From: Candidatus Saccharibacteria bacterium UBA2018 | Lineage (GTDB): Bacteria > Patescibacteriota > Saccharimonadia > Saccharimonadales > Saccharimonadaceae | Reading direction: 5' to 3' | Assembly: GCA_002335175.1 (NCBI GenBank) | Contig: DDCA01000001.1 | Location: 225,631-289,630 of the forward strand | Length of the DNA stretch: 64,000 bases | Part shown: positions 1 through 64,000 of the stretch, one piece after another | Layout: every line of letters starts with the position of its first letter | Numbering within the stretch: the stretch's first letter is position 1 | The notes under the pieces: model-generated | The model's database searches: none | What the model was told of the DNA's origin: nothing | The model's input: only the letters and a program-made list of their open reading frames with translations | Program-made: the position numbers and the translations under genes

Positions 1-357
1 TTCGGGCAAGGTCAACCACGGTGTCGTCAGCTAACGAATCGGCTTGGGCGAGATAAAGGATGATTCGCTGACCACTTTTCTTGATGGTTCGCGCCGGCGC
101 CCCGGTGATTACCTGTAAACTATGGCTTTTCCCAATTGCCATGCCGTCAATAAGCTCTAATGTCGGATGACTTTGGCGCAGCTTGCGTAATTCGTCACGT
201 GAACCGGCAATCATCCGCTTTACCATAAAAAGCGGTGCGTACGTTGGCGCTGATATTCTCAGTGTGCCGTTTGGGGCGACCGTGACTTTCATTGATGAAC
301 TCCGATTTGACCGCCGTACGGTAATTGAGCCGAATTCTTTATCGTTAATTATGGGCA
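1..357 (-). CDS. YgjP/DUF45-like metal-dependent hydrolase, N-terminal part (partial; continues past the left edge)
   Basis: Hand translation of the minus strand from ATG at 357-355 is open to position 1: MPIINDKEFGSITVRRSNRSSSMKVTVAPNGTLRISAPTYAPLFMVKRMIAGSRDELRKL... The pattern (short leader, RRSxR, then V.V.P.G.L.I..P) resembles DUF45/YgjP N-termini. The start abuts the stop of the upstream gene. The HExxH part would lie outside the window. Confidence 0.45.
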
Positions 358-909
358 TTAGCGGACAATAATTTGACCACGCGGTGGTACGGGCGGCCTA
401 TCGGGCGCAGCTGCAGCACGCGGAGCTGTTAGCTTCTTTAACACAATCCGGGCTTGGGTAGCATAGGTATGCTTTCCGCTAATTACCAGTGCATGTTCGT
501 TCGGCTGCGGAGGTGAAAAACGCTTTGTAATCCGTTCGTGATCTTCCGGGTTCAAGATTCCTTGCTTTACACTTCTCAGTTGGGCCGTTTCGGCATCGAC
601 CTGTACCCAGACGAAGAGGGGGGCGTAGCCGGCTTTCTTTAGATCCCGGGTAAGGTCTGTACGTGCCGCTCGAGTGTCGGTGTTTACTTCAATTACGATT
701 GATTTCTTGGTCTTCAATACCTCGTGGAGCATAATACGCACGAGTTCGTGAGAGCTCTCACTATTTAGTGCATGGCGATCCAAAGCAGCCTGCTCTATGT
801 ATGGAGCATTAAACATCTCAGCGAACTTATGCGCAAAATAGGTCTTGCCGCTTCCTGGAATCCCCACCATGACAATAGCGTGCGGCTTGTCGAGCTGGAG
901 TGACTTCAT
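358..909 (-). CDS. P-loop NTPase / small kinase-like ATP-binding protein (AAA_33 / zeta-toxin-like fold)
   Basis: 183-aa ORF with a Walker A motif GIPGSGKT near the N-terminus. Size and layout are typical of small nucleotide or polynucleotide kinase-like proteins. Confidence 0.6.
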   Translation of the reverse strand: MKSLQLDKPHAIVMVGIPGSGKTYFAHKFAEMFNAPYIEQAALDRHALNSESSHELVRIMLHEVLKTKKSIVIEVNTDTRAARTDLTRDLKKAGYAPLFVWVQVDAETAQLRSVKQGILNPEDHERITKRFSPPQPNEHALVISGKHTYATQARIVLKKLTAPRAAAAPDRPPVPPRGQIIVR

Positions 910-944
910 ATAGGGCTAGTATAGCAAACTCGCCCCGTATTAGG

Positions 945-1703
945 TTAGTAGCCCGAATCTCTTCCTAGTTCAAGCAGTGTTTCAATCAATTCTTTTCGGT
1001 CTAAGTGAGATGTTTCAATCTGGTTGTGCTGAGCAATAACATACCCCTGTATAATCTGCTTCAAGTAAAGCGCATCTTTGCGCCAGAAGTAGTCAATTTC
1101 ATAGTGGTCGGTAGAGTTCATTACTCGGCTCGAAATAGTAAGCGAGCCGAAAATCGGCCCGGTGCTACAGGTTACGTTCAAAACATCTTCAATACGGATG
1201 CTAATAACACTAGCGGTCCAAAAAAAGGTGCGCTTGGTTATCGTCACCTTCGTGCGGTCAACAATAACCGAGTCCGGAAAGAGGTTTACAGGTAATATAA
1301 CCGTCTGTGCACCGGCGAGTATCTGGTGTGACTTTTGAACTATTTTATGAAGGTTCTCCTTCGGATCGAGAGTCATGGCACTGCTTTCCTCCCCCTCGCG
1401 GATTCCTTCTGAAGCTTTCGCTTTCTGGGAGCCCGGCCCACCGGTTGATTCATTTCCTTGGCTTTGCTGTTCGTTATCGTTCGTAGGTTGTGACGCCTCA
1501 GGCTGAATACGGTTAAACAGCAGTCTATCCGGGTGGAGAGCCGATACGTCTTGCTTCAAGAACTCTTTAGTTACATCATACGTCCGGGTAGCTAGTCCTC
1601 CCATTTTGCGGCTCTGGCGCAGTAACAGGTCGTAAGGACGTAGTTTCTTGGGTGCGAGGTCGTCGGAAATAACGTTTGGGTTCAGGGATTCTTCGTCGTC
1701 CAC
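945..1703 (-). CDS. hypothetical protein, possible C-terminal bacterial PH-like (bPH) domain
   Basis: 252-aa ORF. The central part is low complexity and acidic. The C-terminal 110 aa (DSVIVDRTKVTITKRTFFWTASVISIRIEDVLNV...GSLTISSRV) has the beta-rich pattern of bPH domains. No other motif was recognised. Confidence 0.45.
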   Translation of the reverse strand: MDDEESLNPNVISDDLAPKKLRPYDLLLRQSRKMGGLATRTYDVTKEFLKQDVSALHPDRLLFNRIQPEASQPTNDNEQQSQGNESTGGPGSQKAKASEGIREGEESSAMTLDPKENLHKIVQKSHQILAGAQTVILPVNLFPDSVIVDRTKVTITKRTFFWTASVISIRIEDVLNVTCSTGPIFGSLTISSRVMNSTDHYEIDYFWRKDALYLKQIIQGYVIAQHNQIETSHLDRKELIETLLELGRDSGY

Positions 1704-1883
1704 ACGCTACCTCCGTTTAGGTATCTGTATTATATCACGAATATAGTGTCGAGCACAATCTGGCTGACGCTACATGTATGATACGACAGAAATCTGAAAA
1801 AATGCTGATAAACAGAGGATTTTAAATATCAAGAATCCTTAGCGATCTTTCGTGAGAAATATTTTTGTTATATATTTTCTTGG

Positions 1884-2477
1884 TCATAATTCTTTAGTGA
1901 TTTCATCATAAATGCTTGGACTGATTTTCTTTAAGAAATTACCCCATGATTCAAGGTATTTTACTTCCTCAGCCCAGTTTTCTTTAGAAAGCCTGTGTCC
2001 TAATAGTCGCATATTGCGCTCGCTCACATCCTTAGTTAAAGTGGGGTGATTTTCCCAGTCAAGCATATCTTGCGTTAAAAATGCTTTAACTGCCGTTTCC
2101 GGATAGCCCAGAAGGTTTCCTGCGTTCGAATGACTTTCCTGAATGTTATCAAACGCTGCTTTTAGCTGCAAAGCTACTCTTTTACTTGGAGCGACGTAGA
2201 CTCTCATAACTTCCTGTGCCATGCTGGACGAGTCATTGGTACGCGCTTCCATAATTTCAACGGTATTTACATGCGACAGCTTCAACTCAGAAAGTATAGA
2301 GGACAGCGTGTCTATCAGCGAGGTTTCGATATGGATAGTATCGTCTGTGGAGCCGAATGGTCTGCCTTGCATTACGACTTGCGCAGATGGCTTTAGCCCA
2401 CCGTAAACCAATAGAAGACTCGCCTTGTCGTGCGCTAACATTCCTTTAAGAAGCTCTAAGTCCTTAATTGCTTTCAT
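1884..2477 (-). CDS. hypothetical protein (low-GC islet gene 1)
   Basis: ORF 1884..2504. The track start at 2504 is a TTG; the first ATG is at 2477 (MKAIKDLELLKG...). The sequence is visibly AT-richer than the neighbours. No recognisable motif. Confidence 0.45.
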   Translation of the reverse strand: MKAIKDLELLKGMLAHDKASLLLVYGGLKPSAQVVMQGRPFGSTDDTIHIETSLIDTLSSILSELKLSHVNTVEIMEARTNDSSSMAQEVMRVYVAPSKRVALQLKAAFDNIQESHSNAGNLLGYPETAVKAFLTQDMLDWENHPTLTKDVSERNMRLLGHRLSKENWAEEVKYLESWGNFLKKISPSIYDEITKEL

Positions 2478-2565
2478 CAGTATATGATAACAAAAAGCCT
2501 TCAATGAGGAGGCTTATCATATCGTGCTAATACTGGCAGCCTCTCATGGACGCACTTCGCAATAA

Positions 2566-3396
2566 TTAATCTAGCAGAGCAGATAACAAACTTTTTCCTG
2601 CTTCTTCGATCGTCCCATTCCTAGCATGATCAATCCAATATGTCTTAATAGCGTTAGCCCCATCTGTACTGGCCCTTGCTAATATTAGGCATGTTTGGAA
2701 AATGTGATTACGCGCCTCGTCATCGGTAGCTTGCTCATACAGCAATCGTAACGTAAGAAACGTACTATCACCTTTCATAGACAAAGACTCTTTCCCATTA
2801 GGTATTGCTGCATATGCTCGAATAGATATAGCGCCTAGTATTACTGAAGTCACGACTCGATGAATGCCGTCTATCATTTCGATACGTCCATCTCTTTCAG
2901 CCGTGAGTACTGGAGCCGAAAGAATCTGATCAAGGTCTGATTTAGGTCTAAATTCATTTAACCCAGCTGGATCTTCAGAAGGGTCTGGGTATTTATTAAA
3001 GTAGTCCACTAGATACTTAGCGAAGGCTGTCGGGCTGTTACGGATCTCGTCACTATACACAATGTCATTGATATGCGGTTTTGTACCTGTGAGCGTCAAA
3101 GAACCTATCGGAAGCTTAATATCAAGCCACTCGTATGATGTATCAGTTACTGCATGAAACACACCATTCATGCGGTACGTATATGAAAGTGATTCCAGGA
3201 GTCTATCTATTTGATTATCGCTTAGTAAGCTAAGTGCTTCATGTAATGTCCCATTCTCTGACGAAATCGAATCACCTAGAATATTTGGAAATTCTGCTTC
3301 TATATATGCACGTGCAACATCACGATATGAGACATCTTCATCATAGATTTCTAAAGCTTGCGATTTCGTGACTGAGGTTTCGGGTACATTCGACAT
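2566..3396 (-). CDS. ParB/sulfiredoxin-fold (ParB N-terminal nuclease-like) domain protein
   Basis: ORF 2566..3414. The track start is a TTG; the first ATG is at 3396 (MSNVPETS...). It contains IKLPIGSLTL...PVLTAERDGRIEMIDGIHRVVTSVILG, which matches the DGxHR core motif of the ParB/Srx fold. AT-rich. Confidence 0.5.
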   Translation of the reverse strand: MSNVPETSVTKSQALEIYDEDVSYRDVARAYIEAEFPNILGDSISSENGTLHEALSLLSDNQIDRLLESLSYTYRMNGVFHAVTDTSYEWLDIKLPIGSLTLTGTKPHINDIVYSDEIRNSPTAFAKYLVDYFNKYPDPSEDPAGLNEFRPKSDLDQILSAPVLTAERDGRIEMIDGIHRVVTSVILGAISIRAYAAIPNGKESLSMKGDSTFLTLRLLYEQATDDEARNHIFQTCLILARASTDGANAIKTYWIDHARNGTIEEAGKSLLSALLD

Positions 3397-3436
3397 GCAT
3401 ATATAATAAAACAAATATACTATATAGTCAATATCC

Positions 3437-3512
3437 TGGCAGGGGCAGCAGGACTCGAACCTACGACACCTGGTTTTGGAGACCAGTGCTCTACCAACTG
3501 AGCTATGCCCCT
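3437..3512 (-). tRNA. tRNA-Trp (anticodon CCA), CCA end encoded
   Basis: The reverse complement reads GGGGCATAGCTCAGTTGGTAGAGCACTGGTCTCCAAAACCAGGTGTCGTAGGTTCGAGTCCTGCTGCCCCTGCCA. It forms a cloverleaf with anticodon stem CTGGT/ACCAG, loop CTCCAAA, and T-arm GTAGGTTCGAGTCCTGC. Confidence 0.92.
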
Positions 3513-3554
3513 TTATTTGCCATATAAATTGTACCAGATACCAGAGCTACGACA

Positions 3555-4523
3555 CTACTTAGACTGCTGTACTCGCACTGCACGGCGGAAGCGCCGCTCC
3601 GTATCTGGGTCGGCATAACGGACAATCGGGTCTGATGCGAGCGCCCTGTTTTTCTTTTGTACCCGGGCATTTTCTTTTTGCAGTTCCGATACAAAGTAAT
3701 TTTCAATCAGCCATTCGCGCCCTGGTACGGTTTTGCCTTGCACTGTCATCATCCATAGTTCATCACTCCACTTGGCTGTTTCGACAATTCGAAGGCGCTC
3801 GGCTATCATCATTGGGCCTGTCGGTAGCTTAGCGATAGTGTTCTTTACCAGCTTTTCCCCTAGTTCTTTGTCGTTCACCAATACATCAACAGCGAGTGTC
3901 CGTACCCCGTTTGGCGTGACATGCACGGCATCAATCTTTTGGTTATGAATCCAGATGACTTCTCCACTCAGGCTTCTTAACTTCGTCGACCGTAGTGTCA
4001 GGCGTTCAACAACACCAGTGACATTCCAAAATGATTCTACTTTGATGTAGTCTCCCACCGTAAACCAACGTTCAATAATGATCACGGCACCGGCCGTAAT
4101 GTCCCGTAGCAATGGCCCGGCAGTTTGGCTCGCCACAACTATAAAGACAGCACTGGCACCGATGGCAGCTGCACCACTTCCGCCTAGCTGGCGGCTGCCC
4201 TCGGGGCTAAGCATCCGCCACACTAAATACGCAACCACCGCCACAATCACAACTCGCACTACCGCTACCGTAACACCAAGATACGTCTCGACTTGCCGCA
4301 GCCGCAGAGCCTTTAGGGCATTTGATTCATTGTCTGAGCGGACGGCAACCTTTTGGGCGATAAAAATAATCAACTGCGCCACGAATCGGCTTAACCAGTA
4401 GCTAACGAGTACTGAGCCGATTAAAATTAAAATCGACCGGTAGGCGTTCGGTTCTGACAAAAAGCTGCCGACTTCTTGCATTGTCCTATCTATAAAATCC
4501 TGCTCAAACATAACCTTACCCAT
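3555..4523 (-). CDS. mechanosensitive ion channel (MscS family) protein
   Basis: Three predicted TM helices are followed by the MscS beta-domain signature (GDYIKVESFWNVTGVVERLTLRSTKLRSLSGEVIWIHNQKI). The start is placed at the ATG at 4523 (MGKVMFEQ...). The longer track ORF would overlap the divergent gene. Confidence 0.8.
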   Translation of the reverse strand: MGKVMFEQDFIDRTMQEVGSFLSEPNAYRSILILIGSVLVSYWLSRFVAQLIIFIAQKVAVRSDNESNALKALRLRQVETYLGVTVAVVRVVIVAVVAYLVWRMLSPEGSRQLGGSGAAAIGASAVFIVVASQTAGPLLRDITAGAVIIIERWFTVGDYIKVESFWNVTGVVERLTLRSTKLRSLSGEVIWIHNQKIDAVHVTPNGVRTLAVDVLVNDKELGEKLVKNTIAKLPTGPMMIAERLRIVETAKWSDELWMMTVQGKTVPGREWLIENYFVSELQKENARVQKKNRALASDPIVRYADPDTERRFRRAVRVQQSK

Positions 4524-4668
4524 TGTAGCGAAGCATACTGAGGATTCAAGGTGTAAAAAGTACTTACTACCACTTGCCAAAAGCATAAGCACCTCTATAT
4601 AATAACGAGCAGAATCAACACGTGAAGGAGGCGGGACCCTAGTTTTGTAGGTGTTCGACAGAGGTGGA

Positions 4669-5886
4669 ATGAACATACTAATGCTAGGGTGGGAATTACC
4701 TCCGCACAATAGCGGTGGACTCGGGGTCGCCTGCTACTACATGAGCAAAGCCCTTGCTCTGAAGGGTGCTTCCATTGACTTTGTAGTTCCCTACAAGGCT
4801 GATCACCCCAATGCCGGTTTTATGACTATTCACAGTGCCACCTCTCTAAACCCACTTCATCGGAATGGCATGGGTGCTTACGACAATCCAGCAATTGCCG
4901 ATGCCCTGCACCGAAAGCCGGGAGAAGGTCTGAACAATATCCGGGATGTCCAGGCAGAGTATGTTTCGTATGTCGAGAGTATGGTTAAGGACAAGTCTCC
5001 CGATGCTATCCACGCACACGACTGGCTCACCATCGAAGCTGGCATGAGAGCAAAGGAATTAACAGGTGCTCCCCTAATCGTTCATGTTCATGCAACAGAA
5101 TTCGACCGATCCGGACAGGGCTACGGCAACCCGCTGGTCCATGAAATTGAACAGCAAGGTCTTTTGATGGCTGACCGTATTTTTGCAGTATCTAATATTA
5201 CCAAGGGGCTCATCGTCAGCCGCTATAATATTCCGGCTGATAAGATTGAGGTTCTTCACAATGCGTTTGACCCAATTGAGCTGACTAATTACACATACGA
5301 CCTAAGGACATATAAATACTTGGAACACCTCCGATCCGAGGGATTTACGGTTGTATCAACGGTTACGCGCTTCACGGTTCAAAAAGGCCTCATTCATTTT
5401 TTAAAGGCAGCTGCGCGAGCCAGCGAGCGATACGATAAATTAGTTTTTCTTATGGCCGGCGACGGCGAGCAACGCGACGAATTGGTTCGCCTGAGTGCAG
5501 ATCTTGGGATAGCCGACAAAGTATTCTTTACAGGTTTCGTCCGCGGCCGACAATGGCGGGATGCGTACAGCGTATCAGATGTGTTTGTGATGAGTTCGGT
5601 ATCGGAGCCGTTCGGTCTGACCGCCCTCGAGGCCGCTCACCACGACAATGCCTTAATTATTAGCAAGCAGTCTGGCGTAGGTGAAGTACTCGACAGTATT
5701 TTCCGGTTCGATTTCTGGGATATAGATCGGTTAGCCGACCAGATGGTCGCCGTCGCAGCATCAGGAGCTTTGAAACACGAGCTTAAGGCCAACGTTAAGC
5801 GGGAGTACGCTCGGTTGTCGTGGGACGATGTCGCTGCCCGCTGCCTTGCGATATACCAGCATGTCAGGGTTGGGGTCGCCTCATGA
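4669..5886 (+). CDS. GT-B glycosyltransferase, glycogen/alpha-glucan synthase-like (GT4/GT5-like)
   Basis: MNILMLGWELPPHNSGGLGVACY... at the N-terminus and a C-terminal EPFGLTALEAA motif are typical of retaining GT-B synthases. ATG at 4669 is preceded by GAGGTGG. The stop overlaps the next start (ATGA). Confidence 0.75.
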   Translation: MNILMLGWELPPHNSGGLGVACYYMSKALALKGASIDFVVPYKADHPNAGFMTIHSATSLNPLHRNGMGAYDNPAIADALHRKPGEGLNNIRDVQAEYVSYVESMVKDKSPDAIHAHDWLTIEAGMRAKELTGAPLIVHVHATEFDRSGQGYGNPLVHEIEQQGLLMADRIFAVSNITKGLIVSRYNIPADKIEVLHNAFDPIELTNYTYDLRTYKYLEHLRSEGFTVVSTVTRFTVQKGLIHFLKAAARASERYDKLVFLMAGDGEQRDELVRLSADLGIADKVFFTGFVRGRQWRDAYSVSDVFVMSSVSEPFGLTALEAAHHDNALIISKQSGVGEVLDSIFRFDFWDIDRLADQMVAVAASGALKHELKANVKREYARLSWDDVAARCLAIYQHVRVGVAS

Positions 5887-7112
5887 ACAAGCGCGGCATT
5901 GTCTTATACCTACATGTCCACCAACCGTGGCGTGTTCGAGAATACTCCGTGTTTGATACCTCGCATACCCACGATTACTTTAGTGCAGCCGACGAAACGG
6001 ACCGCAATAACAAGCGGGTTCTCGAGAAAGTTGCCGACAAATCCTACCGGCCGATGAACGCACTTCTTATGAAACTGCTAGGCACTCATCCTGACTTCAA
6101 GCTTTCGCTGAGCATCACTGGAACCTTTATCGAGCAGTGTGAGGCCTGGGCACCCGACGTACTGGAAGATTTTAAACGGTTAGTCGCGACCGGACGCGTT
6201 GAGATTGTTGCGGAAACGTATTATCATTCGCTCGCTTTCTTCTATAGCCGTGAAGAATTTGAGCGTCAAGTCGAGCTCCACCGCCAAAAAATTCAAGAGG
6301 TGTTTGGTGTTACGCCGACCGCCCTTCGTAACACCGAGCTGGCATATAACGACGAGCTTGCAAATTGGGCCGACAGCAAGGGCTATAAAGCAATCCTGGC
6401 TGAAGGCTGGGATCCAATTTTGGGAGACCGCAGCCCGAACCATGTCTACCGGCCTTCAAACACCGAATCGCTTCGTTTACTCTTAAAGAATTACCGGCTG
6501 AGCGATGACATTGCTTTCCGTTTCGGTAACCGTGACTGGCAAGACTGGCCGCTTTCGGCCGAGACATATGCGCACTGGCTTGATAGCTCAAACGAGCAAG
6601 GTCCGCTCATTAACTTATTCATGGACTATGAAACTTTTGGCGAACACCAGTGGGCAGATACGGGTATCTTCGATTTCTTTGAATCTCTTGTAAGCAAGTG
6701 GCTTGAACGTCAAAACTCAACCTTCTATACGGTTACTGAAGCCTCCGTCTCATTTGAGCCGGGTGATGAAATTTCGATGCCTGACACCGTTACCTGGGCC
6801 GATACCGAACGTGATCTGACTGCGTGGCTGGGCAATGGCATGCAGCACGAAGCTATGCGGTATCTGTACCATATGGAAGATGATGTTATGCGCAGCGGCG
6901 ACATAGGGCTAATTAGTGATTGGCGACGATTGCAGACATCCGACCATGCGTACTATATGTGCACCAAATGGTTCCGCGACGGTGATGTGCACGCCTATTT
7001 TAGTCCATACGATTCGCCATACGACGCTTTTTTGTATTACATGAATGCCATCCGTGATATGCGTTACCGCCTGATGGCGTACCACAATATCGGAGGCGGT
7101 CATCATGGCTAG
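5883..7112 (+). CDS. glycoside hydrolase family 57 protein (alpha-amylase / branching-enzyme-like)
   Basis: N-terminus GIVLYLHVHQPWRVREY, later FMDYETFGEHQW. These are GH57-type motifs. The ATG at 5883 overlaps the upstream stop codon. Confidence 0.75.
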   Translation: MNKRGIVLYLHVHQPWRVREYSVFDTSHTHDYFSAADETDRNNKRVLEKVADKSYRPMNALLMKLLGTHPDFKLSLSITGTFIEQCEAWAPDVLEDFKRLVATGRVEIVAETYYHSLAFFYSREEFERQVELHRQKIQEVFGVTPTALRNTELAYNDELANWADSKGYKAILAEGWDPILGDRSPNHVYRPSNTESLRLLLKNYRLSDDIAFRFGNRDWQDWPLSAETYAHWLDSSNEQGPLINLFMDYETFGEHQWADTGIFDFFESLVSKWLERQNSTFYTVTEASVSFEPGDEISMPDTVTWADTERDLTAWLGNGMQHEAMRYLYHMEDDVMRSGDIGLISDWRRLQTSDHAYYMCTKWFRDGDVHAYFSPYDSPYDAFLYYMNAIRDMRYRLMAYHNIGGGHHG

Positions 7113-9051
7113 GCCAGTCGTACTGTCAAATGGCGAACTTCATGTAGGTATCAATACAAATGGACTCGTCCATGACCTTTATTTCCCATACGTTGGCCTT
7201 GAAAATCACTGTGCACAGAATAACCTCCGCCATAAGGTAGGCATCTGGGTCGACGGCGCAATCAGTTGGCTTGATGATGGGGCTTGGGACGTCAAGGTAT
7301 GGACAGCCGAAGGCGCGCTAATTGGTCATGTACGGGCAATCCACGAGGCACTTGGTGTCATATTGGAATTTGACGATGCGGTCGACAGTGACGTCAGCTT
7401 GTTCATGCGAAACATTCATGTCATAAACGACAGAAACGAAGCACGCGATATTCGCTTATTCATGCATCAAGCATTCGCTATTGGGGATACCCGAAGTAAT
7501 ACCGACACTGCACAATATCTGCCGGACAGTGATGCGATTCTACACTACCGCGGTCGCAGAGCATTTGTCATATCGGGCGTGGACTCATCCGGCCAGGCGT
7601 TTGACCAGCATTCTATCGGCCTTTTTGGAATTGAAGGCCGCGAGGGAACGTATCGTGATGCCGATGACGGAGAACTATCCGGCGCAGCTGTTGAGCATGG
7701 CCGAGTAGACTCTACTATTCGTTTTCAGATGGAAATTGCAGCACATGATTCCGCCAGGATTCACTATTGGCTTGCAGCTGGCACCTCAACGCGCGAAGCC
7801 CTTCACATTCACAAAAACGTGAGCGAGACCGGGCTCGAAGCTTGCCTTCAGAGCACAGCGTTGTGGTGGCATGAATGGCTTAAGCCAGTCCATGCCGTAA
7901 GCCAACGGTTACCAAAGCAGTACCGGTCTTTATTCACTCACAGCGCTCTCGTTGTAAAAGCGCATATCGATAAGCGCGGCGCCGTGATTGCTAGCACCGA
8001 CACGACAATGCTTAATTACTCGCGTGATGCCTATGCCTACTGTTGGCCGCGTGATGCTGCCTATGCATTATGGCCGCTTATCCGGTTGGGATACGTGAGT
8101 GAGCCGCGCCGCTTCTTTGAATTTGCCCGTAGAGGCTTGCACCAAACCGGCTATCTGATGCATAAGTACCAAGCGGACGGGGCCCTAGGTTCCAGCTGGC
8201 ATCCATATATCCACGGGTCAATCAACGCTCCCCCTATCCAAGAGGATGAAACGGCATTAACACTGTTTATGTTTGCTCAGTTTTATCACGCACAAAACGA
8301 CCCTACATTATTAACTGAGTTTTACGGAAACTTCGTCACACCGATGGCGGACTTCCTTGCAGGATACATCGATGAAACAACCGGCTTGCCACGGCCAAGT
8401 TATGATTTGTGGGAAGAAAATTTCATTACGTCAACCTATACGACCGCGGTTGTCCACGCCAGCTTAATAGCTGCAGCAGATTTGGCTGAGGCAGCGAATG
8501 ACTCTGATTCAGCTGTTCGGTGGCGTTCCGTCGCAGACGACATACAACGCTGTGCTCACAAAAAACTGTTTAGCACCGAAACCGGCCATTTCCTGAAAGG
8601 TCTCCGCCCCCTCGATGACGGAGCATATGAGCCGGATACGACAATTGATATGGCGGCGTTCTACGGTTCATTTATGTTCGGTCTGTTCGACCTTTCGAGT
8701 GACGAAATCATGCGCTCGTTTGAGACGCTAAAGTCCACCTTTTCGTTTACCCCGGATCTGCCGGGGCTGCCCCGTTATCAAGATGACAGTTATCACCGCA
8801 CCGAACGGTCGGGGTATGGTAATTGGTGGTTTATCTCTTCGCTTTGGGTTGCTCAGTATGCTGCAGAAGCCAATAAAAAACAGCTGGCCAACAGCATCAT
8901 TTCTTGGGTTGAGTCGCAGGCAGGTTCTGCCAACATGCTGGCAGAACAATTGGAGCCAGGCAGTTTAAAGACCTTGTCTGTATCCCCACTTGTTTGGAGT
9001 CATGCCGAGTTCATGGCGACGTTACTCGATACCGTTGAGGAGCCGTCATGA
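7105..9051 (+). CDS. glycoside hydrolase family 15 protein (glucoamylase/glucodextranase-like)
   Basis: 648 aa. YSRDAYAYCWPRDAAYALWPL and DLWEENF motifs are characteristic of the GH15 catalytic (alpha/alpha)6 domain. It overlaps both neighbouring genes, consistent with an operon. Confidence 0.8.
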   Translation: MARPVVLSNGELHVGINTNGLVHDLYFPYVGLENHCAQNNLRHKVGIWVDGAISWLDDGAWDVKVWTAEGALIGHVRAIHEALGVILEFDDAVDSDVSLFMRNIHVINDRNEARDIRLFMHQAFAIGDTRSNTDTAQYLPDSDAILHYRGRRAFVISGVDSSGQAFDQHSIGLFGIEGREGTYRDADDGELSGAAVEHGRVDSTIRFQMEIAAHDSARIHYWLAAGTSTREALHIHKNVSETGLEACLQSTALWWHEWLKPVHAVSQRLPKQYRSLFTHSALVVKAHIDKRGAVIASTDTTMLNYSRDAYAYCWPRDAAYALWPLIRLGYVSEPRRFFEFARRGLHQTGYLMHKYQADGALGSSWHPYIHGSINAPPIQEDETALTLFMFAQFYHAQNDPTLLTEFYGNFVTPMADFLAGYIDETTGLPRPSYDLWEENFITSTYTTAVVHASLIAAADLAEAANDSDSAVRWRSVADDIQRCAHKKLFSTETGHFLKGLRPLDDGAYEPDTTIDMAAFYGSFMFGLFDLSSDEIMRSFETLKSTFSFTPDLPGLPRYQDDSYHRTERSGYGNWWFISSLWVAQYAAEANKKQLANSIISWVESQAGSANMLAEQLEPGSLKTLSVSPLVWSHAEFMATLLDTVEEPS

Positions 9052-9722
9052 GCGGGATAGCGAAAAAACTAGGGTCTGCACTCCCCAGGCACCTTTTACC
9101 GACAACGCAGGCTGTTAAGCGGATGATAACACGGTTTGCCGACGAGTATGGCCTAGTGTACTTCGGGTATGTCAGCCAGCGCAGTGACGATCATCACATA
9201 GTGCGCGGCTTAACGGTTTCAACTAAACACATTGACGACCACTACTGTATTGGTACCTACGACAACTATGATGTGGTGTTCGTGGAAAGGCGCGATTCGA
9301 TACAGGGCAAGGAGCATGTTTGGCACATCATGGAGTTCGACCTGAAGACCGACAAAGATATTCCACATACTTTTATCGGGTCCGGCACACACGGGAAAGG
9401 CTTTCATGAGCTGCTTTCGACAAAATATGGCAACTTGGTCCCTACGCAGCTGGGATTGACTCGGGACTATCTCGAGCGTTTCAAGGATAATTTCAAGCTT
9501 TATGTATCAGCCGAACACGCCGTCACCATTGAAACCGTTATTACTCCGGAAGCCGCCGAGATCATCGCAACGCACTTTAAAGGCCTTGTGGTCGAAATTA
9601 CGGACCAGGCACTGTACCTATACTCAGAGAAGTCTCACCTGACTCCGGAATTACTTGAAGCTATGCTCAAAAACGGTACGTGGCTCGCTCGCACTATAGA
9701 TATAAATAGCCGGTCATTGTAG
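9048..9722 (+). CDS. hypothetical protein, last gene of the alpha-glucan operon
   Basis: 224-aa ORF whose start overlaps the GH15 stop by 4 nt. No motif recognised. Confidence 0.5.
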   Translation: MSGIAKKLGSALPRHLLPTTQAVKRMITRFADEYGLVYFGYVSQRSDDHHIVRGLTVSTKHIDDHYCIGTYDNYDVVFVERRDSIQGKEHVWHIMEFDLKTDKDIPHTFIGSGTHGKGFHELLSTKYGNLVPTQLGLTRDYLERFKDNFKLYVSAEHAVTIETVITPEAAEIIATHFKGLVVEITDQALYLYSEKSHLTPELLEAMLKNGTWLARTIDINSRSL

Positions 9723-9752
9723 TAACCGGCTAGTATGCATTTCGGAAATGAA

Positions 9753-9959
9753 TTAGCTCTTGCGGGCCTTAACTTCGTTACGGCCCAAGTTTTTCTTGGT
9801 CTCGGTGTAAACAGCGTGCTTACGTGCGATTGGGTCGTATTTCTTGATCTCAATCTTGTCCGGGCTGTTCTGCGTGTTTTTGGTGGTGTAGTAAGTACGG
9901 TGACCGCTTAAACTGCTCACTAAACCGACTAATTTACGCTTCGTGTTCTTCTTTGCCAT
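9753..9959 (-). CDS. rpmG: 50S ribosomal protein L33
   Basis: [53 protein letters not shown] matches the L33 pattern (..YTT.KN....P.K.E.KK.DP..RKH..Y.E.K). Confidence 0.8.
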
Positions 9960-9995
9960 TACTTCTCACTTTAAATTTGTTGTGCTAATTAAGGC

Positions 9996-10541
9996 TTATT
10001 TTAACAGATTTTCAGATTGAATACTAGTGTTAGCGAGCCAGAAGCGTTTCGTCGGTTTGTTGTCCGGCTGGGTGCGTGTGTCTTCGAACTTGCCGCCTGC
10101 TTTACATATAACACCTTCTGAAGCTGCATTGTCATCATCACATGTGATAAGAATTCGTTTTATGCCTAGCTCAGCGGCCTTTTGCTTACATGCTTTTAGC
10201 ATTGCGCTCGCGTATCCCTTGCGACGCTCATTCGGATGTACGCAGTAGCCTATGTGACCTCCGAAATTTTCGAGATATTCATTCAAGGAATGTCTGAGCT
10301 GAATCATGCCCACCAAAGTGTCTCCATCGTATGGCAGGTACTGTGTCGCTCTGACGCGACCCGGCTCTAGTGAACCATGAAGATCCTTGTGTACCTTCTC
10401 TAGCCATACATCATACTCGGTAAAGTCTTCCAGGTGACCTGAGCCAGCAATATGCGTCTCTGTCATCAAAAAATCGTCTCGAAACTTCATGACGGCCGCT
10501 TTGTCGGTCAGAGAAGGGAGTTCGAGACGAAATGTATGCAT
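9996..10541 (-). CDS. GNAT family N-acetyltransferase
   Basis: The core HPNERRKGYASAMLKACKQKAAELGIKRILITCDDDNAASEGV matches the acetyl-CoA binding motif A (R/Q-x-x-G-x-A). The start is set to the ATG at 10541 (MHTFRLE...) because the longer ORF runs into the tRNA. Confidence 0.8.
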   Translation of the reverse strand: MHTFRLELPSLTDKAAVMKFRDDFLMTETHIAGSGHLEDFTEYDVWLEKVHKDLHGSLEPGRVRATQYLPYDGDTLVGMIQLRHSLNEYLENFGGHIGYCVHPNERRKGYASAMLKACKQKAAELGIKRILITCDDDNAASEGVICKAGGKFEDTRTQPDNKPTKRFWLANTSIQSENLLK

Positions 10542-10550
10542 AGGTAGTCC

Positions 10551-10626
10551 TGGAGCCATCGTCGGGGCTTGAACCCGAGACCTCATCCTTACCATGGATG
10601 CGCTCTACCAACTGAGCTACGACGGC
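10551..10626 (-). tRNA. tRNA-Thr (anticodon GGU), CCA end encoded
   Basis: The reverse complement reads GCCGTCGTAGCTCAGTTGGTAGAGCGCATCCATGGTAAGGATGAGGTCTCGGGTTCAAGCCCCGACGATGGCTCCA. Anticodon stem CATCC/GGATG, loop ATGGTAA. Confidence 0.9.
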
Positions 10627-10680
10627 GACCTTGACTATTTTAACAGATTAAAACCCTATCCAAAAGCTGCATCAGGATGC

Positions 10681-11058
10681 CTACACTATCTTGTATCGAT
10701 TATACTTGATGTTCTCTATGCTAAGTTCATTCCTCGCTGTTACTTCTTCCCAAGGAAGAATATATCTCGCACCTTTTGCCGTGTAAACGAAAAGTAGTTC
10801 AAAAGAATCATCTAGATAGGTTTTTGAGTAATGAAGGGACTGATTTCCTCCAGTCGTACGAAGGGCTACTTTGCAAGTTGATCTATTTCGATATAAGCCG
10901 GCGTATTTAACCTGAACACGTGATAATTTACCCGCAATTTCGACAATAAGATCATATTCACGCTTATCCCCAATGGGCAAACATACCTCGTACCCGTTCT
11001 GCATGAAGTAACTGATTGCGTGTGATATGGCAAGGTCCCCTTTTTCTTTCGGCTTCAT
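10681..11058 (-). CDS. PD-(D/E)XK endonuclease family protein (small stand-alone, 'group I intron endonuclease'-like family)
   Basis: 125 aa. KGDLAISHAISYFMQNGYEVCLPIGDKREYDLIVEIAGKLSRVQVKY fits the E...D...(V)QVK layout of the small PD-(D/E)XK family seen in archaea, phage and homing contexts. Confidence 0.6.
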   Translation of the reverse strand: MKPKEKGDLAISHAISYFMQNGYEVCLPIGDKREYDLIVEIAGKLSRVQVKYAGLYRNRSTCKVALRTTGGNQSLHYSKTYLDDSFELLFVYTAKGARYILPWEEVTARNELSIENIKYNRYKIV

Positions 11059-11139
11059 GGCTTGAGTATAGCAGAGTATATTACTGTAGCCATCTTGTTT
11101 TTTACCCTCCTATTCGATAGAATTATCAGGTATAGAAGT

Positions 11140-11216
11140 GCCGCTTTAGCTCAGCTGGTTAGAGCAACTGTTTTGTAAACAGTAGGTCCTCGGTTCGAGT
11201 CCGAGAAGCGGCTCCA
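11140..11216 (+). tRNA. tRNA-Thr (anticodon UGU), CCA end encoded
   Basis: GCCGCTTTAGCTCAGCTGGTTAGAGCAACTGTTTTGTAAACAGTAGGTCCTCGGTTCGAGTCCGAGAAGCGGCTCCA. Anticodon stem ACTGT/ACAGT, loop TTTGTAA. Confidence 0.9.
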
Positions 11217-11225
11217 CGATTATTC

Positions 11226-11311
11226 GCTGGGGTAGTGAAGCGGTCAAACACAAGAGACTGTAAATCTCTCGGCATTCGCCTTCGCAGGTTCGAATCCTGC
11301 CCCCAGTACCA
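11226..11311 (+). tRNA. tRNA-Tyr (anticodon GUA), long variable arm, CCA end encoded
   Basis: GCTGGGGTAGTGAAGCGGTCAAACACAAGAGACTGTAAATCTCTCGGCATTCGCCTTCGCAGGTTCGAATCCTGCCCCCAGTACCA. Loop CTGTAAA, class II variable arm, T-arm GCAGGTTCGAATCCTGC. Confidence 0.88.
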
Positions 11312-11360
11312 AATAGAATAACCGCTTTGATAGCGGATATTTTATTTCTAATACTTCTTT

Positions 11361-11480
11361 CTAGTTTGTATAAACAGTGATGATATAGTTACAAGCCACG
11401 AAGCCAATAACTACTCCGCACACGATTGCAAGGAGAATGAGAGCATTTTGAGAAGGTTGGGTAGGTTTATTCTTAGCCAT
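11361..11480 (-). CDS. possible 39-aa single-pass membrane peptide
   Basis: Hand-translated; it is below the ORF-track cutoff. MAKNKPTQPSQNALILLAIVCGVVIGFVACNYIITVYTN, stop TAG at 11363-11361. It sits immediately upstream of the TPR gene on the same strand. Confidence 0.3.
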   Translation of the reverse strand: MAKNKPTQPSQNALILLAIVCGVVIGFVACNYIITVYTN

Positions 11481-11484
11481 AGAT

Positions 11485-12138
11485 TTACATTACCACACGA
11501 CGCGGTTGTTTGACCCGCTTTGCCTGCCCTTCCGGGATAATCATCTTGGCAGCCTGTTCGCGGAGGTCGGTCGCTAGCTCCGTTTGGTCCGTGCGTTCGT
11601 ATGCGTCAGCCAGAATCGTGAGAGTCTGCGGATTTTTCTCGAGTTCGACAGCACGCTCCAATGCCGTCAACATCCGTTTGTCGTGCCCGAGCTTTTCTTG
11701 CACCTTAGCGTACGCTATGTGCCGTGCCGCCAAACCTTCTTCCATCCCAAGAGCTTGTTCAAATGCCAAAGCGGCTTTATCGTATTGCTCTGTCTCATAA
11801 TAAATTAGTCCGACGTTATGTAGGCTAGACGCACTCGGTTCGAGACTTTGTGCAATTTCGAAACATTCAATTGCATCTTCATACGCTTGTTGCTTTGCGT
11901 ACAAAATACCAAGGCGGTTATAGGCGGTAGCATTCCGTTCATCAACCCTTAGGATCGTCAAAAGCGCCTTCTCTGCCCGCAGATACTTTTTGTCTCGTAG
12001 CGATTCCTGGGCTATTTCCCACAGGCGATCGAGCTTATCTGTCAGTTTAGATGGCAAATCAAGCGTGACTTCCGTGATGGTCTGCCGCTGATAGAGTGCC
12101 CACGCTCCAAACAGAGCTAGTAAAACCAATCCGAACAT
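11485..12138 (-). CDS. membrane-anchored tetratricopeptide repeat (TPR) protein
   Basis: N-terminal TM (MFGLVLLALFGAWALY) followed by repeated TPR-like A..Y..LG..Y.....Y..A...FE.AL units. Confidence 0.7.
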   Translation of the reverse strand: MFGLVLLALFGAWALYQRQTITEVTLDLPSKLTDKLDRLWEIAQESLRDKKYLRAEKALLTILRVDERNATAYNRLGILYAKQQAYEDAIECFEIAQSLEPSASSLHNVGLIYYETEQYDKAALAFEQALGMEEGLAARHIAYAKVQEKLGHDKRMLTALERAVELEKNPQTLTILADAYERTDQTELATDLREQAAKMIIPEGQAKRVKQPRRVVM

Positions 12139-12213
12139 ATAGTTAGATTATAGCACGAGAAGAAGAGTGAAGATTGTCTGCAATGGTTTCCGAGGGGCAA
12201 TTGACGAATATCG

Positions 12214-13035
12214 TTACAGCACCGCTGCTGTTAAATGAAGGCGGATATTGCCGTTAGCGCGGATAGCTTCTTGTGCGCCAAGAAGTGCATCAATCAGGTG
12301 CAGTAATCCTATGCTTGAATCGGCATTAAGCGAACGTTTAAGTATGAGTAACGTCGTCTCGATAAATACCAAGGCTGCCTGCCTATCATCCTTTAATGCC
12401 TGGATCGTCACTTGTTTCTGGTACTGCGAACCTTCGACGAACTGTCGGGCTAAGGATACCCGCTCAGCTAGTTGCTTAAAGTCATCGCCATTTGACGAGA
12501 GTCGGGTCAACTCGGCTGGCAGTCCGCTCGCAATGTAAAGTAGCTGGCGGCTTCTGGTAGCGTCCGGGGGCCCCAGCGACCGCACTAACCGGCTGCTGGC
12601 GGCACTATTAATTCTGGGCACGACATAGGGCTGCAGGCGTGAACGGATTGTAGGCAGTAAAGCATCTGGGCGATGGCTCGTAAGGATGAACTTAGTGCTG
12701 TCATTCGGCTCCTCGAGAAGCTTAAGCAGTGCATTCTGTGCCGCTGCATTCATGGTCTCCGCGTTGTCAATGACGATGAAGTGAGGGCGACCCATTTTGC
12801 TGCGCGCCGTTTCATACAATAACCGCACTCTCTCAACTGTGATGGCAGGCACTGCGGCCTTGGTTTTTGCGAGGGGCTCCACTATTTCAAGCAGTACTCC
12901 GTTGGTATTCGCCATATGAAGCGCCAACGTTTTTAACCCTATGCCTACCGGCCCGCTAAGCAAGATTGCTTGCGGTAAATTTTTAGCATAGGTGTCCAAG
13001 AACGTCTTGGTTTCGTCGGCGAGAGCTAATTTCAT
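12214..13035 (-). CDS. holB: DNA polymerase III subunit delta'
   Basis: AILLSGPVGIGLKTLA (degenerate Walker A), FIVIDNAETMNAAAQNALLKLLEEP and TIRSRLQ (sensor/SRC-like) are typical of the clamp-loader delta' subunit. Confidence 0.75.
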   Translation of the reverse strand: MKLALADETKTFLDTYAKNLPQAILLSGPVGIGLKTLALHMANTNGVLLEIVEPLAKTKAAVPAITVERVRLLYETARSKMGRPHFIVIDNAETMNAAAQNALLKLLEEPNDSTKFILTSHRPDALLPTIRSRLQPYVVPRINSAASSRLVRSLGPPDATRSRQLLYIASGLPAELTRLSSNGDDFKQLAERVSLARQFVEGSQYQKQVTIQALKDDRQAALVFIETTLLILKRSLNADSSIGLLHLIDALLGAQEAIRANGNIRLHLTAAVL

Positions 13036-13859
13036 TTTTTTACAGCTTCCTGGAACTCCTCTGGAACAGGAGACTCAAATGTACGGCGCTCTCTGCTCGG
13101 AAGCGTTATTTCTAGTGATGCGGCATGAAGGAACATCCGGGATGCCTTTTCTGACCCATACACAATATCTCCGACAATGGGCGTACCTAAATATGCCATG
13201 TGAACGCGCAGCTGGTGAGTCCTGCCGGTTCGGGGCATAAGCTTAACTAATGTCCGGGTACCGTTTGACTTGATAATTTCATACGACGTCTCGGCCGGTT
13301 TGCCGGCAGCGTCAACTTTAAATGTACTCGGCGCAGAGGGGTTGCGGGCAATCGGCAGATCAATAATGGCTTTCTCTTGCTTTGGAACGCCGCTTACGAC
13401 GGCCATGTAGGTTTTTTTGACCTTGCGGTCGCTAAATTGGCGCTGTAAGTAGCTGGCGCTAGCATCGTTCTTGGCGCATATGATAACGCCGGAAGTAGCC
13501 CGGTCTAAGCGATGGATAATACCCGGCCGGTTGGTCGCAGCATGGTAGGCTGTCTTCGGCCGAACAAACTCAGCGACGGTAAACTCGTCATTCATTGCGC
13601 CTTTGCTATGTGTCAGCACCCCGACAGGCTTATTGATGACAATAACGTCATCGTCTTCATAAATTATAGGCAGAGACTCATTTGAGAAGTCTGTTTGCTC
13701 GGGAACGTTCACTTCAACATGGTCATCTTCATCTAACGCATACTTGGTACTTGTAACGACCTCACTATTCACCAATACGTACCCAGCTTCAATATACTTT
13801 TGCCAAGTAGAACGTGAGTATTCCGGCCAAAACTGAGCGACGTATTGGTCTAGGCGCAT
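13032..13859 (-). CDS. RluA family pseudouridine synthase (RluD-like, with S4 domain)
   Basis: N-terminal S4-like RLDQYVAQ..., catalytic motif GIIHRLDRATSGVIICAKN, C-terminal RTGRTHQLRVHMAYLGTPIVGD. The start is set to the ATG at 13859, 1 nt from the trpS stop. The longer ORF would overlap trpS. Confidence 0.85.
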   Translation of the reverse strand: MRLDQYVAQFWPEYSRSTWQKYIEAGYVLVNSEVVTSTKYALDEDDHVEVNVPEQTDFSNESLPIIYEDDDVIVINKPVGVLTHSKGAMNDEFTVAEFVRPKTAYHAATNRPGIIHRLDRATSGVIICAKNDASASYLQRQFSDRKVKKTYMAVVSGVPKQEKAIIDLPIARNPSAPSTFKVDAAGKPAETSYEIIKSNGTRTLVKLMPRTGRTHQLRVHMAYLGTPIVGDIVYGSEKASRMFLHAASLEITLPSRERRTFESPVPEEFQEAVKK

Positions 13860-13860
13860 A

Positions 13861-14940
13861 TTATGCTTTCGGGCGCAGCCCAACGGCTTGCTGGACTCTA
13901 TACAAAGTGGCGTTCGCCTGTTCATTCATGGCTTTTTCTGACGATTCCAACTTTGACATCACCGCTGCCTCGTCGACCTGCTTGAGTTGTTCCTGGAAGT
14001 GTACAAGGAAGCTTTTGACCTGCTCGGCAACTTCCTTTTTGAAGTCACCATAGCGTTCTTGTCCGGCATGTTTTTCAATTACAGCCTCTAGTTCCTTGCC
14101 GCTAAGGAGTGCCGAGATTTGCAATAAGTTGCTTATTCCGGGCTGTTCAAGCGGATCATACGCCACGAAAGCCTTGTCATCGGTTGTGGCGCCCATTATT
14201 TTTTTGGCGGCTTCATCGGGCGTATCACTCAGGAATATTACACCTTTATCACTTGTGGCTGACTTGCTCATCTTTCTTGTCGGATCTACCAGATCCATAA
14301 TTCGGAGCCCTTGATCATTTCCGAAGAATTCATGCTGCTTTTTGACTGCTTCGGGTACTACAAACAGTTCACCGAACTTGCTGTTCATTCGTTCAGCAAT
14401 GTCGCGCGTGAATTCAAGATGCTGTGTCTGATCATCACCGACAGGAACGTACTTTGCACCATAGAGAAGAATATCAGCAGCCATAAGGACGGGATAATTA
14501 TAAAGACCTACAGAGGTGCTCAGGGTTAATAGTTTATTCTGTTCTTTCTTGAGAAGAAGTAACTTTGACTCGTCCAGATTACTCTTATCTTTAAACTGCG
14601 TCATTCTTGCGAGCTCACCGGTATAAGTAAAACAATCTAAAATCCAAGTCAGCTCACTATGCGCTGGAACATAACTTTGTCGGTAAAGGTAAATACTGTC
14701 ATTATCGAGCGGCAATCCAGCAGCTGCAAACAGCTTTGCGGTTTGGATAATCTGGCTGTATAGCAGTTCATGCTTAATGGGTGTCGTAAAACTATGAAGA
14801 TCCGGAATAAACATATTTATCTGGTATTCATCAGATTTTTGCTGCGCCATATCAATGATTGGCAACATGCCGCCGAAGTAGTTGCCGAGCGTCAAATCAT
14901 TATTGGCACGCAGGCCGGTAAGAATTATTGGTTTTGTCAT
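13861..14940 (-). CDS. trpS: tryptophan--tRNA ligase
   Basis: Class I aaRS with an N-terminal TGLRANNDLTLGNY (HIGH-region equivalent) and KMSKS (RKMSKSATS). Length is 359 aa. Confidence 0.9.
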   Translation of the reverse strand: MTKPIILTGLRANNDLTLGNYFGGMLPIIDMAQQKSDEYQINMFIPDLHSFTTPIKHELLYSQIIQTAKLFAAAGLPLDNDSIYLYRQSYVPAHSELTWILDCFTYTGELARMTQFKDKSNLDESKLLLLKKEQNKLLTLSTSVGLYNYPVLMAADILLYGAKYVPVGDDQTQHLEFTRDIAERMNSKFGELFVVPEAVKKQHEFFGNDQGLRIMDLVDPTRKMSKSATSDKGVIFLSDTPDEAAKKIMGATTDDKAFVAYDPLEQPGISNLLQISALLSGKELEAVIEKHAGQERYGDFKKEVAEQVKSFLVHFQEQLKQVDEAAVMSKLESSEKAMNEQANATLYRVQQAVGLRPKA

Positions 14941-14980
14941 TACTTCCCATTATACATGCCAGACGTTGTAAAATAGAGGT

Positions 14981-15469
14981 ATGAGAAAACAAGTTATCGT
15001 AGCAATCGGAGTCGTAGTGGCCGTCGGGCTTGTCGTATTGACGTTCGCTTACATCCGTAATAGCCAAGAAGCTAGCCAGCAGAACGAGCAGGCTGCCAAA
15101 ATGACACCTGAAACCGACATACCTGAGGGCGCTCAGTCTTCCCCGTCCGGTCCGTCGGAAGGCCGCTACACCAACTATTCTGAGCCAGCAATAGATTCTA
15201 CAAGCGGGCGAAAAGTCTTGTTCTTTCACGCCCCTTGGTGTCCACAATGCCGCATGATCGAGAATGATATCGAAAAGTCGGCAATACCATCAGGCGTTAC
15301 GATATTTAAAGTAGACTACGACTCAAACCAAAGCTTGCGTCAGGAGTATGGTGTTACGCTTCAAACTACTTTTGTCGAAATTGGTAACGACCGAAAGCTT
15401 ATCAACAAATACGTTGCATATAACGAGCCAACTTTCGACAGCGTTAAAACGAATTTGCTGAATAAATGA
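14981..15469 (+). CDS. membrane-anchored thioredoxin-fold protein (CxxC)
   Basis: N-terminal TM, then FFHAPWCPQCRMIE (WCxxC active site). Confidence 0.75.
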   Translation: MRKQVIVAIGVVVAVGLVVLTFAYIRNSQEASQQNEQAAKMTPETDIPEGAQSSPSGPSEGRYTNYSEPAIDSTSGRKVLFFHAPWCPQCRMIENDIEKSAIPSGVTIFKVDYDSNQSLRQEYGVTLQTTFVEIGNDRKLINKYVAYNEPTFDSVKTNLLNK

Positions 15470-16188
15470 GCCTGTTACTCATTTCGTTTATCGCCGGACT
15501 CTTAACCGTCCTCGCCCCTTGTATTTTGCCTGTCATACCGGTAATTGTAGGCAGTAGTTTAGCTGATAGTACAAAGAGCAGCCGCCGAATTTTCGTTATT
15601 ATCGCAAGCCTGGCCGTCGCAATAGTGACGTTTACGCTGCTACTGAAGGCCACAACAGCTCTGCTCGGTGTGCCTCAGTTTGTCTGGCAGCTCATTTCGG
15701 GCGTGGTTATTGTCGTGTTAGGGCTTTCGTTCCTGTTTCCGCGCTTATGGGAAACCGTTATGCTCAAAACCGGCACAGGATTGGGTTCGCAGCGGCTTCT
15801 CGCGCAGACAAACCGTAGTAAGGGGATGTGGAGTGCCGTAGCGACCGGCGCAGCGCTCGGTCCGGTATTCGCAAGCTGCAGTCCGACGTACTTATTTATC
15901 GTAGCGGCCGTGCTTCCAATCGATTTTTGGATTGGATTCTTCTACCTTCTTGCCTATACCGCCGGCTTAGTCATTATTCTTCTTGCCGTATCACTCGCCG
16001 GCAAAAGATTAATTGGCAACCTGGGTTGGGCGTTAAACCCCGATGGGTGGTTTCGTCGCAGCATCGGCGCCTTAATGGTAATCGTGGGTCTAATGGTGAT
16101 TCTCGGAGGCGACAAAGCAATCCAAGCATTTATCATTGATCAAGGCTGGTATGCCCCACTGGAATCGTTTGAAAATAGTCTTCGCTAA
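15466..16188 (+). CDS. ccdA: CcdA/DsbD-family transmembrane thiol:disulfide electron transporter
   Basis: Polytopic membrane protein with LAPCILPVIPV (N-terminal Cys-Pro motif) and FASCSPTY (second Cys motif), as in CcdA. The start overlaps the thioredoxin gene stop. Confidence 0.75.
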   Translation: MSLLLISFIAGLLTVLAPCILPVIPVIVGSSLADSTKSSRRIFVIIASLAVAIVTFTLLLKATTALLGVPQFVWQLISGVVIVVLGLSFLFPRLWETVMLKTGTGLGSQRLLAQTNRSKGMWSAVATGAALGPVFASCSPTYLFIVAAVLPIDFWIGFFYLLAYTAGLVIILLAVSLAGKRLIGNLGWALNPDGWFRRSIGALMVIVGLMVILGGDKAIQAFIIDQGWYAPLESFENSLR

Positions 16189-16189
16189 C

Positions 16190-16220
16190 AAAAACTACCG
16201 ATGATTTACCGGTAGTTTTT
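16190..16220. terminator. bidirectional rho-independent terminator between ccdA (+) and rpsI (-)
   Basis: AAAAACTACCG / CGGTAGTTTTT form an 11-bp stem with a 9-nt loop. A/T runs flank both sides, between convergent genes. Confidence 0.65.
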
Positions 16221-16237
16221 GCACTCATTCGAGGACT

Positions 16238-16636
16238 TTAACGCTTCGAGTATTGTTCGCGTTTTCGTGCGGAGCGGAGTCCGTACTTCTTGCGTTCCTT
16301 TTCTCGTGGGTCACGCTTCAGGAACTCAGCCTTCTTAAGCGTTGATCGTAGGTCGCTGTGGTCAACGGTCAACGCTTTGGCAATTGCCAATTTAATTGCG
16401 TCGACCTGACCCGAGAGCCCACCACCCGACACGCGGACAGTGACGTCAAAGTCTTTCTGCTTGTTCACGAGTGCGAGTGGATCGGTAATCTCGGCAAGCA
16501 TGGTCGTATTGCCATCTAGATAGTCCGCTGCCGGCTTGTCGTTGATTGTGACGTTACCTTTGCCTTTATATAGACGGGCACGGGCCGTAGCGGCTTTGCG
16601 GCGGCCTAAGCCATAGGCGTATTTTGCTTCAGCCAT
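16238..16636 (-). CDS. rpsI: 30S ribosomal protein S9
   Basis: GRRKAATARARL...GGGLSGQVDAIKLAIAKAL...RDPREKERKKYGLRSARKREQYSKR. Confidence 0.95.
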   Translation of the reverse strand: MAEAKYAYGLGRRKAATARARLYKGKGNVTINDKPAADYLDGNTTMLAEITDPLALVNKQKDFDVTVRVSGGGLSGQVDAIKLAIAKALTVDHSDLRSTLKKAEFLKRDPREKERKKYGLRSARKREQYSKR

Positions 16637-16637
16637 A

Positions 16638-17081
16638 TTACTTTACCTCACCTTTGATTGTTATCTTTTCCGGAGTCTGTGCTGTGTGAGCGTGTTCGCT
16701 ACCAGGAAATACTTTCAGACGCTGCATCCGGTCGGGCGACAGCTTGTTCTTCGGTAGCATCCCCTTAACAGCCGATTCGATAATCCGTTCTGGGAACTTT
16801 TCACGAACCTCTCTTAGGCTAGCGTCCTTGATACCACCCGGGAAACCGCTGTGGCGGTAGTAAATTTTGCCCTCTTCCTTGTTACCGGTTACGACTGTTT
16901 CTTTTGCGTTAATGACCACGACGTAGTCACCACCATCAATGTGCGGCGTGTAGCTCGGTTTGTACTTACCAACCAAATACTTAGATATTTCGGTGGCAAG
17001 TCGTCCCAGTGGGGCATCTTTCGCGTCAATCAGTACCCAACGGCGAGTCACTTCGGTCGGCTTTTGTGAATAGGTCTTCAT
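16638..17081 (-). CDS. rplM: 50S ribosomal protein L13
   Basis: RRWVLIDAKDAPLGRLATEISKYLVGKYKPSYTPHIDGGDYVVVINA. Confidence 0.95.
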   Translation of the reverse strand: MKTYSQKPTEVTRRWVLIDAKDAPLGRLATEISKYLVGKYKPSYTPHIDGGDYVVVINAKETVVTGNKEEGKIYYRHSGFPGGIKDASLREVREKFPERIIESAVKGMLPKNKLSPDRMQRLKVFPGSEHAHTAQTPEKITIKGEVK

Positions 17082-17467
17082 TACTTGGCTCCCTTCGCGG
17101 CAGGCTTAAGCTCGTCAACGAATGAGATCGTAGCCATTTCTGCGCCGTCGCCGAGGCGGATTCTAGTACGTTCAACGCGCACGTGGCCGCTCGTTCGGTT
17201 TTTTAACTGTGGGGCAACTTCGTCGACAAGCTTGAAGGCAGCCGACTGCGTGCTGAGGCCGGCAATAACCATACGCCGGTTAGCCAGGTCGCCCTTCTTT
17301 GCCTTGGTAATTAGTTTTTCTATATAGCGGACAAGCTCTTTGGCTTTGGGTAGTGTGGTTTCAATCTTGCCATGCTCGACCAGACTCGTCGCAAGGCCCT
17401 TCAGGAGAGCGCGGCGCTGATCGCGTTCGCGGCCAAATTTTCGTCCTTTGTATCCGTGTCGATGCAT
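17081..17467 (-). CDS. rplQ: 50S ribosomal protein L17
   Basis: MHRHGYKGRKFGRERDQRRALLKGLATSLVEHGKIETTLPKAKELVRYIEKLITKAK. Confidence 0.95.
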   Translation of the reverse strand: MHRHGYKGRKFGRERDQRRALLKGLATSLVEHGKIETTLPKAKELVRYIEKLITKAKKGDLANRRMVIAGLSTQSAAFKLVDEVAPQLKNRTSGHVRVERTRIRLGDGAEMATISFVDELKPAAKGAK

Positions 17468-17470
17468 AGA

Positions 17471-18394
17471 CTATAACTCCAGCTCAGCCAGCTTATCCTT
17501 AACCTCATCAAGGGCTTTGCTGCCGAAACCTTTTAATTCGCGGAGGTCTTGTTCGCTCAGTGTTACCAAGTCGTGAACGGTCCGGATGTCGTTGTTGACA
17601 AGGGCATTCGCAGTGCGGGCGCTCAGATTCAGTTCTTCAATCGGAGTGTTGAGCTCGCTTGAGTCTTCCTGGCTGCTTTGGCCAAGGGCCGGGGCAGCTT
17701 CGACTGTGGTACTGCCGGCGAGAGCAGTGTACTGATTGACGAGGATAGCTGCTGCTTCCTCGAAGGCTTCGCGTGGTGACATACTGCCGTCGGTATCAAT
17801 CGTCAGGCGTAGTTTATCAAGATTTGTCTCTTGGCCGACACGAGTCGGGTCAACCTTGTAGCGAACACGGAGAACCGGACTAAAGACAGCATCGAGTGCA
17901 ATCATATCGCTGTGCAGGCGAGCTGCACTTGATTCTTCAATTGTGCGGTAGCCGCGGCCTGATTCAACTACCAGGTCCATGACAATCGACTTCTTTGGGT
18001 CGTCAATTGTAGCAATAACTTGGGTCGGATTGATTACTTCGACATCAGCCGACGTTTTAATGTCGGCAGCCGTGATAGGACCAGCTCCCTTTTTCTCGAG
18101 ACGAAGTTCAATTGGCTCATCGGTGTGGACTTTTACGCGGACATTTTTCAGGTTTAGCATAATGTCGACGACATCTTCCTTTACACCGGCTACAGTAGTG
18201 AATTCGTGCGTGGCACCTTCGATTCGAAAAGCGACGATTGCACCGCCACGAATGCTCGAAAGCAGAACGCGGCGCAAGCTGTTACCGAGCGTATTACCGT
18301 ACCCAGCGTGCAGCGGTTCGATGTCGAACGTAGCGCTCACGCTAGAGTGCTCGTCGATGCCAGCCAGTGCAGGGTTTGAAATAGCTTTTGACAT
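17471..18394 (-). CDS. rpoA: DNA-directed RNA polymerase subunit alpha
   Basis: GYGNTLGNSLRRVLLSSI at the N-terminal domain and a C-terminal helix-hairpin-helix region LNLSARTANALVNNDIRTVHDL. It occupies the expected position between rpsD and rplQ. Confidence 0.95.
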   Translation of the reverse strand: MSKAISNPALAGIDEHSSVSATFDIEPLHAGYGNTLGNSLRRVLLSSIRGGAIVAFRIEGATHEFTTVAGVKEDVVDIMLNLKNVRVKVHTDEPIELRLEKKGAGPITAADIKTSADVEVINPTQVIATIDDPKKSIVMDLVVESGRGYRTIEESSAARLHSDMIALDAVFSPVLRVRYKVDPTRVGQETNLDKLRLTIDTDGSMSPREAFEEAAAILVNQYTALAGSTTVEAAPALGQSSQEDSSELNTPIEELNLSARTANALVNNDIRTVHDLVTLSEQDLRELKGFGSKALDEVKDKLAELEL

Positions 18395-18411
18395 TGTTAT
18401 ATCTCCTTAGA

Positions 18412-19029
18412 TTAGCGTGAGTAGTACTCAACAATTAGTTGCTCATTAATATCAGTTTCAGCTTCCTCGCGTTTCGGCACACCCGTAACCTCGATTTTCA
18501 GCTTCTTCTGATCGGTCTTCAGCCAACTGAGTGGCCCCTGGATTGAATTTGCTACAACGTCGTCAATTTGGCTGAAATAGCCGCTTTTAACACTCTTCGG
18601 TCGTACGGTAATGACGTCACCGGCCTTTACGCGGATTGACGGGATGTCAACACGGCGGTCATTCAGCATAAAATGCCCATGGCCTACAAGCTGACGAGCA
18701 GCACGGCGTGATGTTGCAAGACCGGAGCGGTACACAACGTTGTCAAGCCGAAGCTCAAGAAGCTGCAGAAGGTTTTCACCGCTAAGACCTGGCCGACGGG
18801 TCGCTTCGTTCATTAGTTTTGCGAATTGCTTTTCGAGCAGACCGTATAAACGGCGTACTTTTTGCTTTTCACGAAGCTGAATTTGGTACAAGCTTGGTTT
18901 TGACTGGCGACCACCGGAATGTTGGCCAGGGATACCGGGTTTCTTAATGAGAATCTTATGAGCCTTCGGATGCAGTGCGTAGCCTTCACGGCGAGACTGC
19001 TTGACGATAGGTGATGTATCACGTGCCAT
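18412..19029 (-). CDS. rpsD: 30S ribosomal protein S4
   Basis: QLREKQKVRRLYGLLEKQF...RLDNVVYRSGLATSRRAARQLVGHGHFMLNDRRVDIPS. Confidence 0.95.
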   Translation of the reverse strand: MARDTSPIVKQSRREGYALHPKAHKILIKKPGIPGQHSGGRQSKPSLYQIQLREKQKVRRLYGLLEKQFAKLMNEATRRPGLSGENLLQLLELRLDNVVYRSGLATSRRAARQLVGHGHFMLNDRRVDIPSIRVKAGDVITVRPKSVKSGYFSQIDDVVANSIQGPLSWLKTDQKKLKIEVTGVPKREEAETDINEQLIVEYYSR

Positions 19030-19032
19030 AAA

Positions 19033-19482
19033 CTAGACCCTCCGTGCTTTCCGTGCCCGGGTACCACCGTGTGGAACGCCTGTCACATCTTTAATGCTGT
19101 CAACTTGGATATCAAAGTTCGATAGTGCTCGAACAGCTGCATCGCGGCCAAGTCCAACGCCTTTGATGAAAACATCGACACTCTTCATGCCATGCAAATT
19201 CTGAACCATTTCGGCTGCTTTTTCAGCGGCAACCTGGCTGGCATAAGCCGTACCTTTTTTACTGCCACGGAACCCGCAGGCACCGGCGCTCGATGCGCAA
19301 AGGACGGCGCCCTTCTTGTCGGTAAAGGTAATAATCGTGTTGTTAAATGATGCTTGAACGTGCATCTGACCAGCCGGAACTGATCGTCGCTGCTTTTTGC
19401 GGCTAGAGGCCGGCTTGGTTGCAGCTGGTGCAGCCGCCGAAGTAGTAGGCTCAGCTGCGGTAGTTGTTGTTTCATCTGCCAT
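19033..19482 (-). CDS. rpsK: 30S ribosomal protein S11 (with Ala/Thr-rich N-terminal extension)
   Basis: HVQASFNNTIITFTDKKGAVLCASSAGACGFRGSKKGTAYASQVAAEKAA...PHGGTRARKARRV. Confidence 0.95.
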   Translation of the reverse strand: MADETTTTAAEPTTSAAAPAATKPASSRKKQRRSVPAGQMHVQASFNNTIITFTDKKGAVLCASSAGACGFRGSKKGTAYASQVAAEKAAEMVQNLHGMKSVDVFIKGVGLGRDAAVRALSNFDIQVDSIKDVTGVPHGGTRARKARRV

Positions 19483-19500
19483 ATATCAACCAGTTCCTTT

Positions 19501-19887
19501 CTACGTCTTTGACGCGGCTTTCTTTTGTGTACCACCGACCGCAATAGCTTTACCCTTACGAGTCCGTGCATTCGTACGAGTACGCTGTCCGTTTACCGGT
19601 AGTCCTGCCTTGTGACGCAGCCCGCGGTAGGCGTTGACGTCTTTTAGGCGCTTAATATTATTTGTTACGAGACGTTGGAGATCGCCCTCGGTCGTATAAT
19701 CACGGTCGATTATTTCACGAAGTCGTTGTTCTTCAGCCTCGGTGAGATCTTTCACCCGAGTGGTCGGCTCTACGTTTGCCGCCGCAAGGATGTCTCGAGA
19801 GTGCTTGCGCCCAATACCATATATATAGGTAAGAGCGATATGCACTTGCTTTTCACTTGGGATGGTTACCCCAGCAATTCGAGCCAT
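19501..19887 (-). CDS. rpsM: 30S ribosomal protein S13
   Basis: [34 protein letters not shown]...[26 protein letters not shown]. Confidence 0.95.
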
Positions 19888-19889
19888 GC

Positions 19890-20006
19890 TTAACCCTGCC
19901 TTTGCTTATTCTTAGGTTTCTTCTTGTTGATGACACGCAAGCGGCCTTTGCGGCGGACAAGCTGGTCATCTGGACTGATTTTCTTTACGCTCGCACGAAC
20001 TTTCAT
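19890..20006 (-). CDS. rpmJ: 50S ribosomal protein L36
   Basis: Hand-translated; it is below the ORF-track cutoff. [38 protein letters not shown], in the canonical slot between infA and rpsM. Confidence 0.85.
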
Positions 20007-20053
20007 GAGCTATCAAAAAATCCTTTCCTAAGTTAGATTTAATATGGTTTGAA

Positions 20054-20302
20054 CTACGCAGCGCTTGGCGCAGGTCGTTCGTCTCGCAGGCGGAAGCTAA
20101 TTCGTCCCTTCGTGAGATCGTAAGGGGTCATCTCAACTTCTACCTTATCGCCCGGCACCAAGCGGATATAATGCTTGCGCATTTTGCCGCTAATGTGGGC
20201 GATAATACTATGTCCGTTCTCCAGTTCTACCTTGAATTGGGTATTAGGCAGTGCTTCCACTACCGTACCTTGCATCTTGATAACTTCCTTTTGTCCGGCC
20301 AT
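20054..20302 (-). CDS. infA: translation initiation factor IF-1
   Basis: [64 protein letters not shown] (S1-like OB fold of IF-1). Confidence 0.95.
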
Positions 20303-20405
20303 AAATACTGATTATGAATTATACAGCAAACAGCCGTGGTCGTAAAGCATTTTGTAAGAGTATTTCACGGGCCGACGGCCGGTGAAACGTGATTAGGTTA
20401 GTTCT

Positions 20406-20433
20406 ATTGTAGCGTACGTAGGTTTTTCGTCAA
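20406..20433 (-). promoter_or_regulatory. sigma70-like promoter for the infA-rpmJ-rpsM... transcription unit
   Basis: The minus strand reads TTGACG-(16 nt)-TACAAT. It lies about 100 nt upstream of infA and just downstream of the strong hairpin at 20443-20473. Confidence 0.5.
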
Positions 20434-20442
20434 GATTTGTCT

Positions 20443-20473
20443 GGGTGGGACGCCGGGTTACGACGTCCCACCC
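20443..20473. terminator. strong GC-rich hairpin (possible terminator or 3' end of the upstream structured region)
   Basis: GGGTGGGACG / CGTCCCACCC form a perfect 10-bp stem with an 11-nt loop. The T-rich tail (TCTGGTTTGTT) is on the plus side only, so orientation and function are uncertain. Confidence 0.4.
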
Positions 20474-20809
20474 TCTGGTTTGTTAGTGTCCCTCAAAGGG
20501 ATGTGGCGTGTGAAGCATGTGGGTACCCAACCAGTAAAGTTATCCCATCGTCACATTGCATCGCCGAACAGGCTTGGCGCTCACAAGCGTCGCCTGTAAA
20601 TTGCCGGGAATCTAATCCGGCAACAACGCGGCATATACCGGCCACGAACGGTTTTTCTGAGGTACGCATGCGGCTTTCACCGCACACGAGGCCTGTAGTC
20701 CACAAACGACCACAGGATGCCGGACATGTGCTCACTTTTCAAACCAGCGTTGCTAATCTGGCAATCGTGAGGCTCACATTTGCGTGTCCGGTAGGATTAT
20801 AATACCAGA
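20474..20809. ncRNA. candidate structured non-coding RNA or long structured UTR, class not identified
   Basis: No credible ORF; only overlapping both-strand ORFs with no family resemblance. At least eight helices of 5 bp or more can be drawn by eye, for example 20601-07/20617-23, 20568-73/20592-97, 20669-73/20680-84, 20692-96/20712-16, 20720-26/20785-91 and 20475-80/20529-34. Confidence 0.3.
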
Positions 20810-21493
20810 TTATTTGGCTATAGCGGCTTGGACCAAGATCCTGCGGTCGAAAACCTTTTGCTTGGGTATCCAATTACCTGCCGAGGTGATAATGCTTAGA
20901 CCTTCTTGCTCGGGATCGAGCGACTGCATCATATCTTTCATGAGACCCGCGTTGAATTGCTCTAAAGTTACGTTGCGTACTTTTCGCACCAAATATACAA
21001 ATTGTTTACCATCCCCTCGCTCAATTGCTATCTCGTCTCCAGCCTCAAGGTCATGCAACTTAGCCAGCGCGCCAACGCGGCTGATGCCACCATTGTGGCC
21101 AGTCAGCACGACAGCTGCGCTTCCGCTGCCAGGGGTAGCGCTTTTTTCGAACCAGCCAACGTCGTTGAGATTGCTTGGTAGTGCGAGCATTTTGTTTTCG
21201 GTGACGCCTACTTTCATGACCCGGGCATTGGTCAGCCCGGTCTTAAGTATCGATACATACCGCGGCTGAAACTCGGGAACTGTGTGAGCTTCCACCTGGG
21301 CTTCTGTTACCGGTTGCTCGTTTACCGATGCGTCAGCCGCAGCAACTGGGATAGGAAACGGCGAAGGAACCCCTGTGCTGTACCAGCGAAAGCCAAAATA
21401 CGCATAGGCAGCTATAAATCCCATGATAATAAGTACGAGCAGCCATCTGACTACATGAAAGTTACGCCTATGTTTTATAACCAATCCAGACAT
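20810..21493 (-). CDS. sortase-fold (class E/F-like) membrane-anchored protein with Ser at the catalytic Cys position
   Basis: N-terminal TM. DVGWFEKSATPGSGSAAVVLTGHN carries the sortase His motif, and GDEIAIERGDGKQFVYLV is also present. LSIITSAGNW aligns to the TLxTC motif but with TCG (Ser) instead of Cys. DRRILVQA carries the conserved Arg. Confidence 0.55.
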   Translation of the reverse strand: MSGLVIKHRRNFHVVRWLLVLIIMGFIAAYAYFGFRWYSTGVPSPFPIPVAAADASVNEQPVTEAQVEAHTVPEFQPRYVSILKTGLTNARVMKVGVTENKMLALPSNLNDVGWFEKSATPGSGSAAVVLTGHNGGISRVGALAKLHDLEAGDEIAIERGDGKQFVYLVRKVRNVTLEQFNAGLMKDMMQSLDPEQEGLSIITSAGNWIPKQKVFDRRILVQAAIAK

Positions 21494-21662
21494 ATTTGTT
21501 TTCCCTCGATTTAATTCAAGGTTACCATAAGCGAATTATTGAATCAAGCAGCGGTAGTCAGCTTGTAGCCATACCGGTCTTCACGCGCTCGTGTGATTAT
21601 ACGCTTTACTTATAATCATACTGGCCTTTGCGCACTGGTATGACTAACGTATAGTCTAGCGA

Positions 21663-23078
21663 CTACTTATAGTCATCATACGTGACCATGAGTGCACGTG
21701 AGTTAATTTGACGCAGTGCTTCAAGCGCCACAGACACGACAATAAGGATTCCTGTGCCGCCGACGGCGAGATTACTGTTCTGCACACCAGCAAGCTGGTA
21801 GAGCAGGTATTCTGCGATGAACGGCAGGACGGCAATCAGTCCCAGTACGAGTGATCCGAACAGAATAAGACGATTCATGGTACTCGAAAGGAATTTCTCG
21901 GTCTGTTCGCCAGGCCGGACACCCTCGATGAAACCGCCCTGCTTTTGCAAGTTTTCGGCAATTTCATTGCTGTTAAACACGATTCCAGTATAGAAATACG
22001 TAAAGGCGATTACCAGCAGGAAGTACATTGACGGGTAGATGAACGCCTGCCACGTCTCCCCGGTAAATTCCCCTGGGTTCGGTGTTTGGAACCATGTAAC
22101 GAGGTTATTGCCAATTTCGACATAGTCCCCATTTCCGGTCGCTTTCAGCACCTGGCCGATGAAAGCCGGCAAGCTTAGGAATGCGACGGCAAAGATAACA
22201 GGGATAACTCCGGCTGCAATCAACTTCATTGGTAATATACTCTTGACGCCGCCGTAGCTCGAATTGCCTTGTACGCGTTTTGCGTAGTTGATCGTTACAA
22301 CACGCTGGGCTTCGTTTATCTTAACCAGCACGTACAGCACAATGAGCGAGACGAGCGTTACCGCCAGAACCACCCCAAACGCCAGCGGATTAATAGGAAG
22401 GGTAAACCAATTAAAGACTGCGAGACTTCCATTTGACGTATCGAAAAGTGATGTACCGATTGTCTGGAGCGTCGCTGGTAACTGGCTGACAATACCTGCG
22501 AAAATCAACAGGCTCAGTCCGTTTCCTACGCCCTGCTCGGTCATAATTTCACCAAGCCACATCAGGAGCATTGAGCCGGCTGTCATGGCGCCGACGGCGA
22601 CCACCCACTCGAGAAGGCTCGTGTCACCTAGTCCAGAGGTAGTATTGCCGGCAAGGACAGACTGACGCAAAATGTAAATAAATGCTATGGACTGCACGAT
22701 AGCAAGTGGAAGCGAAATAATACGCGTCCACTGCTGAATCTTCCGACGACCTGATTCACCGTCTTTATGAAGTTCCTCAAGTTTTGGAATCGCCTTGGTA
22801 AGCAGCTGCGTGATAATACTTGCAGTAATAAATGGGCTAAGGCCTACGAGTACAATCGAGAAGCTCGCCAACGCCCCACCACTGAGCAGGTTCAAGAATC
22901 CACCGAAGTCGCTGCCGCCGATTACGCTGTTAATTACTTCTTTCAGTTCGGCCGGGTCGGCGAGAGGGACCGGAATTTGAGCAAGTAACCGATAAACGAC
23001 AACAATTCCAAGCACCACCAAAAGGCGCTTTCGCATATCACCGTTTTTAACTGATCTGAATATTGTCTTCCAATTCAC
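21663..23078 (-). CDS. secY: preprotein translocase subunit SecY
   Basis: 471 aa with 10 TM helices. GGALASFSIVLVGLSPFITASIITQLL and the LMWLGEIMTEQGVGNGLSLLIFAGI motifs are present. It sits downstream of rplO. Confidence 0.95.
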   Translation of the reverse strand: MNWKTIFRSVKNGDMRKRLLVVLGIVVVYRLLAQIPVPLADPAELKEVINSVIGGSDFGGFLNLLSGGALASFSIVLVGLSPFITASIITQLLTKAIPKLEELHKDGESGRRKIQQWTRIISLPLAIVQSIAFIYILRQSVLAGNTTSGLGDTSLLEWVVAVGAMTAGSMLLMWLGEIMTEQGVGNGLSLLIFAGIVSQLPATLQTIGTSLFDTSNGSLAVFNWFTLPINPLAFGVVLAVTLVSLIVLYVLVKINEAQRVVTINYAKRVQGNSSYGGVKSILPMKLIAAGVIPVIFAVAFLSLPAFIGQVLKATGNGDYVEIGNNLVTWFQTPNPGEFTGETWQAFIYPSMYFLLVIAFTYFYTGIVFNSNEIAENLQKQGGFIEGVRPGEQTEKFLSSTMNRLILFGSLVLGLIAVLPFIAEYLLYQLAGVQNSNLAVGGTGILIVVSVALEALRQINSRALMVTYDDYK

Positions 23079-23164
23079 GTCGTTCTAACCCTCTCTAGCC
23101 AATTCTTGCATCGATTCGCAGCATACTATACCAAGTATACTACGAGGCGAACAAGAATCAGCGA

Positions 23165-23641
23165 CTATTTGTCGGCCGATTCCGCTTCTTTTTTGCTCTT
23201 TGGTAGTGGAGCCGCTGTTTGGTTAAACGCTCCGCCGGCTTTTACAAGTGCATCCTGGACGCTTTTTGATGCGCCTTGGACATTAAGTGTCAGCTTTTTT
23301 GAAAGCTCACCGCGAGCAATTACTTTTACCGTGTGAAACGGCGTAGCAATCAATCCTGCTTCAAACAATTTGAAGTTATCTACCGTTCCGCTCAGGCCGT
23401 TAAGGTTATCAAGATAGACGACCTGGGCTGGAGTTCGTAGGCTTTTGAATCCACGATTCTTCGGGATTGCTTGCACCAGCGCTCGCTGGCCGCCCTGAAA
23501 CGAAGCAGAAAGCTTTTTACCGGTGCGCGCGCCCTGGCCCTTGGTGCCACGTCCGGCCGTTTTACCCTGGCCGGCTGAGATACCGCGCCCGACACGTTTC
23601 TTATTCTTGTTGGCAGAAACATTGAGTTCGTTGTACTTCAT
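23165..23641 (-). CDS. rplO: 50S ribosomal protein L15
   Basis: KRVGRGISAGQGKTAGRGTKGQGARTG. Confidence 0.95.
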   Translation of the reverse strand: MKYNELNVSANKNKKRVGRGISAGQGKTAGRGTKGQGARTGKKLSASFQGGQRALVQAIPKNRGFKSLRTPAQVVYLDNLNGLSGTVDNFKLFEAGLIATPFHTVKVIARGELSKKLTLNVQGASKSVQDALVKAGGAFNQTAAPLPKSKKEAESADK

Positions 23642-23643
23642 GG

Positions 23644-24252
23644 TTATGCCTCCTCTTTTTTAGCCTTCTTAGAAGGAGCCTTAGGCGCATTAAGCCACTG
23701 GTCTTTTGGTACTAAACTGGTAAGCGCCTGAACCGTTGCATACGCAATGTTAACTTTATTCGTTGAGCCAAGGCTCTTAGATAGCAAGTTGGTAATGCCC
23801 GTAACGCCGATGATTTGACGAACCACGCCTCCGGCAATAACTCCCGTACCCGGCGCTGCCGGCTTAATCAGGACTCGTGCGCCGCTGAGCTTGACTTCGG
23901 CATCATGCGGAATAGTGCTATTAACGACCGGAATTGTGACCATACCTTTTTTGGCGACGTCGGTTGCCTTAGAAATTGCAGCCTGAACGTCCGCACCCTT
24001 GGCAACACCGACACCAACTTTGGATTTACGATCGCCTACGACGACCAGTGCTTTGAATCGAAAACGGCGTCCGCCTTTAACGACGCGAGCGACGCGGTCA
24101 ATGTTTATAACAACTTCTTCAAATTGCTTTGGTTCCTCAGAGCGAGGGTTTCGCCGGTCATCCCGACGGCCACCACGCGGTCGCTGGCCACCTTGCGGCG
24201 TGCCGGCGCGTGGGGTAGTAGGTGCAGGTGCGGGTGTAGCAGTTTCTGCCAT
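23644..24252 (-). CDS. rpsE: 30S ribosomal protein S5 (with Pro/Arg-rich N-terminal extension)
   Basis: VINIDRVARVVKGGRRFRFKALVVVGDRKSKVGVGVAKGADVQAAISKA. Confidence 0.95.
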   Translation of the reverse strand: MAETATPAPAPTTPRAGTPQGGQRPRGGRRDDRRNPRSEEPKQFEEVVINIDRVARVVKGGRRFRFKALVVVGDRKSKVGVGVAKGADVQAAISKATDVAKKGMVTIPVVNSTIPHDAEVKLSGARVLIKPAAPGTGVIAGGVVRQIIGVTGITNLLSKSLGSTNKVNIAYATVQALTSLVPKDQWLNAPKAPSKKAKKEEA

Positions 24253-24253
24253 A

Positions 24254-24607
24254 CTAGAACTCCAATCCTTCTTTACGAGCTGCCTCGGCGAGCGCTTTTA
24301 GGCGTCCGGCATATTGGCGGCCATTTCTATCAAATACAACTGATTTTACTTTAACTTTAGCTCCCTTTTTGGCGATATCAGCACCGACAACAGCTGCCTT
24401 TTCAGTCATCGTGCCGGTGACTTTTTTGCCAACAGTCGTTGCGGCAGCAAGCGTTTTGCCAGATACGTCGTCAATAAGCTGCGCACTGACGTGAGCATTA
24501 CTGATGGTCACGCTCAAACGAGGGCGTTCAGCCGTACCAGAAACTTTAGAGCGAACCCGGTTCTTACGGAGCCCGCGGTTCTGTAATTTCTTTGCAAGAT
24601 TATTCAT
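24254..24607 (-). CDS. rplR: 50S ribosomal protein L18
   Basis: RPRLSVTISNAHVSAQLIDDVSGKTLAAA...VVFDRNGRQYAGRLKALAEAARKEGLEF. Confidence 0.95.
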   Translation of the reverse strand: MNNLAKKLQNRGLRKNRVRSKVSGTAERPRLSVTISNAHVSAQLIDDVSGKTLAAATTVGKKVTGTMTEKAAVVGADIAKKGAKVKVKSVVFDRNGRQYAGRLKALAEAARKEGLEF

Positions 24608-24609
24608 GA

Positions 24610-25143
24610 TTATTTACCTGTCTTTCCAGCTTTGCGCAGAATCTGCTCGTCAGCATACTTAATTCCCTTACCCTTGTACGGCTCAGGCTTCTTAAGTGAG
24701 CGAATTTCCGCTGCGACTTGTCCGACTTGCTGTTTATCAATGCCGCTCACGGCAATTTCCATCTTGTTGACGGTTAGCTGTACGCCAGCCGGAGCTTTGT
24801 ACTTAACGGGGTGGCTGAAACCGAGTTGCATTTCGATTTCCTGGCCACCGCCAGATACGCGGAAACCAACGCCGTTGACTTCAAGTTTCTTTTCGAAACC
24901 TGAGGTTACGCCATTGACTGCGTTGTTGAGCAGCGAACGCTGTAGGCCGTGTTGGGCTTTAGCAATTTTCTGATCGTCCTTACGTGTGACGATAGCCTGG
25001 TCACCTTCGAGGGTAACGGTCACGTCACTCAGATGAGGTACGGTCAGTTCGCCTTTAGCGCCCTTGACTGAAATAACATCCGAATCGACCGTGATTGTCA
25101 CGCCTGATGGAACCTGAATTGGTAGTTTTCCGATTCGACTCAT
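24610..25143 (-). CDS. rplF: 50S ribosomal protein L6
   Basis: MSRIGKLPIQVPSGVTITVD...KKLEVNGVGFRV...KPEPYKGKGIKYADE. Confidence 0.95.
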   Translation of the reverse strand: MSRIGKLPIQVPSGVTITVDSDVISVKGAKGELTVPHLSDVTVTLEGDQAIVTRKDDQKIAKAQHGLQRSLLNNAVNGVTSGFEKKLEVNGVGFRVSGGGQEIEMQLGFSHPVKYKAPAGVQLTVNKMEIAVSGIDKQQVGQVAAEIRSLKKPEPYKGKGIKYADEQILRKAGKTGK

Positions 25144-25155
25144 GATTATCCTTTC

Positions 25156-25557
25156 TTAATACACCTTCAGCAGTACTTCACCGCCGAGCCGCTGCTTAAC
25201 AGCTTCTCCTCCGGTAATTACGCCTTTAGATGTTGAAACCAGCACGATGCCTCGGCCGCTTTTAACGCGTGGGATGTCGTCAGCACTGACGTACATACGT
25301 CGGCCAGGCTTGCTCATGCGGGTTAGTTCTGTAAATGTGGCGTTTTCGCCAGCCTTGTTGATAGTAATAACCAACGTGTCGCGTGGCTTGCCCGGTTCGA
25401 CTTTAACGTCGCTCAGGTAGCCGTTTTTCTTTAATTGGTCTGCGACCACTTTCTTTAGCTTCGCGTTTGGTGCACGGACCTCGGTTTTCCCGACAGCGGC
25501 AGCGTTCCTGATTCGGGTCAGGAGGTCAGCGATTGGGTCTGTAGATTGTAAACTCAT
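25156..25557 (-). CDS. rpsH: 30S ribosomal protein S8
   Basis: DPIADLLTRIRNA...PGRRMYV...IPRVKSGRGIVLVSTSKGVITG. Confidence 0.95.
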   Translation of the reverse strand: MSLQSTDPIADLLTRIRNAAAVGKTEVRAPNAKLKKVVADQLKKNGYLSDVKVEPGKPRDTLVITINKAGENATFTELTRMSKPGRRMYVSADDIPRVKSGRGIVLVSTSKGVITGGEAVKQRLGGEVLLKVY

Positions 25558-25574
25558 ATTCTTACTCCTTTCCT

Positions 25575-25844
25575 TTACCAGCTTGATTTCGTTACACCAG
25601 GGATTTCACCCTTGCTTGCTTTTTCGCGGAAGTTAATACGGTTCAGACCGAACTTACGCATATAGGCGTGTGGGCGTCCGCTGAGCACGTCTCGGTTCTT
25701 CCAGCGGGTCGGCGATGAATTCTTTGGAAGTTTTTGTAAACCATCTTGGTCGCCGAGTTCTTTCAGTTCGGCGCGTTTTGCAGCATATTTCAGAATCATC
25801 TTCTTACGCTTCTCGTCTCGAGCGATGCTTGATTTCTTCGCCAT
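25575..25844 (-). CDS. rpsN: 30S ribosomal protein S14 (long, Cys-less type)
   Basis: [28 protein letters not shown]...[34 protein letters not shown]. No CxxC pairs. Confidence 0.92.
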
Positions 25845-26425
25845 TACCGGCCTCCTTCTTTCTCAAACGGAATACCAAACTTCTCTAGTAGCGCACGGCT
25901 GTGTGCTTTGTCTTCGTTCTTTACAACGAATGTAATCTGAAGACCGTGGAGTACTTGGGTTTCTTCAAATGTGAGTTCAGGGAAAATCGATTGTTCAATT
26001 ATGCCAAGGCTGTAGTTGCCCCCGCGGTCAAATGCTTTCGCCTTCACGCCGTGGAAGTCACGAACACGCGGAAGCGCTACATTGACGAGACGGTCGAGGA
26101 ATTCATACATCCTAGCACCGCGCAGCGTAACCATGATACCGACTGGCGCGCCCATACCGGCACGGATCTTAAAGCCGGCGATTGATTTTTTAGCGAGGCG
26201 TTCAACCGGTGCTTGACCGGTAATCTTCGTGAGCGTGTTCTTGACAGTCTCAAGCGTTCGCTTGTCTTCTTTTGATTTGCCGGTTCCTACGCTTACCGTT
26301 ATCTTTTCAAGCTTTGGCACTTGGTGCACATTAGCAAGTTCAAGTTCGGCCTGTAGTTCCTTGACGTACTGGGTAGCGTACAAGGCTTTCAAGCGAGGAG
26401 CGGCGTTAGCTGTTGCTGTAGCCAT
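25844..26425 (-). CDS. rplE: 50S ribosomal protein L5
   Basis: [14 protein letters not shown]...[45 protein letters not shown]. Confidence 0.95.
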
Positions 26426-26745
26426 TACTTAATCTCCTTATTTTTCATACTTCTTGCGACGCGAGTTTTCCCGCCGTCAGCATTCTTTACCAATCCAACA
26501 CGTGAAGTCTTTCCGGTCTTTTCATCAACGACCAAGGCGACCTTCGAAATATCCATTGGTACGTGAATATCTTTTTTGCCACCACGTGGGTTCAGTTGGC
26601 TTGGCTTTACGTGACGGTGGCTAACACCGACGCCTTCAATTAAGACAGTGCGGTTTTTGGTATTAACTGCCAAAACCTTTCCGGTTGTACCTTTTTTGCT
26701 TCCAGTGATGATTTTGACTAAATCGTCTTTTTTAATCCGTGGCAT
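26425..26745 (-). CDS. rplX: 50S ribosomal protein L24
   Basis: IKKDDLVKIITGSKKGTTGKVLAV (KOW motif). Confidence 0.93.
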   Translation of the reverse strand: MPRIKKDDLVKIITGSKKGTTGKVLAVNTKNRTVLIEGVGVSHRHVKPSQLNPRGGKKDIHVPMDISKVALVVDEKTGKTSRVGLVKNADGGKTRVARSMKNKEIK

Positions 26746-26746
26746 A

Positions 26747-27115
26747 TTAGAGTACCTCCGGCGCTAGGCTAATAATCTTTGCATACCCTTGGTCGCGTAG
26801 CTCACGTGGAACCGGACCGAATACACGGGTAGCTTTTGGCGTTTTGTCGTCATTGATAATAACGACTGCATTGTCGTCAAAGGCAATCGTTGATCCGTCT
26901 TTTCGCCTGATTTGGTTTCGGGTCCGGACAACAACGGCCTTTTGAACGCTCTTTTTCTTGACGTTACCGGTCGGGTTGGCATCTTTCACCGAACAAACAA
27001 TGATATCACCGACATGGGCATACCGGCGCCGAGTACCACCAAGCACGCGGATACACAGGACTTCTTTGGCACCCGAGTTATCGGTAACTTTTAGTCTGCT
27101 TTCTTGCTGAATCAT
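26747..27115 (-). CDS. rplN: 50S ribosomal protein L14
   Basis: [44 protein letters not shown]. Confidence 0.95.
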
Positions 27116-27429
27116 GCGCTTGCCTCGTTTGCTTTCGTAGCTTCGTCCAGAGCTTCGCCAAGGACTTCGTCTTTGAGCTCAACCCGGCCTTGGGACCGCG
27201 TCTCAATATTAGCCAGCTTGAATGACTTGGTTTTAGAAACCGGGCGAATTTCAGAAATCTGAACCTTATCACCAATGTGGGCTTCATTATTCTCGTCATG
27301 AGCCTGATATTTGCGGTTGACCGTATATTGCTTCTTGTAAATCGGGTGCGTTTCACGGCTTGTAACCGTCACGGTAATCGATTTGTCGCGTGAGTCGCTG
27401 GTAACGATGCCTGTTAATGTTTTAGCCAT
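27112..27429 (-). CDS. rpsQ: 30S ribosomal protein S17
   Basis: [66 protein letters not shown]. Confidence 0.93.
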
Positions 27430-27430
27430 G

Positions 27431-27631
27431 TTACGCCTCCTTTCCTTGATTAATGCTTGTTAGCAACCGGGCGATGTCTTTTTTTGCAGCCGTAATAGCG
27501 CGAGGATTCACCAGTTCGCCGGCAGCATGAGATTTCCGTAAGTCCATCAATTCAGCGCGCTTGGCTGCTAACTGGTCCTCAAGGGATAGTTCTTTCTTCA
27601 CGGGTGTCTTCTTGGTTGATTTCTCAGCCAT
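27431..27631 (-). CDS. rpmC: 50S ribosomal protein L29
   Basis: 66 aa, LSLEDQLAAKRAELMDLRKSHAAGELVNPRAITAAKKDIARLLT. Canonical slot between rplP and rpsQ. Confidence 0.9.
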   Translation of the reverse strand: MAEKSTKKTPVKKELSLEDQLAAKRAELMDLRKSHAAGELVNPRAITAAKKDIARLLTSINQGKEA

Positions 27632-28044
27632 TACGCTTCCTCCCGTTTGATAAACTTCGTCTTCACCGGCAGCTTATGGCTCGCTAGGCGCATGGCCTCA
27701 CGGGCAACTTCTTCTGATACACCCTTCATCTCAAACATAACAGTACCTGCTTTTACCTTGGCGGCAAAATACTCTGGATTACCTTTACCGGAACCCATCT
27801 TTACGTCTTGCGGTTTTTTGGTTACGGGCGTATGCGGGAAGATCCGAATCCAGATCTTACCACCACGCTTAATGTAACGAGTCATTGCCTGACGGGCCGA
27901 TTCAATCTGACGCGATGTTACACGTTCATTGCTTTGGGACTGTAGTCCGTAGTCGCCGAATGCGACATAGTTGCCTCGCGTAGCGTTGCCGTCATTTTTG
28001 CCAATCCGGACTTTGCGGTACTTGGTTTTCTTTGGTAACAACAT
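27631..28044 (-). CDS. rplP: 50S ribosomal protein L16
   Basis: [12 protein letters not shown]...[34 protein letters not shown]. Confidence 0.95.
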
Positions 28045-28046
28045 GG

Positions 28047-28682
28047 CTAGCCGTCCCTCTCACCCTTGTTAATCCATACCTTGACTCCGATAATACCGAC
28101 GCCAGGCGCGTTTGCCCGTGCCGTGTGGAAGTCTACGTCGGCCCGAAGCGTGTGTAGCGGCACCGAACCTTCAGAAACTTTCTCTCGGCGGGCCATTTCG
28201 GCATTGTTCAACCGGCCCGATACCTGAATTCGGATGCCTTTGGCACCGGCATTCATGGTATTCTGAGCAGCCATCTTGATAGCCCGGCGGAAATTAATAC
28301 GGCGCTCCAATTGGCGAGCAATGTTTTCGGCAACAAGCTTAGCAGCCAGTTCCGGTCGTTTCACTTCTTCAATGTTAATACGAACTGGTAAGCTCGCGAT
28401 TTTTTCAATCTGTGCTTTTAGTTCGGCAACTCCCGCACCGCCACGGCCAATAACGACACCGGCTTTTGCGGTATGAATCGTGACCGTAATCAAGTTAGCA
28501 GAACGCTCGATCTCAATTCGGTTGATGGTTGGCCGCGAGTTGAAGCGCTTTTCGATCAAATCGCGGATCTTGATGTCTTCCGCCAGCCAGTTCGCAAAAT
28601 CTTTCTTGCCCGCGAACCAACGCGAGTCCCAGTTCTTATGAACCTGAAGGCGGAAACTGATTGGGTTTACTTTCTGACCCAT
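28047..28682 (-). CDS. rpsC: 30S ribosomal protein S3
   Basis: [12 protein letters not shown]...KH domain...[19 protein letters not shown]. Confidence 0.95.
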
Positions 28683-29095
28683 TACTTCGTCTCCTCTTCT
28701 ACTTTAGGCTTCTTAGCAGCAGCTGGTTTAGCGGCTGGTTTCTTAGGCTTCTCTGTCCCGGTAACTTCAACCAGGATATTGCTGGAAATCTTCTGAAATG
28801 GCAGTGCCATACCGCGCATATGCGGCTTGAAACGCTTGAGACGCTTACCAACCGTTACGCTTAATGTCGTAATCTGCAGGCTTTTGGCGTCAAGGCCGTG
28901 GTTGTTAACGGCATTTGCCTGGGCGCTGGCAACAGCTTTTTTGATAGGCAAGCCGGCGCGGCGCGGAACATGGTCAAGGATAACAAGCGCATCGGCAACC
29001 GAGCGGTTACGCACCAGACTGGCAACGACGCTTACCTTGCGGGGAGCAATGTCTACGCCTTTTGCGTAAGATTTGACAGTATATTGATCGGCCAT
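28682..29095 (-). CDS. rplV: 50S ribosomal protein L22 (Lys/Ala-rich C-terminal tail)
   Basis: APRKVSVVASLVRNRSVADALVILDHVPRRAGLPIKKAVASAQANAVNNHGL. Confidence 0.93.
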   Translation of the reverse strand: MADQYTVKSYAKGVDIAPRKVSVVASLVRNRSVADALVILDHVPRRAGLPIKKAVASAQANAVNNHGLDAKSLQITTLSVTVGKRLKRFKPHMRGMALPFQKISSNILVEVTGTEKPKKPAAKPAAAKKPKVEEETK

Positions 29096-29355
29096 TACTT
29101 CTTACCACCATGTTTACGGAACTTACGGGTTGGGCTGAATTCGCCCAGCTTGTGGCCTACCATGTTTTCCGAAACGTACACGGGGACATGGACCTTGCCG
29201 TTGTGCACGGCGAAGTTCTTACCGACCATTTCTGGAGTAATGGTGCTGGCGCGGGCCCATGTTTTAATAACTGCACGGTCATCCGGACCAAGCGCCGCGA
29301 CTTTCTTGGCAAGCTTGGCGTCAACGAATGGACCTTTTTTAAGTGATCGACTCAT
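29095..29355 (-). CDS. rpsS: 30S ribosomal protein S19
   Basis: [15 protein letters not shown]...[48 protein letters not shown]. Confidence 0.95.
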
Positions 29356-29358
29356 AGT

Positions 29359-30198
29359 TTACCTCTTCCTCTTCGCGTCATGGCGCGTACGTGCGATTAA
29401 ACGGTCTGTGCTCTTACGACGGCGGGTACGATACCCGAGTGTTAATTGACCCCACGGGGTACGCGGCGCTTTACCTGTACCGTGCCGTCCACCGTCACCA
29501 CCACCATGCGGGTGGTCGGCTGCATTCATAACCACACCACGGACAGTTGGGCGGATGCCTTTGCGGCGGTTCCGGCCGGCAGAACCTGTCTTGATGTTCT
29601 GGTGTTGAACATTACCGACAATACCAAGCGCCGCTGTCGCTTCAACTCGGAAGCGACGGACTTCACCAGAAGGCATACGCACTTGTGCATAGTCACCTTC
29701 TTTAGCCATCAACTGGGCTTTTGTACCAGCGGCGCGAACCATCTGTGAACCTTTGCCAGGGTTGATTTCAATTGCGTAAATTTGTGAGCCGACAGGTATC
29801 TTCGAGAGCGGCAGGCGGTTTGATGCCTCTACGACAGCAGCTGCGCCGCTTGCAAAGGTTTTACCGACCGTCATGCTGGTATCGGCAATGACATAGTGAT
29901 ATAGACCATGCTGATCCTTAACCCGGGCAATCCGAGCGGAACGGTTCGGGTCGTATTCAATTGCCTCTACCGTTAGTTTCAAGCCGTCGGCTAGATTATG
30001 GTTCAGCAAGCGGTAGTGCCGTTTGACACCGCCACCGCGGTGACGGACAGTGATACGCCCCGTGTTATTGCGGCCAGCGTTCTGCTTCTTGCTTTTTACC
30101 AAGCTCTTCAGCGGCTTGCGTGTGGTTATCTGACTGTAATCTTCCGACGTCATACCACGGCGGCCGGGAGTAGTGGGGTTATATGCTTTAATCGCCAT
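29359..30198 (-). CDS. rplB: 50S ribosomal protein L2
   Basis: GRNNTGRITVRHRGGGVKRHYR...RGVVMNAADHPHGGGDGG. Confidence 0.95.
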   Translation of the reverse strand: MAIKAYNPTTPGRRGMTSEDYSQITTRKPLKSLVKSKKQNAGRNNTGRITVRHRGGGVKRHYRLLNHNLADGLKLTVEAIEYDPNRSARIARVKDQHGLYHYVIADTSMTVGKTFASGAAAVVEASNRLPLSKIPVGSQIYAIEINPGKGSQMVRAAGTKAQLMAKEGDYAQVRMPSGEVRRFRVEATAALGIVGNVQHQNIKTGSAGRNRRKGIRPTVRGVVMNAADHPHGGGDGGRHGTGKAPRTPWGQLTLGYRTRRRKSTDRLIARTRHDAKRKR

Positions 30199-30515
30199 TA
30201 TTTCTTCTCCTCTTTCGCCGCTTCAGGCTGCTCAAACATTTGGATTGAGCTACCCTCAGCCAATGTGACGTAGGCCTTCTTAGTATCCTTACGGGTAGTA
30301 CTGCCTGGGTACCGGTTCTTGCCTCGGCTAAAGCGGACGGCTTTACCGCTTTGAACCGCAACTGTCACGTTCTTTACCGCAACATCAAACTGTTCAGTAA
30401 CGGCTTTAGCAATCTGCTGCTTATTGGCCGCGAGTGGAACATTGAATACGTACACGTTCTGTCCGCTCAGGCCGTAAGCCTTTTCTGTTGCTCGTGGGGT
30501 TACAAGAATACTCAT
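30198..30515 (-). CDS. rplW: 50S ribosomal protein L23
   Basis: MSILVTPRATEKAY...YVFNVPLAANKQQIAKAVTEQFDVAVKNV. The start is set to the ATG at 30515 (TAATG overlap with the rplD stop, GGAGGAG upstream). Confidence 0.9.
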   Translation of the reverse strand: MSILVTPRATEKAYGLSGQNVYVFNVPLAANKQQIAKAVTEQFDVAVKNVTVAVQSGKAVRFSRGKNRYPGSTTRKDTKKAYVTLAEGSSIQMFEQPEAAKEEKK

Positions 30516-31132
30516 TACTTGTCTCCTCCTAGCCATGCCTCGATTGTCTTGATGCTTGCGGGCGACAGGACAATATGGTCGGCATTCAAAATGTGATAGA
30601 CGCTCAGGTACGTGCTCCGTACCAGCAGTACATTCTGGAGATTCTTTGTGGCCCTCAGTAGTTCGGGCGTCTTTTCGTCGACAACAATAAGCGTGCGGCG
30701 TGCAAACTTGTTGTCAGCCAAGAATTTAGCAATCTCGCTGGTCTTGCCAGTTGTTTTGACGCCTTTGACGACAATTTTCTTGGCCTTATTGGCCAATGAA
30801 AGCGCCTGTTTAACAGCAACACGCTTGCTACCCGTTGAGATCTTTTTAGTGTAGTTTTCGTTACCGCTCGGGCCAAAAACGACACCACCGCCGCGCCAGA
30901 TTGGGTTACGAGTCGAACCAAACCGGGCTCGGCCGGTACCTTTTTGGCGCCATGGTTTCTTACCACCACCACGAACCTCGCCGCGTTTCAGGGTAGTTGC
31001 GCTGGCTTGGCGTGAGTTTGCTAGGTAGCTGTCGTAGGCTAACTTCAACAGTTCGTGGTTTTCAACTGTTATGCCAAAGATGGCCGAAGGCAACGTTACT
31101 TTAGTAGCAGCTTTAGGAGTATCAATAGCCAT
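30515..31132 (-). CDS. rplD: 50S ribosomal protein L4
   Basis: GEVRGGGKKPWRQKGTGRARFGSTRNPIWRGGGVVFGP. Confidence 0.95.
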   Translation of the reverse strand: MAIDTPKAATKVTLPSAIFGITVENHELLKLAYDSYLANSRQASATTLKRGEVRGGGKKPWRQKGTGRARFGSTRNPIWRGGGVVFGPSGNENYTKKISTGSKRVAVKQALSLANKAKKIVVKGVKTTGKTSEIAKFLADNKFARRTLIVVDEKTPELLRATKNLQNVLLVRSTYLSVYHILNADHIVLSPASIKTIEAWLGGDK

Positions 31133-31746
31133 TATGCTGTCCCTCCTATGATAATCAGGCTCTTACGCGGGCCCGGTACTGCGCCCTTCAACCCAATCAG
31201 GTTATTCGCGGCGTCGAGGTAGGCCACCTCGAGGTTCTTTACGGTCACGCGTTCTCCGCCCATACGGCCGGCCATGCGCTTACCCTTAAAGACCTTCTGT
31301 GGATACATCGACCCAATAGAACCCGGTTTACGAACGTTTCCGTTTCCACCGTGTGTCTTTTTACTAGTATTGAAGTTGTGACGCTTCACCGTTCCGGCAA
31401 AACCTTTACCTTTTGAGGTGCCAGTGGCATCTACCACGTCACCGAGTGCGAATGCACTTACGTCGATGATACTGCCGACCGTTAGGTCTTCTGGCAGGTC
31501 TTCAACGCGAAATTCCCGAATATACTTCGGCGAAGTTTTGCTGGACTTAACGTGTCCAGCGACGGCCTTGCTCAGGTTCTTACCCGATCCGAATGCAACC
31601 TGTACCGCGCTGTAGCCATCTTTTTCAAGAGACTTCACCTGAGTGACGGTAACAGGGCCGGCTTGTATGAGGGTGACGGGTGTAGCCGTACCATCTTCAG
31701 CCAGAATCTGGGTCATACCAATCTTGGTGCCGAGAAGTGCTTTCAT
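31132..31746 (-). CDS. rplC: 50S ribosomal protein L3
   Basis: MKALLGTKIGMTQI...TSKGKGFAGTVKRHNF...HGGNGNVRKPGSIG. Confidence 0.95.
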   Translation of the reverse strand: MKALLGTKIGMTQILAEDGTATPVTLIQAGPVTVTQVKSLEKDGYSAVQVAFGSGKNLSKAVAGHVKSSKTSPKYIREFRVEDLPEDLTVGSIIDVSAFALGDVVDATGTSKGKGFAGTVKRHNFNTSKKTHGGNGNVRKPGSIGSMYPQKVFKGKRMAGRMGGERVTVKNLEVAYLDAANNLIGLKGAVPGPRKSLIIIGGTA

Positions 31747-31863
31747 GCCTTCTTACTCCCATTTTAAAACCTCGGTGGCGAGTGGTTTCCAGGCCTATTT
31801 TTGGCTCCGGACCTACTCATTCACCAAGGAATAAGTTGTTATTACGTAATAAGTTACCATATA

Positions 31864-31893
31864 AATGTATCATGTTTTATGGTAGTGAGTCAA
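31864..31893 (-). promoter_or_regulatory. possible promoter for the rplC-led ribosomal operon
   Basis: The minus strand reads TTGACT-(18 nt)-TACATT, about 115 nt upstream of rplC. Weak call. Confidence 0.3.
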
Positions 31894-31901
31894 GAGGTGG
31901 A

Positions 31902-32228
31902 CTAGATAACAATACCGGCAGCTTGGAAATTACTAATCACGCCAATAACAACCAGTAATGCATACCAAATTTTCCTATCAGCTTGATGTTTTTCAAATAA
32001 ACGGACGAGTAGAAATCCAACAAAAACACCTACCGGTACGGCATTCAACTGAAAATCGCCAATAAGAAGAGGCTCGCCAAACTTTATCCAAAACGTCCCA
32101 AGTAAAAATACTGCAACGAGTTTCAAAAAATAAAGGCCATCGCTCTCGAATACCCGCTCGTGAAGGCGCTTAGGTGGGGTTGCTGCATGTGATTGTCTTT
32201 TTGTTTTTGCCATAGTGCTAGAATTCAT
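31902..32228 (-). CDS. small hydrophobic membrane protein (hypothetical)
   Basis: 108-aa ORF (alternative ATG at 32213) with about three predicted TM segments (LKLVAVFLLGTFWI, AVPVGVFVGFLLV, ALLVVIGVISNF). Confidence 0.45.
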   Translation of the reverse strand: MNSSTMAKTKRQSHAATPPKRLHERVFESDGLYFLKLVAVFLLGTFWIKFGEPLLIGDFQLNAVPVGVFVGFLLVRLFEKHQADRKIWYALLVVIGVISNFQAAGIVI

Positions 32229-32273
32229 TGTAATTTATGCCGGTCGTAAGCACAACCGTTGTATACTACCTAT

Positions 32274-32546
32274 ATGGCTACTAGAAAATCCCCCAAGAAA
32301 GCAACAACAAAGAAATCAGCATCTAAACCGGTTTTGTTCGGGCTTCAACCAGAGCAAGAGAAGTTTATGACGTTCCGGGTCAACCTACAAACCCTTTATT
32401 GGCTCATTCTAGGAGGAGTCGTCCTTCTATTCAGCATGTGGATATTGCAGCTCCAAAGCGACGTTCAGAAAATTTATGATCAGATAGATATTAATACGGC
32501 CGAGGGAAATACCGTCATGCCCGAAGAGAAAGACGCTAAAAACTAA
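32274..32546 (+). CDS. small single-pass membrane protein (hypothetical)
   Basis: The first ATG in ORF 32259..32546 gives MATRKSPKKATTKK... followed by the TM LYWLILGGVVLLFSMWIL. It is followed by a terminator. Confidence 0.45.
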   Translation: MATRKSPKKATTKKSASKPVLFGLQPEQEKFMTFRVNLQTLYWLILGGVVLLFSMWILQLQSDVQKIYDQIDINTAEGNTVMPEEKDAKN

Positions 32547-32556
32547 CTGACAAATT

Positions 32557-32588
32557 AAAAAATCCGGCATAACTCAGCCGGATTTTTT
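32557..32588. terminator. bidirectional rho-independent terminator (ends both rpsJ and the + strand small gene)
   Basis: AAAAAATCCGGC / GCCGGATTTTTT form a 12-bp stem with an 8-nt loop. A-run and T-run flank it, between convergent genes. Confidence 0.75.
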
Positions 32589-32602
32589 AATTGGAAGCAA
32601 TG

Positions 32603-32920
32603 TTACATCCGGATTTCGGCGTCGACACCTGCAGGCAGGCTTAGGTTCTGCAGGCTGTCAATCGTTTTCGGTGTTGCATTGGTAATGTCAATCAGGCGCT
32701 TATGAACGCGCATTTCAAAGCTTTCACCGCCCATTTTGTATACGTGGGGACTTTTGACGACCGTAAACGTGCTTTTACGCGTAGGCAGAGGCACGGGGCC
32801 GGCAATTGACGCACCGGTGCGAACAGCGGTGTCAATGATTTGTTTGGCTGACTGGTCGATCACTTTGTGATCATATGCTTTTAGACGGATGCGAATCCGC
32901 AGGCCTTCTTCTTTGACCAT
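32603..32920 (-). CDS. rpsJ: 30S ribosomal protein S10
   Basis: [41 protein letters not shown]...[12 protein letters not shown]. Confidence 0.95.
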
Positions 32921-33041
32921 TATTTCTCCTTACGTTTATGTACCGTAACCTCTGCTCGCTTCATATCTTCTCATGGCTGGCCGAGTTGTCAGTACGATGG
33001 TTTGTTTAGTTATCGTACCATAGCCGCCCACATCTGTAAAC

Positions 33042-33070
33042 TTGCATTTTTATAATGTTTGTGCTATAAT
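33042..33070 (+). promoter_or_regulatory. sigma70-like promoter for the 33079 gene
   Basis: TTGCAT-(17 nt)-TATAAT, with AGGA 5 nt upstream of the ATG at 33079. Confidence 0.5.
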
Positions 33071-33078
33071 TAGGATAT

Positions 33079-33465
33079 ATGGGCATTGAAGAACTGCGCC
33101 GATTATCGACCATCGATAAAAGTGATGGTTATAGAGCAAGAAAGCGTGAGCAGCAAGCGATTGTTCGCAAGCTTGCCGATGCTGCGTCAATGATCGCTCC
33201 AGGCGAGACGGCTTCGTATTGGCCCGAAATGCTAGTCCAGGGCAACCGTCGTTGGCTGGAAGATGAAGCTACCTCTTCACGTATTGAATCTGTGCTTTAC
33301 CGGTTGGGTGCCAATGTTACCTGCTCAGTAGTTTCCCTCAGCAGCGAGAACGGGGACGAAGCCAAGCCGGGCAAAACTAAAACCAGACCGGTTCTTCTCA
33401 TTACCGCCGCAGACCAAGAGTTCTCCGATAGGGCTATTAACGGCTCTGCTGATAAAGCTTCGTAG
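33079..33465 (+). CDS. hypothetical protein
   Basis: 128-aa ORF with its own promoter-like element and SD. No motif recognised. Confidence 0.5.
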   Translation: MGIEELRRLSTIDKSDGYRARKREQQAIVRKLADAASMIAPGETASYWPEMLVQGNRRWLEDEATSSRIESVLYRLGANVTCSVVSLSSENGDEAKPGKTKTRPVLLITAADQEFSDRAINGSADKAS

Positions 33466-33772
33466 CTTCGGCAAGTGCCCGGGCAATTTTTAGCTCTACA
33501 TCGCCGGATCGAGGGCCGCGGTCAAAAAACACCTCGAGTGGCTGTCCATTGGCAAGCCTTTTTGTTGCAACGTCTATTGAAGGGCGCACCACCTGACCAA
33601 TACTGTCATCATACAGTGAGTCGACGATGGTACTAACAGGCGGCATGGCTGTCTCGGCAGGCAGTCCTTCGGGCTCGGATACCAGGCTAAGCACCGGTGA
33701 ATCGTCGTCAGATACGCCGTCGTACCGGTCTTGAACTGCATACTGATGTTCTAGCGCGAGTGCTTCACTCAT
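33437..33772 (-). CDS. hypothetical acidic protein
   Basis: 111-aa ORF with an SD-like AGGGGA upstream of the ATG. Its 3' end overlaps the convergent 33079 gene by 29 nt. Confidence 0.45.
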   Translation of the reverse strand: MSEALALEHQYAVQDRYDGVSDDDSPVLSLVSEPEGLPAETAMPPVSTIVDSLYDDSIGQVVRPSIDVATKRLANGQPLEVFFDRGPRSGDVELKIARALAEATKLYQQSR

Positions 33773-33849
33773 TTTTGTTTATCCCCTTTTATTTGATGAA
33801 GTCCACTATACTCCTTCCGGTAGGTGGAGTAAATACAATTTCCTGCAAT

Positions 33850-33884
33850 AATAAAATACCCCCGATTAACAGGGGTATTTTATT
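33850..33884 (-). terminator. rho-independent terminator of tuf
   Basis: AATAAAATACCCC / GGGGTATTTTATT form a 13-bp stem with a 9-nt loop and a T-rich tail on the minus strand, 18 nt after the tuf stop. Confidence 0.7.
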
Positions 33885-33901
33885 ATGTGGTTGTCGCTCG
33901 A

Positions 33902-35086
33902 TTACTTAGTAATCTTTGTTACGACGCCAGCACCAACGGTGCGGCCACCTTCACGGATAGCGAAGTTTAGACCTTGCTCCATAGCGATTGGGGCGAGCAG
34001 CTTAACGTTGAAGGTAACGGTGTCGCCCGGCATAACCATTTCTTTGTCAGCTGGAAGCTCGACTTCACCGGTAACGTCCGTAGTACGGAAGTAGAACTGC
34101 GGCTTGTAACCCTTTGAGAATGGAGTGTGGCGTCCGCCTTCTTCTTTCTTCAGGATGTATACTTCAGCTTCAAATTCGGTGTGTGGAGTCAGTGAACCGG
34201 GCTTCACAATAACCTGGCCGCGTTCAACTTGTTCGCGTTCGATACCACGAAGGAGTAGACCGGCGTTGTCACCAGCTTGGCCTTGGTCAAGGTTTTTCTT
34301 GAAGGCTTCGATACCGGTAACGACCGACTTCTGAGTTGGGCGAATACCTACGATTTCGACTTCTTCGTTGAGCTTGATAACACCTTGCTCAATACGGCCA
34401 GTTGCGACGGTACCGCGTCCTTTAATTGAGAAGACGTCTTCAATAGGCATAAGGAACGGCTTGTCCATGTCACGAACCGGTTCTTCGACGTATTCGTCGA
34501 GGGCTTTCACTAGTTCCATGATAGCTTCTTCGCTCTCAGCATCACCTTCGAGGGCTTTTGTAGCAGAACCCTTAATGATAGGAGCGTTGTCGCCGTCGTA
34601 ACCGTTCTTGGTAAGAAGTTCACGGACATCCATTTCAACCAGCTCAACCAGTTCAGGGTCGGCAAGGTCCATCTTGTTGAGAAAAACGACGATTTTCGGA
34701 ACGTTAACCTGGTGAGCGAGCAGAACGTGTTCGCGGGTTTGCGGCAGCGGTCCGTCGTTCGCAGCAACTACCAAGATAGCGCCATCGATTTGAGCGGCAC
34801 CGGTAATCATGTTCTTGACGTAGTCGGCGTGTCCCGGCATGTCGACGTGTGCGTAGTGACGCTTTTCAGACTCGTATTCCTGGTGAGAAGAAGCGATGGT
34901 AATACCACGGGCTTTTTCTTCAGGAGCGTTGTCGATATCTTCGTAATTGCGAGGCTTGTTGGTGTCAGAAGGCAGCTTCTTAGCCAGTACGTGCGTAATC
35001 GCAGCAGTTAAAGTTGTTTTACCGTGGTCAACGTGACCCATGGTACCAACGTTGACGTGCGGCTTGCTTCGATCGAAATCAGCCAT
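33902..35086 (-). CDS. tuf: elongation factor Tu
   Basis: [22 protein letters not shown] and SATKALEG GTPase motifs. 394 aa. Confidence 0.97.
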
Positions 35087-35162
35087 TGTAGCGTATTTCT
35101 CCTACTTAAAATTAGTTATTTTTAGCACGCAGTTTAAAAAACCTCGCAGAGCTATTAGCCTC

Positions 35163-35191
35163 ATTATACAGAGCGCAGCCTGTTTAGTAAA
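35163..35191 (-). promoter_or_regulatory. possible tuf promoter
   Basis: The minus strand reads TTTACT-(17 nt)-TATAAT, about 75 nt upstream of tuf. Confidence 0.4.
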
Positions 35192-35197
35192 GAGAAC

Positions 35198-36373
35198 TCA
35201 TCCCTCCTCTAAAATAGCCGGCTCATCTGGAATACGGAGCTCCTGCTTGTCCTGGGAGCGCCAAGCTTTGACAGCCCATCCAATTGGCAGCACATCGTGA
35301 TACCCAATGAGATCGGCTGACATACGCATAAATCCGCCGAGCCAGCCTGCGAACCGCAGCCTTCCCCATTCGAATACGGCCCAATGGTGTCCGATTGGGA
35401 TGACACTGGCGGGCTGAACGGGCCGGTAGGTTTTCTTGCTTCCATTCAAATGCCTGACGACAAACTGTGCATCGTGCAAGGCAGTCTGGGCAAGGCCAGC
35501 GTACGGTGTCGCCGCATTATCACCGATGACGTAAATGCCTGTACGGGCCCTCATGAATTCATCAACGACTACTTTTCCCCGCTCGTTGATTGTAAAGTGT
35601 TCGCTATTGTTATTAAAAAATGGGGCGTTTGTTACTCCGGACGTCCATATGACAGTCTGCGTACTGAGCGGGCGTCCGCTAACCATGAGTGACTCGGCCG
35701 TTTGCCGTTCTACTTTCTTATCGGTCTCAACATGGACTCCAAGCCTCTTTAGGCGGGCTGCAGCCTTTCGGCTGGTTGATTCGGACAGGCGCGGCAATAA
35801 GCGCGGTGCCGCTTCAACAAGTGTAATACGCAGGCGTTTTTTTCGAATTCCGAAGTGCCTGCGTAGTACCAAAAGATATTCTCCCAGGGCTCCGGCCAGC
35901 TCGACCCCAGTGGCACCACCACCAATAATGACATAGTTTTTCTCGTCGTCAGAGCCGTCTCGCATTTCTTCGAACAAGTGATTCTGCAGCCGGCGTATTT
36001 CGTCTTGTGACTTTATTCCGTACGAAAACGTATCGAGGCCCTCGATCCCGAAGTATGTCGTGACGCTGCCGAGCGCTAAGATAAGGGTTTTGTAATCGTA
36101 GGTTCCCTGCTTCCCCACTAACTGGCGGGTGTCCGGGTGAAGTTTTACTATTTCATCGGTAATCAGTTCGACGTTCGGCCAGTCGTCAAAAATTGTTTCA
36201 AGCGGTATCCAGGATTGACGATGGCTATGTCCGGTCGCCGTCGCAAATAGTGCCGGGTAATATTGGAAGTCCGGCTTATCGGAAATAAGCGTTACGTGGT
36301 TGTTTGGATGTTCGGCAAGCTCGAGCGCCGCCTTTACTCCACCAAAGCCGCCGCCAACAATCGTTACTTTCAC
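35198..36373 (-). CDS. ndh: type II NADH:quinone oxidoreductase (NDH-2)
   Basis: Two dinucleotide-binding motifs (VTIVGGGFGGV and YVIIGGGATGVELAG) and IYVIGDNA. Length is 391 aa. Confidence 0.8.
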   Translation of the reverse strand: MKVTIVGGGFGGVKAALELAEHPNNHVTLISDKPDFQYYPALFATATGHSHRQSWIPLETIFDDWPNVELITDEIVKLHPDTRQLVGKQGTYDYKTLILALGSVTTYFGIEGLDTFSYGIKSQDEIRRLQNHLFEEMRDGSDDEKNYVIIGGGATGVELAGALGEYLLVLRRHFGIRKKRLRITLVEAAPRLLPRLSESTSRKAAARLKRLGVHVETDKKVERQTAESLMVSGRPLSTQTVIWTSGVTNAPFFNNNSEHFTINERGKVVVDEFMRARTGIYVIGDNAATPYAGLAQTALHDAQFVVRHLNGSKKTYRPVQPASVIPIGHHWAVFEWGRLRFAGWLGGFMRMSADLIGYHDVLPIGWAVKAWRSQDKQELRIPDEPAILEEG

Positions 36374-36410
36374 TCCCTCACCTTATCTGTTTTGATCATA
36401 GTTATGGCTA

Positions 36411-37280
36411 TTATTGTAGCGTATGGTTCTCGATGAGCACAACGTTAAGTGCCGCCGCAATCAAAAAGATAATCGGCAGGACAAGCGATATCTTGAATAC
36501 TTGCCGGGCCCAAACCTTTGTGCCGGCTGATTGGCTAAAAATGAGCGCCCATCCTCCGGCCCCTGCAACCATGAGCAGCGTCGGGAAGAAACTGAGGGTA
36601 CCAATCGCATTCAGCGCGGCGATTGCGACCCCGTACGACACCATAAACACGGCCATGTTCGCTTTTACGATCTTTTCACCGGCGATAACTCCCAGCACCG
36701 GAAGGTTGGCGGCGGCATATTCTTCACGACGAAACAGCGAAATAGCGTAAAAATGCGGCATTTGCCAACATACGATAAGAAAGAAGATGAGCCATGCCGT
36801 GGCATCAATTTGGCCGCTGACCGCTACATACCCCGCCATGGCGGGCAGCGCACCCGGAATACTGCCGATCAAGGTACTATGAACTGTCCGGCGCTTGGCG
36901 AAGCCATATATTGCGACATAAAAAACATATGCAAGAATGCCAAGAGCTACAACAATGAGATTAGTGAAAACAAGCAGGCAGACAAGGCCAAGCATGTATA
37001 AAACAGCCGCGAATATGCCTGCGCGGCCGGGTGCAATTTGGCGGGTGACAAGAGCACGCTTTTGGGTACGCGCCATTTTTGCGTCAATGTTTCGATCTAT
37101 CAAGTTATTGACGACGCAGCCAGAGGCAATGACAAGGGAGGAGCCGACCAGCACACCCAGAATGGCGGTTAACTCCAGCCCGTATTGATAAGCAAGCAAT
37201 GATGCCGCTAGTGTATGAATAGCATTCCCGTAAACAATGCCTGGCTTAGTCAAATAGTAATAAAGACGCAGCTGCTCCAT
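36411..37280 (-). CDS. cyoE: protoheme IX farnesyltransferase (heme O synthase)
   Basis: UbiA-family polytopic protein with NNLIDRNIDAKMARTQKRAL (NxxxDxxxD...R) and PHFYAISLFRREEY motifs. It is adjacent to the oxidase operon. Confidence 0.85.
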   Translation of the reverse strand: MEQLRLYYYLTKPGIVYGNAIHTLAASLLAYQYGLELTAILGVLVGSSLVIASGCVVNNLIDRNIDAKMARTQKRALVTRQIAPGRAGIFAAVLYMLGLVCLLVFTNLIVVALGILAYVFYVAIYGFAKRRTVHSTLIGSIPGALPAMAGYVAVSGQIDATAWLIFFLIVCWQMPHFYAISLFRREEYAAANLPVLGVIAGEKIVKANMAVFMVSYGVAIAALNAIGTLSFFPTLLMVAGAGGWALIFSQSAGTKVWARQVFKISLVLPIIFLIAAALNVVLIENHTLQ

Positions 37281-37285
37281 CTTAT

Positions 37286-37657
37286 TTAGAATCCTTTTTT
37301 ATTTTGTTCATACATGTAATCGTTCATCTCATCGGGAGACATGCCCATCCGGTAATCGAGGTTCTGCATAATCCAGAGCGACCCGACAACGATAATGAGC
37401 AGCATCGAGAGCGTAAAAATGAAGGTGTGCGTTTTAAACACAGAGCGCGGATTTGTTCCAAGATGCAAGAAGCACACCGATTGGACGGCCAATTGTGCCG
37501 TTGCCAAAACCAAAAGCATAAGTGCGGCGAGTGCTGACGCATCGCCGAACCAGCCTTGGGTAACGCATAGGTAACTAGCGACGCTCAGTACCAGCGACGT
37601 ACCAAAGCCGAAGACATACAGGCTTACCCAGCTTTTGAATGAACGCTCGGATTTCAT
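37286..37657 (-). CDS. cyoD: cytochrome o quinol oxidase subunit IV
   Basis: 123 aa, three TM helices, last gene of the cyoABCD-like operon, start overlapping the cyoC stop. Confidence 0.7.
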   Translation of the reverse strand: MKSERSFKSWVSLYVFGFGTSLVLSVASYLCVTQGWFGDASALAALMLLVLATAQLAVQSVCFLHLGTNPRSVFKTHTFIFTLSMLLIIVVGSLWIMQNLDYRMGMSPDEMNDYMYEQNKKGF

Positions 37658-38244
37658 GAAAGTTCTCCCAATAAGTAGACGATCGTAAAGAGGAAGATCC
37701 AGACAACATCGAGAAAATGCCAGAAGAGCGAGAAGAGAGTGAACTTACGGACGGCATTCCGGGTCAGGCCATTTGACATAATGTACCCCCCTGTAACAGC
37801 TGCCCAAATTAACCCAATGAGAATGTGGAATCCATGGGTTCCCACTAATGTGAAGAATGCCGATAAGAACGCGCTCGCCTGCCAAGAGTGTCCCTCGCGA
37901 ACAAGCGTGCCGAATTCGAGCAACTCAAGGGTTAGGAAGGCTGTGCCGAGCACAATCGTTGCCATGAGCAGTCCGAGCCCTAATTGCTTTTTCCCAAATT
38001 TAAAGGCAATTGCAGCTATACCGCAGGTGAAGCTGCTGGTGAGCAGAATCAAGGTTTCGACGAAAGCGTAGCGTGGCTCAAACAAGTCCGCCGCTGATGG
38101 CCCGCCGGCAGTATTGTTCCGTAGAACAAGGTAGGTCGCAAACAGACTGGCAAATATGATGACATCTGTCATAAGGTAAAGCCAAAAGCCTAATTCAGCT
38201 TTGTCAGCTTTGCGATTAAGGGTATCTACAGTTTCATGCCTCAT
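37654..38244 (-). CDS. cyoC: cytochrome o quinol oxidase subunit III
   Basis: 196 aa, five TM helices. GTHGFHILIGLIW and FWHFLDVVWIFLF motifs are typical of heme-copper oxidase subunit III. Confidence 0.85.
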   Translation of the reverse strand: MRHETVDTLNRKADKAELGFWLYLMTDVIIFASLFATYLVLRNNTAGGPSAADLFEPRYAFVETLILLTSSFTCGIAAIAFKFGKKQLGLGLLMATIVLGTAFLTLELLEFGTLVREGHSWQASAFLSAFFTLVGTHGFHILIGLIWAAVTGGYIMSNGLTRNAVRKFTLFSLFWHFLDVVWIFLFTIVYLLGELS

Positions 38245-40217
38245 ACTGCCATCCCTTTCGCCCGTCGGTCTTCCTTCAAAAGTTCTTCGGCAGTCAGCAG
38301 ATACTCCGTATCGTCCTTTGTGGTTCTAATAATAATAATGACGATAATTCCGAGAGCGAGCAGACCAACAAGCCACCATAAGTGCCAGATTATTCCAAAA
38401 CCTGCTCCACATGCCATCAGCCCGATTAGAAGCCCGACGGCAGAATTTTTGGGAAGCCAGACGTCACGATACTCGGACTTATGTGGCGCTTGGTAATGTG
38501 TCTTTTTGCGGTGCCACCACTCGTCGCGATGCGTTACGACAGGCTGAACGGCAAAATTATAGTGCGGCGCCGGCGAGGGCACCGACCATTCCAATGTGCG
38601 GCCGTCCCATGGGTCGCCGGTGGTGTCGCGTAGCTCTTTGCGCTTCCAGACACTATAAATAATTTGAAGCATGAACAAACCTATGCCCAGCGCTATAATC
38701 AAGACGCCGATACCACTGGTTATAAAGAAGGGTTGCCATGTCGGATCGCTATAACTGTCAATCCTTCGAACAGCCCCCATAAGGCCGAGAGCGTAAAGAG
38801 GCATGAACGCAACGATGAAACCGATTTGCCACGCAATGGCCGAGTACCTGCCCAGACGATCATTCAATCGGAATCCAAAAATTTTCGGGAACCAATATGT
38901 CATTGCGGCAAAGAAACCGAATACTACCCCGCCAATAATGGTGTTATGGAAGTGCGCAACTAAGAACATAGAGTTATGCACCTGGAAGTCTAAGGCCGGA
39001 ACTGCCATCATAACCCCTGTTACGCCGCCAATCGTGAACGTGACGACAAACGCGAGAAACCATACCATTGGCGCCCTGAACCGAATGCGTCCACGATACA
39101 TCGTGAAGAGCCAGTTGAATATTTTGACACCAGTAGGGATGGCAATCACCATAGTCATAATTCCGAAGAATGCATTGACATTCGCGCCTGCACCCATAGT
39201 GAAGAAATGATGCTGCCAGACAACGAACGACAAGAACATGATAGCAATGAGCGCATACACCATGGTTTTATATCCAAAGAGCGCTTTTTTTGCGAAGGTC
39301 GCCACCACCTCGCTATAGATGCCGAAGGCCGGTAGCACTAGTATATAGACTTCCGGATGGCCCCACGCCCAGATAAGGTTGATGTACATCATCGCATTCC
39401 CGCCCAGGTCCGACGTAAAGAAATGCATTCCCATCGTACGGTCGAGGCTCAGCAGCGCCAGTGTTACGGTAAGGATTGGAAATGCCAGCATAATCAGCAC
39501 GCTGGTGACAAGTACGCTCCATGGGAAGATAGGCATCTTAAACCACGTCATACCGGGAGCACGGTGTTTAATAATTGTGACTGCGAAGTTAATACCGGAA
39601 AGGAGGCTTCCAATACCGGCAATCTGGAGCGACCATATCCAATAGTCAACTCCTGGCCCGGGGTTATACTGGAGTTCGGTCAGCGGCGGGTAGCCAAGCC
39701 AGCCCCCATTGCTAAACCCACCGAATACCAGTGAAGTGTTAACGAGAATCATACCCGCGACGAAGAGCCACAAGCTAATCGAATTGAGGAATGGGAAGGC
39801 CATGTCACGGGCCCCAATCATTAACGGCATAACGACATTGATTAACCCAAACATCAGTCCCATTGCGACAAAGAAAATCATAATCGTACCGTGGGCCGTA
39901 AACACTTGTTGGAAGGTATCGGTGCTAAAGGGTCCTGTAGCGTCACCTGCGGCCAGTGCCGTTTGCAGCCGCAGCATGCCGGCATCGGCGACGCCGCGGA
40001 CCAGCATTATGATGGCGACGATGACATACATGACACCAATCTTTTTTGCATCTAGCGAAGTCAGCCAATTATTCCACAGCCATTTCCAACGTTTTAGATA
40101 GGTAATCAGAGCCACCAGACCAACGACAGTCAAAGGCATGCCGACGGCGGCGCCGATGGTCACCGGATCGCTCGGGAAATATTCTGTCGACAACCGGCCA
40201 AGCAAAAAATCAATCAT
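38241..40217 (-). CDS. cyoB: cytochrome o quinol oxidase subunit I (heme-copper oxidase)
   Basis: 658 aa. FTAHGTIMIFF, WAWGHPEVYILVLPAFG (CuB His ligands), and QHHFFTMG...VAHFHNTIIGG (heme ligands). Confidence 0.93.
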   Translation of the reverse strand: MIDFLLGRLSTEYFPSDPVTIGAAVGMPLTVVGLVALITYLKRWKWLWNNWLTSLDAKKIGVMYVIVAIIMLVRGVADAGMLRLQTALAAGDATGPFSTDTFQQVFTAHGTIMIFFVAMGLMFGLINVVMPLMIGARDMAFPFLNSISLWLFVAGMILVNTSLVFGGFSNGGWLGYPPLTELQYNPGPGVDYWIWSLQIAGIGSLLSGINFAVTIIKHRAPGMTWFKMPIFPWSVLVTSVLIMLAFPILTVTLALLSLDRTMGMHFFTSDLGGNAMMYINLIWAWGHPEVYILVLPAFGIYSEVVATFAKKALFGYKTMVYALIAIMFLSFVVWQHHFFTMGAGANVNAFFGIMTMVIAIPTGVKIFNWLFTMYRGRIRFRAPMVWFLAFVVTFTIGGVTGVMMAVPALDFQVHNSMFLVAHFHNTIIGGVVFGFFAAMTYWFPKIFGFRLNDRLGRYSAIAWQIGFIVAFMPLYALGLMGAVRRIDSYSDPTWQPFFITSGIGVLIIALGIGLFMLQIIYSVWKRKELRDTTGDPWDGRTLEWSVPSPAPHYNFAVQPVVTHRDEWWHRKKTHYQAPHKSEYRDVWLPKNSAVGLLIGLMACGAGFGIIWHLWWLVGLLALGIIVIIIIRTTKDDTEYLLTAEELLKEDRRAKGMAV

Positions 40218-41104
40218 CTGGCTTGACCTTCCGGCGTTCCGCTATGTGAGCCGTGCCCCATGTATTTCTGGGTGATGGTCTGGAAAAGATTCGTGTCAAC
40301 AAGGCGATACGTTATTTCGTCTCGTACGATTTCCGGCTCCTCAAGTGACCGGTACATGCTACGGTCCATTAGGTTGCGAGAGACGGCCGCCTGACGTACC
40401 GCATCGGTATATTCTGACTTCGGCATAACAGTTGTTTTAAAGGTCATGTTCGAGTAGCCACGACCGTTAATATTCGTATTGTAGCCCGTGAACGTACCGA
40501 GCTTCGTGGCGCGGAGGTTTAATTCCGACGACATGCCATTCATGGTGTAAATCTGTGACCCAAGGGCAGGTATCCAGAACGAGCTCATGGGTGCGTCGGC
40601 CGTAAGCGTAAAATGAACCGGCCGGTCCACCGGAATCGGTAAATGGTTGAGTGTCGCCATCCCCTGCTCGGGGTAAAGAAACAGCCACTTCCAGCGCAGG
40701 GCGACGACTTGCACCTCAACCGGGTCTTCGTTGCTTAGCGGTTTATAGGGATCAAGGCTATGGCTCGTTTGGTAGGTAACGACTCCGAGTACGGCAATTA
40801 AAACAATCGGAATCCCCCACCAGAGACGTTCCAGCCAACGGTTTTCTGCCCAGTTGGGCTTGTACTTGGCCTTTTTGTTGGACTCACGGTACTTTACGGC
40901 GAAAAATACCAATAGAACATAAACCGGTACTACCACGATAAGGCTAAGGAGGGCTGTAAAGACAAATAGGTCCCGCTGCGCTTGCGAGACTTCCCCGCTT
41001 GGGTTGAGAACCGGAATAGTTGCGTCTTTTAGGAGCAGCCAGCCGCCGAAAATAAGGCCTAACAAAACCAGAATCGGCACCAGAATGCGCAAAAATTTCA
41101 CCAT
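40214..41104 (-). CDS. cyoA: quinol oxidase subunit II (no CuA-site cysteines)
   Basis: Two N-terminal TM helices plus a cupredoxin domain. PMSSFWIPALGSQIYTMNGMSSELNL resembles the CyoA quinol-oxidase type, and no CxxxC CuA motif is present. Confidence 0.85.
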   Translation of the reverse strand: MVKFLRILVPILVLLGLIFGGWLLLKDATIPVLNPSGEVSQAQRDLFVFTALLSLIVVVPVYVLLVFFAVKYRESNKKAKYKPNWAENRWLERLWWGIPIVLIAVLGVVTYQTSHSLDPYKPLSNEDPVEVQVVALRWKWLFLYPEQGMATLNHLPIPVDRPVHFTLTADAPMSSFWIPALGSQIYTMNGMSSELNLRATKLGTFTGYNTNINGRGYSNMTFKTTVMPKSEYTDAVRQAAVSRNLMDRSMYRSLEEPEIVRDEITYRLVDTNLFQTITQKYMGHGSHSGTPEGQAR

Positions 41105-41151
41105 GTGCCCCTATGATACCGTTTACGCTTACCTACTTGCAAGTTATAAAT

Positions 41152-41418
41152 TTACAAACTTGCTTGTGATTCGGCCTGAGAAGCGTCCTCGTCTTCAAAG
41201 TCTAGTTCGTCAAGCGCCTTTTCCGCAGCCTCCAGATCGGCCTTGGTCGTAATCACTTCGGCAGATTTACTGGTCGAAACCGCTGGGCTGCCGGTAGCAG
41301 TTGTCTCGGCAGATTTAGAGAATGACTTCCAGGCGACGAAACCAAGCCCGCCGGCCAGGACGAGTACACCAATGATTACCAGTACCTCAACGAGAGAAAA
41401 TCCCATTCGCTGTTTCAT
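41152..41418 (-). CDS. prepilin-type N-terminal cleavage/methylation domain protein (small pilin-like)
   Basis: MKQRMG/FSLVEVLVIIGVLVLAGG is a class III signal (G|F..E at +5) followed by a hydrophobic helix. 88 aa. Confidence 0.7.
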   Translation of the reverse strand: MKQRMGFSLVEVLVIIGVLVLAGGLGFVAWKSFSKSAETTATGSPAVSTSKSAEVITTKADLEAAEKALDELDFEDEDASQAESQASL

Positions 41419-41421
41419 GGC

Positions 41422-42108
41422 TTACTCCGTTCCCGCTTTCTTAAGCGTAAATGCTTCGCGGACCACCGCAATGAGTTCCTTAACGGACTGGCGGTAGGCT
41501 TTCAGGGCATCACGTCGTTGCTTATGGAGATCGCGGACAGTATGAGCCGGCTTTTCTTCATCTACGCTAGAGCAGTCAAAATTAACATCTGCAACCGTAT
41601 CAATCGCCGCAATTGCATCTGCCTCTTTGGCCTCAACATTAGCTACGGCGCTGTCATAGCCTTCGTGGCTGAGCTCCTGATTAGCATAGAATTTCTTAAC
41701 GCCTTCTTCGACACGCTGGATTGCCGCCAGGCGTTTTTTCGAGGTCTCAACGCCTTTGTCAATCAACGCATTTATCCGTTCCTCACGATTTTCACAGACG
41801 GCAAGGCGGCGACCTTCGAGCCTTTGCTTGATTGTTTCCCGCCTGTTTTCGAGCTCTGCTTTCAACTCGGCCCGACGCGCTTCTATCCGCTCTTTCTGCG
41901 TCGAGAAATCCTCTTGTTCTTCTTTAAGCGTTTCAGTTGTCTCAGTGACAGTCCGGGCAAGAGTTTTTGTGGCACCATCAACGATAGCCTCTACGTCAGA
42001 GGTGAGCGGCAAATAATCGCTTCGCAAATCAAGGGCGAAGGCCGGAGTAGCTACTCCCAGCACGAGCAGACTGCTCAAACCGCCCAGTACAATCGATCGC
42101 TTTATCAT
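41422..42108 (-). CDS. secreted coiled-coil protein (hypothetical)
   Basis: The ATG at 42108 is preceded by GGAGG. The signal peptide is MIKRSIVLGGLSSLLVLGVATPAFA, followed by charged heptad-like repeats (ERIEARRAELKAELENRRETIKQRLEGRR). Confidence 0.55.
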   Translation of the reverse strand: MIKRSIVLGGLSSLLVLGVATPAFALDLRSDYLPLTSDVEAIVDGATKTLARTVTETTETLKEEQEDFSTQKERIEARRAELKAELENRRETIKQRLEGRRLAVCENREERINALIDKGVETSKKRLAAIQRVEEGVKKFYANQELSHEGYDSAVANVEAKEADAIAAIDTVADVNFDCSSVDEEKPAHTVRDLHKQRRDALKAYRQSVKELIAVVREAFTLKKAGTE

Positions 42109-42168
42109 GTTGCTTTTTCCTCCACAAATATAATGTAAATAGTATACCACTTATGATTATTATGGCAA

Positions 42169-42205
42169 ACAAAATACCGCCGTTTATCGTCAGGCGGTAT
42201 TTTGT
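42169..42205 (-). terminator. rho-independent terminator of fusA
   Basis: ACAAAATACCGCC / GGCGGTATTTTGT form a 13-bp stem with an 11-nt loop and a T-rich tail on the minus strand, 13 nt after the fusA stop. Confidence 0.7.
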
Positions 42206-42217
42206 TCTTTAAGAGGT

Positions 42218-44311
42218 TTACTTACTCGAGCGCTTCTCAATTATTTCTTGAGCAACGTTCGGTGGGACTTCTTCGTACTGGGCAAGTTCCATCGTACTTG
42301 CGGCCCGGCCCTGACTCATCGATCGTATGTCGTTTGTGTAGCCGAACATTTGAGCTAACGGAACAAACGCCTTAATAAGTTTGGCGCCGCCGGCTAAATC
42401 TTCCATAGCCTCAATGCGGCCTCGTCGCGAGTTCAAGTCTCCAATCACATCACCCATGAATTCTTCCGGGGTCGTTACTTCAACACGCATAACAGGTTCG
42501 AGCAGAACCGGGTTGGCCTGCTTGATACCTGCACGTGCTGCCAGACTTCCGGCCAGACTGAAGGCCAGTTCACTGGAGTCCACGTCGTGGTACGAACCGT
42601 CATAAAGCGTTGCCTTGACGTCTACCACCGGGTAGCCGGCAATAACACCACCGTCAAGCGTTTCCTTAATACCTTTTTGGACAGGCATGCGGTATTCCTG
42701 TGGAACGACACCGCCCTTAATCTCATCGAAGAACTCGAAGCCCTTGCCGGGTTCATTCGGCTCAAACCGTACCCAGACATCACCGTACTGACCGCGACCA
42801 CCAGATTGCTTGGCATGCTTTCCTTGTACTTCAGCTGTCCCCTTAATGGTTTCGCGGAACGCCACTTGCGGCTCACCCACGTTGGCCTCTACCTTAAATT
42901 CGCGTTTCATACGGTCAATCAAAATATCGAGGTGAAGCTCGCCCATACCACTCATGATGGTCTGGCCCGTTTCTTCATCGGTATGAACACGGAAGGTCGG
43001 GTCTTCCTCGGCTAAGCGGCCCAGCGCTATACCCATTTTTTCTTGGTCGGCCTTGCTCTTTGGCTCAACAGCAATAGCAACAGGCGGCTCAGGGAACGTA
43101 ATGCTCTCAAGCGCAATCGGATTGTTGGCATCACACAAGGTATGTCCGGTAAAGGTACTCTTCAACCCAACCACAGCGGCAATGTCACCGGCATTAATCT
43201 CATCGATGTCTTCACGCTTATCGGCATGCATCCGGACAATACGGCCAACGCGCTCTTTCTCACCGGTGGTCGTGTTAAGTACGTAGCTACCGGCCTTCAG
43301 GTTGCCCGAGTACACACGGACGAAAATCAGTTTTCCAACAAACGGGTCAGTCGCAATTTTAAATGCAATACCTGCCATCGGTTCTGATGCATCTGGTTTA
43401 CGGCTGACTTTTTCGCCGTTCTTCGGGTTAATTCCCCAGGTCTCACCGACGTCCAGCGGACTTGGCAAGTAATCATTAACAAGGTCGAGAACTTTTTCAA
43501 CAATAACGCCGCGACCGTCACCGCCTGTAACAAGGTAAAAGTCGCCAGCCAGTGTACGCTTCCGAAGCGCAGCCTTTAGCTCGTCGGTTGTAATAGCTGC
43601 TTCGCCTTCGTCTAGGAATCGCATCATCAGGTCGTCATCGGCTTCAACCGCCGCTTCAACCAGCAGGCTGCGGGCATTTTTCGCCTTCTCAGCCATGTCG
43701 GCCGGAATTTCACCTTCGACCAGCTGCTTGTCGGTGTAGTCAGAGTAGGTATAGGCTTTCATTTCGACAAGGTCAACCAGGCCATTAATGTCTTTTTCGA
43801 AGCCAATCGGCAAGTGGACGGGAAGCGCAGCCTTGGTTAGCCGAGTATGAATTGTTTCGAGCGACTTGTAGAAATCACCGCCGGTTTGGTTAATCTTGTT
43901 GATAAAACAAATGCGCGGTACGCCGTACTTGTTCGCCTGGCGCCAAACGGTCTCTGTTTGGGCTTCGACACCCATCTTGCCGTCGAATACGACGACTGCG
44001 CCGTCAAGGACACGGAGCGAGCGTTCGACTTCAGCCGTAAAGTCAATGTGACCCGGTGTGTCGATGATATTAATTTTGCAGCCCTTCCAAAAGCAAGTTA
44101 CGGCAGCTGAGGTAATCGTGATACCACGTTCTTTTTCCTGTGCCATCCAGTCGGTTGTAGCACCATCACCGTCACCACGGACTTCCCCAATTTTGTGGTT
44201 GATGCCGGTTCGGTACAAAATACCTTCTGTAGTAGTCGTTTTGCCGGCGTCAATATGAGCAATAATACCGATATTGCGGTAGTCTTTCAGCGGCACGGTC
44301 TGTTGGGCCAT
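42218..44311 (-). CDS. fusA: elongation factor G
   Basis: [20 protein letters not shown] and NKINQ GTPase motifs. 697 aa. Confidence 0.97.
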
Positions 44312-44374
44312 TAGTGTAGTGGTTTCCTCTCGTTAGTTAGAAATTTTTGCCATAAAAAATAGCGCTCTTGTTTG

Positions 44375-44383
44375 ATTGTAGCA
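44375..44383 (-). promoter_or_regulatory. possible extended -10 element (TGcTACAAT) upstream of fusA
   Basis: The minus strand reads TGCTACAAT about 65 nt upstream of the fusA ATG. No good -35 is present. Confidence 0.35.
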
Positions 44384-44408
44384 AAATTCATAGAGAAATT
44401 CCAGTCAA

Positions 44409-46466
44409 TTAGTACTTAAAGGCCGTGATTGACGACAGGGGTATGTAGTGTACCGGCTCATTCTTGTCGTGAGTAACGTGCAGCACGAAGGCAGCCCCGG
44501 TTTGCGGCAAGTCCGGCACGTTTGGCACGATGCCTTCGATTGTGGCGTAAAGCTCATGCCCTTCGGTAAGACGCCCTTCCTTGTAAACATCGCCGGTCAC
44601 CTTTGCGTCAGATAGCATGAATATCCTTTCGGCGGCATGAAGAATTTCCCAAGATTCTTCACCAGCAGAGGCAACTTGGTATGAAAACTTTCTAAAAATA
44701 GCAATGTTATTCAGAGGCGTTAGCTCTGCTCGGGTACCAGCAAGCGTGCTCTCAATCCTCTTCAGCCCGTCAAGGACCTTAGTTGCAGGATGCCTCGGGT
44801 ACTTTTTCTTAAATGCCGCGAGTGCCGAGTGGGCCGTTTCTACCATTTGAAGTTGGGCGGGGTTGATTATAGTCGTACCATCCAGCCGGCCAAGAGCCAT
44901 TTTACTAATGTCGCCCGTGATGAGGCTGACAGGAGCGTGAGCCATTCTAATGGGGTGCTGATTTAATTTAAAAATCATTTGCGGCAAGGGTCGGTAGTAT
45001 GTCTCGTCATCCTCGCCGGTTACTTCTTCGACGCCGCTATAGAGGCCGTTGTAATACCCGAATATTTCCAGTGAAGCATCAGGGGCTTGGTACGGCATTT
45101 CACCGCTCAGTTGAATCTGCATCTGGGTGTCCTGAATCATGATGCCGGCATTTGGCATACACAGCCCGCCGCCCTCAAGCCGCAGCACTACCGTGTGGGC
45201 TTGCAGTTCTTCAAGTTTTTGATTCAAAGCGGCAGCCAGCGACTCGGAGGCAAGTTCGGCCGCTTCGGCATCATTAAACCGATTGCGCCGAGCTTTTCTT
45301 ATTTCCTTTATAGCAGTATTTATTTCATATCGTATTATTTGTTGCCGTTTGACTGGGGGCAAAGCTTCACCTGGCGTATATGAAATTTCACTTTCCTCGG
45401 GAATTGGCACGGCCTCGAATGACTCAACCGAGTCGTCGGGAATGAATCGCTTCGCCAAGGCTATTTCAACAAGCGAAAGCGTCCGTCTGGTGCTGCGAAG
45501 CGTATGGATGGACGTGACGGGCATAATGACAGTGTCCGTATAGTCTTCGTCCATAGGATGAGAAAATTCAGCAACCATCGCGGCATGCACGGCTGTCGTA
45601 CCGTCGTCGTGGGTTTTTTTGACAAAAGCGATAGCCGGCTCAAAACAATATTCGGTATGTGGCTGCTCGATGTCGATGTGCAGATGGTCTTCATCTTCGT
45701 CTACAAATGTAACCGGGCCCTTCAGCGTAATCGCCAGCGGCCAATTTTTATCAAATGCCAGCCGGGCATCAATGTACTCTCCCAGCCAGAGTCGAAAATC
45801 GTCAGATGCCTCGAGCTCGGCCTGAAGGCGTCTCGTCAATACCAAGAGGCGCTTTGGCAGTCGAAACACCTCCCGCTCACGGTCTAAAATGAGGTGGTCG
45901 ACAAGCTTCATAGCCTCTGGCCAATCACGGTGAAGCCGCAAATCAATTGCCTCAATCGACGGCGTACTGTACACGTGCTGGAATGCCTCCCCCGGATATA
46001 CGACATACTGATAATCGGGAAGGTCATCTCGCGGTTCAGAAAAGCCGTATCCCAGTTTGATAGAGTGGGGACTAGCTGACTCATCCGTGCCAGATGGCTG
46101 CGGCGCACTGACAATGCCTCTCGATCGCAGTTCTACGGCGTCGAGAATATAAAACAGATTCCCATTAGGATCGACTCCGGGATCGGGCCAGCTGTCGGGT
46201 ACGGCTTCGCGAATGTCTGCATCCGCTAGATATACGCGTCCCGTGACCGTAGCAACGTCGTCATGGTATCTCCACTCATCATTGAGCCCATCGAGCGCAC
46301 TATGAAAGCCCGGTGCATACATACCACCCTTTTCGTTGATAAACGATTCCGTCTCAGACATACGGGCGTCAAATAGCCGAATGCCCGGGTCGAGCGTATC
46401 TTCTGTTTCGCGGTCGATGAGGTTTAAGAAGGCCGTTTCGGTTTCTGCCGGATTGTTCGTACTCAT
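44409..46466 (-). CDS. large acidic hypothetical protein (685 aa), no recognisable domain
   Basis: Long uninterrupted ORF with no TM or signal peptide and no P-loop or HExxH motifs seen. It is the second gene of a two-gene unit between rpsG and fusA. Confidence 0.6.
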   Translation of the reverse strand: MSTNNPAETETAFLNLIDRETEDTLDPGIRLFDARMSETESFINEKGGMYAPGFHSALDGLNDEWRYHDDVATVTGRVYLADADIREAVPDSWPDPGVDPNGNLFYILDAVELRSRGIVSAPQPSGTDESASPHSIKLGYGFSEPRDDLPDYQYVVYPGEAFQHVYSTPSIEAIDLRLHRDWPEAMKLVDHLILDREREVFRLPKRLLVLTRRLQAELEASDDFRLWLGEYIDARLAFDKNWPLAITLKGPVTFVDEDEDHLHIDIEQPHTEYCFEPAIAFVKKTHDDGTTAVHAAMVAEFSHPMDEDYTDTVIMPVTSIHTLRSTRRTLSLVEIALAKRFIPDDSVESFEAVPIPEESEISYTPGEALPPVKRQQIIRYEINTAIKEIRKARRNRFNDAEAAELASESLAAALNQKLEELQAHTVVLRLEGGGLCMPNAGIMIQDTQMQIQLSGEMPYQAPDASLEIFGYYNGLYSGVEEVTGEDDETYYRPLPQMIFKLNQHPIRMAHAPVSLITGDISKMALGRLDGTTIINPAQLQMVETAHSALAAFKKKYPRHPATKVLDGLKRIESTLAGTRAELTPLNNIAIFRKFSYQVASAGEESWEILHAAERIFMLSDAKVTGDVYKEGRLTEGHELYATIEGIVPNVPDLPQTGAAFVLHVTHDKNEPVHYIPLSSITAFKY

Positions 46467-46513
46467 AATTTCTTTATCCTACCCCTTACCTATCGAGGGT
46501 TCAACCATAATCA

Positions 46514-47362
46514 TCATGCAGCTTGCTTCTCGTTCTTAGCCCGGAAACGGTGGGCTGCCACGGCTTTGGAAAGATAATTTAGAAAGTCTTTCTCATAACC
46601 TTCGAGCCTTGAGCCGGTTGTCTCGGCAACTATAAGGGAAATTAGGTAGTTAATCTGGTCGGTAAGGTCCTCGGGGTTATCCAGACGAATTTTTCGAAAG
46701 CCTTTTTCGACGAGGGGCTGCAATGTCAACACCGTAATCCATTCGTCATACGAGCGGGAGGTCTTAATCAACTTTTGCTGAATCGGGATTTTACTGTCAT
46801 TATCGAAAAAATAACTGTCATGATTCAATGAAGCCTCGGCTGACATTTCTTCTCGGGGTGAGGTCGGATAAAGAAGCAAGTCCGGATTTGACGTCCTGGC
46901 GGCAAGCGCTAACACCGCCGTTTCTGCCATACGCCACTGCGGAGGTACATCTACATCAAGGGGCTGCAAGTAGGCCATTGCCCCGCCAAGGCTGCGGTAC
47001 ACGTCACGGCAGTCTTCAGAAGTTACCGTTTCATCAAGACCCCGCTTCTGGAAGACAGGCAGATAAGTAGAGAGGACCAAAGCTCCTAGCAATGTATCCT
47101 GGTGGGTACGGTCGCGGTGCATCAGCATGCCGATAAGGCTTTGAGCATACTGGAAATAATAGGCTCGGCGGTCACTTTCTTCGTCTGTTAACTGATTGAG
47201 ACCCTGTTCGGTATAATTCCAAGCCGAACGAAAAAGACCCTCCGGGTTTCGGCGGGTCTCGTATCGGGCTACGGCAGCCTTGAGTTCCTCCGGTGGAAGA
47301 AACTCTGCAAGCGGTCGCGGGCTACGATTAATATCGATGGATGTTTGTGTTTCGCCTCTCAT
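46514..47362 (-). CDS. hypothetical protein (282 aa), weak PD-(D/E)xK-like motif pattern
   Basis: Uninterrupted ORF. The segment MAETAVLALAAR...LNHDSYFFDNDSKIPIQQKLIKT loosely fits E...D...(Q)xK of restriction-endonuclease-like folds. This is very tentative. Confidence 0.55.
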   Translation of the reverse strand: MRGETQTSIDINRSPRPLAEFLPPEELKAAVARYETRRNPEGLFRSAWNYTEQGLNQLTDEESDRRAYYFQYAQSLIGMLMHRDRTHQDTLLGALVLSTYLPVFQKRGLDETVTSEDCRDVYRSLGGAMAYLQPLDVDVPPQWRMAETAVLALAARTSNPDLLLYPTSPREEMSAEASLNHDSYFFDNDSKIPIQQKLIKTSRSYDEWITVLTLQPLVEKGFRKIRLDNPEDLTDQINYLISLIVAETTGSRLEGYEKDFLNYLSKAVAAHRFRAKNEKQAA

Positions 47363-47403
47363 TTGCCTTAGAGTTTAACAGAAGCATAAAAAGAATGTAA
47401 AGA

Positions 47404-47435
47404 AAAATCCGCTCAAAACACATTGAGCGGATTTT
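47404..47435 (-). terminator. rho-independent terminator of rpsL-rpsG
   Basis: AAAATCCGCTCAA / TTGAGCGGATTTT form a 13-bp stem with a 6-nt loop, followed on the minus strand by TTTTTCTTTACATTCTTTTT. Confidence 0.75.
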
Positions 47436-47451
47436 CTAAGCCTTGGCGGAT

Positions 47452-47931
47452 TTATCCGCGGGCAAAGTGAGCGAAGGCGCGGTTAGCTTCGGCCATCTTA
47501 TGAGTGTCTTCCTTCTTTTTGAAGGCAGCACCGGCTTCGTTGTAAGCATCGACGATTTCGGCAGCCAGGCGCCTTTCGTATGGCATACCCGAACGGGCGC
47601 GAGCCGATTGTACCATCCAGCTGAACGCATAGTGCAACTGGCGGTGACCCTGAACCGGGAACGGTATTTGGTAGTTTGCACCACCAACTCGCCGGCTCTT
47701 CACTTCAAAGTTAGGGCTGACGTTTTTGAGTGCTTTTTCGAATACCTCAAGCGGGTCTTCAGAGTTCAATTTCTTGGCAGCCTGCTCTAGCGCGCTATAA
47801 ACGGCGCGTTCAGCAACGAGCTTCTTGCCGTCAAGCATACTTTTGTTAATGAGCCGCTGCACCATAACACTTTGGTATTTGCGGTCAGGTTTCAGGTCGC
47901 GCTGGAGTTTTTTAGTAACTTTACGTGGCAT
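47452..47931 (-). CDS. rpsG: 30S ribosomal protein S7
   Basis: [48 protein letters not shown]...RRVGGANYQIP. Confidence 0.95.
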   Translation of the reverse strand: MPRKVTKKLQRDLKPDRKYQSVMVQRLINKSMLDGKKLVAERAVYSALEQAAKKLNSEDPLEVFEKALKNVSPNFEVKSRRVGGANYQIPFPVQGHRQLHYAFSWMVQSARARSGMPYERRLAAEIVDAYNEAGAAFKKKEDTHKMAEANRAFAHFARG

Positions 47932-48344
47932 TACTTCTTCTCCTTCTTGCTGCCGTACTTAGATCGGCCTTGGGCACGTTTCTGAACACCCTGAAGGTCA
48001 AGAGCGCCGCGCACAATGTGGTAACGGACACCCGGAAGGTCCGGTACACGTCCGCCACGAACAAGCACGACGGCGTGTTCCTGTAGGTTATGGCCTTCTC
48101 CGCCAATGTAGGCCCAGACTTCCTGTTTGTTGGTCAGACGGACACGGGCTACCTTGCGGAGCGCAGAGTTCGGCTTCTTTGGTGTCTTGGTCGTTACTTT
48201 AATACAGACACCACGCATCAGCGGAGCATTCTGCTCGTAGTAACGGGTTTTTAGTGCGTTATGTATGGTGCCAAGCGCCGGGCTCTTCGATTTTTTCGAA
48301 GCAGTCTTGCGCGGTTTTCGCACTAATTGATTAATCGTTGGCAT
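47931..48344 (-). CDS. rpsL: 30S ribosomal protein S12
   Basis: [13 protein letters not shown]...[17 protein letters not shown]...[17 protein letters not shown]. Confidence 0.96.
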
Positions 48345-48506
48345 AGGTAATGCAAACTCCCACTTTAGTAATTACTGGTTGATACGATGTTCGCGCTTCA
48401 GCGTACGCTACTAATCGTCTTTGTCTCGTGCCGAAGTTCTTGCTAAAGGAAATTTGGCATGAGATGAAACTCTTAGGACGATTATAGCCTGATTCCTTTA
48501 GTTTGT

Positions 48507-48779
48507 CTACCTCGGCTGCTCATTTTGCGCCACTCGGCGCACAGCTTTTGTCAAAGCACTCAGAGCGGTTCTTGAAGAAGAGTACGACGGAGCGTACCCC
48601 TCAACGGTGACAGCGTGGTTATCTCTCAGGTATTCGACATTGAACTGGCCATACATAAGGTCCCGTTCGCGGGCAAGAGCTCGCCCAATCATGACTGCGA
48701 CCGTTGAGTCGGCCTTAAGGAAGGATACGCCATAGTACCGGTGATCTTGAATATCGAACAATGCTTCATGATCAGCCAT
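48507..48779 (-). CDS. hypothetical 90-aa protein between rpoC and rpsL
   Basis: ORF with a near-consensus promoter placed so that transcription would start at or within about 2 nt of the ATG. No motif recognised. Confidence 0.45.
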   Translation of the reverse strand: MADHEALFDIQDHRYYGVSFLKADSTVAVMIGRALARERDLMYGQFNVEYLRDNHAVTVEGYAPSYSSSRTALSALTKAVRRVAQNEQPR

Positions 48780-48787
48780 ATATCACT

Positions 48788-48817
48788 ATAATACCATATA
48801 TATTGCCATCTTGTCAA
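48788..48817 (-). promoter_or_regulatory. sigma70-like promoter (leaderless-type geometry) for the 48779 gene and possibly rpsL-rpsG
   Basis: The minus strand reads TTGACA-(18 nt)-TATTAT. The -10 ends 8 nt before the ATG at 48779. Confidence 0.5.
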
Positions 48818-48821
48818 TAGC

Positions 48822-48852
48822 AAACACCTCTCCGACATTGGGAGAGGTGTTT
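48822..48852 (-). terminator. rho-independent terminator of rpoBC
   Basis: AAACACCTCTCC / GGAGAGGTGTTT form a 12-bp stem with a 7-nt loop, 15 nt after the rpoC stop. Confidence 0.65.
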
Positions 48853-48866
48853 AGAGCGCAGTTCGC

Positions 48867-51800
48867 CTAGGCTGCGAGATCGGCGTCTTCCGCAACGCCC
48901 TGGTAGTCTTCTTCTTCGACCAGTTCTTTGGCGCCGGTTCCGACCGGAATCTTGCGGCCGATAATGACGTTTTCTTTGAGTCCGTTCAATCGGTCGGCAC
49001 GTCCACTGGTTGCAGCATTAATCAGCACACGGGTCGTGTCCTGGAAGCTTGCCGCGCTGAGCCAGCTGTCGCTCCAAATACTTACCTTGGTGATGCCAAG
49101 GAGCAGCTGGGTGTACTGGATAAGGCTCTTGCCTTCACTGGCAAGGCGTTCGTTGGCGTCGACCACAGCCGCTTTGGAAGCTATGTCGCCCGTTACGAAG
49201 GCACTGTCGCCCGGATCTTCGACTTGCACTCGGCTAAACATCTGGCGAACGATAATCTCCAGGTGCTTGTCGGCAACATCCTGTCCCTGAGCTGCGTAAA
49301 TACGCAGCACTTCGTTAATGATGTAGCGCTGGGTCTCTTCGGTACCTTTTAGCATCATCAGTTGGTGCAGGTTCAATGAACCGATCGTTAGGCGGTCGCC
49401 GGCTTCAACATTGTCACCGGCTTTAACCACCAACTGGGTTGTACCTGGAATTTCGTAACGAACAGGTGCTCCGGCATTAGCCGCGATAACAATCGTGTCT
49501 TCAGCTATTTCGACCACGCCGTCAAATGGCGCAACGAGCGGCTTGGCTTCGCCTTCGGTGGTCGCAAGGACATCACCAACTTTTACGTTGCTGCCCGATT
49601 TGACATTAACCGTGCGGCCTTCCAGCGGTAAGCGCTCAACATGGCCGGCCTCTGGAGTAACCTGAACCACATAGTTACGACCGTCTTCCCAAACGTCTAC
49701 CAGACCGGTGACTTCAGTCACATACGCCTGGCCTTTCGGTGAACGAGCCTCAAACAACTCTTCAACACGCGGCAGACCCTGGGTAATGTCACCACCAGCC
49801 ACACCTGAGGCGTGGAAGGTTCGGAGCGTCAGCTGGGTACCCGGTTCACCGACAGACTGGGCGGCAATCACGCCGACCGGCTGACTCTTGGCGACCAAGC
49901 TTCCCGTTGCCATGTCGATACCGTAGCTTCGCTGTGGGATACCATGGAGGTTCTTGGTTGAGAGTACACTCTGGATTTTTACCTCAGAGATTGAGCTGTC
50001 AGCTTCGATAGCGTCGGCAATCTCGCGGGTAATCAGCTCGTCTTTACCGACGTAACCCGGTACCTCTTCGGCTGTATAACGGCCAAACAAACGGTTTCCA
50101 AATTCAATCATCGTCAAGTCAGACTCGGCGCGGAAAATCGTGAACCCGTCGTCACCGGCTTCATCTTCAACCGTAAAGACGTCTTGTGACACGTCGACCA
50201 AACGGCGGGTTAGGTAACCCGAGTCGGCGGTTTTGAGGGCCGTGTCAATCAGACCCTTACGGGCACCACGGGTGGCGATGAAGGCTTCCAGGCTCGAAAG
50301 ACCTTCGCGGAAAGAGCTTCGGATTGGGAGCTCAATTTCGCGGTTAGTCGCGTCTACCTGGATACCAATCATGGCACTGGCCAGCTTAACGTTTGAAATG
50401 TCACCACGGGCACCACTGTTAACCATGACTGAGATGCTGGTGTCCATCTTAGCTAATTCGTCTTTCAGGAAGTCGGTAACTTGGCCGTCGACGGAGCGCC
50501 AGGCATTAACCGTTAGGTTGTAGCGCTCTTCTTCGGTAATCAACCCTTGGTCGAATTGGTCTGAAATGAGAGCGGTCTTGGCGTCACCTTCGGCAACGAA
50601 GTTCGAAATTTCTTCGAAGTGAACATAATCGTCCTTACCGGTAGAGACGGCGGCGATCGTCGCGAAACGGAATGCAAGGCCCTTCATGCGGTCAGCCGTT
50701 TTGGCAGTCTCTTCGGCGCCATAACGGTCAAAGATGGCCGCCAAAACTTTTTTAAGCTGCTTTTTGCTCTGGACATTGTTGTTGTATGGGAAGTCCTTTG
50801 GAAGGATTTCGTTAAAGAAAACGCGTCCAAGTGTCGTTTCACGGATTTCACCCTTGGCAAAGATCCGAATTGGGCTTTGGAGCTGCAGCTTCTTGTCGTC
50901 ATATGCCATTTCGGCTTCGTAGACAGAACTGTAGACTTTAACATCTTTGGTCTGGGCGCTTGGTTTGTTATACGTCAGGTAGTAGTTCCCTAGGACGACG
51001 TCCTGACCTATGTTTAAGACCGGCGCACCGTCGGCTGGCTTTAGCAAGTTGTTAGTTGCGCTCATCAGCTCACGGGCTTCACGCTGAGCTTCATCTGACA
51101 GAGGCAAGTGGACAGCCATTTGGTCGCCGTCGTAGTCAGCGTTGAATCCGTTCGCGACTAGCGGGTGCAGCTGAATAGCTTTACCTTCAACCAGCTTTGG
51201 CATGAAGGCCTGGATACTAAGCCGGTGAAGGCTCGGTGCACGGTTGAGGAGCACGTACTTGCCTTTAATGACTTCGTCCAGGGCGTCCCACACGAGAGTG
51301 TCACCAGCTTCGATTAATCGGGTTGCGGAGCGGATGTTATGAGCATGCTCACCTCTGATAAGCCAGCTGATAACAAACGGCTTGAACAGTTCAAGCGCCA
51401 TTTGCTTTGGCAGACCACACTGGTCAATCTTTAGCTTTGGACCCACCACAATAACCGAACGGCCAGAGTAGTCAACACGCTTTCCTAGAAGGTTCTGGCG
51501 GAAACGGCCTTGCTTACCCTTTAGCATGTCGCTGATGGACTTCAGGCGTCGGCGGCCACCGGTAGCGTTGACAGCTCGGCCACCGCGGGCAGCAGAGTTG
51601 TCAATCAGGGCATCAACGGCTTCCTGGAGCATTCGCATTTCGTTACGGCGGATGACTTCGGGTGCGTTCAAGTCAACTAATTTTTTCAAACGGTTGTTGC
51701 GGTTAATGACACGGCGGTAAAGGTCGTTTAAGTCAGAGGTTGCGAATCGGCCACCTGTCAGTTGCACCATTGGGCGGAGGTCCGGTGGAATAACTGGCAG

Positions 51801-52690
51801 TACGGTCAGACAGAGGCTGCTTGGTTTAATGCCAGCGGCTTGCATGCCTTCAAGAACCTTCAAACGCTTTAGAAGCTTCTTTTCGCGCTGGCCTTTGGCT
51901 CCAGCTACTTCCTCTGAGAGCTCCTTAATAAGGGTTGGCAGATCAATGGCGTCGAGCATTGCCTTCAAGGCAACGCCACCCATGCCTACTTCTGCCAGCT
52001 CTTCGTACTCTTCCGGCAGGTTGCGGTAATCGGTTTCAGAAATCAGCGCACCTTTACTCAGGCTTTCCAGCTGGGCTTTTTTAGCAAGGTAGCGCTCATC
52101 AAGCTCTTCCGTTTCCTTGGTCTGGGCTTCGGCAAGTGCCTTAACGTCAGCACCTTCGGCTTCGGCTTCCTTTTCATAACGCATCTTAATTGCGGCCCGG
52201 CCGGCTTCTGTTTCGGCTTCAAGGTCGGCTAGCATCTGGTCGCGCTTGGCATCGTCACTCTTCAAAATGACGTAAGTTGCGAAGTAGGCAATCCGTTCGA
52301 GGTTTCGCACGGTTAGCCCGAGCAGCAAGCTCATGGCACTCGGGGTGCCGCGCATAAACCAAATGTGTGCAACGGGAGCGGCCAGGTTGATATGACCCAT
52401 ACGCTCACGGCGGACAATACTCTTGGTAACGAGTTCGCCATTTTTGTCGACGGCTGCTTCACGGGAGCGAACACCCTTTAGTTTATTGTCGTGCGGGTTA
52501 ATGTCCTTAACCGGACCGAAAATACGCTCACAGAACAAGCCGTCGCGTTCCGGTTTTTGGGTACGATAATTAATCGTTTCCGGCTTGGTAACTTCACCAT
52601 GGCTCCATTTCAGAATATCTTCCGGGCTGGCTACGGCCAAGCGGACGGCGTCAAAGTCGGCGATGCCGCTAGTTGCGATTACACGTGTCA

Positions 52691-52691
<1 letters not shown>
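48867..52691 (-). CDS. rpoC: DNA-directed RNA polymerase subunit beta'
   Basis: 1274 aa. NADYDGDQMAVH catalytic motif, bridge helix and trigger loop regions are recognisable. The start overlaps the rpoB stop (TAATG). Confidence 0.97.
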
Positions 52692-56083
<3,392 letters not shown>

Positions 56084-56155
56084 GTGTTATATGTCTCCTC
56101 GCATGAGATTAGGTTGTTGTATTGTGGTGGGCTCCTGAGTATCTACACTGTGCCA

Positions 56156-56189
56156 ATACGCAAAAAGACGCCCGCCCAGGCGTGCGTAT
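56156..56189 (-). promoter_or_regulatory. terminator-like hairpin in the rpoB 5' leader (possible attenuator)
   Basis: The minus strand reads ATACGCA-CGCC..GGCG-TCTTTT-TGCGTAT. This is nested pairing followed by a T-run, between the predicted promoter and the rpoB start. Confidence 0.3.
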
Positions 56190-56225
56190 CAAAAAACACT
56201 GTCTATGCAACCTTCATTGAATCTT

Positions 56226-56254
56226 ATTATGGACAAGTTATCCGACTATGTCAA
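56226..56254 (-). promoter_or_regulatory. sigma70-like promoter for rpoBC
   Basis: The minus strand reads TTGACA-(17 nt)-CATAAT, about 140 nt upstream of the rpoB GTG. Confidence 0.5.
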
Positions 56255-56281
56255 CAATATTTGGCAATGAAGTTTTACATC

Positions 56282-56315
56282 GGTGGGAGCCAGGCTAAAG
56301 CGCCTGGCTCCCACC
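56282..56315. terminator. perfect 14-bp GC-rich hairpin (likely terminator of the upstream minus-strand unit)
   Basis: GGTGGGAGCCAGGC-TAAAGC-GCCTGGCTCCCACC, 8 nt downstream of the 56324 ORF stop. No clean T-tract on either side. Confidence 0.45.
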
Positions 56316-56323
56316 ATGGACGA

Positions 56324-56533
56324 TCAGATTGCTTCGTGGAGGTGGCTGAAGTCCCAGGCCGATGGCCGACGCGAATTCTGGTCCGTATCGGCCGAGATGT
56401 CCTCGGAGATGACCCTCGTCGTTCTGGGGCGGAATGAGGCCGCCAAGCAGCCTCGGCGCAGTGAATCGCGTACAGCGTCAGTATTCAGTGCCTTGATCTC
56501 CAGTGGCTTGTGCCACGCAAACAGATTAGTCAT
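56324..56533 (-). CDS. possible 69-aa protein in a G+C-rich patch (hypothetical)
   Basis: The ATG at 56533 is preceded by GGGAGAAG: MTNLFAWHKPLEIKALNTDAVRDSLRRG... It is followed by the 14-bp hairpin. A plus-strand ORF of similar length overlaps, so coding status is uncertain. Confidence 0.3.
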   Translation of the reverse strand: MTNLFAWHKPLEIKALNTDAVRDSLRRGCLAASFRPRTTRVISEDISADTDQNSRRPSAWDFSHLHEAI

Positions 56534-56613
56534 CGCTTCTCCCTCGGAGCGTGAGTGGGCTAACAGACAATCGTCCGTACGAAATTGTACTCCAGGTGAA
56601 GCAAGTGTCAATA

Positions 56614-57207
56614 CTATGCCTTAGAGACAACTTTGTCTACAAGGCCGTATTTGACCGATTCTTCAGCGCTCATCCAGAAGTCGCGGTCAACGTCTTTCTC
56701 GATTTTACTCAGCTTTTGTCCAGTATTCCGGGCGAGAATTTCGTTCAAGCGCTTTTTCAAGTAGATGCCTTCCCGCAGCGTAATTTCTTGATCGGATATC
56801 TTTCCCTGAGTGCCGCTGGACGGCTGGTGAATCATAGTACGGGCATTCGGCAAAATGAACCGCTTGCCCTTCGTACCGCTCGATAGCAGGAAGGCGCCCA
56901 TACTCGCCTGTAGGCCGATACCAAAGGTTGCGACATCTGGCTTGATGAATTGCATCGTATCATAAATCGCAAGACCGTCGTACACACTACCGCCCGGACT
57001 ATTTATATATAGTTGAATGTCTTTTTGCGGATCTTCATATGCCAGGTGTAGCAGCTGGGCGACGACAAGGTTAGCCGTATGCTCGTTGACTTCCTCACCA
57101 AGGAAGATAATCCGTTCCTTTAAAAGTCGTGAATAGATGTCGAAGGCCCGCTCACCATCACGAGAGCTTTCAACCACTGTAGGGACTAGGTAGCTGCTTG
57201 GTTTCAT
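56614..57207 (-). CDS. clpP: ATP-dependent Clp protease proteolytic subunit
   Basis: [45 protein letters not shown]...MIHQP (Ser-His-Asp triad context). Confidence 0.95.
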
Positions 57208-57251
57208 ATAATCAAGTATATATAAAAATTAGCACTCGTGCAATGTGAGTG

Positions 57252-57461
57252 CTAAATATCTTTTAGGCGACCGAACCATTCGCCCAGCTCGTAGTTTGGT
57301 CGTCTCTTTGGCTCAGACGAATTGGGATTGGGATCTAATGGGTAGGCGGCAACATCGACGAAATAGTTGAACCCATTTTGAACCGCGACCATAAGCCCAT
57401 GGAGGAGCTTGGGGTTACGCATTGCTTCCCGCTCTTTTGGCGTTGGTTCCAGGCTAGGCAT
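57252..57461 (-). CDS. possible small hypothetical protein (69 aa)
   Basis: ORF directly upstream of clpP on the same strand. No SD or motif recognised. Confidence 0.3.
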   Translation of the reverse strand: MPSLEPTPKEREAMRNPKLLHGLMVAVQNGFNYFVDVAAYPLDPNPNSSEPKRRPNYELGEWFGRLKDI

Positions 57462-57512
57462 AATGTCATCACTTTAGGCTGGATAGCCTGTATTTTCAAG
57501 CATATCCTTTTA

Positions 57513-57541
57513 TTGACGCTGCTCGCCGGGTCAGGTATGGT
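57513..57541 (+). promoter_or_regulatory. possible promoter with leaderless-type geometry for the 57537/57549 gene
   Basis: TTGACG-(17 nt)-TATGGT. The predicted TSS is about at the ATG at 57549. Confidence 0.35.
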
Positions 57542-58148
57542 ATATGCAATGTTGACAAAAGGCCCAGAGTTTACCCGAAGTAGAGCCGCTCATCATTTCG
57601 ATAACTTATTTCGGCAGCCGGCCAGGGCTGTCCGGCGCATGGTAGAGTTCACGTTGCCGAAACTGGTCAGTATTGCGCCAGATGAACTTATAATTGAGGA
57701 ACCACGTCGTGGGGTCGACGGCTCGATTACGACAATTCGGAAATATCGTACAAAGGACGCTAAAGGCGACTACATATCAACGGCTACGCGGTTGCTAGAA
57801 AAGCTGACTCTTGACGAACTCGCCCAGCTCGACGACCCATCGCACGCCGTATTTGGCCACCGAAGGCTCAATGATGAAGACCACGCTCGTATTTACGGCT
57901 CGGCTATGGACTTTGAAGGCGGAGCCGAACTTTTAGTCGTGCACGAACGGATTGTCGGTCAAGCTGATGCCGGCCACTTCTCTTCCTTTGGCTTCAGGTT
58001 CCATGCGTATGGTGACAACAATGTGATGACGCGCATGGAAGATAATATCCGAGATGTGCGCCAAGATAGCATTCCCTACCGGGTAAACATGTTAGCTACC
58101 GGCACACTCCAAGTGCTTGCACACGAACTAAGATCTATCAAAAATTAG
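57537..58148 (+). CDS. hypothetical protein
   Basis: Long ORF 57378..58148. Its 5' part overlaps the minus ORF and consists of hydrophobic junk. Likely starts are the ATG at 57537 or 57549 (MLTKGPEF...). The stop codon overlaps the tig stop (convergent). Confidence 0.45.
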   Translation: MVYAMLTKGPEFTRSRAAHHFDNLFRQPARAVRRMVEFTLPKLVSIAPDELIIEEPRRGVDGSITTIRKYRTKDAKGDYISTATRLLEKLTLDELAQLDDPSHAVFGHRRLNDEDHARIYGSAMDFEGGAELLVVHERIVGQADAGHFSSFGFRFHAYGDNNVMTRMEDNIRDVRQDSIPYRVNMLATGTLQVLAHELRSIKN

Positions 58149-59431
58149 CTATTTACTTCAGCTAAACGGTCGACGGTTTTCTCGGTCAGCAGCCGATTGG
58201 CAATATCACGCTGAGCTTCAGGTTCGTCGAACCGTTTGACCATATCCGGGTTACTGGCATATTGCTGCTTATAGAGGTTAATGTGGTCTGCAAGCTCATC
58301 AGCCGATGCTTCAATCTTTTCGACCTTGCTTAGTTCGGACAAGACCAAGCCGGCTTGGACGCGCTTGGTTGCCGCAGGAATAACTTCCTTCTCGCGCCAG
58401 TCGTCTTTGTCGCTAAATTTCTTGTTGGTAATATATTGCTCTATGGTCAGGCCCTGGTACATAAGGTTCTGGGTCATGTCTTGCTCGATAGAACGAACCT
58501 GGTCGTCCAGGAGGACTGCAGGGACAGGAACGGTGCTAACGTCAATAAGTTTTGAAACAAGTTCGTCTTTGAAGGTATCGAGTGATTGGCGCTCTTTCTG
58601 ATCGCTCACTTCCCGTTCGATATCCGCTTTTAATTCCTTAAGGGTTTTGAACCGTTTATCGGCTTTTTTGGCGAAATCGTCATTCAGCTCCGGTAATTTT
58701 GCTTCCTTCACTTCCTTCAAAGTAGTCGTAAAGACGACATCTGCGCCAGCCAAATCAGCAACGTGATAATCTTTTGGGAAAGCTAGTTTAAGATCAAATG
58801 TTTCGCCGGTTTTGTGCCCGACTATGCCAGATTCAAAGCCGGGAATAAACGAGTTCGAGCCAAGTTTTAAGGTGTAATCTTTGGCGGTTCCACCGTCAAA
58901 TGCAATATCATCCTTTTTGCCGACAAAATCTATGACGACTTCGTCGCCATCTTTGGCCGCACGATCAACCGAAGCCTTTTCGGCCATCCCTTCGCGCATG
59001 CGGTCGAGAATTTCGCCGACATCTTTGTCGGTTGCTTTTTCTAACTTACGCTTCACGCCAAGTTTCTTGTAGTTACCCAGCTTGATTTGCGGAAGTACTT
59101 CCGCTTCTGCGGTAAATTCCATTTCCTGGCCCGGTACGTACTTTTTAAGCTCGACTGCTGGCCGTTCCAGCGCCTGAATATCTTCGGCTAAAAACGCCTC
59201 AGCAACGGCCTTCGATAGCGCGTCATCCGCTGTCTGCTGTGCCAGTAGAGCTGGATCGACATGCTTAGCGGCAACGCTCGCCGGTACGCGGCCCTTACGA
59301 AAGCCCGGTACTTTTACGTCGCGAGCAAGTTTAGTAAGTGCAACTTGTTCGGCTGCTCCTAGTTCTTCTTTTCCAAGTGTAATTGTCAGAAGCACTTTCG
59401 TGTCCGACACGTGTTTTACGGTCCTCTTCAT
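58145..59431 (-). CDS. tig: trigger factor
   Basis: MKRTVKHVSDTKVLLTITLGKEEL...FRKGRVP (ribosome-binding GFRxGxxP motif), central FKBP-like domain. 428 aa from the ATG at 59431. Confidence 0.9.
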   Translation of the reverse strand: MKRTVKHVSDTKVLLTITLGKEELGAAEQVALTKLARDVKVPGFRKGRVPASVAAKHVDPALLAQQTADDALSKAVAEAFLAEDIQALERPAVELKKYVPGQEMEFTAEAEVLPQIKLGNYKKLGVKRKLEKATDKDVGEILDRMREGMAEKASVDRAAKDGDEVVIDFVGKKDDIAFDGGTAKDYTLKLGSNSFIPGFESGIVGHKTGETFDLKLAFPKDYHVADLAGADVVFTTTLKEVKEAKLPELNDDFAKKADKRFKTLKELKADIEREVSDQKERQSLDTFKDELVSKLIDVSTVPVPAVLLDDQVRSIEQDMTQNLMYQGLTIEQYITNKKFSDKDDWREKEVIPAATKRVQAGLVLSELSKVEKIEASADELADHINLYKQQYASNPDMVKRFDEPEAQRDIANRLLTEKTVDRLAEVNS

Positions 59432-59487
59432 ACAAAGAACCACTATAACAGAGATTGGGCCCCGTGAGTAGGCTCTCTAGCAGGAGC

Positions 59488-60828
59488 TTACTCGAACAAA
59501 TCGTCTGAGTTGTCACCTGCCTTGCGCCGGCGATCCTTTACCCGTGTGACAAGACGCTCAAAACTCAACGTTTCTTCCTCGCTGGTGGCGGTATCTTTTA
59601 GGTTGTATTTCTCTTTTTTCAGCTCCTCTTCGCCCACGAACATCAGGTACGGAATTTGCTTTTTAACTGCAGTTTTAATTTGTTTGTCAAGTTTTCGGCC
59701 ACTTATGTCGAGCTCTGCATTAACGCCTTCAGCCCGCAGTTTCGTGACGAGTTCTTGAGCTCCTTCCAGTTGGTCAGCCCCCAGGACGGCAACATACACT
59801 TCGGTCGTAGAGGAAAGCTCTGGCAGAAGGTTATGCGAAGTCAAAAATAGTTCAACCGTCGATAGACCAGGTGCAATACCAACAGCGCTAATTGGTTCTG
59901 CCCCAAATAGCCCAACCAGCCCGTCATAGCGGCCGCCGCCAAACATTGCTCTGTTATTCTCAGGGTCTTCATCGAAAAATTCGAAAACAGTACCTGTGTA
60001 GTAGTCAAATCCCCGCATCAGTGTGATATCAAAGGCCGCATTAGTAATGTGGCGCTTTTTCAATATCGAAAATAGGTGTTTTAATTCATCGACCGCTGGA
60101 TTGTCGGCAATTTCTTTTGGCAGTTCATCAATCTGCCGAGCCACCAGAAGGCCGGCAATTTTCTTCAGCCCATCCGCGGCTTTGTCGGGGCCAAAGATGT
60201 CGATGGCTTGGTCGCGGAATTCTTCGTTGGAAATCTTATTCTTGCGATCAAACAGCTTTACCATAAGTTCAGACTGGATAGGGTCAAGCAGCAGATAATC
60301 GTGCATCATAGCGTCGATTACACGCCTATCATTAACTTTAATGGTATACATGGGCTTCTTCGCGCCGAATGCCTTCAGTATTTCGTAGCCTAGCTCGATA
60401 ATTTCGGCATCGGCAAGTGGTCCTGTCGCTCCGAATATGTCAGCGTTCAGTTGCCAGAATTCTCGTTCGCGGCCACGCTGCGGGCGCTCGTAGCGCATAA
60501 AGTTTGCAATGCTAAAAAGTCGGGCAGGATATGCTAATTCTTGGCGGCGGGCAGCCACCATACGCGAGATGCTGGGCGTCATTTCAGGACGGATAACGAC
60601 TTCACGGTCCCCCCGGTCGGTAAACCGATACGTTTGCTCGCTTACGATTTCTTGTCCAGTTTTGGCGGTGTAGACTTCGAGTGGTTCTAAGAGCGGTGCT
60701 CCGTACTCCTCGTAACCAAATCGACGGGCAGTTCGTGCCCAGACACCAAAAATATAATTCTGAACCCGTTTATCTACCGGATAGTAATCACGCGTGCCCT
60801 TGTATGGGCTACTTGAAAGCGTACTCAT
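59488..60828 (-). CDS. hisS: histidine--tRNA ligase
   Basis: KGTRDYYP..., RPEMTPSISRMVA, FRYERPQRGREREFWQLNADIFG, and GGGRYDGLVGLFG. Class II motifs plus the HisA/HisB signatures. Confidence 0.93.
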   Translation of the reverse strand: MSTLSSSPYKGTRDYYPVDKRVQNYIFGVWARTARRFGYEEYGAPLLEPLEVYTAKTGQEIVSEQTYRFTDRGDREVVIRPEMTPSISRMVAARRQELAYPARLFSIANFMRYERPQRGREREFWQLNADIFGATGPLADAEIIELGYEILKAFGAKKPMYTIKVNDRRVIDAMMHDYLLLDPIQSELMVKLFDRKNKISNEEFRDQAIDIFGPDKAADGLKKIAGLLVARQIDELPKEIADNPAVDELKHLFSILKKRHITNAAFDITLMRGFDYYTGTVFEFFDEDPENNRAMFGGGRYDGLVGLFGAEPISAVGIAPGLSTVELFLTSHNLLPELSSTTEVYVAVLGADQLEGAQELVTKLRAEGVNAELDISGRKLDKQIKTAVKKQIPYLMFVGEEELKKEKYNLKDTATSEEETLSFERLVTRVKDRRRKAGDNSDDLFE

Positions 60829-60887
60829 CTCTGAAATTGTGTCATTTTTTCATTAATTCTGCAAGGATAAGCACGACTGAATACCGC

Positions 60888-61508
60888 TTATTTCTTGCGC
60901 GTATTCTGAACAAGCTCGATTGATTCAACACGTAAACGAGGCGCCTCATCGTTAAGTAAGGCTTCATACAGGTGTTTGCAAGCTTTTAGATACTCGTCGC
61001 GGCTTGTGACTTTGTCCCGAGCGACATGGTGGTGAGCTCCAATTGAGTAGTCTGGTCGGACAACCATGAGACCCCTAACGGCAGCGGCCGTTAATTCGTC
61101 CAAAATTACGTCCATTTTAAGGTGTATACCCGGGTCGGGCTGGCCAGCGCGTTCAATTTGAAGACGCTTTGCTAGCACACGAGGCTTATTAGAACGTTGC
61201 TGGAGTTCACGCTCCATACGGGCCATCTGCTGGGGGATACTCGAGGTGGCTCCTCGCATCAGGCTGGCTGGCCCCGGTGCGTTATCAATCGACTCGTCAG
61301 AATATAAAAAAAGTCTCTGTAGGCCGGGTTGTTCGTCGGGCCTATAGAATGCTTCTAAGTACTTGGTCAGTCTGCTATCTGGAACGAACTTAAGCTGAGC
61401 AACGCTGGGTAGAGCGTTCGGAACCCGGTCAGATGCTTGCCGTGCTTCGCTCATACTAAAATTATGCGGACTTTTTAAGGTTTCGTCAACCGATGTCGCC
61501 GTAGCCAT
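60888..61508 (-). CDS. hypothetical protein
   Basis: 206-aa ORF. The ATG at 61508 overlaps the upstream gene by 34 nt; an alternative ATG lies at 61454. No motif recognised. Confidence 0.5.
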   Translation of the reverse strand: MATATSVDETLKSPHNFSMSEARQASDRVPNALPSVAQLKFVPDSRLTKYLEAFYRPDEQPGLQRLFLYSDESIDNAPGPASLMRGATSSIPQQMARMERELQQRSNKPRVLAKRLQIERAGQPDPGIHLKMDVILDELTAAAVRGLMVVRPDYSIGAHHHVARDKVTSRDEYLKACKHLYEALLNDEAPRLRVESIELVQNTRKK

Positions 61509-62008
61509 TCGTACATTGCAATGCCGGCAGCAACTCCTACATTTAGAGAGCGTGTACTACCGAGCTGTTCGATAGCCACAACATACGATGCTTCAGCGAG
61601 CAGTTCCGGTGATAAACCAGGACCTTCTTGGCCGAAAATCATTACGGCATTTAGGGGAAGTTCTGCCTGGCTTAACGGCTGGCTATCCTTTGTATTGTCA
61701 ATGGCAAGCAGTACTTTCTGCTTTCGTGTCATCTCATCTATAAACTCGGCAATGGTTTGATAGTAGTGAATGTAAAGATATTTGTCTGTCATCATAGCCC
61801 CTCGTTTGTTCCACTGCCGTCGGCCGATCACATGAAGATGCCGAACGCCAACCGCATTGGCCGAACGAACAATCGTACCCATATTGAAGTCGCGAAGCGT
61901 ATTTTCAATAGCTATTTCGAGTTCGATACCCCGGTTATCCAACAGCTTCACAATATCTTCGTGCGCCTTGCCTTTTAAGTCGTCTGTAACGTTACGAGAA
62001 TCATTCAT
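61475..62008 (-). CDS. TrmH/SpoU family RNA 2'-O-methyltransferase
   Basis: NMGTIVRSANAVGV, MIFGQEGPGLS, and IEQLGSTRSLNVGVAAGIAMYEW. These are the three SPOUT motifs. Confidence 0.85.
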   Translation of the reverse strand: MNDSRNVTDDLKGKAHEDIVKLLDNRGIELEIAIENTLRDFNMGTIVRSANAVGVRHLHVIGRRQWNKRGAMMTDKYLYIHYYQTIAEFIDEMTRKQKVLLAIDNTKDSQPLSQAELPLNAVMIFGQEGPGLSPELLAEASYVVAIEQLGSTRSLNVGVAAGIAMYEWLRRHRLTKP

Positions 62009-62018
62009 CCGTACTTAC

Positions 62019-62062
62019 TGTACCAAATAAAAAAGACCGTTCGGCCTTCTTAATTTGGTACA
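62019..62062. repeat. terminator-like imperfect palindrome between divergent genes (possible island boundary relic)
   Basis: Outer arms are TGTACCAAAT (62019-28) and ATTTGGTACA (62053-62). The inner part AAGACCGTTCGGCCTT is flanked by A- and T-runs. It lies between two divergent gene starts, where a terminator is not expected. Confidence 0.4.
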
Positions 62063-62096
62063 CCTCACGAAACGTTATTCCAACTTTGTCAACAAC

Positions 62097-62471
62097 ATGT
62101 CATTGCTTGATCGGTGCCTCGCGATCCACCAGGCCAAGCCCGTCATCCGACCGCCGCGCCCAGCGCCTCGCCTCCTGAAGGTTCGCCTGAGTGATGAGGA
62201 TCGGGTGACCATCGTCGAAGAGTTCCGGGCTGGTGTAGCAACTACCCGGAAGCTCGCTCAACGCTACGAAGTCAGTGACTATGCCATCCGGATGCTGCTA
62301 CGACGAGCCGGCATCGCCTCACGGCAGCCTGGAACCTCAGCTAAGCAGCGACGGCAGGTCCGCAAGCTCTGGCTCGAAGGAGCGTCAGTTGCTGTCATCG
62401 CCAAGACCGTTGGGGTTGGTCAGACGACGGTGCGGCTGGTGGTGGCGGATTTGGTGCGGTCTGGGATCTAG
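62097..62471 (+). CDS. double helix-turn-helix DNA-binding protein
   Basis: The first ATG of ORF 62055..62471 (the track start is a TTG). There are two HTH-like units: RKLAQRYEVSDYAIRMLLRRAGI and SVAVIAKTVGVGQTTVRLVVADL. Visibly G+C-rich (many GCC/CGC/CGG codons). Confidence 0.6.
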   Translation: MSLLDRCLAIHQAKPVIRPPRPAPRLLKVRLSDEDRVTIVEEFRAGVATTRKLAQRYEVSDYAIRMLLRRAGIASRQPGTSAKQRRQVRKLWLEGASVAVIAKTVGVGQTTVRLVVADLVRSGI

Positions 62472-62524
62472 CTAGTTGATAGTTCCTCACTAAGAGCAAA
62501 TGATGAATATCGTATAATGCAATC

Positions 62525-63070
62525 ATGAAGATGCCCGACGAACTCCCGAAAACCCACGAGGCACTAGGTCATGAGATTGATCGCCTGCACGAAAGTGCCA
62601 AGTGGAGTTCTCAAGGTCAATTCGAGCAAATGAAAATCTGGAGACTCGCCAATCTTTTGTTTGGTTTACCAGCTGCCGTCCTTGCTGCCATATCTGGTGG
62701 AACTGGCCTCGCGAACGTTCATAGCGCAGATCCCTCGAGTACGCCTGCCATACTTGCTCTTCTTTCTGCTGGGTTTGGAGCAGCCTTGACGACCTTGAAC
62801 CCTTCTCGTCGTGTAACTCAGGCACAGGCCGCGGGCAATGCCTACCTAGAGGTACAAACCGCCGCCCGACAACTTCTGAACGTCGACCTCGTTGAAATGT
62901 CATTCGCTGATGCACGGGCAAAGCTCGAAGAACTAACCGTCCGACGTGACGAAATTAACAAAACGGCTGATCCACCAAGCAGGCTCGCATACTGGCGAGC
63001 GAAACGAAATTTGACCAAAGACGGCGGCCAAGATTACGAAATCGACAACGGTAAGGGTGGAGGCCAGTAG
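62525..63070 (+). CDS. SLATT-like two-transmembrane effector-domain protein
   Basis: 181 aa with an N-terminal helix, two adjacent TM helices (LANLLFGLPAAVLAAISGGTGLA and PAILALLSAGFGAALTTL), and a C-terminal helical region (AAGNAYLEVQTAARQLL...LEELTVRRDEINK). This layout is characteristic of SLATT domains. The stop overlaps the next start. Confidence 0.6.
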   Translation: MKMPDELPKTHEALGHEIDRLHESAKWSSQGQFEQMKIWRLANLLFGLPAAVLAAISGGTGLANVHSADPSSTPAILALLSAGFGAALTTLNPSRRVTQAQAAGNAYLEVQTAARQLLNVDLVEMSFADARAKLEELTVRRDEINKTADPPSRLAYWRAKRNLTKDGGQDYEIDNGKGGGQ

Positions 63071-63942
63071 TGGCCTTGACTACGCCCGCCGCTTTTAACG
63101 AGTTCAAGGATCTTCTGCTGTTGACAGAAGCCCAAAAGGAAACAGTCTCTTCACGTCGATCCACTGCTCACGGTTATCTAAAGGAATCTTTCGGGACGAG
63201 CTCGAACATGCCGCTGACTCGTACGCGCCTAATCGGATCAGCAGGCCGCAGCACTATCATTCGACCACTCGATGATATAGACGTCATGGCTGTCTTTGAG
63301 AACAAGGACGATATATTTGAAACCTACAGGTATGATTCTCATGCATTCTTGTACCGAATTCGAGATGCGCTTTCTGCCTATAGCGTAAGAATTGTGGGCG
63401 CGCGAGGTCAGGCGGTACGATTGTTTTACCAGTCTGCTCCCCATGTCGACATTGCACCGGTGTTCAAGTGGAGGAGTGGTGGCTATGCATTGCCGAACGG
63501 TACTGGGGGTTGGCTAACTACAGATCCAGACACGCATGCTGCGTATATGGTCCAGCGGAACGAAGAGCTGGGGTCCAATCTGAAGCCCATGATAAGAATG
63601 CTGAAACGCTGGAACAACGTTCACAGTAAGCGCCTGAAGTCGTTCCACCTGGAGATGCTAGTCGCGAACTCCTTTACAAGTCTTGGTTCCGACTCTCGTA
63701 AGGCTGCGGAGGTCTTTTTCGGCTATGCGAAGGATCACCTCTCAGTGAACGACCCGGCAGGTCATAGTGGAGACCTGTCGAGTTACCTGACATGGACAGC
63801 ACGCGTAGAAGTACAGACCAGCATGGAGAGTGCTCGTGAACGTGCTAGTCGTGCCAATGCCGCTGAAATTCGTGGAGATCATGCCGAGGCAATCCGCTTG
63901 TGGCGGATCATTTTCGGTGACGAGTTTCCCACTTATGGCTGA
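63070..63942 (+). CDS. SMODS-like minimal (pol-beta fold) nucleotidyltransferase
   Basis: GTG start overlapping the upstream TAG (TAGTG). F.EF...L.L...Q...V..R N-terminal helix, then LIGSAGRSTIIRPLDDIDVMAVF (GS...DxD) and PHVDIAPVF (third acidic residue), and a helical C-terminal half. This matches the SMODS/CD-NTase-like minimal NTase pattern. Confidence 0.6.
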   Translation: MALTTPAAFNEFKDLLLLTEAQKETVSSRRSTAHGYLKESFGTSSNMPLTRTRLIGSAGRSTIIRPLDDIDVMAVFENKDDIFETYRYDSHAFLYRIRDALSAYSVRIVGARGQAVRLFYQSAPHVDIAPVFKWRSGGYALPNGTGGWLTTDPDTHAAYMVQRNEELGSNLKPMIRMLKRWNNVHSKRLKSFHLEMLVANSFTSLGSDSRKAAEVFFGYAKDHLSVNDPAGHSGDLSSYLTWTARVEVQTSMESARERASRANAAEIRGDHAEAIRLWRIIFGDEFPTYG

Positions 63943-64000
63943 GGTACTTGGGGAACCCAGGCTCCTGCTTGACCTCTACAAAAGGAAATAGGCCTCCACC

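Follow-up and report, generated by a model that had tools for sequence, protein, structure and literature searches.

The 64,000-nt stretch of Saccharibacteria DNA analysed here (the window) ends in three plus-strand open reading frames, at 62055/62097-62471, 62525-63070 and 63070-63942, which adjoin minus-strand housekeeping genes. The earlier note, made from the sequence alone, had called the second and third frames correctly, had placed all three genes on the plus strand, and had read them as a horizontally acquired SMODS and SLATT nucleotide-signalling defence module; profile searches, a predicted fold and comparative synteny all agree with that reading. To the left lie a palindrome (62019-62062) and the start of a SpoU-family methyltransferase gene (62008). 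Sequence beyond position 64000 was taken from L001, a contig locus identical to the window over their overlap. The module had been thought to continue past the window edge, but it is complete at three genes and is followed by tRNA-Leu(CAG), on the minus strand at window-equivalent 64038-64124 (tRNA-Leu(cag) at 10969-11055 of L001, outside the window), and a convergent FAD-linked oxidase gene. An Rfam scan of the window returned tRNAs only.

A CD-NTase cyclase and its two-transmembrane partner

By its profiles, catalytic residues and modelled fold, gene 3 (63070-63942, plus strand, 290 aa) is a CD-NTase/SMODS cyclase and a predicted cyclic-oligonucleotide synthase. It matched Pfam SMODS (1.2e-16; 61.8 bits against a gathering score of 26.5), the PADLOC model Cyclase PDLC00823 over residues 1-290 of 290 (3.6e-107) and NCBIfam CBASS_cyclase_b (5.6e-41; 140.9 bits, under the equivalog cut-off of 200), bearing out the SMODS-like nucleotidyltransferase first proposed. 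The nucleotidyltransferase triad recognised at the outset, GS-x11-DxD plus a downstream D, is made up of G56-S57-x11-D69-x-D71 and D127; all five are unchanged across an alignment of 30 sequences, and the DxD aligns with D62/D64 of the Pseudomonas aeruginosa cyclase PaCdnD. The AlphaFold2 model (pLDDT 93.7, pTM 0.90) has a bilobed fold like that of cGAS and DncV. In Foldseek its best match was 6p82 (PaCdnD; TM 0.86), followed by CdnB, CdnD, CdnC, DncV, CdnE and CdnG, and almost all of the matches listed were named CD-NTase/cGAS-like cyclases. The best PDB sequence match was likewise 6p82 (E = 2.9e-20, 27% identity). Sequence and model together suggest that the cyclase is clade-D-like.

Gene 2 (62525-63070, plus strand, 181 aa) is, from its profiles, its two hydrophobic segments and its linkage to a SMODS gene, a SLATT_4-type two-transmembrane (2TM) CBASS effector. 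It matched PADLOC Effector 2TM PDLC00710 over its full length (1.7e-80) and NCBIfam SLATT_4 (NF033632; 6.6e-32, 110.5 bits against a cut-off of 55), as expected of the SLATT-like protein suspected earlier; the match to Pfam SLATT_4 (PF18186; 0.028, 14.6) fell under the gathering score of 27. The two closely spaced transmembrane helices that had been noticed correspond to hydrophobic segments at residues ~38-63 and ~72-92; 19-residue Kyte-Doolittle windows exceed 1.2 only at residues ~36-65 and ~70-94. In ~50 of 83 related loci the gene that immediately precedes the cyclase is an orthologue of the effector.

Gene 3 begins with a GTG that shares one base with the TAG of gene 2 (TAGTG, 63068-63072), an overlap the earlier note had seen, and GGAGG lies 7 nt upstream; the overlap of effector stop and cyclase start means that the two genes are translationally coupled. 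The ATG of the 2TM gene has no Shine-Dalgarno sequence. Reading the sequence upstream, we found a TATAAT hexamer resembling a -10 box (62513-62518, plus strand) 6 nt before this ATG, and in close relatives a TANNNT motif precedes the effector start by 6-10 nt, also with no Shine-Dalgarno sequence. The hexamer suggests that the 2TM-cyclase transcript is leaderless or near-leaderless. A consensus promoter scan gave another candidate, TTGATA-17-AATGAT, at 62476-62504.

No Cap2/Cap3, HORMA or TRIP13 genes lie near the pair, whose neighbours are SpoU on one side and tRNA-Leu and the FAD-linked oxidase gene on the other. Because the locus combines a cyclase and an effector without Cap2/Cap3, HORMA/TRIP13 or type IV ancillary genes, we assigned it to type I of the CBASS classification reportedly laid out by Millman et al. 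in 2020. Phage infection would switch on the clade-D-like CD-NTase, which is presumed to make a cyclic oligonucleotide; the SLATT_4 effector, coupled to it in translation, would be activated by this product, permeabilise the membrane and so abort the infection. Expression of the pair in its Saccharibacteria host is likewise presumed.

Two known systems frame this assignment. P. aeruginosa ATCC27853 CdnD (6p82, 6p8j, 6p8u) is the best sequence and structural match to our cyclase, is likewise ~300 aa long and has its GS...DxD...D residues aligned, but it needs HORMA and TRIP13 and signals to the NucC nuclease, whereas the locus described here has no such genes and its effector is a membrane protein. 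PaCdnD is said to make cyclic tri-AMP within a type III CBASS, a finding attributed to Ye et al. in 2020. The second system, the E. coli-tested type I CBASS EcCdnF04-SLATT6, has the same two-gene core of a CD-NTase and a SLATT-family 2TM effector and also lacks Cap2/Cap3 and HORMA/TRIP13. It differs in its SLATT_6 effector, where ours is SLATT_4, and in its clade F cyclase, where ours is nearest to clade-D structures; the present system moreover belongs to a Saccharibacteria episymbiont. The experimental record of SLATT pairs, described in the earlier note as thin, needs correcting, as type I CBASS operons with SLATT effectors restrict phage at least 10,000-fold in E. coli (bioRxiv 10.1101/2023.05.21.541620).

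A cyclase and a 2TM effector could also be wired in the inverse sense, with the nucleotide from a constitutive cyclase keeping the effector inactive until phage sponges or nucleases deplete it and release the toxin. The cyclase and 2TM effector of Panoptes work in this guard-type manner (PMC12657230), and in the operon described here sensor and regulator proteins are missing and translation of the two genes is coupled, as in a toxin-antitoxin pair. Panoptes, however, joins an mCpol (Cas10-like) cyclase to a Cap15-related 2TM-beta-barrel effector, whereas a CD-NTase and a helical SLATT_4 protein are found here, and type I operons of CD-NTase and SLATT act as ordinary CBASS in phage screens (bioRxiv 10.1101/2023.05.21.541620). 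We therefore consider inverse signalling very improbable and read the pair as an activation-type CBASS.

Insertion at the 3′ end of tRNA-Leu(CAG)

The earlier note had placed this DNA in a CPR/Saccharibacteria-like host, and synteny around SpoU fits that placement, being kept in all 80 loci returned, nearly all of them labelled Saccharibacteria or Saccharimonadales. Ancestrally, the locus reads methyltransferase, tRNA-Leu(tag), FAD oxidase, tRNA-Leu(cag), SpoU and HisRS. None of the three genes occurs at the SpoU locus in any of the 80 related Saccharibacteria species loci fetched, and tRNA-Leu(CAG) and SpoU are 25-79 bp apart in five related species (L010, L022, L028, L030 and L088), against 2029 bp in the host genome. 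The gap between tRNA-Leu(CAG) and the SpoU-family gene would thus be the site where the three genes inserted. Insertion at a tRNA 3′ end with an empty site in relatives makes this a tRNA-integrated genomic island, whose right end (63943-64000 in the window and onward to ~64033 outside it) was read from L001.

The left border carries a structure that is readily understood as a trace of such an insertion. The two arms of the palindrome at 62019-62062 are 21 nt long and 86% complementary; its minus-strand RNA has a folding energy of -24.6 kcal/mol (z = -7.0), with none of 200 shuffles folding equally well, and a minus-strand terminator scan placed a stem from 62051 to 62030 followed by a T run. 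The earlier note had rightly seen the palindrome between two divergent gene starts, SpoU (62008) and the HTH gene, and had called this placement unexpected. Hairpins at the empty sites account for it: in L010, L022 and L028 a terminator hairpin directly follows the tRNA and reaches back into its ACCA end, and in L028 the outer stem pairs the complete GTGTACCA end, a layout that matches the window palindrome. Arms, scan, fold and empty-site comparison together point to a displaced ancestral intrinsic terminator of tRNA-Leu(CAG). Insertion of the island would have pushed the original terminator away from its tRNA and left it at the left border. A second hairpin, at 63988-64023 (-23.4 kcal/mol, z = -3.2) and followed on the minus strand by a T-rich run, is predicted from its fold to act as the tRNA-Leu(CAG) terminator now.

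The two junctions share an 11-bp direct repeat, AATTTGGTACA, which consists of the last 7 nt of tRNA-Leu(CAG) and the next 4 nt and is a candidate att core. Its left copy lies at 62052-62062 and its right copy outside the window at window-equivalent 64034-64044 (10965-10975 of L001). The repeat is the sole local alignment between the two junction regions; one copy coincides precisely with the tRNA 3′ end and the other with the terminator. It is short, and in 17 of 2000 shuffles the flanks shared, at whatever position, an exact word of at least 11 bp. Classical tRNA-end islands arise by integrase-mediated att duplication. Ours resembles them in its position exactly at a tRNA 3′ end, its flanking direct repeat, putatively derived from the tRNA end, its intact tRNA and its defence cargo, but differs in being only 1.97 kb long, in its repeat of only 11 bp and in encoding no integrase. 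We found no integrase or recombinase domain among the three island genes. Taking the borders and the gene content together, we consider it probable that a 1.97-kb genomic island (62063 to ~64033) at the tRNA-Leu(CAG) 3′ end carries a complete type I CBASS.

The tRNA-Leu site is variable among Saccharibacteria species. In eight further species it holds other cargo, unlike the three genes of the window, namely inositol-monophosphatase-like, NUDIX-like and membrane proteins, as judged by eye from translations of ORFs that lay outside the PADLOC scan.

The window DNA was assembled from a metagenome and its island genes have high-GC relatives, so a misjoin of CBASS genes from a co-occurring actinobacterium to Saccharibacteria DNA, in assembly or binning, had to be weighed. 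Both junctions recur, with at least 99.98% identity, in independent assemblies that differ in project and assembler and include contigs as long as 846 kb, and they coincide with a tRNA 3′ end and a displaced terminator, which is a biological signature; the probability of a chimera is negligible. For each of two query proteins the reading covered at least 23 contigs, which came from different samples and assemblers, and the 13 retrieved for comparison share these junctions with an identity of 99.98% or above. Every contig with the identical SpoU protein also has the island, no empty-site strain was found among them, and the island is essentially invariant in all contigs read for the host species.

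This invariance also bears on the alternative of a silent or decaying passenger, in which the island would be what is left of a larger integrated element after loss of the integrase, unexpressed or unused in its host. The island has no recombinase, the HTH coding sequence starts inside the border repeat without an obvious promoter of its own, and the promoter style resembles that of actinobacterial leaderless genes and may not work in this host. Such a passenger is nonetheless improbable: none of the three ORFs is interrupted, the cyclase retains its catalytic residues, a -10 box and a strong internal Shine-Dalgarno sequence are found in the operon, and the island is present in every contig of the host species that was read. 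Reductive evolution tends to purge useless DNA, and a reduced genome of ~0.7-0.85 Mb would be expected to lose DNA that is both useless and potentially toxic.

High-GC relatives and the tandem-HTH gene

The region as a whole had been described as G+C-rich. Against a background of 45 ORFs (GC 0.500 ± 0.026, GC3 0.520 ± 0.048), this description suits the HTH gene, an outlier in GC (0.624, z = 4.7) and GC3 (0.68, z = 3.3) with the worst codon-usage fit of all 45, but not the 2TM gene (GC 0.529, z = 1.1) or the cyclase gene (GC 0.520, z = 0.75), both within the genome range. Effector and cyclase are also host-like in GC3 (0.49 and 0.54), whereas the HTH gene is donor-like. Composition alone therefore does not identify the CBASS pair as foreign, and its foreign nature is established by comparative synteny instead. 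Given the differing GC3, the HTH gene and the CBASS pair may not share a single history. Inspection of 62472-62524 by eye, between the HTH and 2TM genes, revealed no tRNA-end repeat of the kind that would mark a second, separate HTH insertion.

The relatives of the pair point in one direction. The closest cyclase/effector pairs (83/82%, 76/70% and 71/61% identity) lie on contigs of GC 0.58-0.62, and the named cyclase relatives, at 63-69% identity, come from Thermoleophilaceae, Mycolicibacterium, Mycobacterium, Amycolatopsis, Acidimicrobiales and one Cyanobium, five of the six thus being Actinomycetota. These affinities match the high-GC, for example actinobacterial, donor that had been proposed along with a search for best hits, and the island was probably acquired from high-GC, Actinobacteria-like bacteria, a route and direction of transfer that we infer from them. 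The best plasmid match of the cyclase was on an Arthrobacter plasmid (48% identity). Low-GC contigs with a related CBASS (L113, L114, L125, L149 and others), which may or may not come from other CPR bacteria, gave matches of 23-43% to Saccharibacteria loci. Synonymous sites are saturated even against the closest relatives (pS of at least 0.77), which leaves the pair with no known recent donor and makes selection after the transfer unmeasurable, dN/dS being unusable. A phage origin was also considered and found no support, as viral contigs held no cyclase relatives and a PHROGs search returned unnamed families only.

The remaining gene (62055-62471, plus strand) encodes a predicted DNA-binding protein with tandem, or bipartite, HTH units, an accessory gene of the island. 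It is 138 aa long from TTG 62055; gene callers also use ATG 62097 (124 aa), but the conserved N-terminal motif of the family, VH..RYSN..LLDRCLA, is encoded from 62058, which puts the start upstream of that ATG. Its Pfam matches (HTH_38, HTH_23 and Sigma70_r4) were weak and all under gathering, a word-index search found only the protein itself, and a search against plasmids gave no match. Exhaustive phmmer retrieved 523 relatives, the best 45% identical (E = 1.3e-23). The AlphaFold2 model (pLDDT 88.6) shows one N-terminal helix and two three-helix HTH units. Its fold matches, to Cbp1, the Pax paired domain and the bipartite DNA-binding domain of Tc3, were only weak (E of at least 0.01, TM ~0.3), for which reason a regulator and a transposase-like DNA binder are not separable.

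On high-GC contigs, small tandem-HTH proteins of this family are repeatedly encoded beside operons for CBASS and Gabija. In 9 of 66 related loci a member lies no more than 600 bp from the cyclase, compared with 2 matches in 244 kb of distant flank (binomial P ~5e-11). The protein may regulate the CBASS operon or mark a mobile unit. The earlier note had taken it for the module's own regulator. That the HTH gene is there is plain, and a dedicated transcriptional regulator, repressing the operon until a stress signal arrives as CapW or CapH/CapP would, could account for the enrichment near cyclases, for the confidently predicted bipartite DNA-binding fold, and for a position directly upstream of the operon and co-directional with it in this host. 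We regard a dedicated regulator as possible but doubtful, since the gene is absent beside most related operons, including the closest (L091), is elsewhere always convergent and downstream and never upstream, and has its closest homologue beside Gabija and not CBASS; its GC3, too, is unlike that of the operon, and the protein has no sensor domain, with neither a WYL domain nor a peptidase partner. CapW is a transcriptional regulator of CBASS. Our gene resembles those of CapH/CapP (bioRxiv 10.1101/2022.04.27.489752) and of CapW in being an HTH gene beside a CBASS operon. Its product does not match those families and lacks both a WYL domain and a metallopeptidase partner; it carries tri-helical HTH units in tandem and belongs to an uncurated family found next to Gabija as well. 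The HTH family is better described as an optional neighbour of several defence systems.

A probable abortive-infection system in a host-dependent cell

As a gene pair, the system is an ordinary minimal CBASS and says nothing new about how CBASS works. What it adds concerns where such a system is kept, and the odd arrangement of a terminator between divergent genes can now be read as the scar of a tRNA-adjacent insertion. Actinomycetota are the known hosts of cultured Saccharibacteria, and the Actinomycetota affinity of the cassette fits gene flow from host to episymbiont. Tentatively, and with the view that it is rather unlikely to hold as a whole, we put forward a broader reading: an obligate episymbiont would have taken an abortive-infection system from its host Actinobacteria lineage at a tRNA-Leu that serves as a recurrent insertion hotspot in Saccharibacteria, and the 'RYSN' tandem-HTH proteins would form an undescribed family of DNA-binding markers or controllers for the defence cassettes of high-GC bacteria (CBASS with either 2TM or 4TM effectors, and Gabija).

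The host context is moderately interesting in its own right. The genomes of Saccharibacteria are tiny, and the cells depend on host bacteria. CPR genomes encode few defence systems each and yet have a high density of them (PMC12259885). A complete suicide-type CBASS, invariant across many sludge samples, suggests that even a tiny-genome, host-dependent Saccharibacteria cell can keep abortive infection.

A CD-NTase and SLATT pair at the end of the window

The last 2 kb of the window hold three plus-strand genes beside minus-strand housekeeping genes (trigger factor, HisRS, a 206-aa ORF and a SpoU-family methyltransferase, the last ending at 62008), as an earlier note had read from the sequence. 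The first encodes a helix-turn-helix (HTH) protein (62055 (TTG) or 62097 (ATG) to 62471), the second a 181-aa two-transmembrane (2TM) effector (62525-63070), and the third a 290-aa cyclase (63070-63942) whose GTG start, 7 nt downstream of a GGAGG, does overlap the TAG stop of the effector gene. The 206-aa ORF, which lies between the SpoU and HisRS genes at 60888-61508 (-), shares 34 nt with the 3′ end of SpoU; Pfam gave nothing significant for it, and tblastn found no counterpart in any of 80 related species loci.

Gene 3 is a CD-NTase. Its product matched Pfam SMODS above gathering (1.2e-16) and the PADLOC cyclase profile PDLC00823 over all 290 residues (3.6e-107), and reached 5.6e-41 against NCBIfam CBASS_cyclase_b, under the strict equivalog cut-off. 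The closest solved structure by sequence is P. aeruginosa CdnD (6p82; 2.9e-20), onto which an AlphaFold2 model (30 homologues as alignment input; pLDDT 93.7) was placed by structure search with a TM of 0.86; further structural matches were almost all CD-NTases (CdnB, CdnD, CdnC, DncV, CdnE and CdnG). The GS-x11-DxD motif and downstream D that the earlier note recognized were correct, with G56-S57-x11-D69-x-D71 and D127 invariant in the alignment, and the profile and structure matches uphold the SMODS-like nucleotidyltransferase assignment.

By its profile matches, gene 2 is a SLATT_4 two-transmembrane effector. It scored 110.5 bits against NCBIfam SLATT_4 (cut-off 55) and matched the PADLOC 2TM effector PDLC00710 at full length (1.7e-80), as expected of the SLATT-like protein proposed earlier, and the two suggested helices correspond to hydrophobic segments at approximately residues 38-63 and 72-92. 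The effector ATG has no SD and is preceded, at a distance of 6 nt, by a -10-like TATAAT, an arrangement that may resemble leaderless actinobacterial genes; relatives of the gene carry similar TANNNT motifs before the start. The neighborhood on contigs extending the window held no Cap2/Cap3, HORMA or TRIP13 genes near the module, indicating a type I CBASS architecture, and because existing CBASS profiles already match the two core proteins over their whole length, automated tools would call cbass_type_I. Many relatives of the cyclase (L096, L097, L127, L131, L151 and other loci) lie in operons with a 4TM effector (PADLOC PDLC00722, 1e-111 to 1e-118), often with a second cyclase (PDLC00776), indicating that this cyclase clade swaps effectors.

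The best-supported mechanism is that of canonical type I CBASS, in which phage infection would switch on the CD-NTase, its nucleotide product would activate the SLATT effector, and the activated effector would damage the membrane and abort infection. In E. coli, type I operons with a SLATT-type effector have protected at least 10,000-fold (bioRxiv 10.1101/2023.05.21.541620). An inverse, Panoptes-like signaling logic would be improbable here, as Panoptes is built from protein families other than this CD-NTase and SLATT pair (PMC12657230). That the three-gene island is instead a silent relic is unlikely: no ORF is disrupted, and every contig read for the species carries the same invariant island (at least 99.98% identity over 7 kb), although the clonality of these contigs means that such invariance is not population evidence for selection.

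The insertion site beside tRNA-Leu(CAG)

At least 23 sludge and bioreactor metagenome contigs encode exactly this cyclase, as does a 686-kb contig of GCA_035437425.1. Recurrence of the island in independent assemblies excludes a chimeric assembly. On contigs extending the window, the cyclase gene is followed by ~95 bp and then by a minus-strand tRNA-Leu(CAG), at 10969-11055 of L001, a contig identical to the window over their overlap (window-equivalent 64038-64124, just past the window end); the 3′ end of this tRNA is the right border of the island. Beyond it lie a convergent FAD-linked oxidase gene, a second tRNA-Leu, a methyltransferase, RecG and TyrRS. With these genes beyond the cyclase, the module is complete at three genes and does not continue past the window edge, as had been thought possible.

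When a genome collection was scanned with SpoU as query, 80 loci matched at 60-68% identity; their titles are nearly all Saccharibacteria or Saccharimonadales, and none of the 80 held the HTH, 2TM or cyclase genes. Their common gene order is methyltransferase, tRNA-Leu(tag), FAD oxidase, tRNA-Leu(cag), SpoU, HisRS, with a tRNA-to-SpoU gap of 25-79 bp in five of them (L010, L022, L028, L030 and L088) and of 2029 bp in the window's genome. The absence of the three genes and the proximity of tRNA and SpoU in relatives indicate that the three genes were inserted between SpoU and the 3′ end of the tRNA.

The terminator-like palindrome noted earlier at 62019-62062 is real, with 21-nt arms that are 86% complementary and a folding energy of -24.6 kcal/mol as minus-strand RNA (z = -7.0). 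In the empty-site loci L010, L022 and L028, a terminator hairpin directly follows the tRNA and extends back into its ACCA end; in L028, the outer stem pairs the full tRNA end (GTGTACCA...TGGTACA). The window palindrome is built likewise, with TGTACCAAAT...ATTTGGTACA enclosing an inner stem rich in G+C, and with a T run on the minus strand. Within it, positions 62052-62062 (AATTTGGTACA) repeat exactly, over 11 bp, the last 7 nt of the tRNA and the 4 nt after them (window-equivalent 64034-64044), and the two junction regions resemble each other nowhere else; when the flanks were shuffled, 17 of 2000 trials gave a common word of at least 11 nt at any position. With the island and one of the repeat copies taken out, tRNA, terminator and SpoU come together with a 47-bp spacer, inside the range of the relatives. 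The common design and this rebuilt arrangement together indicate that the palindrome is the former terminator of the tRNA, from which the island has displaced it. What follows the tRNA now is another hairpin, at 63988-64023 in the right end of the island (z = -3.2), with a T run on the minus strand. No recombinase is encoded in the three-gene island.

The tRNA-Leu(CAG)-SpoU interval is a variable spot. The tRNA lies beside SpoU across Saccharibacteria, co-directional in one species group and inverted with a ~545-bp gap in another, and the interval is empty in five species and holds 0.7-3.4 kb of unrelated cargo in eight (L013, L014, L015, L016, L020, L031, L040 and L055), read by eye from translations as inositol-monophosphatase-like, NUDIX-like and membrane proteins. 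At L015 8930-9380, in another Saccharibacteria species, there are three copies of the tRNA-Leu 3′ end AGTCCTCTCATCTGTACCA separated by masked N runs, two followed by a terminator hairpin and the third running into a masked stretch; they may be traces of repeated integration at this one tRNA. Between the genuine tRNA-Leu(CAG) and the stop codon of the FAD oxidase gene there is a degenerate copy of the tRNA's 5′ part (L001 11107-11153, window-equivalent 64176-64222); by eye it reads GCAGATGTGGCGG ... GTAGACGCGCT with 21 nt in place of the D-loop, and L015 has a similar GTAGACGCGCT upstream of its own tRNA. Elsewhere in the window, two hypothetical ORFs at 1884-3414 (206 and 282 aa, GC 0.43-0.45), directly 3′ of tRNA-Trp (3437-3512, -), had no significant Pfam match (one sub-threshold chance hit) and may be another tRNA-adjoining island.

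Composition and relatives of the CBASS pair

Against 45 background ORFs (mean GC 0.500 ± 0.026), the HTH gene deviates strongly (GC 0.624, z = 4.7, GC3 0.68) and has the poorest codon-usage fit among the ORFs compared, while the effector and cyclase genes (GC 0.529 and 0.520, z ~1) are no outliers, so the G+C richness ascribed to the whole region holds only for its first gene. The nearest cyclase/effector pairs (83/82%, 76/70% and 71/61% identity) lie on contigs of GC 0.58-0.62, and contig GC is 0.58-0.68 for most of another 80 relatives from metagenomes. The homologues with a named source (63-69% identity) come from Thermoleophilaceae, Mycolicibacterium aubagnense, Mycobacterium adipatum, Amycolatopsis mediterranei, Acidimicrobiales and one Cyanobium; the top plasmid match is an Arthrobacter plasmid (48% identity). 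These sequence relationships fit the high-GC, actinobacterial-type donor suggested in the earlier note, the named relatives mostly agreeing, but the donor itself is not among the sampled sequences. Compared with the closest relatives, synonymous positions have reached saturation (pS at least 0.77; pN ~0.10), and GC3 of the two CBASS genes is host-like (0.49 and 0.54, versus 0.57-0.68 in relatives), whereas the HTH gene stays at 0.68. At L090, where the cyclase is 76% identical, a 2TM-cyclase-orf126 block lies between two direct copies of a three-HTH gene (4444-5004 and 7255-7824), one N-terminally truncated; it looks as if the block was inserted into, or duplicated with, that gene.

An HTH family recurring beside defense systems

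The HTH protein matched only HTH_38, HTH_23 and Sigma70_r4 in Pfam, all sub-threshold, and an exhaustive search found 523 relatives. The closest are 100-165 aa, with an N-terminal motif VH..RYSN..LLDRCLA..RPPRP and two HTH units. In the window this motif is encoded from 62058, upstream of ATG 62097, making TTG 62055, inside the border repeat, the likely start; one gene caller also chose it. The AlphaFold2 model (pLDDT 88.6) has an N-terminal helix and two three-helix bundles, with weak fold matches to Cbp1, the Pax paired domain and the Tc3 bipartite domain.

Genes of this family lie within 600 bp downstream of the cyclase, always convergent, at 9 of 66 eligible related cyclase loci, against only 2 hits in 244 kb of distant flanks (P ~5e-11). 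The nearest homologue, 45% identical, faces a complete Gabija pair in convergent orientation (GajA 2e-171, GajB 6e-126; L093 265-3937, contig GC 0.59). The CBASS and Gabija neighborhoods make the family a recurrent but optional neighbor of several defense systems. The window's copy is atypically placed, upstream of and co-directional with the CBASS pair, and a role for its product as regulator of the CBASS operon is possible but less likely than not.

Defense systems of CPR bacteria have already been surveyed (PMC12259885), and our literature search found no paper treating CBASS specifically in Saccharibacteria. What this island adds is a resolved insertion site, an explanation for the palindrome, and the observation on the HTH family.
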